From contig JBNZDD010013659.1 in the NCBI GenBank assembly GCA_050575255.1, positions 1,616,734-1,680,733 of the forward strand: a stretch of 64,000 bases of DNA, written 5' to 3'. The translations under genes and the position numbers were made by a program. Source of the DNA: Harriotta raleighana. Taxonomy: Eukaryota. A model generated the notes under the pieces. It made no database searches. It worked only from the letters and a program-made list of their open reading frames with translations, and was not told where the DNA came from. This document shows, piece by piece, positions 1 to 64,000 of the stretch. The first letter of the stretch is position 1, and each line of letters opens with the position of its first letter.

Positions 1-1889
1 TAGTAGTTTATTATATATAATATTAGATTACTAGATTATATTAGATAATATATTATCTAATATATTAGATTACTACTAATATTCCTTGCATTTGTTATAT
101 TTGACCATTTGTTTCAGGGGATGCCATTAAGTCCAGTATAACAAACATCTTATCCCCCACCCATTGTGCTCGATCCTGACCCCTGACTGTTTAACGCCTT
201 GTGATGTCCTCCCGATGTGAAAGGTGCTCTACAAATGTAATTTTGTGGTAGTTATCTGATTTTAAAAGGAATATTCCAGGTCACATTCTGGTAAAGGAGA
301 TACTGTAATACCATAGGAGGAATTCACTATCTCATTAATGTTCAACAAAATAATTTCTTAACCATACTTTTACATCATGTTTTTATTGTGGAAAACCTGC
401 ATGGAAGGATTATTAGAACTTGGTTGGCATTGGCTTTTTAGATTAGTTAGTGAATGCTTGGAAACGTGATGTCAGCAAAACATTGCATTGTTTTAAGTCT
501 CACTCTGGTCAGAAGCTATTCTCATGGATTTTTGTTGATCTGAGATAAGGTCTCAACAATTCTTTCTGCAAGAATTGTTTTAAGACATGTACAGTATTTT
601 TTTCCTCAGACGTACAACCCAGATTTTGTCAGGTCGATGCTCAACTGCTTATTTTTCTTTAAAAACTTTCTCAAAATCAAACTGTGTGGCACTCTTTTTT
701 TTCCAAAAAAAGTAAATCATAAGGTTGGAGGAAAACCTAGAAATTGTTAAAACACAATTGATAAGATGTAATTATTTGTAATAGTAACTTTAATAGCCCC
801 ATAGTTATAATGAAGTTCAATCAACAACACCAATGCCTTTGTTCCTTTCTTTGGTCCTCAATTTGTAGCCTGGCAAGCACTCTGAGCTCGAGACACAATA
901 GCAAATACATACATACACACACTACAAGGTCACTGGTAAAAATTCAGGGTCACCAAGTGCTGCAAGATCATAAGACAAGAATCACATTGTAAACTCCTGT
1001 ATGTAGATCACATGGGAGCTGAAAGACAGTCCGAGGTGTCTGTACTGGAACAAGTCTGAAGACAAGATATCAACTATTGTATTAGCAATGCCTGTATTTG
1101 TCTAGCGTCTCAGGTTATGTGCTTCCCATATATGTATGTGTATGCACATGTGCTACTTTTCAATGCATATTGTAGGTCTGAAATTTTACCAAGTTTTGGC
1201 AGTTTGAAACCTGTTTGTTTCAAAATTATGGAATATTCTCAAACTTAATTTTGTAATTGGCTCTTCGTAAGAATTGTAGCAAATCAGTTTCCAAATTAAG
1301 ATTGAATTTGAGAATTTTACCCAATCTTATCATCAATTAAAATTGAAAAACAAATTGTTTTTATTGATTAAAACTATGTTTTCTGCCCATATAATGTGGA
1401 TTTAATATAGTATATTTCAAAATAGTTTTACTGTAAAAGTTTTTCGCCAAGCAACATCTTTCAATTTATTTCCAGACAAAACTTTGAGGTACTGAATTTA
1501 TTATTCTGGAGTATTATACTAGTTTGACTGATTGGAACTGAACATGGGAAGTGAGGAAAGGCATTGCATTATGGTTTTCTCAACTTAAATTTGCTGCTAT
1601 TAAGAAGTCACTCCTCCCCCCCCCATCTGTAGACTTAATTGTCTCAGATGCCATTGTAAGGAAGGAGATGTCTCTGTTCTTCTTTTATACATAAATCAAT
1701 GATTTATTAACTTTATCATTAGGTCCAAAATGTCTAGGCAATTTCTAGGGTTAGGTTTCTTTAAAAACATTAAATCTCTCAAAGAAGTGTCAACCGGAGT
1801 AATACAAAGACCACAAATTATTTCCAGTAACTCTGCATGAATCTATAATCATTCAGCAAGATAAAATAAGCAAAAGCTACAAGAAACAG

Positions 1890-3603
1890 GTGGGATATAT
1901 TTTTTAAAGTATTTATTATGTGTTACAGCATCATGGAGTTGAGAATCACACATACTGTCATTTATAGAAAAGAAAACAGTCTTCTGTGCTTAAACACGCT
2001 TACACCATTACAGATTCATGAAACGCTGAATAATTTGTGCTCTCCACTCAGCAGGTTGTATTACTTTGGCTCTTTGTTTAAACAGCCTCCTTCGAATTCC
2101 TAAAGACTGAGGTGGGTTAAATCCAAGTGTTCTCACCTGAAATGCTGTCGCGAAACAAGCTGAATTGGCTTAAGCTGTGAAGTCGCCGTCTCGATTTGAA
2201 TGTAGTTAAGTGTTAATGTTGAAATAAAAATCAATCTTAAAGCTGCTTTGCCCCAAAATTTATTTACACTGAATCATTTATCAATAAGATCACAATATCA
2301 AAAAATATAAGTAAAAATATTTGTAAAAGAATCCCGCAGCTTGTTTTATATAAAGAATTTGGTGGAAGCGCAGTCCTGTTCCCTGCACATATGCTCATCC
2401 CATTATTAATTGTTTTAAAAATCTTTCTTTTCAACTATGTAAAGCAGCTGCTGGTTGTTACAGTACTGGAAGTTAGCCCACAACTTTCATTTTAGGAACG
2501 TTAGACGATTAAGAGATCTAGCAAAACAGTTAAAAGAAGCTGTAGTGTTTCGGAAACCGTGGCAAATATATCCTTGCAAGCAAGGAAACAATGGAATGAG
2601 GGGATGCACATTTTTGGGTGAAGAACCAAAAGATCTGAGCTGTTTTATTTGAACGGCCATGAATGGTAAGTTAATGCACAGAGAAACCGCAACTTGGGAA
2701 AAGGGAGGCAGCAAAAAGCCTTGAAATTTATCACAGTGATCAATAAAGATGGAAGTGCACATTTTGGCCCAAACTGACAGCAGGTCCTCATGTGGATCAC
2801 AGTGCTGTAAGGAACAGGAGTGAATTAAGTAAAAAAATGAATTGCAAAACAGCAGAGAATTTTGTTTTTTTTCCAACAATTTTTAAAATGCAATTTTCTT
2901 TGGTTAAATCCCCCATCATTATCAGGCAAAGCAGCTTTAATTCAAACGGCGATGCTCACAAGACCGTAAGATATATATGCAAATGTTCTCCTGCGTTACT
3001 TACTTAAGAGTAAATAAATCAGTTGTGGGATATCTCTAAAGGCAGGCTGGGCTGTTATTCCACAAATTATGATTGGGGACAAACCATGCATTAGGAAACT
3101 GCTGTCCATATCATCAATGCAGATCCATTTATTGTTGATGTAATTGTACCATAACACTTTCTAACTGAGTCAGATTAACATTAAAAAATTTAACTTTTTA
3201 AAATCATTAATCTTTTTTTTCTTAAAACTTTTGGTTCTCCTAGCTGCCCGTCAGAAGACCTTCTGATTTAATACTAATTGGCTTAACCGTTTAAACTCTT
3301 TCGCGTACCTCACTTAACCCAGTTTTTTTTTAAATGCTTTGATCAAAAAATACTTATTTTGCGTCTCAACACCATAGCCCAGATACATCGTCTCACACGT
3401 ATGACCACCTTTACAAGGAATGTCTTCTTTACTTTTTAAACTGGATTTGAATCTGCCAAGGGTGGTCTCACCCGGAGGCATCATGAGCTCAATGGATTAA
3501 ACCAAGCTAATGGAAACAGGCTGCCATTTTTTTTAAGCACTCAAAATATGTCATTGTGCCATATGACTGATGCCCCTGAGCAGTGGCCTCCAACCAGCCG
3601 GAT
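1890..3603 (-). other. elovl6: Probable elovl6 3'UTR (about 1.7 kb)
   Basis: Repeat-free sequence between the stop codon and the best poly(A) signal. The 3' end is inferred, not observed. Confidence 0.6.
1912..1917 (-). terminator. Candidate polyadenylation signal AATAAA
   Basis: Minus strand reads ...gcTGTAacacatAATAAAtacttt...ccca, then a GU/U-rich tract (cctgtttcttgtagcttttgcttatttt). An alternative AATAAA lies at 1465-1470. Confidence 0.5.
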
Positions 3604-4028
3604 CTAGGCGACCTTCAGTGCTTTCCTGCTGTTGCTCAAATAGGCCTCGTAAAAGAACTGGCAGAAGAGGACAAAGTAGCTGAGGTACATTAGCGAGGAC
3701 CAGACGATGTTGTGCATGTGGGATGGACACTGGCCTAGCTGCATCCACTCGTACACCAAATAGTTAACAACGCAGCCCAACAACATCTGTGTGATCTGGG
3801 TCATGGTGATGAGCATGGCAAACTTGCGCGAGACTCTGAAGCCAGCCGCTCGCAAAGCATAATAGGAGTACATAACGGCGTGGACGCCATAGTTCATGGT
3901 CATAAACCACCCTCCTCCGGCCACCATGTCTTTGTAGGAATACCAGGAGTACAGCAGCACCGTGATGTGGTGGTACCAGTGCAGAAAGATGAGCTTCTGC
4001 TTCCGCAGTATAATGAACATTGTGTCTC
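3604..4028 (-). CDS. elovl6: elovl6 coding exon 4 (425 nt to the TAG stop)
   Basis: Acceptor cttcctccag|GA, translation [32 protein letters not shown]...[12 protein letters not shown]...RKALKVA*. Contains the elongase HxxHH motif and a basic C-terminus typical of ER retention. Confidence 0.98.
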
Positions 4029-5761
4029 CTGGAGGAAGAGGCAAACAGAAAACTCTTTTTACAAACACCGTTCTTTTATAACAGGAAGCTCGTCTCTGTT
4101 TATAATTCCATGTCTCAGTGAGATGTTGAATTATTATGAATAAAATAATTTTAAGTAATAATCCTTATTCGGACATCTCAAAGCGCTTCATACAAGCCTC
4201 TTAGCTTGGTCATCGTTTATTCATAAGAATTGTAGCAAATCAGCTTCCATATTAAGATTCAATTTGGAAATTTATACACTTATACCCCATGTTAACATAT
4301 TTCAACCCCATTTAAACAGTTTTATACCTCAATTGCGTTTTAATCTGGAGTAGCAGTGTCAAAACACGTCATACACACCCAGAAACTAATCATCATACTT
4401 AGCAGTATCCAAATTATATTGCGAGTTCCACAAGTAGGAAAAAAGAAACAGCAATAGGCCAATCAACCCCTCAAGAACGTTTCACCGTTCTATTGGATCA
4501 TGAATGAATGAATGCCATATAGAAATATTATCATGCCTGGAACAGTGCGGGTTCCCTCTCCTTTTTACCACACTTATTCTTAGTGGACTTGGGACATAGA
4601 TATTATCAACACAATAACTATCTCTCACCAACATTCTTAAATCAAAGGATGAAATGTTTAACTGTAGCATTTAATTGAGTATAATGTTTTGCAAAGTTCA
4701 TTTAGTGAATAAATCCAAGTAGATATAAAGACACCCTGCATCAGAAACTAAAATGAGAGCTTCTGCCTTCGAACAGCTGGAATACTGCACTATCAAAAAT
4801 TAAACAAGAGCCTTTAGAGAACCACATAGAGTGAGGCAATTCAGTGGTGCCTACGTTTGGAAAGATCATGTTGACTGTACTGAGGCCAAATAAGACCAGA
4901 CAGAACCAGTTGAACATACTTTGAACAGCTGGAGATCAGCATGTCATTGCTGGCTTGTGAAGGGTTCCCCTGCCACCCCACCCTCACTCCCACCTCCATT
5001 GTTCAGAATAAGCCATGTTGTTGGCTGCCACGCAAATTCTTTTTAAAAACAGAAACCCATTCTACGATACTCAGGAATCTTTTTGACATACAGAGAAGCA
5101 AAAATAGGTTTTATAATAATAATTCTTACATTTGATAGTGTCTCATTACAGTCGTGGATTGATTGACCAATTTTTTTTGAAGAGATCATTACCCCAGAGA
5201 GCAATCTGCCAAGTGAATTAATTGACTGTATATTTGTGGGTGAAATCGGGCAGCCAAAGGCACAAAACAGTGTCCCACAAACAGGCATGGATTGAAATGT
5301 CCAATTTATTATTGTTTTTTTTCAAGGAATCATTATCACCTCATTGAAACATCTCAAACCACTTCAGTGTAAATCGTAAAGTGACTGTGGATTTTATAGG
5401 TGAAACGCAGCAGCCAACTGCCCACATCAGTGTCTCATTACACAGTCATGGATTGATTGACCAATTTTTTTGAAGAGATCATTAGCCCAGAGAGCAATCT
5501 GCCAATCAACTGTGTTCTTATTGACTGCTAGGTAAACAGGGGTGTGGAGTAAGGAATCTTGTCTAAGGTTTCACCCTGCCCAGGAATTAAACTTAGGTTG
5601 TCTAACCTGCCAGGCGAGTGTGCTAACCCCTATGCTATCAGACTCCATAAGTTTTGATTTATTCTGCACTGTTTCAGTGATACCAATGTACAACAAAGAA
5701 AAAAAATCATGATTTTGCCCCCAAATTCTGCACAAAGCATAAACCTGTCTTCCAGACTCAC

Positions 5762-5913
5762 CTAACTCAGGTGCTTTGCTTAACACAAATGCATACGCCC
5801 AGAATTTGCTGATTGGTCCATTGTAGAAACTTTGGTCGCACACCGATTGTTTCAGGCCTCTTGTAGTCAGGATATATACCATGTATGCTCCAGTACGCAC
5901 AGCACCAATAATA
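5762..5913 (-). CDS. elovl6: elovl6 coding exon 3 (152 nt)
   Basis: Acceptor ttttcttaaag|T, translation [50 protein letters not shown](G), donor G|gtgagt (phase 1). Confidence 0.97.
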
Positions 5914-5945
5914 CTTTAAGAAAAGAAAGGAAAACCGATTATAAA

Positions 5946-7359
5946 AATAATAATAATAATCTTTGCATTTGATATAACTCTTTTCATTTGATTTAACACT
6001 CTCCTCAAACAGTTTTTCCTCCATTCCCCGCACAGTCACTTGCGGCGTTCCACAGGGCTCTTCACTCTCCTCCTGAGCGACATCATCGGCAGACATGGGG
6101 TCAATTTCCACATGTATGCGGACGACACCCAACTCTACCTCTGTGTATCTACGCTCGACTCCAGGACTATTGGCATTCTGACTGCATGTCTGTTCGATAG
6201 CGAGTCCTGGATGAGGGCAAACTTCCTGCAACTCAACGTCAACAAGACAGAAGCTCTCCTGTTTGGCTCACGCCAGCGCCTCTGCACCTCATGCGCTGAC
6301 AAAATCAGCGTCCAAGGCTGTTCACTCCACCTCTTGAAGCCAATCAGGAATCTGGGGGTCTTGTTCGATCCCGAACTTCCTCCCCCACATCCGCTCTATG
6401 ACCGGCACAGCCTTCCACTACCTCCGCAATATTGCCAAGCTCTGTCACTACCTCACCTCCCATGCCGCCGAAACCCTCAGTCACGCCTTTATCCACTTCC
6501 AGGCTGGACTATGGGAACTCTCTTCTCGTCGGCCTTCCCAACTCCTCTCTTCACAGGCTGTAGATCATTCTGAATTCTGCAGCTCGGGTACTCTCCTGCA
6601 CCAAGCTTCATGACCACATTACTCCCATCCTTGCCCGTCTCCACTGGCTCCCCAACCCCCAGAGGATCGAATTCAAGATCCTCGTCCTCACCTTCAAGGC
6701 CATTCACGGCCTTGCCCCCGCCTATCTCTCTGACCTGCTATCTCCCTATCAGCCTGCCCACCCCCTCAGTTCAGCAGATTCAGGGCTGCTCCGTGTCCAC
6801 CACCCTAACCGCCCAACCATCGGTGGCCGGGCTTTCAGCCTCTCTGCCACCACACTTTGGAACTCCATCCCGCAGTCCCTCCACCTTGCTTCCTCCCTTT
6901 CCTCCTTCAAGGCTGGTCTCAAGACCGTCCTCTTTGACCGCGCCTTCGCCTCCCCCACTAACTCTTCCCTCTCTCGCTATTTCCCGCTCCCCACCACCCC
7001 TCGGATCACAACCTGACTGTTCAGAGCTTTGAGACATCTTCCCGACATGAAAGGCGCTACACAAGTGTAATTTTGTTGTTGTTGTTTCATATCTTCTCAA
7101 CATCTCAAAGCACTTCACCAGAATATGTTGTAAAGTGAATTGATTGTATATTTTGGGTGAAATGCAGCAGCCAATCGCACAAAACAGTGTCCCATAAACA
7201 GGCGTGGATTGAAATGACCAATTTATTATTGTTTTTTTTCAAAGGGTTATTATTAAGCTTGTGGAGTAAGGAAACTTGCCCAAGGTTTTGCCCTGCCTGG
7301 AATTGTATCCAGGTCTCTCGCTTGCAAGGGGAGTGCTCTAACCACGAAGCTACAGGACT
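5946..7359 (-). mobile_element. tRNA-headed SINE interrupted by an L2 insertion
   Basis: Head agtcctgtagcttcgtggttagagcact...ccaggcagggc at about 7290-7359, body to 7087, (ATT)n tail at 5946-5987 on the far side of the L2. Confidence 0.8.
5988..7086 (+). mobile_element. 5'-truncated L2-clade LINE (RT C-terminal part, 3'UTR, (TTG)n tail)
   Basis: ORF 6040-6573 contains FHMYADDTQLY, W..NFLQLNVNKTE and RNLGV.FD. It is frameshifted, ends in ttttgttgttgttg and is flanked by TTTCAT repeats. Confidence 0.92.
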
Positions 7360-7510
7360 CCACATTATGTAACATGACATCAGATTAATGAAGGTATTTA
7401 TTTCTGGTTACCTGATTTTATCATTAATACTGAGCTCAGTGATACTCAATTATAGTGTGTCATTCAGCAACTGAAACTAACTGGAACATTTTTCTTTAAC
7501 AAATTCAGTA

Positions 7511-8449
7511 CAGTTAACTCTCGTCGATCGCGGAAGTTACATTCCTGGAAAACTGGGCACTCAACAAAATCGTGTTGGAGAAGCTTAAGAAGTAATGGGA
7601 AAAGAGGGGTTAGGGGAATCCAGTTGCAGGCTACCCACCTCAAGCCTCCAGCACATCCGTTGCAAGGTACCTACTGAGGCGGGCTGGCCTGCTCCTTGCT
7701 CTGCCTGCCTCTCCCCTTTCTTCTTGCCCATACCCCCCCCCCCCCCCCACTCTTCCTGCTCTCATTTCTCCTATCACCCAGGAAGTCGGCAAATCAGGGC
7801 AGCCCGGGAGGGAGGCAGAGAGAAATCAGGGAGAGCAGCGGGCGGGCGGGTGGGAGGGAACGGAGAACTGCTCGGAGGAGCAGGGGGACTTGGGAAGGTG
7901 CGGAGCAGCGAGCCGCTCTGAGGCGAGGGGGGTTAGGGGGGACTTGGCAAGGTGGGGATCAGCGAGCCGCTCGGAGGGCAGAGTGCTGGGGACACAGAAA
8001 GGTTACAGCGGCTTTGTTATCACTTTACTGCTACAATAAAGTGATAACAAAGCAATAAAGCAATAAAGTAACAGGATAGATTAGCCTACATTTCTGTACG
8101 ATTCTTGTCTCTCTCTCTCTGCCTTTTCTGTTTACCATGCAGCGCAATAAAATTCTCAGATGCCAAAGCGTTATTCTATTTACCCAGAACGCATTCCGCG
8201 TGGGGCTTCGGCTTTATTCGGGATCTGCGGGCCTCGTCAAAAATGCGCATGCGCATGGGACCAGTCAGCCAAGGAATCATCAGATTTAGTCGGGAGCTAT
8301 CGCCGTCTTCTCCCGTGCCCATGCGCACGGGGGCCAGCCAGCGCGTGTACACAAGTTTTACGTGCGCTGCACATAAAAGTGATGCTTTTGTTTTGTCGTG
8401 TATACTTGAATTCGCAATCGATAAAGTCACCTTCGACGAGGGTTAACTG
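7511..8449. mobile_element. Non-autonomous Tc1/mariner (Tigger/pogo-like) DNA transposon
   Basis: TA|CAGTTAACTCTCGTCGA ... TCGACGAGGGTTAACTG|TA: 17-bp TIR with one mismatch and a TA TSD. GC/CpG-rich interior, no transposase ORF. Confidence 0.88.
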
Positions 8450-10705
8450 TATTTTCAATACTAAAGGCAAGTCTCATCTTTCAAGGGACCCATGTGTGAA
8501 ATTATCTGCTTTTATTTGCACTCCAGTTGGGCACAATGGTTGACTTTCTCAGTGTTACAAGGGAATATCTGATGGAATAGTTAGGAAACGTTAAGCAGAT
8601 TCAAATGCTATGTAAATAATGGGACTGTACTACTCAAAAAAAAGCACAGATTTCTTCTTCCATAGTTTCAAGATCTAATATAAAAGAATGAATTGCACAG
8701 TATCCCACATATCCAAAGCACCATCAATTCCCAAACACTGAAAAAAATAACTGATTCTTGCAACCATATCAAATGTCCCAAATTCTCTCAGGCTTTTCAA
8801 ATGCTCAAGTGCACTTCACTGTAAAACTCACCCCCATTTTACTGGGGCAATGTCACCTGAGCATGATCTGATGGGGGAAAGCTGAAGCAGAGGGTGCTGA
8901 TGCTTGGCCTAATAGCTTGGTTGAAATTTGCTCCATTGGTTGAGTAGCTGATTTGTGATTCAGTCACTAAATCTGTCCTATGGCAAATGTTTGTGGTTGT
9001 GGGTGGGAAAATTTACACAAGCTGAAATTTTAAACAAATTAAAAAGAAGTTTGCTGCTTGCTATTCAAAGGTCATCTGAGTAGGTAAAGGACTGTAACTG
9101 CTGCTCTTCCTTTCCCAACCTTACTTTGCTACACCCCAGATAAAAGCCAAGCCTTGCAGTTAATCTCCGTGAGGCAGCACTTCATCACAGCCCAGGGATC
9201 AAGCTGTTTATTTTGGCTTCCTGCCCAAGTTAAAAACAATTATTTTCTTTGCACGAGATAGAATGTCCTACAGCAAGTGTCAGAATATTGCATTGAAAAA
9301 AGGCCTTGAGCGTTTTCTATTGCTTTTGTTGTCCAGTTGATTTTTGTTTCTGTAGAACTCCTGGGAGTACAGCGTGTCTGCAGGACATGCATTCAGGTGA
9401 CACCAGTGACTGCTGCGGCAGTACTCCAACCTGGGGATCTGTGTATAAGTAAGGGAAGCAGAAGCTACACGTTGAGAGCGAAAACTAATGGAAGTGGTCA
9501 ATTTATTACGTTCAGTTAAGAAGTCTGAATGGGAAATACAGGACAGAATTGTCATTGGATTGATTCTGCTACCAACTAGTTATCAGAGGGAGTGGGAGAG
9601 AGAGAGAGAGCAAGAGAGAGAGCGAGAGAGAAAAATGGCCTGAGAATAACGACTGCAAATGGAGAAGCCAAATGCACAACACTGGGTTGTAGCTACAGTT
9701 AATATATCTTTAATAGTTTCTAGCTACATTATTTCTAACATCAAAATGAGCTGCTTACACTAGCAGGCTGTTTTATGAGACACATCAGCTGGGATTCTAG
9801 AAGCAAGGTAACAGCATATTACTGTACAATGGCATCCTTGCATTAGCATTCATATATATTTCTGTGTGGCACTACAGTACGACAGCACCAATATGCAAAG
9901 AAGTGGCATTTAGCACACTAAACTAACCGCTATCTTAAATGAATTAGACAAGGCCAAACAACCATCACATTTATTCTCACTTTGAGACATGATAATTTCA
10001 GAAACTTGTCACATTCAGATTCCCACATTTGCAAGTTTTGAATTGACACTGGTGCCTGTCTGTACATGTTTAAGAGACTCGCACAAAAACGTTATAGGGA
10101 TAGTAGAACTGTTTTGCTGTAGATTTGAGCTCTGAAACAACATACAAAAAAACTGGTTTGATTTTAATCCAAATAACCAATTTATTTCCAAACTTCAAAA
10201 AAAATGCAAAGCTAAAGTGAGAAAACGGCATTTACAAAACAAACCATTGTGCAAATTTTACATCTCAACAAGAATTGCCTATCATATTACTGTCCTTTCC
10301 AGTATTGATTGAGTTGTAAGAGGACTTTGAATTGTTTGATTGTTTGTCAAAAATTACTGTCTTGGTCCAATACAAAACAATTGCGGTTTGTTTGCAGATC
10401 ATTTGAGGACAATAACTCCTTGGACGTATCATTTTGTAGGACACTTGCAGAGCTCACTGAACGGCCTGGCCTCTATATCTTCTGGTTAGTCATAGCAGCA
10501 CATACAGTACTACACTACTGAACCACATCATTGCTAGATAAAACTCCAACTGACATCAGCAGAATTCACTAACCTTTGCCCTACAAATGCTGGGCCACAA
10601 AACAATCAGTCAATTCCCTGGCTGAAAGCATTGGGAATTCCTAAATGTGATTCGTAGGATAAAATTTCTCTGCAACTAGGTGTTTTTATTGATACTGTGC
10701 TCTAT

Positions 10706-10955
10706 CTACAACAACAAGAAATTACATTTATATAACGCCTTTCATGTCAGAACCAACATCAAAAGGGCTAGACAATTGAGGGTTTGCATCCAAGCTTGAG
10801 GTTGAATTTGGGAGGGGGTGGAGGTCAAAGGTGGGAAGTTGACCGAAGGCATGGTCAAAGAGGAATGTCTTGAAACTGACTTTGAAGGAGGCCAGGGAAA
10901 GGGGTGTGGCGAAGGCACTCCAGGATGGAATTCCGGAGAGTGGGGGCAGACAGGC
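10706..10955 (-). mobile_element. L2 3' fragment
   Basis: Reverse (TTG)n tail and tggaattcc...tttgaccatgccttc segment homologous to the 5988-7086 L2 3' end. Confidence 0.75.
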
Positions 10956-24219: not shown

Positions 24220-27200
24220 ACCACAAAGTAAGGTAAGGAGGTTTTGGAAGAGAATCACAGGGTCAATGGCATATTGGCTGAAGACTCAACTATGAATGTT
24301 GGGCTAGAAACTAAGGACCAAGCAGTAAACCACAATCAGAGGAGTAGATGGTACAGGCAGAAATCTACAATTGGAGGAGTTTTCAGAAATTGAAAGGGAG
24401 TGAGACATTGAATGGATTTGATCAAGACGAGGGATATTGTGCTTCACACCTGCCACTATGGTAGAGTCTCATTGGTATTATTACTGAAATACTTGTCAAT
24501 GAAGTTGGATTACACGATAGCAGAAGCAGCAACCCTGTACTCCAGAGGATCTGAAGAGTTTCCTCAAGGCGCATAACAATGGCACAGTTAATTTCAGGTC
24601 AAATCAGACTGAGATTGAGATTAAGATCTGACTTTATGCTAAATTCTAGGGCACAACATCATCAGAAGGCACTGAACCTGACGAGAGTTGTTGCAAACAA
24701 CCACAAGGAATTTAGAGCTACAGACCGCTGCAGACTAAAGCAGCTTTAAAGGTTTTCAAATGTTGATGACTGTGCGACTGAGAGCAATCTGAACGCCATG
24801 AACCCAACTTTGCTGGTAGCGGTTATATATATATTTTAGAAAACATTGGCCAGCAGCCAGAAGTGCAGATAAAAGTGAAATCTACTTCCTTTGGAAGCAA
24901 TTGCAGTTAAGCATACAAAACTATTTTGCTTGTGATTCATCAATTAACCACCATGTTTAATCCGAACAAAGTGCATCATATAAATAAAATCTTATTATCA
25001 TAAGATTCACTGCATGTTGGGTGTTACTGACACAACAATTTCAATGCTAGATTTGCTACGGCCCAAGGTAAAAGCAAGATCATTCATATTCATAACTGAA
25101 ACAAAAAATAAATTGTTTTTTAAAAAAAACATTATATAGACTCCCAAATCTCTCCTTCTGGTCGAGAACACATGATACAATACAGTGGTTCACTCGGATT
25201 ACATTTTCATTCAAATAGGTTTTGTGAGTAACTGCCCACAGAATAATTTCACTAACTACTGTACCCTGCTTTGCTGATCAATTATTAGTATGACCATTTG
25301 CTTCCACTTTACATTTCCACAACACGCACGTCTAGACATAGGCATGTCTCACACTATTTCTATCACTATTTCCTGACATTAATAATTGATAATATTGAAC
25401 AAGACTGCTTGTTTAAGAAACAGCATTCATAGGTCACCAGATAGGACCAGAAACCTTCCAGATGGGTCATTTTAATGCAATAACTTATGATAAGTGCGCA
25501 GTGAAGTAATTTTGCCAAAATTATTTTATGAAAATAATTTCCTCTTCAATTGATTAGCAGCGCAGTTGACTGACCAACCTCTACATTGTTCCAACAGTCG
25601 GATACAATTTATTCTCCTTTCTAAATAATTGCAACCTGCACATTTGGAAGAATATGTCACTACTGCTCTACACTGTGGATTTTTTTTGCAATAGATATAC
25701 TGTATGGCTTCCCACCTATACATAATCCATCTTTTGTCAACACAGATCAGTAGCTCTGGATCACAAGATTAACATATGAAGAATACCAAAGTCTCTATTA
25801 CATTTTTTAAAATGTAGACTGCACACTTTAATACAGCATTAGTTATGAGATATAGAGCAACTCTGCATGAACTTTGCTGAATCAACTGTTGCAGAAAGTG
25901 TTGCTCAACTAGAAGCATACCAGACTCTGGGAAGAGCAGCATAAGAAGATTGGAAGGTGGAACAACCTAGAAGTAGTTACTTGCACTGCAACATTCCTGA
26001 CTAAAGATTCATTGTATTGCCTTTTGGTGTCAGCTAAACACTTAGCTCAAGAGACAAGTACTGTCTGTATTCAACCTCAAAAGTCTGCTTTAAGAACACT
26101 ATTTTTACCTTGGCCATGTACAAGGTCATACAGTCAAGAAGGTGTGCCAGATAAAAGATAAATTATTTTGCATTAGATACACAGTACAGTAAAAGGAGAC
26201 TGCTGAAATAACATTCTTTCCAATTTTGGGTGGGGGGCAGGGAATCAATTCAATATGGAAAGTAGCTTCCCACTTTGGAGCTCCCAGTATAAATTCACAT
26301 TGCCAAATACTGTATAAGTAAATTGAATAATCAGTGAGGAATATATCTTCTAGTCTACAGGGTCCATAAACTTAAATTATCTTTGAGAATTACCCCAAAA
26401 TGTATCTGAATCCTAATTTCAGAATAACACCCCACCCAAATTACTGTAATTTTTTTTACAGCCTAGTTAAATCAGTCTGCCCATTTAGTGCTGAAAACTC
26501 ACCAAAAACCGAGCTACAATTTCTTCAACTCAAATATTTCACAGGATTCTTATCGCTGACAGAACGATGAGACATTTTTTAATCCCATTAGTCTGAGTGC
26601 ATCGTGCTCTGAACACATACTGCATATAGGTGAAAGGGTAGCAAGTGTGTGAACCGAATGCACCAAGTTGTTGAGTTCAATAATATAATAATGATAAGCT
26701 AACCAAAATGTTTTGGAACACACCATTTGTTGTTGCAATTGAAATGCCATGTCTTCTAATGTTTATTTCCCCCTGCTGTCACTGCACCTCTGTACTCTGA
26801 AACTATTCCAAATTTACATCACCTTGCCAACTCTCACCCTGCCTTCAGAGGCTGCCTTGAAATCTATCACTTTGATCATGCCTATGGTTAACATCTGAAT
26901 ATGTCTTATTTCCCCAAACCTTGCCCACCAATAAATAATTCAAATATTCTGCGAGGTTCAGTGCTCTTGAGACACCGTCCTGCATGAAGGGCACAATACT
27001 GTATAAATGCAACTTATTCTTGCTGTGCAAAAGGCTCGAGATAAACACCAGTTGTTATTGTTAAACACTTTTATACAGGATGCACTGGCTTTGGCAACAA
27101 CAATTTGCATTTATACAGTGCACTTCACATAGGATAACATCTTCACCCACCCATCTGGGGTTGGGTGCTGAGCTAGGGAAAAGGGGGAGAGTGACCATAA

Positions 27201-27619
27201 GTGTGCTCAAGGACGCAAGTTTTAAGGTGGGATATAAAGACTGATGGGCGAGAGGAACATAAAGGCAGTGAATTCAAAGATTAAAAGCATCGTGACAGTC
27301 CCAAGACTTCCAAGCCTCCAATCTTTGAATGACTTGCAAGTGAGAAAATTAATTAAATATATAAATAGAAAAGAACACCACCATCATTTTATTCATATTT
27401 CAATAGGTTTTTTCAATGCATCTCAAATGAGGTCACTGCTCCTCGCCAAGGAAAGATAATATCCTTTGAGGAATGATAGTCCTAAACTAAGTGTCCACTA
27501 ATATTGCTCCAGTAATTCCAAAACATTTGAATGTGTTTTGGTGCTCAGTGATACATTATCCAACTTTAATCTTAGCGTTGACTTCAAAGAGCAGAATTCC
27601 TCTTGTCTCTCATATTCAG

Positions 27620-27921
27620 GTTGATTATGTTAAGCCACTTTCCTGACTTCCCAACTCTTTCCTCCACAGATTATTCCAAACTCTGCATCTTGTGTCCCCT
27701 CCCATAACATGCTCCATGAGCCGATCATCCCCATCCTCACCCATCTTCACTGGCTCCCAATCCCCCAGAGGATCAAATTTAAAATCTTCGCCTTCACTGT
27801 CAACCTTTCTGTCTCCACCCTCTGGAACTCCTTCCTGGAATCCCTCCGCCTTGCACCCTCCCTTACCTTCTTCAAGGCCTGACTCAAGATCTTCCTCTAC
27901 AACTTGCAATTTGTTGTTGTT
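27620..27921 (+). mobile_element. Internally deleted L2 3' fragment
   Basis: cactggctcccaatcccccagaggatcaaattt...ctctggaactcc and ttgttgttg tail. Confidence 0.75.
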
Positions 27922-27953
27922 CTGACCAAAGATGCACTACTAATAATATAGTA

Positions 27954-28617
27954 CTGGAACTCCTCAATTAACGTTGGGGATGTGTTCTTGAAAAGTGCGA
28001 TTTTAAGTGAAACAACATATAGCGAAACCTAAATTACCATAGGACCTAATTCTATCAATAGAGGTTAAATTCCTTCAGTACATTTCTGGTCTAAATTTTC
28101 TAACACTAATATTAAATAAAGACCAAAAACTCCACTAGTATTGAAAATTAAAATACAGTAAAACCTTGCTTATCCGTGACTCGAATAATCGGAAAACCTG
28201 TTCAACCACTAGTTCAAAAAAAAGTCCCGATTCGATTATCCGAAGTTATCTGGTGAAGCGTTTAATGTTGGGTCTAAACTCGTTCCGGATCCTTTTTAAA
28301 GTCACGTTTTTTTTATACCTCGTTCGCATGAGTTGGAGCATGGGCTCCAAAGGGGGCATGTCTCTCTCTCTCTCCCCCCAATCAGTCTCTCTCTCTCTCA
28401 CACTCTCTCTCCCCCAATCACAGTCTCTCTCTCTCTCACAATCTCTTCCCCCAATCATAGTCTCTCTCTCAGTCTCTCTCTCTCTCAGTGTCTCTCTCTC
28501 CCCCAATCACAGTCTCTCTCTCTCAGTCTCTTTCTCTCTCTCTCTCCCCCAATCAGAGTCTAACAGCGAATAATCAAAACAACGTATATTGGGACGACGT
28601 ATAGAGAGGAGTCCCAG
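27954..28617. mobile_element. Tigger/pogo-like MITE containing part of a second Tigger-like element and a (CT)-rich tract
   Basis: TA|CTGGAACTCCTC ... GAGGAGTCCCAG|TA. An internal TA|CAGTAAAACCTTGCTTATCCG end starts at about 28156. Confidence 0.75.
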
Positions 28618-28939
28618 TAATGGTTTAAAAAAAACTCCATATGCCCAGGTACAGATTGGCATCACAGTACTTATCCTCTTGATATTTTAATTAATACAGT
28701 GCCAGATAAGAACAGCTGCTATTATTGTCATTGGAGCATCATTTATTTTTATATCTTTATGCTCCACTTGTCAGTAACAACAACACTCAAATGAAAGTCA
28801 ATCTTCGGAGTGTCTTCATGAAACTGATACAGCGATGCGCTTGCCAAGGAATTGCACAAAGCCACCTTACAGCACTCACTACTTCAGGGCAGGTGACAAA
28901 CAGTGTTAGAATGGTAAGGAAGGTGTGGACATAATAGAA

Positions 28940-29340
28940 AGAAGTTGCATTTTTTTAATACAATTTTACTGCATCAAAATGTCCCAGTGTGCTTCAAAGT
29001 AATTATTCTCAAAGTGTAGTGACTATTTTTTAAAAAAAAGACAAATGCAGCAATTTTTTTGTGCACTGCAAGTTCCCACAAACAGCCATATGAGGTGAAG
29101 GAACTACAGTAATTCAATGAAGAATTATTGGCTAGGATGATCTATTCTGATTTTAAATTGTTCCAATTTTTTTGGAACATCGCTATATTGTAAAGATCCA
29201 ATAAATGGGATAGTTAATGTTCAACTGAATAACAGGCAGAATGGAACTTGGCTTAACATCCTTCCGAATCAGTGCACATCCAACAATACAGCACTCCCCC
29301 AGGAAGCACTGAGTGTCAGCTAAGATCAAGTCCCGATATG
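28940..29340 (-). mobile_element. Degenerate Deu-domain SINE
   Basis: gcttaacatccttccgaa...caacaatacagcactccccc...actgagtgtcagct, plus a decayed 3' part. Confidence 0.55.
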
Positions 29341-29583
29341 AAGCTTCACAGCTGGGACAGCATTGCATGCCTTTATCAGAGAGGGAAAGTAGAGAAACAT
29401 CAAACATACACAATGTCTTGGTGGAGGGGGACAGGAGGAAGAGGAGATTAATTTTGTCCAAAGATAGGTTAACAATGCAGAATCAACAGTATGTATGCAC
29501 GCATACAATGCTCAACCTGGTCTCATTGAATCATCTCAGAATGGACTATTCCAGGTGCAAAAGGATAGTCGAATGCCCCAAGG

Positions 29584-29899
29584 TAGGGGTCTCCAACTGG
29601 TCGCCACTGGGTGGCGCTTTCGTGCATAAAAATATAGACAAGATGAAGGAGGAATAGAACTGCAATAAATTAGTCCAATTGCAAATGAAGCCAGAATGCA
29701 CAAAGTAGTTCATGCATCTTGAAATAAAAATACAAATTTTATTGCTTAAACTGCAGTAAATATCGCTCCTTCCTCTTGTTTCAATGCTTTGAGACATTAT
29801 CCCGATGGGAAAGGTGCTATATTAATGCAATTTGTTGTTGTTTTTATTGAGCAACCGCGTGACGCCACCTTGCGGTGATCAACTGGTTGGAGACCCCTA
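29584..29899. mobile_element. hAT-like MITE with a short L2 tail inserted at about 29775-29843
   Basis: Perfect 14-bp TIR TAGGGGTCTCCAAC / GTTGGAGACCCCTA. No clean 8-bp TSD. Confidence 0.75.
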
Positions 29900-32556
29900 C
29901 CTGTAAGGATCACAGTTAGGTGACAAACACTGTGTAAGAGTCAGCTGAATAGATCTTTAAATTTGTAGACCCAAGAAATCAACACCAATAACTGAAGACA
30001 AATCTCACTGCCATTCTCTCACTTTGCTGCACATTCTTAATTTTACCTCACGAAAGCAGAGATTGACACACACAAGGGGCAGAAAGAGAGTGAGCGTTTG
30101 TAGAGAATTAAGCAGAAGAAGGGATAAAGAGCATGGAGAGAGAGTGAGCAGGAGAGAGGGCAAATAAAAAAATGTGGCTACATACACACTAGGACTTAAT
30201 ACTTTTGTGTACTATGCTTTTTCTCTAAACTCTAACTTCTGGACAGTAAAGTACCTCTATTGAACTTCCTACTGAGTTTTTTTGGGTAATCTGACATTGG
30301 TAATGTAGGTTTAGTTCAGTGATTTCCTCTCACTAGAAAGCTGACTGTAGTGTGTATATATGTTTAAACTTGAATTATTCACCCCCCAAGTCAAACGTTT
30401 CTCCAGCTAGACTGGGAGAAGTCAGCAGTTTAGTCACAGCTGGGTAATCTATATATAGTTGTGAGCAATTCTAACTAGAGCATCAAATGTGAGGTTATTT
30501 ATGGAGGCCAATGATTTTGGATTTGGGGACTTACATTTGCCACATTCTTTGACATGTACAGCAAGTAAGGACACCTACAAATAACCTTACACTTCTGTCC
30601 AAAGGGATCTAAAAATAACCTTGCTTTGTCCAAAGCGCAAGTGGGACACGTCATTCCGATGCTCCTCAGTCTTCGGAGTCGAAGTGTCAGCGGGCACCTC
30701 AGGGGAACTTCTCCAGATAAACAGCCTTGGCATGCCACATTTCTTAATGAAGTTAGTGGCCTTTCTAAACACATGGGAGTTTACTCCCCACTCCAGCCAA
30801 AAATGATCCGCTGTAGGGTCTCCATAAATGCAAAACTAAATTAGCTGCATGAGAGCAATGGAGGGCAGCGAGGTCCCACTCAAATAGGTTGTGCACAATT
30901 GGCTGCCATGTTTTGCCCACAAATATAGTTAATTCACTTTACAGTATATTTTGTGAAGTGCTTTGAGACATCTAGAAGATGTTAAAAGTGCTATATCAAA
31001 TGTAAGGATTATTATTATTAAATCTTCTCTAGTGACATGCCTGAGTTTGTGAGCTCAGTGGTGAAGGGATACATTGGGTGGGGGGGAGGCTGTGTGAACT
31101 ATCATGATGAATCTGTTTATATATTGAAAATCTGTGCTGCTATTTGCCAGCAAGCCTAGTTACCCCTGGTATCTCAGCAATGTACTCTTTGCCATGGAAA
31201 GATTTTTGTTTCATGCACTTTTAATGATTAGCAATCTTGTTTCATGTCGACTACTGTGCTAGTGTTATAAAAAATAATTAAAATTCCAGAAATGGTAGCA
31301 TTCATTGCTATAAAGGGGAAAGAGCAAGCATTAAACAAGAAACGCTTGCGATGGCTGCACATGAATGAGATGTTGAATTTCACACACCGACGTATCAGGT
31401 ATCGCTCCGCACTGGCTGCTTTATTTACTCCAGTGGGCTGAACCTCATGGCCTCTCAGTGAAAATTCCTCTGAGCAAAAAATAAAGCGATGCTCTCACGT
31501 TCAACAGCAATCAGTGGGAACTGGAAACATGTAACACTCAAAACTAAACCTCAACACTCCTACTCACAGTGACCAGAATAAGGAGCATTGATCAGTCAGG
31601 GTGTCTCCGGGCCACGTTTTTTTTCAAGAATGATGAGTTGCTTTAAATAATGCCTTTCATGTAGGGAAACGTGTCAAAGAGCTTTCCACACACAGTTGGA
31701 GCCCGAGCTGGGTTAGAAGATAGGTGGGTAGAGTGGACAAAGAACAATCAAAGAGATAGGTTCTTGGATATGTTTTGAAAGTGGAGGTTGAGGGATTCAG
31801 GAAGAGAATTCCAGAAAATAGGGCAACCCGGCTGAAAGTTTGTCAGTTAATGATGAGATGGAATAGGCAAGGTACAGATTTGTCAAAGAAGAAAGAGTGG
31901 GTGGGGAAGCAGGACTATAGGAAATCATAGAGTTATGGGGGGGCAAGGCAAGAGAGTTGTGTTTCGGTAAAAACAAGATCTTAAAATTGACATTCTAATT
32001 CAAACAAATAGGCTCATAAATTGCACAGCTACTTTGTTTGTTAGGAGTGAAATAACTAATAAAAAATAATCCTTGCATTGAGATGTTAATTCAAGGTCCC
32101 ATATTTTTGTTCAAATGGACATTAATGATTTCATGGCATTGGTTCGAAAAGAGAAGGGAGTTTCTCCCAGTATTCTGGAAAACAATCACTAAATAAAATT
32201 GATCATTAATTTTGTGGCTATTTGTGGGGCATTGCTATGTGTAAATTGGCTGCTGCAACCGCCTACAAAATACAATCACTACACTTTACAGCATATCCTG
32301 TGAAGCACTTTGAATTTGTTTCATCAAATGTTGATTTCCCAAACATCAGAGTTGCAAAATCAAACAAGGATCATTATTATGTTTCCCTAAATCACATCAA
32401 AATTTCCCAAAGTACTTCACAGGTAATTGCTGTTAAAGTGTAGTGACTATTTTTACAGCAAGCAGTCAGGTTACACACAGCAAGATCATAAAGTCACAAG
32501 GTATATGACATTAATCTGCAGTAATTTTAGCCAGGATGTTGGGAAGAAACTCCTCT

Positions 32557-33060
32557 TAGGGGTGACCGATGGGACCGTCAAAGAGGTCATGAGGCGGGAC
32601 TTGAAGGAAGCCAGGAAGGGGGCGAGGGCCTCCGGGATGGAATTCCAGAAGATAGGGGCAGAATGGCTGAAGGTTCACCTGCCTGACATGAAAGGCGCTA
32701 TACAAGTATAATTTTGTTGTTTTTTTTAGTTTGGGTTTGGTCAAGGTGCGTTTGAAGTCTTACTCTTGTGCCGTGAGGGATCGGAGATGGCTGGTGTACC
32801 AGGGGGGATTTACGGGAGTAAGAAGCAGTTTGGGAGATGAGAGGAGCGAGGGAATCAAGGATGGAGGAGAGGGAGTTTTGGAGAAGAGAGCGAAGAGGGT
32901 AGGTCAGTTAGTGAGGGCCAGGAGTTCAGATGACTCTAGGGCAGCAGAGAGGCAGTGGGAGGAGATTTTTTTCCCAAGGGGGGGCGGTTGGTGATGGTAG
33001 AGGATTGAAGGTACAAGCAAGGGCGGTAGGTGAAGGTTAGAAAATTGAAGGCACAGCCTA
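32557..33060 (-). mobile_element. Rearranged L2 fragments (reverse 3' segment, forward tail, reverse internal segment)
   Basis: Reverse L2 at 32557-32683, forward tail at 32684-32725, purine-rich reverse L2-like segment to about 33060. Confidence 0.65.
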
Positions 33061-33070
33061 AAATAGATAA

Positions 33071-33371
33071 AGTCCTGTAGCTCAATGGCTAGAGCACATG
33101 CCTTGCAAGTAAGAGACCTGGGTTCGATTCCAGGCAGGGCAAAACCTTGGGCAAGTTTCCTTACTCCACAAGCCTGATAATAATCCCTTGAAAATAAATA
33201 ATAAATTGGTCATATCATTCCATGACTGTTTGTGGGACCCTGTTGTGTGCAATTGGCTGCCACATTTCACCAACAAATATGTAGTCAATTTACTTTACAG
33301 TATATTCTATGAAACTCTTTGAGACGCCTAAAAGACGGGAAAAACTTAACATTAAATGCAAGGATTATTAC
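33071..33371 (+). mobile_element. Full-length tRNA(Ala-like)-headed SINE
   Basis: gtcctgtagctcaatggctagagc (A box) ... ggttcgattcc (B box) ...gcagggc, TGC in the anticodon-like loop, tail aaatgcaaggattatta. Confidence 0.9.
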
Positions 33372-33639
33372 TATCTCAACTAGCAAAAAGGCAATATGAC
33401 AAATACAATTATTATAATTATACTTTCACAGAAGGAAGTTAGAATAAGTTAGTATAAGTTTAGTTATAAGTTGTATAACTGGAACCTGAAATATATCTTG
33501 CACTGCTATGGCTTCAAAAGGAGTTGCACAGCTTTGTGACCTATTATGCATTATGCAGGCACAGTAACTTCATGTATATCTGAGAGGTACCAGCCTGGTA
33601 TAGAAGGGATGCTAACGTGTTGTAGCGCATTTTCCTACT

Positions 33640-33913
33640 CTCAGTGGTTAGAGCTCTCATCTTGCAAGTGAGAGACCTGGGTTCGATTCCAGGCAGAGTG
33701 AAATCTTGGTAAAAATTTCCGTACTCCACACACCTAATAATAATCTCTCAAAAAAAATTATAAATTGATCATTTCAATCCACGACTATTTGTGGGATACT
33801 GTGTGCGTAATTGGCTGCCATGTTTCACCCAGTTCACACAGAAAAATCTGTGAAGCACTTTGAGACATCTAGAAGATGTGAAAAGTGCTATATCAAATGC
33901 AAAGATTATTATA
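33640..33913 (+). mobile_element. tRNA-headed SINE
   Basis: ctcagtggttagagc...ggttcgattccaggcag, body and tail. Confidence 0.88.
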
Positions 33914-33916
33914 ATA

Positions 33917-34833
33917 CAGTAAACCCCGTTTATCCGGCACCCATGGGACCTGGCCTGTGGCTGTTAAACCAATTTCCGTTTGAACGGATTTTTTAAAAAA
34001 AGTTTAAAAAAAAATTTAAACACATACCATATTAATAAAAGACTAAATGATAACAGAATATTGCATTAGTGCTTTTATTGACACTTAACTTCGCAATCGC
34101 AGCCCTCCCCCAAACTATTTTAGTGTTTTATAGGTTAGACAAGCATCACTATGCATGAGTTTCTATTAACATAATAACGACCGAGGTAAAAAAAACACGA
34201 TTTTTAAGGGCAGGAGCAATCTCTGTCTCTCTCTGTCTTTGTGTGGTCTCTCTCTGTGTGTGTGTATTTATCTCTCTCTCTCTGCGTCTCTCGCTCTGTG
34301 GGTGTGTGGGTGTCTCTGTCTCTTGTGCGTCTCTCTCTGTTTATGTGTGTGTCTCTGTATGTGTGTGCACCTCTCTATCTGTGTGTGTGTGTGTCCCTCT
34401 CTGTGTGTTTGTATANCTCTCTCTTTCTCCCCCTCTTTCTCTCTCTGTGTCTCTCTGTATCTGTGTGTGTTTCTGTATGTCTCCCCCTCCCTAAGTGTGT
34501 GTCTCTGTATGTGTATGCACCTCTCTATCTGTGTGTGTGTGTGTCCCTCTCTGTGTGTTTGTATATCCCTATCTGTGTTTGTGTGTTCCTCTCTCTCACC
34601 TGTAAATGGCTGTTGCCCAGAGCTCTGAGCGTCTCACCAATTTAGACACGCCTAGTGGCCAACTGCGAGTACTGCACTCGCGAGTACTGCACTCGCTTGC
34701 GACAGTCCATTCATTAAATGCTTCATCACTATTTGCCAGATAATTTCCGGTTCATTGAATCGGAATTTTTTTTGAGGTGGCGGTTGAACGCATTTTCCGG
34801 TTCATTGAATCACAGATAAACAAGGTTTTACTG
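33917..34833. mobile_element. Tigger-like MITE with internal (CT/GT) microsatellite
   Basis: TA|CAGTAAACCCCGTTTATCCGG ... AGATAAACAAGGTTTTACTG imperfect TIRs. Same family as 38282-38667. Confidence 0.78.
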
Positions 34834-48269: not shown

Positions 48270-49488
48270 GATAACCCCAGGCTCCTCTTCTCCACCAATA
48301 ATAGTCTCCTTCGTCAACCTTCCTATGCCTCCTATCCTCCTACACCGCCTGTCATCTCAGCTCAATCATCGTGGACACACCCTTGCCTGGTTCAAATTGT
48401 ACTTCTCCCACCGTCTCCACCTTGTCGTCAGTAATGGCATATTCTCCAGCCCCCAGACATGTGATAACATGTGGCTTCTCCCAGGCCTCTGTCTTTGGCC
48501 CTCTACTTTTCAACATCTATATGCTCTCCCTTGGTGACATCATCCACAGACATGAGGTCAACTTCCACACGTATGCGGATGACACCCAACTCTATCTTTC
48601 GATTCCAGGACCACTGCTGTCCTAACTGCCTGTCGAACATCAAGTACTGGATGAGAGCTAACTTTCTAGTTGAATGTCACAAAGACCAAAGTCCTCCTGA
48701 TTGGTTCGTGCTAGCGCCTCCGCACCTCAGTATCAACCTCCATGGTTGCACACTCTACCTCACCAAGCCAGTCAGGAACCTAGGTGTCTTGTTCAATCCT
48801 CAACTGTTTTTTTCCCCCACATTCATGCAGTGATCCGCTATGTCTTTCCTCACTTCTGCAACATTGCCCAACTCCGCCATAACCTCAACCCAAAGGCCAC
48901 TGAAACTTTCACACATGCCTTCATCACATCTATGCCAACGCCCTGCTTGTCAGCCCCCCCAATTCCTCCCTCTAAAGGCTGCAGATCATCTAGAACTCTG
49001 CATCACGTTTCCTCTCCCTCACAAAGCTCTTCGACCCTATTACCTGCATTCTTGCCTAACTCCACTGGCTTCTCATTACTCGGGAGGATGCAATTCAGAA
49101 TCCTGGTCCACACCTTTAAAGCCCTCCTTGGCCTTGCTATCGCTGCGACTCCCTAAACCGTACAACAGTCCACTTTGTCCGCTCAGCGGGCTCCGGCATG
49201 CTCCATGTCCCCCGACACCCACCCCACCATCAGCGGGCGAGCCTTCAGCCACTCTGCCACCAATGTTTGGAATTGCATCCCACAAACCCTCTGCCTCACC
49301 CCCTCCCTAACATTCTTCCAAGTTCTGCCTTAAGACCCTCCTCTTCGACTGTGTCATTGGTCAACCCCTTCCCGTCCCAACGTTCCACCCTCCCCTTCCT
49401 ACCCTCCACCATCCCCTTAACTCTGACTGTCCAACACCTTAGCATCCAATGTGAAAGGTGTTATACAAATGCAATTTTGTTGTGGTTG
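48270..49488 (+). mobile_element. 5'-truncated, degenerate L2 LINE
   Basis: SVFGPLLFNIYMLSLGDIIHRHEVNFHTYADDTQLYL RT motifs, frameshifts, (TTG) tail. Confidence 0.92.
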
Positions 49489-49889
49489 AGTAGTGAACTT
49501 ATGGAACAGGCTCCAGGGATACTATACAGGCATAAAATTTTGATTCTTTTAAGAACAAATTAGACAATTTCTGTTAGAAAATAATATCTTAGGATACAGT
49601 TTAGTTTGGGACATGACCGGGCATCCTAACACTATATTGAAGTATCAGCCTACACAAGTATATCAGCTACATGAGTCCCAACAAGCGGCATGAACCCACA
49701 GCTTTCTGAAACTTAAGACAAGAGTGCGACCAACTGAGCCAAGCTTATACCTTAAACATTTGTTCAACTGACTTTGACCCCACCCCATCATTAAGGAAGT
49801 ACTATTGTGTTCCTAGTAAGAATACTGTACCTCCAGAGGGAAAGCCTGACCATATTGTCTGCTCTCTTAAGTTATTACTTTCTAGCAGA

Positions 49890-50900
49890 AATGCTGACTC
49901 GCTATCAACCTGTTCACCCCCTCCGTTCAGCGGGCTCAGATCTGCTCCATGTCTCCCACCTGACCCATCCTACGATCCGTGACCGGGCTTTCAGCCTCTC
50001 TGCCCTCAAACTGGAACTCCATACCACAGGCCCTTCACCCCGCTTCCTCTCTTGCCTCCTTCAACGCTGGTCTCAAGACCCTCCTTTTCGATCGTGCCTT
50101 CTGCTGCCCTCCCACCTCTCTCATTCCCCTCCCCTGCTCGGGTCCCAACCCCTGACTGTTCAGCATCTTGGGATGTCGTCCCAAAGTGAAAGACACTCTA
50201 TAAATGAAATTTTGTTGTTGTTTCAGTTCCACCCTGAATTATCCTTCCTCCCCACATCCAGTCCCTCACCAGCACCGCCTTCTTCCATCTCCTCCACATT
50301 GCCCGTCTCAGCCAATATCTCACTCCAAAAGCTGTCAGAACCCATGTCTTGGCTGGACTACTCCAGCACTCTCCTTGCTAGTCTCCCCTCCACCACCATT
50401 CATAAAATCCAGCTCATACAGAACTCTGCTGCCTGCACTCTCACCCTAACCCAACTTCGCACTCTGATTACCCCAGTCCTCGTCAGGTTTCACTGGCTCC
50501 CTATCACAGAGCAGATCAAATTCAAGATCCTCACTTTTGTATTTAAATCTCTCCACTAAACTGCACCCCCCCATCTCCCTAACCTCCTCTTTTCTCACGG
50601 CAGTATCCGTTGCCTCCGCTCTACTGGATCTGGCCTCCTCCCTGTCCCCGTATTCTCCGCTTCACTAACAGTGGCCATGCTTTTAGCCACTACACCGCGA
50701 AAGTCTGGAGCTCTCTCCCTCATATCCTTTCTCCTCACCCCTTCCTTTCCCATCTTCAGGTCACGCCTGAAGATTTTGCTTTCGACTGTGCCTACAGTCA
50801 CCTTTCTGCTCCCCTAGCTCGACCCTGGACTTCGCTATTGTGAAGCACTCCGAGACTCTGTTTGGAGTGGAGAGCGCTATATAGATGTTACTATTGTTCA
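49890..50900 (+). mobile_element. Two consecutive L2 3' fragments (49890-50222 and 50225-50900)
   Basis: IRDRAFSLSA and IQLIQNSAA...FHWLPI..QIKFKIL motifs, two separate tails. The 250-aa ORF is a chance read-through. Confidence 0.85.
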
Positions 50901-52748
50901 CAGGTTCTTTTAACTGTACAATTACAATGAAAAAGTTTAGTTGTTCTTAACTTTTTTCATTAGTTAATTGTATAATTAATGAGGGTTGTAATTCCCTCGG
51001 TACAAGTAGATGTGTTGTACATATGTGTTTACACTTGACACATAATAGACCCAATTGACTTTACATTAGCACCTCTCCATTCTATCCTTTTGGTTACTTT
51101 CCCAGATGGATTTCAATATTTCAGGTGCTGTGTAGAATTTCAGGACTGTCACGTTTAATCTACCTCAACTCCCAACAGCATTCAGACTGTTGCTACATTC
51201 TTGTAAACATAAATATACATTAACCGTTTTTTTCCCCCAGAGCAAAGTTATGATTGGAATCAAGCTCAGGAAACTCTGACTGAAACCATCCCTAAATTGA
51301 CTTATAGAACAAGGGTTTTAGCAACAACTGAAGACATCTGTGAAGAAACACATTCCTTTCCTCTTAAAAAAAACCCATAAAACATCCAATGCTGGACAAT
51401 TATGACAAGGTCAACCTGGCAAACAAGACAATCGTTTCCAAGTACGGTTACTGTTGCTGCCAAAAAATACAAATCCTCATAAGCATATATTCTTTGACTG
51501 ATAGCTCAGTAGATACACACTTGGCTTGGTATTGAGCCAGGTTCAATCCTAAATCTGATTGAGTTATCTGATCTCATCAAGGTCTACAATTGGACGCAGA
51601 CCCAGGGTTAGGTAAAGGAAATAGTCAGGGTTCATAGCCTTGATACCCTTCTTAGTTCAATAGTCTGCTGGCAGATTCATGGGTGATGGGTCAAATATTG
51701 CATGAGGAGAGGAGGTAGGTTGGAAAACACATGGAGCCATAAATCCTCTCATAAATTGCTGCCTTCTGCAAAGAGAGGAAATATAATCCTTCTATTCCTT
51801 TAGTTCACAGCGTATATTTTCAAGTCATAATTTACACCTTTTGTTTTCAAGAGGCTACTCCATGTGAAGTCAGCTATATAAATGCAAGCCATCATTATTG
51901 TTTGCATTGTGATGTTTGGGCATATTTCAGGGTACATCAATGGGTTGATGGAATATAGATGAAATAGGCCCAACATATATTAAAATAAATACAAACTACA
52001 ACATCACCCACAATACTTTGCTCTGTAACGCCAACCAATACACGTCTGAACAGTGTCACAAATTAGTGTCTGTGAATATTAAATTATGCCAACTGCATTC
52101 TTCTAAGCATCCAAAAGCCCTGAAGCCATCAAGACACACTTCGATGATTTTTACTTTAAGATCACTTCCGACTGAGCTATCCCATTACTGGCTCTAGAAA
52201 CTTGTTCATTTTACAGTATATTCTGTGAAGCGCTTTCAGATGTTTGAATGATGTAATAAGTCGCTAGATCAAATGCAAACATAATTATTATTTTGGGCAA
52301 TTTTGCTCCCTGTGCCGGAACCATTATACGATGGCAACGATCAGAAAAACAAACTGTAAATAGGTTTAACCATCTCTGTCCGTAAAGGTTAGTACCTGCC
52401 TCAGACACTAATGCCTTAGGTTGCTACTTTTTCCACTACTGTTGGTCCAAATCAGCAGAGGTTCAGCTGGTAGTACTGTAGATGCATAATGTAAAAGCGA
52501 TATTGAATTAGATCAGGTTAACTTCAATGAGTCTTAAGTGTCACATTTTAATTAAGTGTAACGCTGGGATCCGCATTCAATGTCTGGACATCCAAACGAT
52601 CAAATCAAATGCATTTGATATGCTACTTGCATACTCAGGATTGTCTGAATGGTCACAGTAAAAAAGATTCTTGGCCTTCAAAAGCAATCGGATGAACAGA
52701 CATTTCTCAAGAACTATTGTTTTGGCCTGAGCAAGTTTTCACCTCCCA

Positions 52749-52751
<3 letters not shown>

Positions 52752-52779
<28 letters not shown>
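52752..52779. repeat. (GA)n microsatellite; others at about 9596-9631 (GA), 21575-21603 (CA), 46599-46617 (TG), 62531-62554 (TA)
   Basis: Read directly from the sequence. Confidence 0.9.
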
Positions 52780-52782
<3 letters not shown>

Positions 52783-53149
52783 CTGAGATTGATGATTGTT
52801 CATTTTAAGTGGGGGAAAAGGGGAAAGTGACGCTTACTACCTGGAGAAAATTCCTAACGTTGAGGTTAGACATGGAACTCCATTGGCAAACTTATGTTTT
52901 CACATGAGTTGCACCTCATAAAAATGACTGATATTTCACTGCTACCAAATGGTCCTACAAATCCAGCCTACGTAAATCTATTGAGCGTTCCTGTGTTTAC
53001 ACCTAGCAGTGTGTTTTCGCATCTTAATAAAGCTGACATAGTCCACATACTGTCAATAAAGAAACATTCAAAGCTTGAATAACTCATTATCAATTAATGG
53101 CAAATATTGTCTTTTTTGCTTATTTGTATTAACTTTTTGCTAACTTTAG

Positions 53150-53462
53150 AGTCCTGTGGCTCAGTGGTTAGAGCACTCTCCTTACAAGCATGAGATCTGT
53201 GTTTGAATCAGGGCAGGTCAGGGTGAAACCTTGGCCAAGTTTCCTTACTCCACACGCCTAATAATAATCCCTCAAAAAAACACAATAATAAAATTAGTCA
53301 TTTCAATCCACGCCTGTTTGTGTGGGACACTGCTGTGCTGAATTGGCTGCTGTGTTTCGCCCATAGGTATGCAGTCAATTCACTTTGCAGGACATTCTGT
53401 GAAGCACTTTGAGACATCTATAAGACGTGAAAAGCACCATATCAAAATACAAAGATTATTAT
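53150..53462 (+). mobile_element. Full-length tRNA-headed SINE
   Basis: agtcctgtggctcagtggttagagc head, body and tail. An inverted tail fragment follows at about 53505-53566. Confidence 0.88.
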
Positions 53463-53609
53463 ATTAATTTTGCAGATAGTGTATAATCATCTGATTTAGC
53501 CAGACAATAATAATCATAATAATCCTTGCATTTGATATAGCGCTTTTCACATTCTATCGACGTCTCAATTTGCATTCAGCTATGGATTTCTCGAGAAACA
53601 ATTTCAGTC

Positions 53610-53915
53610 AGCCCTGTCTGAATTGGTAGTACTCTCACCCGTGAGTCAGAAGGTTGCCAGTTCAAAACACATATTGAGATTTGAACTCACACACTGAGCC
53701 GACCCTCCATTGCACCGTTGGGGGTGCCTCACATTGTCATTGGTGCCATCCTTTGGATGACATGTTAAAACTGAGGTCCCAACTGTTCCTGATGTGAAAG
53801 CTCTCCTAGCACAACTCAAAATAGAGTAGGGGATTTCTCCATGTATCCTGGCCAATAATCCTCCAAATAAATTTGGTCTATGACTCTGTTTGGGGGACAT
53901 TGCTGTGGGAACTAG
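53610..53915 (+). mobile_element. Deu-domain SINE
   Basis: gagtcagaaggttg head and cattgtcattggtgccatcctttggatgacatgttaaaactgaggtccc Deu core. Confidence 0.7.
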
Positions 53916-55285
53916 CAAGTGACCATAAAAGAATCAGTCTATGTATGTCGAAGAAACTGCAATGAAGACTAACTGAAGCTGTAAGTGCTGATCTAAACGT
54001 TTTTCCTCTTGCTCCCATCCCCACCTGTGGGGGACTCCATGCATGGCCCTCTTCTTCTCCTTATTTAAATGCCCAGCCACTAAACCCCCAAATACCCATA
54101 CCCCTTTTAAAGATCACGTCTCAAGACCTTTCTTTGCGACTATGCTTAACCTCACCCCTTCCCCCACCACCGCTCGGCATCAGGATCCGGCACTATTAAG
54201 CGCTCCAAAACACTATCCTGCATGTTGAGTGCTATACAAATGCAAGTTGTTGTTGAATGCACACAGAACATCTGAAAAAAAACTGAACCTTCCAACTGTC
54301 AGCAGAACTTTACATTTGGAAAGAATCGCAAGGCTCAACTTTAGCCTAGGTTATCATCTCATGTGTCATTGATAGGTTTACGCAATCTCAGACATATTGT
54401 TAGTCAGGGCACTAACCCCAGCACATTACTCCATCCAACAAGTAAAAGAAAAGCTGACAGTGTCTGTCTATCATTCAAAAGTAGGCCTTGTGCCAGGAGA
54501 GGGGAAAAAATGTCATTAACAGAAGCTATTGCCTAGAGAGGAGGAAAAGTGAAAGGTGGCAATTCTTAATGAACTCATAAGCTTCCTGAAGGATGACCAA
54601 CAGGGATCGAAGGGTACGGGGGGGGGGGGGGACACGGGACACAAAAAGCATTGTAAAGCTAGAAAAGCACAAATTTTCTTTCAATTTGAGGGTATAGATC
54701 ATTAGTAGGGAGTTTCAGAACAAGTCAGAAAATCACATCTTGCCTAAAATTTAAATATTGTACTGCAATGCTGGACTTTATCGGTCCATGTAACACCACA
54801 TCATGCATATACTGTGCATGTGTGAGATTAATATAGCAATATGCTACGACTGGCAGGGTTGATGGTATGGTTGCTTGGATTTTTACAATCAATCTGTCTT
54901 TCTTACGGTGGTGGGGAGAGGAGGGATAAGTGAAATCCCCATGGAGCTCAAAGGTGACATAGTTGGCAATGGAATGTCGGGATCGAGTCCACCTTGTGGG
55001 GTGATCTCAATAGTCCACTTTGCAGTGCTCCAGGGCACGGCTGGTGACAGCCCAGCCAGTTTAGATCACGTGGTACACTTCGAAGTGCAGATCAGCTTTT
55101 TCCTTTATGGGACACTGCTTTACCTAAATTGGCTGCTGAGGTGAAGGATGATGAAGTGATAAATATGTGGATAATCATGTGGTTTAAAGATACTTCAGAC
55201 TAATTTACTTCATTCATTTGTCGTCGTCCCCACCACCATTTCATGTAGGACCAGCATCTGCCAGAGGGCAGTGACACATTTCACT

Positions 55286-55420
55286 TAATAATAATAATCC
55301 TTGCATTTTATATAGCGCTTTTCGCATCTTCTAGACATCTCAAAGCGCTTCACAGAATTTACTGTAAAGTGAATAGACTGTATATATTTGTGGGCGAAAC
55401 GCAGCAGCCTATTGCGCACC
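55286..55420 (-). mobile_element. SINE 3' fragment
   Basis: aataataataatccttgcatttt...cagcagcctattgcgcac. Confidence 0.8.
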
Positions 55421-56759
55421 ACAACATTCTATGAAAGTACACAGCGCCACTTTACAAGACCACTCATCACCTTTCTCCTGCAGCAAAAAGACAAGTAAAT
55501 TTAAATTATCAGGATTATTGATGCCATTTGTATTGCTTTTCTCTCCCATACCCCACCCGGCCTGTATCTTTACTCAATTTTTCAAGTTTAATCAAAAGCA
55601 GTTTCTAATGGGTGAGTGGAAAATTTGCTCAGACTGAAACAGTTAACGGGGAGGCATATTAAACCTAGGAAGCTGCAAACTGCAGAAACTTTTGTGAACA
55701 CAAATAAATGACATACAAGTACCCCAATCAGACAAGCCTTCCATGATGTAACCACATGCAGATCAGCGGGGAGCAGTCAGAACAGGCGTTCTGCTTTGCA
55801 ATTGGCCAGATTTCTGTCAGAAGACATCATAAGATGATCAGTATTGGTCAGATAGCCTCAGTTGAAGTGGGCGATTCTCAGTGCTTAGTGCACATGGTTC
55901 CACTCTATGGGCCGTAACATGAAAGGATTGCAAAAATAATGATTTCGAAATGTACCTAAAGCCCTGCCTGATAAGCAGCTGAATTGTTTTTTTTAAAAAC
56001 TTTCATTCAAACCGTCATATGTTAACCCCAGTACTCCACCAAAAGCTGCAACAGAATTTAAATGCATGTATACTTTCTTTCACTTTAAGGTTTATTGAAA
56101 TGAAACCATTCTGTCCTGTCAATATGTCAATCCATGCTGAATTGCTGAAAAATAAAAACCTGCTATTTTATCAAGCTGTTTCAACAGAGGGAACTCTTGT
56201 CTTATTTCCAAAATATGAAGAATGTCTTAGCCATTCCTACGTACATATTTCATGTACATATTAAATATTAAAATAACTTGCACAACAAGGATTCTTTTAA
56301 AACTGTTGCTAAGATCACATTTTCTTTGACATCCTGTAACTTTTAGTACAGATCAAAGTACAGCTGAAGTGCTCTTCTATGAAAACCACTGAATTGTGCC
56401 AGAAGATACCAGTCTTCATTAACAACTAACTGTTGATTTTTCACATGTAGCAGAAAAATACAACAGGAAGAATAAAGTCATATCCTATTCAAACTGAACT
56501 AAGGAGTGGCCAGCTAATCACACTGATGCATCCGAAAAGCAAAAATCTAATCATGCGGTACCTGTATTCCTTTTATCTTTTTCTATAACAGCAGAAAACC
56601 TACCAATTCCTCACCTGTGTTGAGGCCTTGTTCTTTCAACGTTGCGAATGACCTGGTGTGCAACCACTTCCCCCCTCCCCAATCCTCATACGTGTTGTAA
56701 AGTAAGATACTAAAGATTTTGGGGGCAATTTCACTCCCTCTATGTTTTAACATTATTAA

Positions 56760-57027
56760 TACCTCTTCTACCCAGTTCTGTTGCAATTCCCCCTTTTGTT
56801 TCACAATATTAACAACTCTTTAACCCATCATCTCCTGACCTCTACCCCATTTTCCCCTTTGTCTTCCTTGCCCTGCCTCCTCCTCTCTGTTGATCCTTAA
56901 AAGCCTCTCCCTCCCAACATGCCCCAGTTCTGACGATGGGTCGTGGACCCGAAATGTTGACTCATTTTTCCTTTCTCCATAGATGTTACCTGACCTGCTG
57001 AATGTTCCCAGCAATTTCTGTTTTTGT
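56760..57027 (+). mobile_element. Penelope-type terminal repeat fragment
   Basis: Pyrimidine-rich leader, then hammerhead motif and catagatgttacctgacctgctgaatgttcccagc, homologous to 22693-22835. Left boundary approximate. Confidence 0.7.
56926..56962 (+). ncRNA. Minimal type I hammerhead ribozyme motif
   Basis: AGUU-CUGACGA-U-GGGUC-GUG-GACCC-GAAA-UG-UU-GACU: perfect stem II, C>U change in stem III. Confidence 0.65.
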
Positions 57028-59740
57028 AATGTAAGATGTTTTCATGAAAGAAAAAACTCTTGGAATTTGCTACGACAGGTGAATTATTATTTCAATTATG
57101 GGATGGGAACAGGTTTTTCAATATGAAGAATGTGGTTACAAGGTCAGGAAGTGCAGAGAACAACCAAGCCCACCTTCCATAAACACACAAGGTGAAATTG
57201 AATCACTGCCATCGTAGCAGTCTTCTATCACTTTCGATAACACTATACACACTGTAATCAAACAAGTAGCTCCAAGTTTACAAACCAGAATTATGGCTTA
57301 GCAACTGGTCATCATTATCAGCAGCCATAAAGGTATCATTTCTGGAAGTTACAGTCATAACTGTAATGCAACATAGCAAATCAAGAGATCCTCGGGTTTC
57401 TCCACAGTGAGTTGGAATCATCACCAAAACAGTACAATGGGTCAATTTGAGTGACGCAAATAGATCACAACTTTTATTTTTCTCTCACTTGCAAGTGAAA
57501 ATAAGGTCACTGCCAGAGCTCAGGAAATCATGGTGACAATCTCTTCCAAAACCTTGCTTGCTGCTCAAACCTTATTCTGCACACTGAAGCCAGCCATTGC
57601 AACTCAACCTACATGGCTACTAACCCCGAATGCCTTCAGGAATGATTGGTATTCAAAACCTTTCCAGTGCCTGTTAAAATGTAGGTTAAATTTCCAAAAC
57701 ACAGGGCTTTATTCCAGACTACAATCAAGAATCCAACAATGACAAATCCCATTTTTGCAGCAATTAAAAGCACTGGGAAAACAGAACAAGTCATTTATGG
57801 GAACCCTGACTACTACTGTATTTAGAGGCATCCCTTCAATAAAAAAAGTTGTTAATAAAGCATTTTATTGAAAGGGGTGGTGGGAGGAGAATTGTGCATC
57901 ATTTTCCAGTACCATCAAATCATGTTCTCAAGTGACCCATTAACAATATAAAAACTATAATCTGTTTTACTTTACAATTTATAAACGTGTGAGGGGGAAC
58001 TTTGCCACAGACTTTTTTTCCCATGAGAAAAGTAGCTCTTTAATGTCTTCGTTAAATAACCTTATGTTGTATCTGAAATTAGAGTGGGGTATGGAAGAGT
58101 TCTGCTGTTGAAGCCAGTTTTTATATAGGGTGTGATTCTTTATTGGTGCGAGATTGGTCATACAATTAATCTCACATCAATGAAGAATGTACTGGGATAG
58201 ATCATTTCAACAGAATCAGTTTCATCAATGAAAGTAGATTTTGACAACAGGTTCACAATAACAACAACTTTGATTAATATAGCGCCCTCCATGCTGGATG
58301 GCGTCCCAGAGCGCTTCAACACAGTGACAAGCATTGCACTGTACAATCCTACACCATGCTCGCAGTGGAACCGGACAGACTCCAGTGCAGCTACTGTGAA
58401 CAGAAAATGAAGTGATAAGAGAAGTCTACAACTCTTCAATATTTTGGCAAAGCACATTGAGGCTGAAATCTTACACGACTGAATTTAAAGTGATTTCTGT
58501 TAGCCGAAACCCTCCGCCATGTGACTGCATACCATTCAAAACAGAAAGCTACACCAAACTGGATCCATGGGGGGAAAACACTCTCGCTGGCAAATGTGCA
58601 ACTTCATACACTTCATACAAATCAAAAAGAGTGATAAGTCACCTGCAACCCCCCAAAAATGATCATGATCTAAAATTCTGTCAATTGAACTGTTTGCGTT
58701 AACCCTCTCCCAATGAAACTCTTTGTATTAATCCTCTCTGAATGAAACGGTGTTTGTACTAACCCTTGCTCACTTGGTACACAAATAATGAAGCGTTCAC
58801 CGACTGCTTACTCTGTCATAGCTGTCACTATTTGCAGTGGGGACGCCACCTGATTAGCAATCTTAAGCAATCTAATCTTTCGGCCACATATATACAATCA
58901 ATTCACTTAAGCGCTTTGAGATGTCCAGAAGGCGTGAAAAGCGCTCTATCATATGCAAGGATTAACATTATTATTAAAGGCTATCGATGACTTGTTTCAT
59001 ACAAGAACATAAGAATTTGCTCGGCGAAAGACGACCAGGGTCCATCCAGTTGGCTGGCCTCCCACCATCCTGGCAGTCGCTTGCCCATGTCATGTCCCAA
59101 ACTATACGCTGAACACAAGCACATAAGAATTGCTGGGGGAAAGAAGATCAAAAAAAACAACCAGGTGTTCGGTTCATTTCTGGCACAGTCTCTGCAGGAG
59201 AAGCCAGAGCTAACGTGATGTGCATGGGCTGGGGGGGAGAGCTGTCTGCACGTGTTTCAATGTCTGTTCAAGCGTTTGGCTCAAATTGTACAGTAAAATA
59301 ACATACACACACATACATACACACACACACAGTCTGCCGGATTACACCGATGCTGCAACACGGCGGAATATATATATATTTTTTTGGGGGGAGGGGATAA
59401 AAAGGGCTTTAAGTCTTCCTCCGGCTCTTTATGACTTGCCACAAAGATGCCCCCCCCCCCCCACACACCCACACACACACCCAGACACACACCCACTGCT
59501 GTGCATCGGTGTCTTGTGAGGAGACGTGCAAACAGGGAAGGGAATTCAGGAAAACCCAGCCCAGAAAGTCTCCAGGAGCCACAGTGCTCCCCTCCTCACA
59601 GCCACCCTGGGGGAGGCTGCCTCACTGAGGGGTGAGGGGGGGGGGAGGCTGCCTCACTGTGGGGTGAGGGGGGTAGTTTGCATGGCTGGTTTTTATGAAT
59701 CAAAAAACACAGGTTCACTGCAGTTGGCTCAATGAACAGC

Positions 59741-60775
59741 NNNNNNNNNNNNNNNNNNNNNNNNNNNNNNNNNNNNNNNNNNNNNNNNNNNNNNNNNNNN
59801 NNNNNNNNNNNNNNNNNNNNNNNNNNNNNNNNNNNNNNNNNNNNNNNNNNNNNNNNNNNNNNNNNNNNNNNNNNNNNNNNNNNNNNNNNNNNNNNNNNNN
59901 NNNNNNNNNNNNNNNNNNNNNNNNNNNNNNNNNNNNNNNNNNNNNNNNNNNNNNNNNNNNNNNNNNNNNNNNNNNNNNNNNNAGACAGACNNNNNNNNNN
60001 NNNNNNNNNNNNNNNNNNNNNNNNNNNNNNNNNNNNNNNNNNNNNNNNNNNNNNNNNNNNNNNNNNNNNNNNNNNNNNNNNNNNNNNNNNNNNNNNNNNN
60101 NNNNNNNNNNNNNNNNNNNNNNNNNNNNNNNNNNNNNNNNNNNNNNNNNNNNNNNNNNNNNNNNNNNNNNNNNNNNNNNNNNNNNNNNNNNNNNNNNNNN
60201 NNNNNNNNNNNNNNNNNNNNNNNNNNNNNNNNNNNNNNNNNNNNNNNNNNNNNNNNNNNNNNNNNNNNNNNNNNNNNNNNNNNNNNNNNNNNNNNNNNNN
60301 NNNNNNNNNNNNNNNNNNNNNNNNNNNNNNNNNNNNNNNNNNNNNNNNNNNNNNNNNNNNNNNNNNNNNNNNNNNNNNNNNNNNNNNNNNNNNNNNNNNN
60401 NNNNNNNNNNNNNNNNNNNNNNNNNNNNNNNNNNNNNNNNNNNNNNNNNNNNNNNNNNNNNNNNNNNNNNNNNNNNNNNNNNNNNNNNCACAGCGTCACA
60501 GACACACACCAGAGACACAGACACACACACAGAAACACAGACACACACAGAAACACAGACGTAGACACATACAGAGACAGACNNNNNNNNNNNNNNNNNN
60601 NNNNNNNNNNNNNNNNNNNNNNNNNNNNNNNNNNNNNNNNNNNNNNNNNNNNNNNNNNNNNNNNNNNNNNNNNNNNNNNNNNNNNNNNNNNNNNNNNNNN
60701 NNNNNNNNNNNNNNNNNNNNNNNNNNNNNNNNNNNNNNNNNNNNNNNNNNNNNNNNNNNNNNNNNNNNNNNNNNN
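59741..60775. other. Assembly gaps (N at 59741-59982, 59991-60488, 60583-60775) in a CA/GA-rich tract
   Basis: N runs interleaved with (CA/GA) low-complexity sequence that continues to 61015. Confidence 0.98.
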
Positions 60776-61020
60776 ACTGTCACAGAGATACAGAGAGTCA
60801 CAGAGACACAGTCACATACACACACACACACAGTCACAGAGAGACAGTCACAGAGACACACAAACACACAGAAACCACAGACAGACAACACAGAAAGAAC
60901 ACAACACAGACAGACACACAGAAACACACAGACAGACACACAGAAACACACAGACAGACACACAGAAACACACAGACAGACACACAGAAACACACAGACA
61001 GACAACACAGAAACACTTAC

Positions 61021-61109
61021 CAGTTTTCCTGCATCCATTGAATGGCTTCTCTCTCATTGAACTGTCTCTCGAATTCATATTCCTGCAGAGCCAGCACTGA
61101 CATATTCAT
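61021..61109 (-). CDS. elovl6: ELOVL fatty acid elongase 6, coding exon 1 (89 nt)
   Basis: Reverse complement reads ATG AAT ATG TCA... = [30 protein letters not shown], matching the vertebrate ELOVL6 N-terminus. Followed by donor GTAAGT at 61020 (phase 2). Confidence 0.97.
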
Positions 61110-61713
61110 AGGTTGTGATAGTATTATTATGTATAGTGTTGCTTGTCCCCTCCCCACTCACTTCTCTGTGTGTGTGTGTGTGTGAGTCTATCCCTGCAGC
61201 CTGTTTGCTATGTGTGTGTGTGTGTCTATCCCTGCAGTCCCTGTTTGCTCTCAGTGTGAGTGTGTGTGTGTGTATCCCTGCAGCCTGTTTGCTGTGTGTG
61301 TGTGTGTGAGGGAGGGAGTCTATCCCTGTTTGCTCTCCTGCTCCCTGATCCCGGTGGTTGGTGTGTGACTGAGTGTTTGCTGCAGAGCCTGGTGTGTGTG
61401 TATGTGAGAGAGTGTGTGGCTGCCGGCTCTGCTCTGATTGTGCATCGCCTCTCTCTCTCTCTNATAGACACACAGTCACAGGGACACACAGAGACACAGT
61501 CACAGAGACACAGACACGTCGCAGAGACACACAGACACAGTGACAGAGGGACACACAGTCACAGAGACAGTCACAGAGACACACAGACACAGTGACAGAG
61601 ACACACACAGTCACAGAGAGACAGTCACAGAGACACACAAACACACAGAAACCACAGACAGACACACANTCTGAATGCCACTCTCACACAGCGCTAGCAG
61701 CGCGGTCCTAGCG

Positions 61714-61803
<90 letters not shown>

Positions 61804-61807
61804 NCCC
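61714..61807. repeat. Poly-C tract (about 90 nt), probably an artefact
   Basis: Homopolymer between single Ns at 61669 and 61804. Confidence 0.8.
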
Positions 61808-61869
61808 ACACATACATACACAGACACTTATAACATGCTCACTGGTTCTCTATCACGCCCAGACACAAA

Positions 61870-62145
61870 TAAGGGAGACTGCTTCTGTTTAGCTGCTCCC
61901 TGTCTCTCTCTCTCTCTCTCTATCACACACACACACAAAAAAGGAGAGATTGCTTCTGTTTAACATCTCTGTCCTCTCACACACACACCGCACACACGAA
62001 AGGGGGGAATCGCTTCTGTTCAACATGCTCTGTTTCACATACACACAAAAGTGTAGACCGCTTCTGTTCAGCATTATCACGGTCTCTCACGTACAGACTC
62101 ACACAGAGAAGGGGAGACAACTTCTATTTGATATGCGCTCTGTGT
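61870..62145. repeat. Degenerate minisatellite, core GCTTCTGTTYARC, 5 units
   Basis: Cores at 61881, 61952, 62012, 62060 and a degenerate one at about 62120. Confidence 0.75.
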
Positions 62146-62204
62146 GCCTCTCCTTCCACATGCACCAACACACATTGGCCCATGCCATCACACCTCCGCT
62201 TCAC

Positions 62205-62465
62205 AGGATATACTGTCAAGTGAAGTGACTGTATCTTTTTAAGTGAACACGACAGCCAATTTGAGTATGGCATGGTCCCACAAAGTACCGGTGGAGTGAA
62301 TGCCCAATTTTATTTGGTGAATTGTTGGCCAAGACACCAGGTGAAAACTCACTTCTCTTTTTGAATTGTGCCATGAGATATTAAGAGTGCACCCGAACAC
62401 ACATGAGGCCTCAGAGTAACATGCCATCTGAAGAATGGCATCTCTGATGTTGCAATACCACATTC
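62205..62465 (-). mobile_element. Deu-domain SINE fragment
   Basis: gaggcctcagagtaacatgccatctgaagaatggcatctctgatgttgca, plus 3' body. Confidence 0.65.
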
Positions 62466-62987
62466 TCTCATACACATTCTCGAAAATCTCCTTTTTGAAA
62501 CATTTCCCTGTGACACAGATATATTTGAACATATATATATATATATATATATATAGCATGCCATCATCTTTTTTCAATTCCAGATAGATTTGTTTACTTA
62601 CCCCTGTTAGATTTACAGAATTTGGGGAGAAAACCATATAGGTGGATTATTGCTTGAATTGCATTCTCCTCCCCCAAACCTCCAAGTCCCATCCCCCAAC
62701 TCCGCACAATACAGCACATACTTAATTACAGCGAAAAAATTTCTCTGAAGATTAAATTTTGTGTTAGATTTTTTACATGGTGAGGGGAAGAAATTTGAGT
62801 AAGAAGGAAAACCAGCAAAATTGTTAAGTTTTAGTTTTATTTGAGTTTTCATTAGAGTTTGTGAACTGCATGTTAATTGGGGCCAACATTGATCACAAGC
62901 ATTGATTGACTCTTCACTCGGATTTTCCCCATTGAAGAAAATAATAATTAAGGGGAAATTCATACCAAAATAAGACAAAGTATCAGT

Positions 62988-63290
62988 CTGGCTCAATTAA
63001 TAGCACTCTTGCTTTGGAAAGCTGACTTCCAAATGCAGTCTTAGTACTGTAGAGTCTTAGTACTGTATTGTCAGATATCTCATTGACTGAGGTGCTAAAT
63101 CAAGACACACGCACCTGTTCAGGTGAACATTAAAGATCCTATGGCACTATTTAAAATGGGAAGGGCTTCTCTTCTGTTTTCCGAGCTAAAAATCCTTCAG
63201 ATAAAATTAGTGATTCACCTCATGGTTGTTTATGAGACATTGATGTGTATAAATTGGCCGCTGCATCCATCTTCACCTTCAAATATGTAG
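62988..63290 (+). mobile_element. Degenerate Deu-domain SINE
   Basis: cctgttcaggtgaacattaaagatcctatggcactatttaaaa segment and head remnant. Confidence 0.6.
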
Positions 63291-63374
63291 CCACTAAACC
63301 AGTAAAATCATGTAAAGAGCTTTGAATCATTTTGATATAGTAATAAGGCTATATGGCAAATTAAAGGATTATTA

Positions 63375-63677
63375 TAATAATAATAATCCTTGCATTTGAT
63401 ATAGCGCTTTTCAAGTCTTCTAGGCATCTCAAAGCACTTCACAGAATATACTGTAAAGTGAATTGACTGTATATTTGTCGGCGAAATGCAGCAGCTATTT
63501 GCGCACATCAGTGTCCCACAAATAGTTGTGGGTTGAAATGACCTTTTTTTTCTTGAGGGGATTATTATCAGGCGTGTGGAGTAAGGAAATTTGCCCAAGG
63601 TTTCACCCTGACCTGCCGGGAATCAAACCCAGGTCTCTCATTTGTAAGGCAAGTGCTCTAACCATTGAGCTACAGGA
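63375..63677 (-). mobile_element. Full-length tRNA-headed SINE
   Basis: Head tcctgtagctcaatggttagagcacttgcc, body and (ATT)n tail. Confidence 0.88.
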
Positions 63678-64000
63678 TTGGTAGCACTGTCTGGCAAGCT
63701 TTCCTACAATTAGTCTAGCAAGAACCACCTTACCTGTTAGGGCTTTGGCATGCAGGAATAATAGGAAATGATTGGGAAGATTCCTGGCCTCCAGTGACTG
63801 GTTTGCCCTTCCAAATGCTCCTGATGAGCCAGGCTAGCAGTGCTGTCATCAGCAGTGCCCTGAAATATTACGGAAAGCAAAATATGGAGACCACAGAGGC
63901 TGGCTCTATTCCAATAATTTGCTACCAAACATCTCATTGGAGCCATTTCATCTCACCCTAAGGAGGATAGTCATTGGATAATCGTTTGACATCTGATTAA

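Follow-up and report, generated by a model that had tools for sequence, protein, structure and literature searches.

The question raised by this locus is whether the 3′UTR of elovl6 in Harriotta raleighana folds over about 1 kb into one large structured domain. A preliminary description of the DNA analysed here (64,000 nt, hereafter the window) had listed six nested inverted matches, called H1 to H6 from the outermost to the innermost, in what it took to be this UTR, and had read them as such a domain. All six, as well as a segment at 2441–2449 put forward as an alternative partner for H4, were located at the coordinates claimed. What emerges from the analysis is one real long-range match, H4, in a conserved and transcribed UTR, and not an established six-helix domain.

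The last coding exon of elovl6 lies on the minus strand at 3604–4029, as judged from its translation, with the stop codon at 3606–3604. Its product matches the Pfam ELO family and is 93–94% identical to the shark and skate ELOVL6 proteins and 87% identical to that of the coelacanth, which bears out the earlier gene assignment. In run X10, a loose end at 4030 marks the upstream splice, and three further elovl6 exons lie near 5915–5761, 18247–18119 and 61106–61020; the window is mostly elovl6 intron, which was used as a control. Reads and contigs of relatives from four public runs were mapped to 1201–4200, and 17–61% of the sampled words of 1800–4020 were present in public runs of four organisms (among the matches listed, 20 of 24). 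From organism C, 184 stranded RNA reads cover the minus strand of 1901–4000 at 1.6–15.9x; their depth falls to 0.09x at 1801–1900, just past an AAUAAA at 1917 (1912–1917, minus strand), which is likely the main poly(A) signal since the RNA depth stops just beyond it. On the basis of these reads the main 3′UTR was placed at 1890–3603 on the minus strand (~1.7 kb, the lower limit being approximate). In organism D a spliced contig spans the entire UTR, reaches at least 1215 and then runs on for at least 899 nt more (window 1–1890, minus strand), suggesting a longer UTR form, perhaps extending to an AAUAAA at 387, whose distal part is ~12% diverged. Because the minus-strand RNA of organism C and the spliced contig of organism D cover the UTR, both arms of H4 are present in the mature mRNA; transcripts ending before about 2250 are not what the organism C RNA shows, as it runs to about 1900.

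The stretch had been described as free of repeats, and no copy of the 1890–3603 region occurs elsewhere in the window. An Rfam search of 1–6000 gave no credible match, its two weak bacterial matches falling outside the helices, and the rest of the window gave tRNA-like matches only. Five of these, at 7288, 24149, 33071, 53150 and 63612, lie inside dispersed repeats and are likely the heads of a tRNA-derived SINE. A 54-bp direct repeat (89%) at 1264–1317 and 4220–4273 flanks the last exon and the UTR.

H4 joins a 5′ arm (in the mRNA sense) at 2925–2940 with a 3′ arm at 2237–2252, both on the minus strand, through 16 perfect pairs, or 17 when the U-G pair at 2924 on the mRNA strand is counted; the arms are ~670 nt apart (672 nt between them) and the duplex energy is −29.1. 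Sixteen perfect base pairs were reached in none of 2000 dinucleotide shuffles of 1890–3603, and the stacking energy of H4 in none of 594, while perfect repeats of at least 10 bp numbered 8 against 2.9 ± 1.7 expected. H4 is the sole one of the six matches that is above chance by itself. Its pair probability was 0.86–0.99, whether at 37 or 10 °C, in all seven mRNA-strand folds that included its two arms, and up to 0.89 in the mRNA-strand fold of the whole UTR; 2441–2449, the supposed alternative partner, had a probability of 0.00 in 7/7 folds and can be set aside. The window was cut into 37 tiles, of which 32 were used. In the 31 N-free tiles besides that of H4, two helices were stronger than H4 and one was equal; the two stronger helices resemble transposon ends. 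In this comparison strong helices were commoner in the real sequence than in shuffles. Two apparent relatives of the arms were rejected as chance matches: the H4 16-mer occurs once each in 14 viral contigs, never with both arms, and a 22/23 match between 2233–2255 of the window and 2611–2633 of L062, in the UTR of an invertebrate elongase without introns, lacks the partner arm and is equalled in score by 5/100 shuffles.

Two other inverted structures were observed in the window. Near-perfect 21-bp inverted ends at 7507–7527 and 8433–8453, TA-flanked and ~950 nt apart in an elovl6 intron, enclose a perfect 17-bp hairpin (8011–8053), and the whole looks like what we take to be a Tc1/mariner-type MITE. 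The strongest inverted repeat of the window (29581–29601 and 29882–29902, 17 bp perfect) bounds a 320-nt element with presumably hAT-like ends.

Two helices nest inside H4, and the three are the strongest of those spanning >100 nt. H5 (5′ arm 2806–2819, 3′ arm 2374–2387, minus strand), the second strongest long-range helix, has 11 bp on the mRNA strand (2819–2809) and a probability of 0.67–0.85 at 37 °C and 0.00 at 10 °C on that strand. H6 (5′ arm 2587–2600, 3′ arm 2394–2407, minus strand) carries two G-U pairs and, alone of the six, is specific to the mRNA sense, with a probability of 0.95 on the minus strand versus 0.01 on the plus strand. The earlier claim that plus-strand mismatches become G-U pairs on the minus strand is right for H6 and for the extension of H4, but only one of the two H5 mismatches becomes G-U on the mRNA strand, the other doing so on the opposite strand only; of seven transition mismatches within or next to the helices, six give G-U in the mRNA (P 0.06 in a post hoc test). 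Taken singly, H5 and H6 are no stronger than the top helix that a shuffle usually contains (mean −21.8). Two helices as strong as these appeared in 22% of 381 shuffles and a nested top three in 6.8%, giving a joint chance of ~0.22 × 0.07 (our own product of the two shuffle fractions), so that H5 and H6 are modestly above chance. Organism C lacks 14 nt at 2596, in its contig as in 9/9 RNA reads, which leaves ~11 bp of H6; when this deletion is modelled, the probability of H6 falls to 0.48 and that of H4 stays at 0.96. Immediately outside H4 lies H3 (5′ arm 2941–2960, adjoining H4; 3′ arm 2176–2200, minus strand), whose blocks a and b are predicted to be paired (0.7–0.9 in the whole-UTR fold of the mRNA strand). 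Its third block, c (2195–2200/2941–2946), which had been counted as part of the helix, is predicted to be unpaired on that strand (≤0.10), and a 36-nt segment at 2201–2236 (minus strand) would be looped out between H4 and H3.

Strong sequence constraint on the UTR region is real. The most conserved block, 1944–2518, contains all the 3′ arms together with the intervening loops; in organism C it is substituted at 8/575 positions (1.4%) and is gap-free inside either contig, compared with 29/248 (11.7%) at 1336–1583 beyond the UTR end (P 8e-10) and 19/532 (3.6%) in the last exon and intron start (P 0.02), and 27/886 positions are substituted over 2515–3370. Organism D similarly shows 116/2408 over 1623–4030 versus 44/363 beyond (P 7e-7). 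Since the loops are conserved as much as the arms, however, conservation does not single out pairing. The organism C contig covering 2515–3125 has four indels, none of them in the H1–H5 arms (among the indels listed, 12 of 48), and the substitutions listed (40 of 252) all fall at 1258–1545, outside the helices, and include no compensatory change. The run of organism E is blank over the exon as well as the UTR and proves nothing. A metagenome scan yielded 80 elongase loci, among them one fish-like elovl6 (L001, 86%) and three paralogue-like loci at 69–70%, and the UTR aligned to none of these four; for the first 1148 nt of the L001 UTR, which lack a strong helix, the alignment is matched by 38/100 shuffles. 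A search of genome contigs for orthologues returned one unrelated locus only.

From the above analysis, we tentatively favour one functional long-range 3′UTR duplex, of the type bound by Staufen and possibly derived from a transposon. According to the fold models, H4 likely forms a long-range duplex that closes a 670-nt loop, with H3a/b outside and H5/H6 inside probably assisting its pairing; the duplex would compact ~40% of the UTR and, by analogy, could be read by a dsRNA-binding protein such as Staufen, which would tune mRNA stability, while H1, H2 and H3c would play no part. Within the conserved block the duplex has no rival in a local hairpin (local z ≥ −0.7 over 1890–2549). Long-range 3′UTR duplexes and conserved complementary pairs are established kinds of structure. 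In the hiCLIP atlas of PMC10164587, STAU1 prefers long-range (>100 nt), AU-rich, symmetric and bulge-free 3′UTR stems, with lower decay in human cells. H4 has both arms in the mature 3′UTR, spans >100 nt and about 40% of the UTR, and resembles these stems in being symmetric, bulge-free, AU-containing and intramolecular; on the other hand, its 16–17 pairs compare with a median of 20 paired bases, and its span of 670 nt with a main peak at 252 nt, among the STAU1 duplexes of the same atlas, the known STAU1 cases are human, and ELOVL6 is unnamed in its main text. H4 also shares the features of PCCRs as given in PMC8052449, namely near-perfect complementarity, at least 10 nt, ≤ −15 kcal/mol, a distance within 10 kb and conserved sequence, and at −29.1 it would enter the second-strongest energy group described there; PCCRs are also enriched for 3′ ends. 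PCCRs lie in conserved intronic regions, across 100 vertebrates, whereas H4 lies in a 3′UTR and its conservation is seen among close relatives only.

The reading that survives best beside a functional duplex is that H4 represents the TSD and TIR of an old Kolobok/T2-type element at 2241–2936, whose pairing has no role and has been kept as the UTR changes slowly; we regard this as rather unlikely. On the DNA, TTAA stands at 2237–2240 and 2937–2940, bounding a 696-nt stretch (2241–2936) with AG..CT ends and a 12-bp perfect TIR, which is a candidate ancient Kolobok-type non-autonomous element. TTAA followed by AG at both outer ends is the Kolobok signature, and the ends match the Kolobok pattern of TTAA plus 5′-RR..YY-3′ with short inverted repeats. 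A TTAA+RR start occurs in merely 65/8773 chance repeats (0.7%), and H4 is both the only TTAA-starting one among the 50 real repeats of at least 11 bp in the window and the only TTAA-flanked inverted end of at least 8 bp among its 10,421 TTAA pairs. Two further points favour the same reading: transposon ends are what the window's other strong inverted repeats look like, and H4 pairs on either strand equally well. Kolobok elements have TTAA duplications and 5′-RR..YY-3′ ends, with inverted repeats of 11–18 bp in KolobokP (PMC9587614); AG ends occur in 10/10 full-length Xenopus copies (PMC6004289), and UCON29 is an ancient Kolobok trace in human (PMC5753468). In common with a Kolobok/T2-MITE, the stretch has TTAA on both sides, AG..CT, 12-bp inverted ends and no coding frame; it differs in that siblings were not found and the inside is under constraint, and the T2 terminal motif AGGRR is absent, as both ends begin AGCTG and depart from the motif from the third base on.

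The evidence against a functionless relic is as follows. The window holds one 3-mismatch match versus 0.89 expected, and none of three public contig sets gave a sibling pile-up at 80% likeness. At 2901–3000, X9 and X10 show only the depth of one orthologous contig, and X23 has a depth of 0; in contrast, the short repeat at 1281–1325, part of the 54-bp direct repeat described above, reaches >1000x in the same data and is thus, from its pile-up in X9, a dispersed repeat. A recent multi-copy MITE is ruled out, with no copies in the window or the contig sets. The inside of 2241–2936 is changed at only 3/231 positions, and retention of 32/32 end bases without selection would have a chance of 0.019 even at 11.7% divergence; if the stretch is a transposon it must be very old, so that its intact ends themselves point to selection. 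When the stretch is deleted in silico, H3 folds as a local hairpin (z −3.96, the limits being picked by hand), which favours an insertion; but with other limits z ranges from −0.93 to −3.27, 3.9% of 619 GC-matched random joins fold equally, and preset flanks leave no significance, so this predicted hairpin is suggestive only as an insertion trace. The preliminary description had offered a decayed palindromic transposon as an alternative origin: the transposon part is stronger than it was stated, in the form of the Kolobok-type ends of H4, and the palindrome part falls away, since a half-versus-half comparison gave z 1.75 including H4, −0.8 between H4 and H5, and 0.63 outside H3. Under the favoured duplex, it is plausible that an ancient Kolobok-type element left H4 behind as its two retained ends, each TTAA with a 12-bp inverted repeat, and we give this idea somewhat less than an even share of that reading.

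A second alternative, which we judge unlikely, is that H4 is a rare chance match among many scanned UTRs, that the UTR is conserved for linear protein or microRNA sites, and that the helices are incidental. It is consistent with the blanket conservation, with the partial deletion of H6 in a relative and with ordinary folding throughout: the fold energy of 2030–3029, which had been expected to exceed that of shuffles, gives z −1.25 (2/20 shuffles equally good), among 594 shuffles, 48% equal the best nested chain at a threshold of −10 and 10% at −12, and on the mRNA strand all 27 local windows of 120 nt stay at or above z −1.1. Linear sites are likewise at hand: a Pumilio-type motif UGUA(A/U)AUA (as defined in PMC6633259) lies at 2268–2261 on the minus strand, and miR-221-5p and miR-22-3p sites regulate the chicken ELOVL6 3′UTR (PMC7084605). 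The chicken system has the same gene and the UTR as a regulatory platform in common with ours, but the chicken sites are linear, without described structure. Against mere chance stand the shuffles given above, in which 16 bp was never reached and perfect repeats of at least 10 bp were fewer than in the UTR, and the position of H4 in the conserved 1.7 kb of the 64-kb window.

The outer helices bear on the full six-helix form, in which the 1-kb domain would serve as an ADAR or Staufen substrate or as a gate on microRNA sites. H1 (3′ arm 2030–2039, partner 3061–3070, minus strand) is unsupported, with a probability of 0.00 in the whole UTR and 0.95 solely when the fold is cut at 2030–3070, and so is H2 (3′ arm 2083–2092, partner 3039–3049, minus strand), whose probability is ≤0.16 in the mRNA sense and 0.76 in the antisense; in the whole-UTR fold both are displaced by crossing helices at 3281–3321/2113–2175 (0.8–0.9). 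One of these crossing helices has two CpG per arm, and CpG observed/expected is 0.75 over 1944–2236 versus 0.23 over 1–1889. With preset flanks, the gain from joining H1–H3 on the mRNA strand gives z of +0.9 to −1.6 (12/200 shuffles equal at best, 362/400 at worst), and the earlier caution that the shorter helices may be chance thus holds for these three. In a comparison with the opposite strand at 2030–3070, the antisense folds better (−253.7 versus −239.1 kcal/mol); because the antisense also forms H1–H5 when cut at these limits (the whole-UTR antisense forms none of the six), strand asymmetry is weak evidence. In favour of the six-helix form, H1–H5 lie near one anti-diagonal, H1, H3a/b, H4, H5 and H6 form if only 2030–3070 is folded, and the empty-site fold of 2075–3055 reaches z −3.27 (0/150, with limits chosen after the fact). 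Given, in addition, that T>C sites (A-to-I on the mRNA) are not in excess, at 12/61 in the low-depth RNA run X21 versus 17/122 in X9, and that no palindrome or rod signal lies between the helices (z −0.8, H4 to H5), we consider the six-helix domain very improbable. Of the large folded domain originally proposed, the presence of the arms in the mRNA, the constraint, the lack of a family pile-up and the predicted pairing of H4, H3a/b, H5 and H6 stand, and the six-helix 1-kb form does not, H1 and H2 being lost in the whole UTR and H6 trimmed in a relative.

Returning to the favoured duplex, H4 could act by a second mechanism, in which it masks the cleavage zone of a proximal AAUAAA at 2264–2259 (minus strand; with the overlapping Pumilio-type motif, 2259–2268). 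The cleavage zone is expected 10–30 nt beyond a poly(A) signal, and the H4 3′ arm, which begins 6 nt after this AAUAAA, would cover it. The 5′ arm overlaps an AUUAAA at 2941–2936, which it is predicted to bury (unpaired 0.2), and the looped-out segment between H4 and H3 holds a U-rich tract at 2230–2224 that may be a downstream element or CPE. No drop in RNA was found at AAUAAA 2264 in run X21. The depth of run X9 varies 17-fold (6.7 to 113) and goes from 103 to 42 near 2290; because of this variation X9, which is DNA by guess, may be RNA-derived, in which case the fall near 2290 would suggest that the 2264 site is used to some extent. As the UTR contains four AAUAAA, a signal near an arm is estimated to arise by chance about 1 time in 7, and masking therefore stays second; within the duplex reading we give it a minor share, lower than that of a transposon origin. 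Joined together, the two ideas would make H4 the ends of an extinct Kolobok MITE kept as an RNA clamp over the 2264 cleavage zone and AUUAAA 2941, steering 3′-end choice distally, with H3 as an older hairpin split by the insertion; this combined scenario is decidedly doubtful. Two further matches were noted in the UTR. A 10-bp perfect match, 2258–2267/3010–3019, would pair AAUAAA 2264 with two overlapping AUUUA and crosses H4. An 8-mer at 3248–3241 (minus strand), presumably a miR-22 seed match, is joined by 6-mer cores at two further places, 2451 and 2246, the latter within the H4 3′ arm.

The preliminary description knew of no such structure in elovl6, and a literature search, with subscription papers and the main duplex tables largely outside it, likewise found no structure in the ELOVL6 3′UTR; ELOVL6 was not found in the available parts of the supplements of PMC11255127 or PMC8052449, the latter amounting to less than its full 916,360 pairs. 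Because duplexes of this class are already known, an H4 duplex by itself would be a modest gain. Were it to work as a duplex, the regulation of the fatty acid elongase ELOVL6 (C16 to C18) would gain a layer based on RNA structure, and a vertebrate lineage that evolves slowly would provide a clean reporter target with two arms. The finding would weigh more if the arms turned out to be retained transposon ends, which would mark a direct way for short DNA-transposon termini to supply mRNAs with structure over long distances and with control of poly(A) sites.
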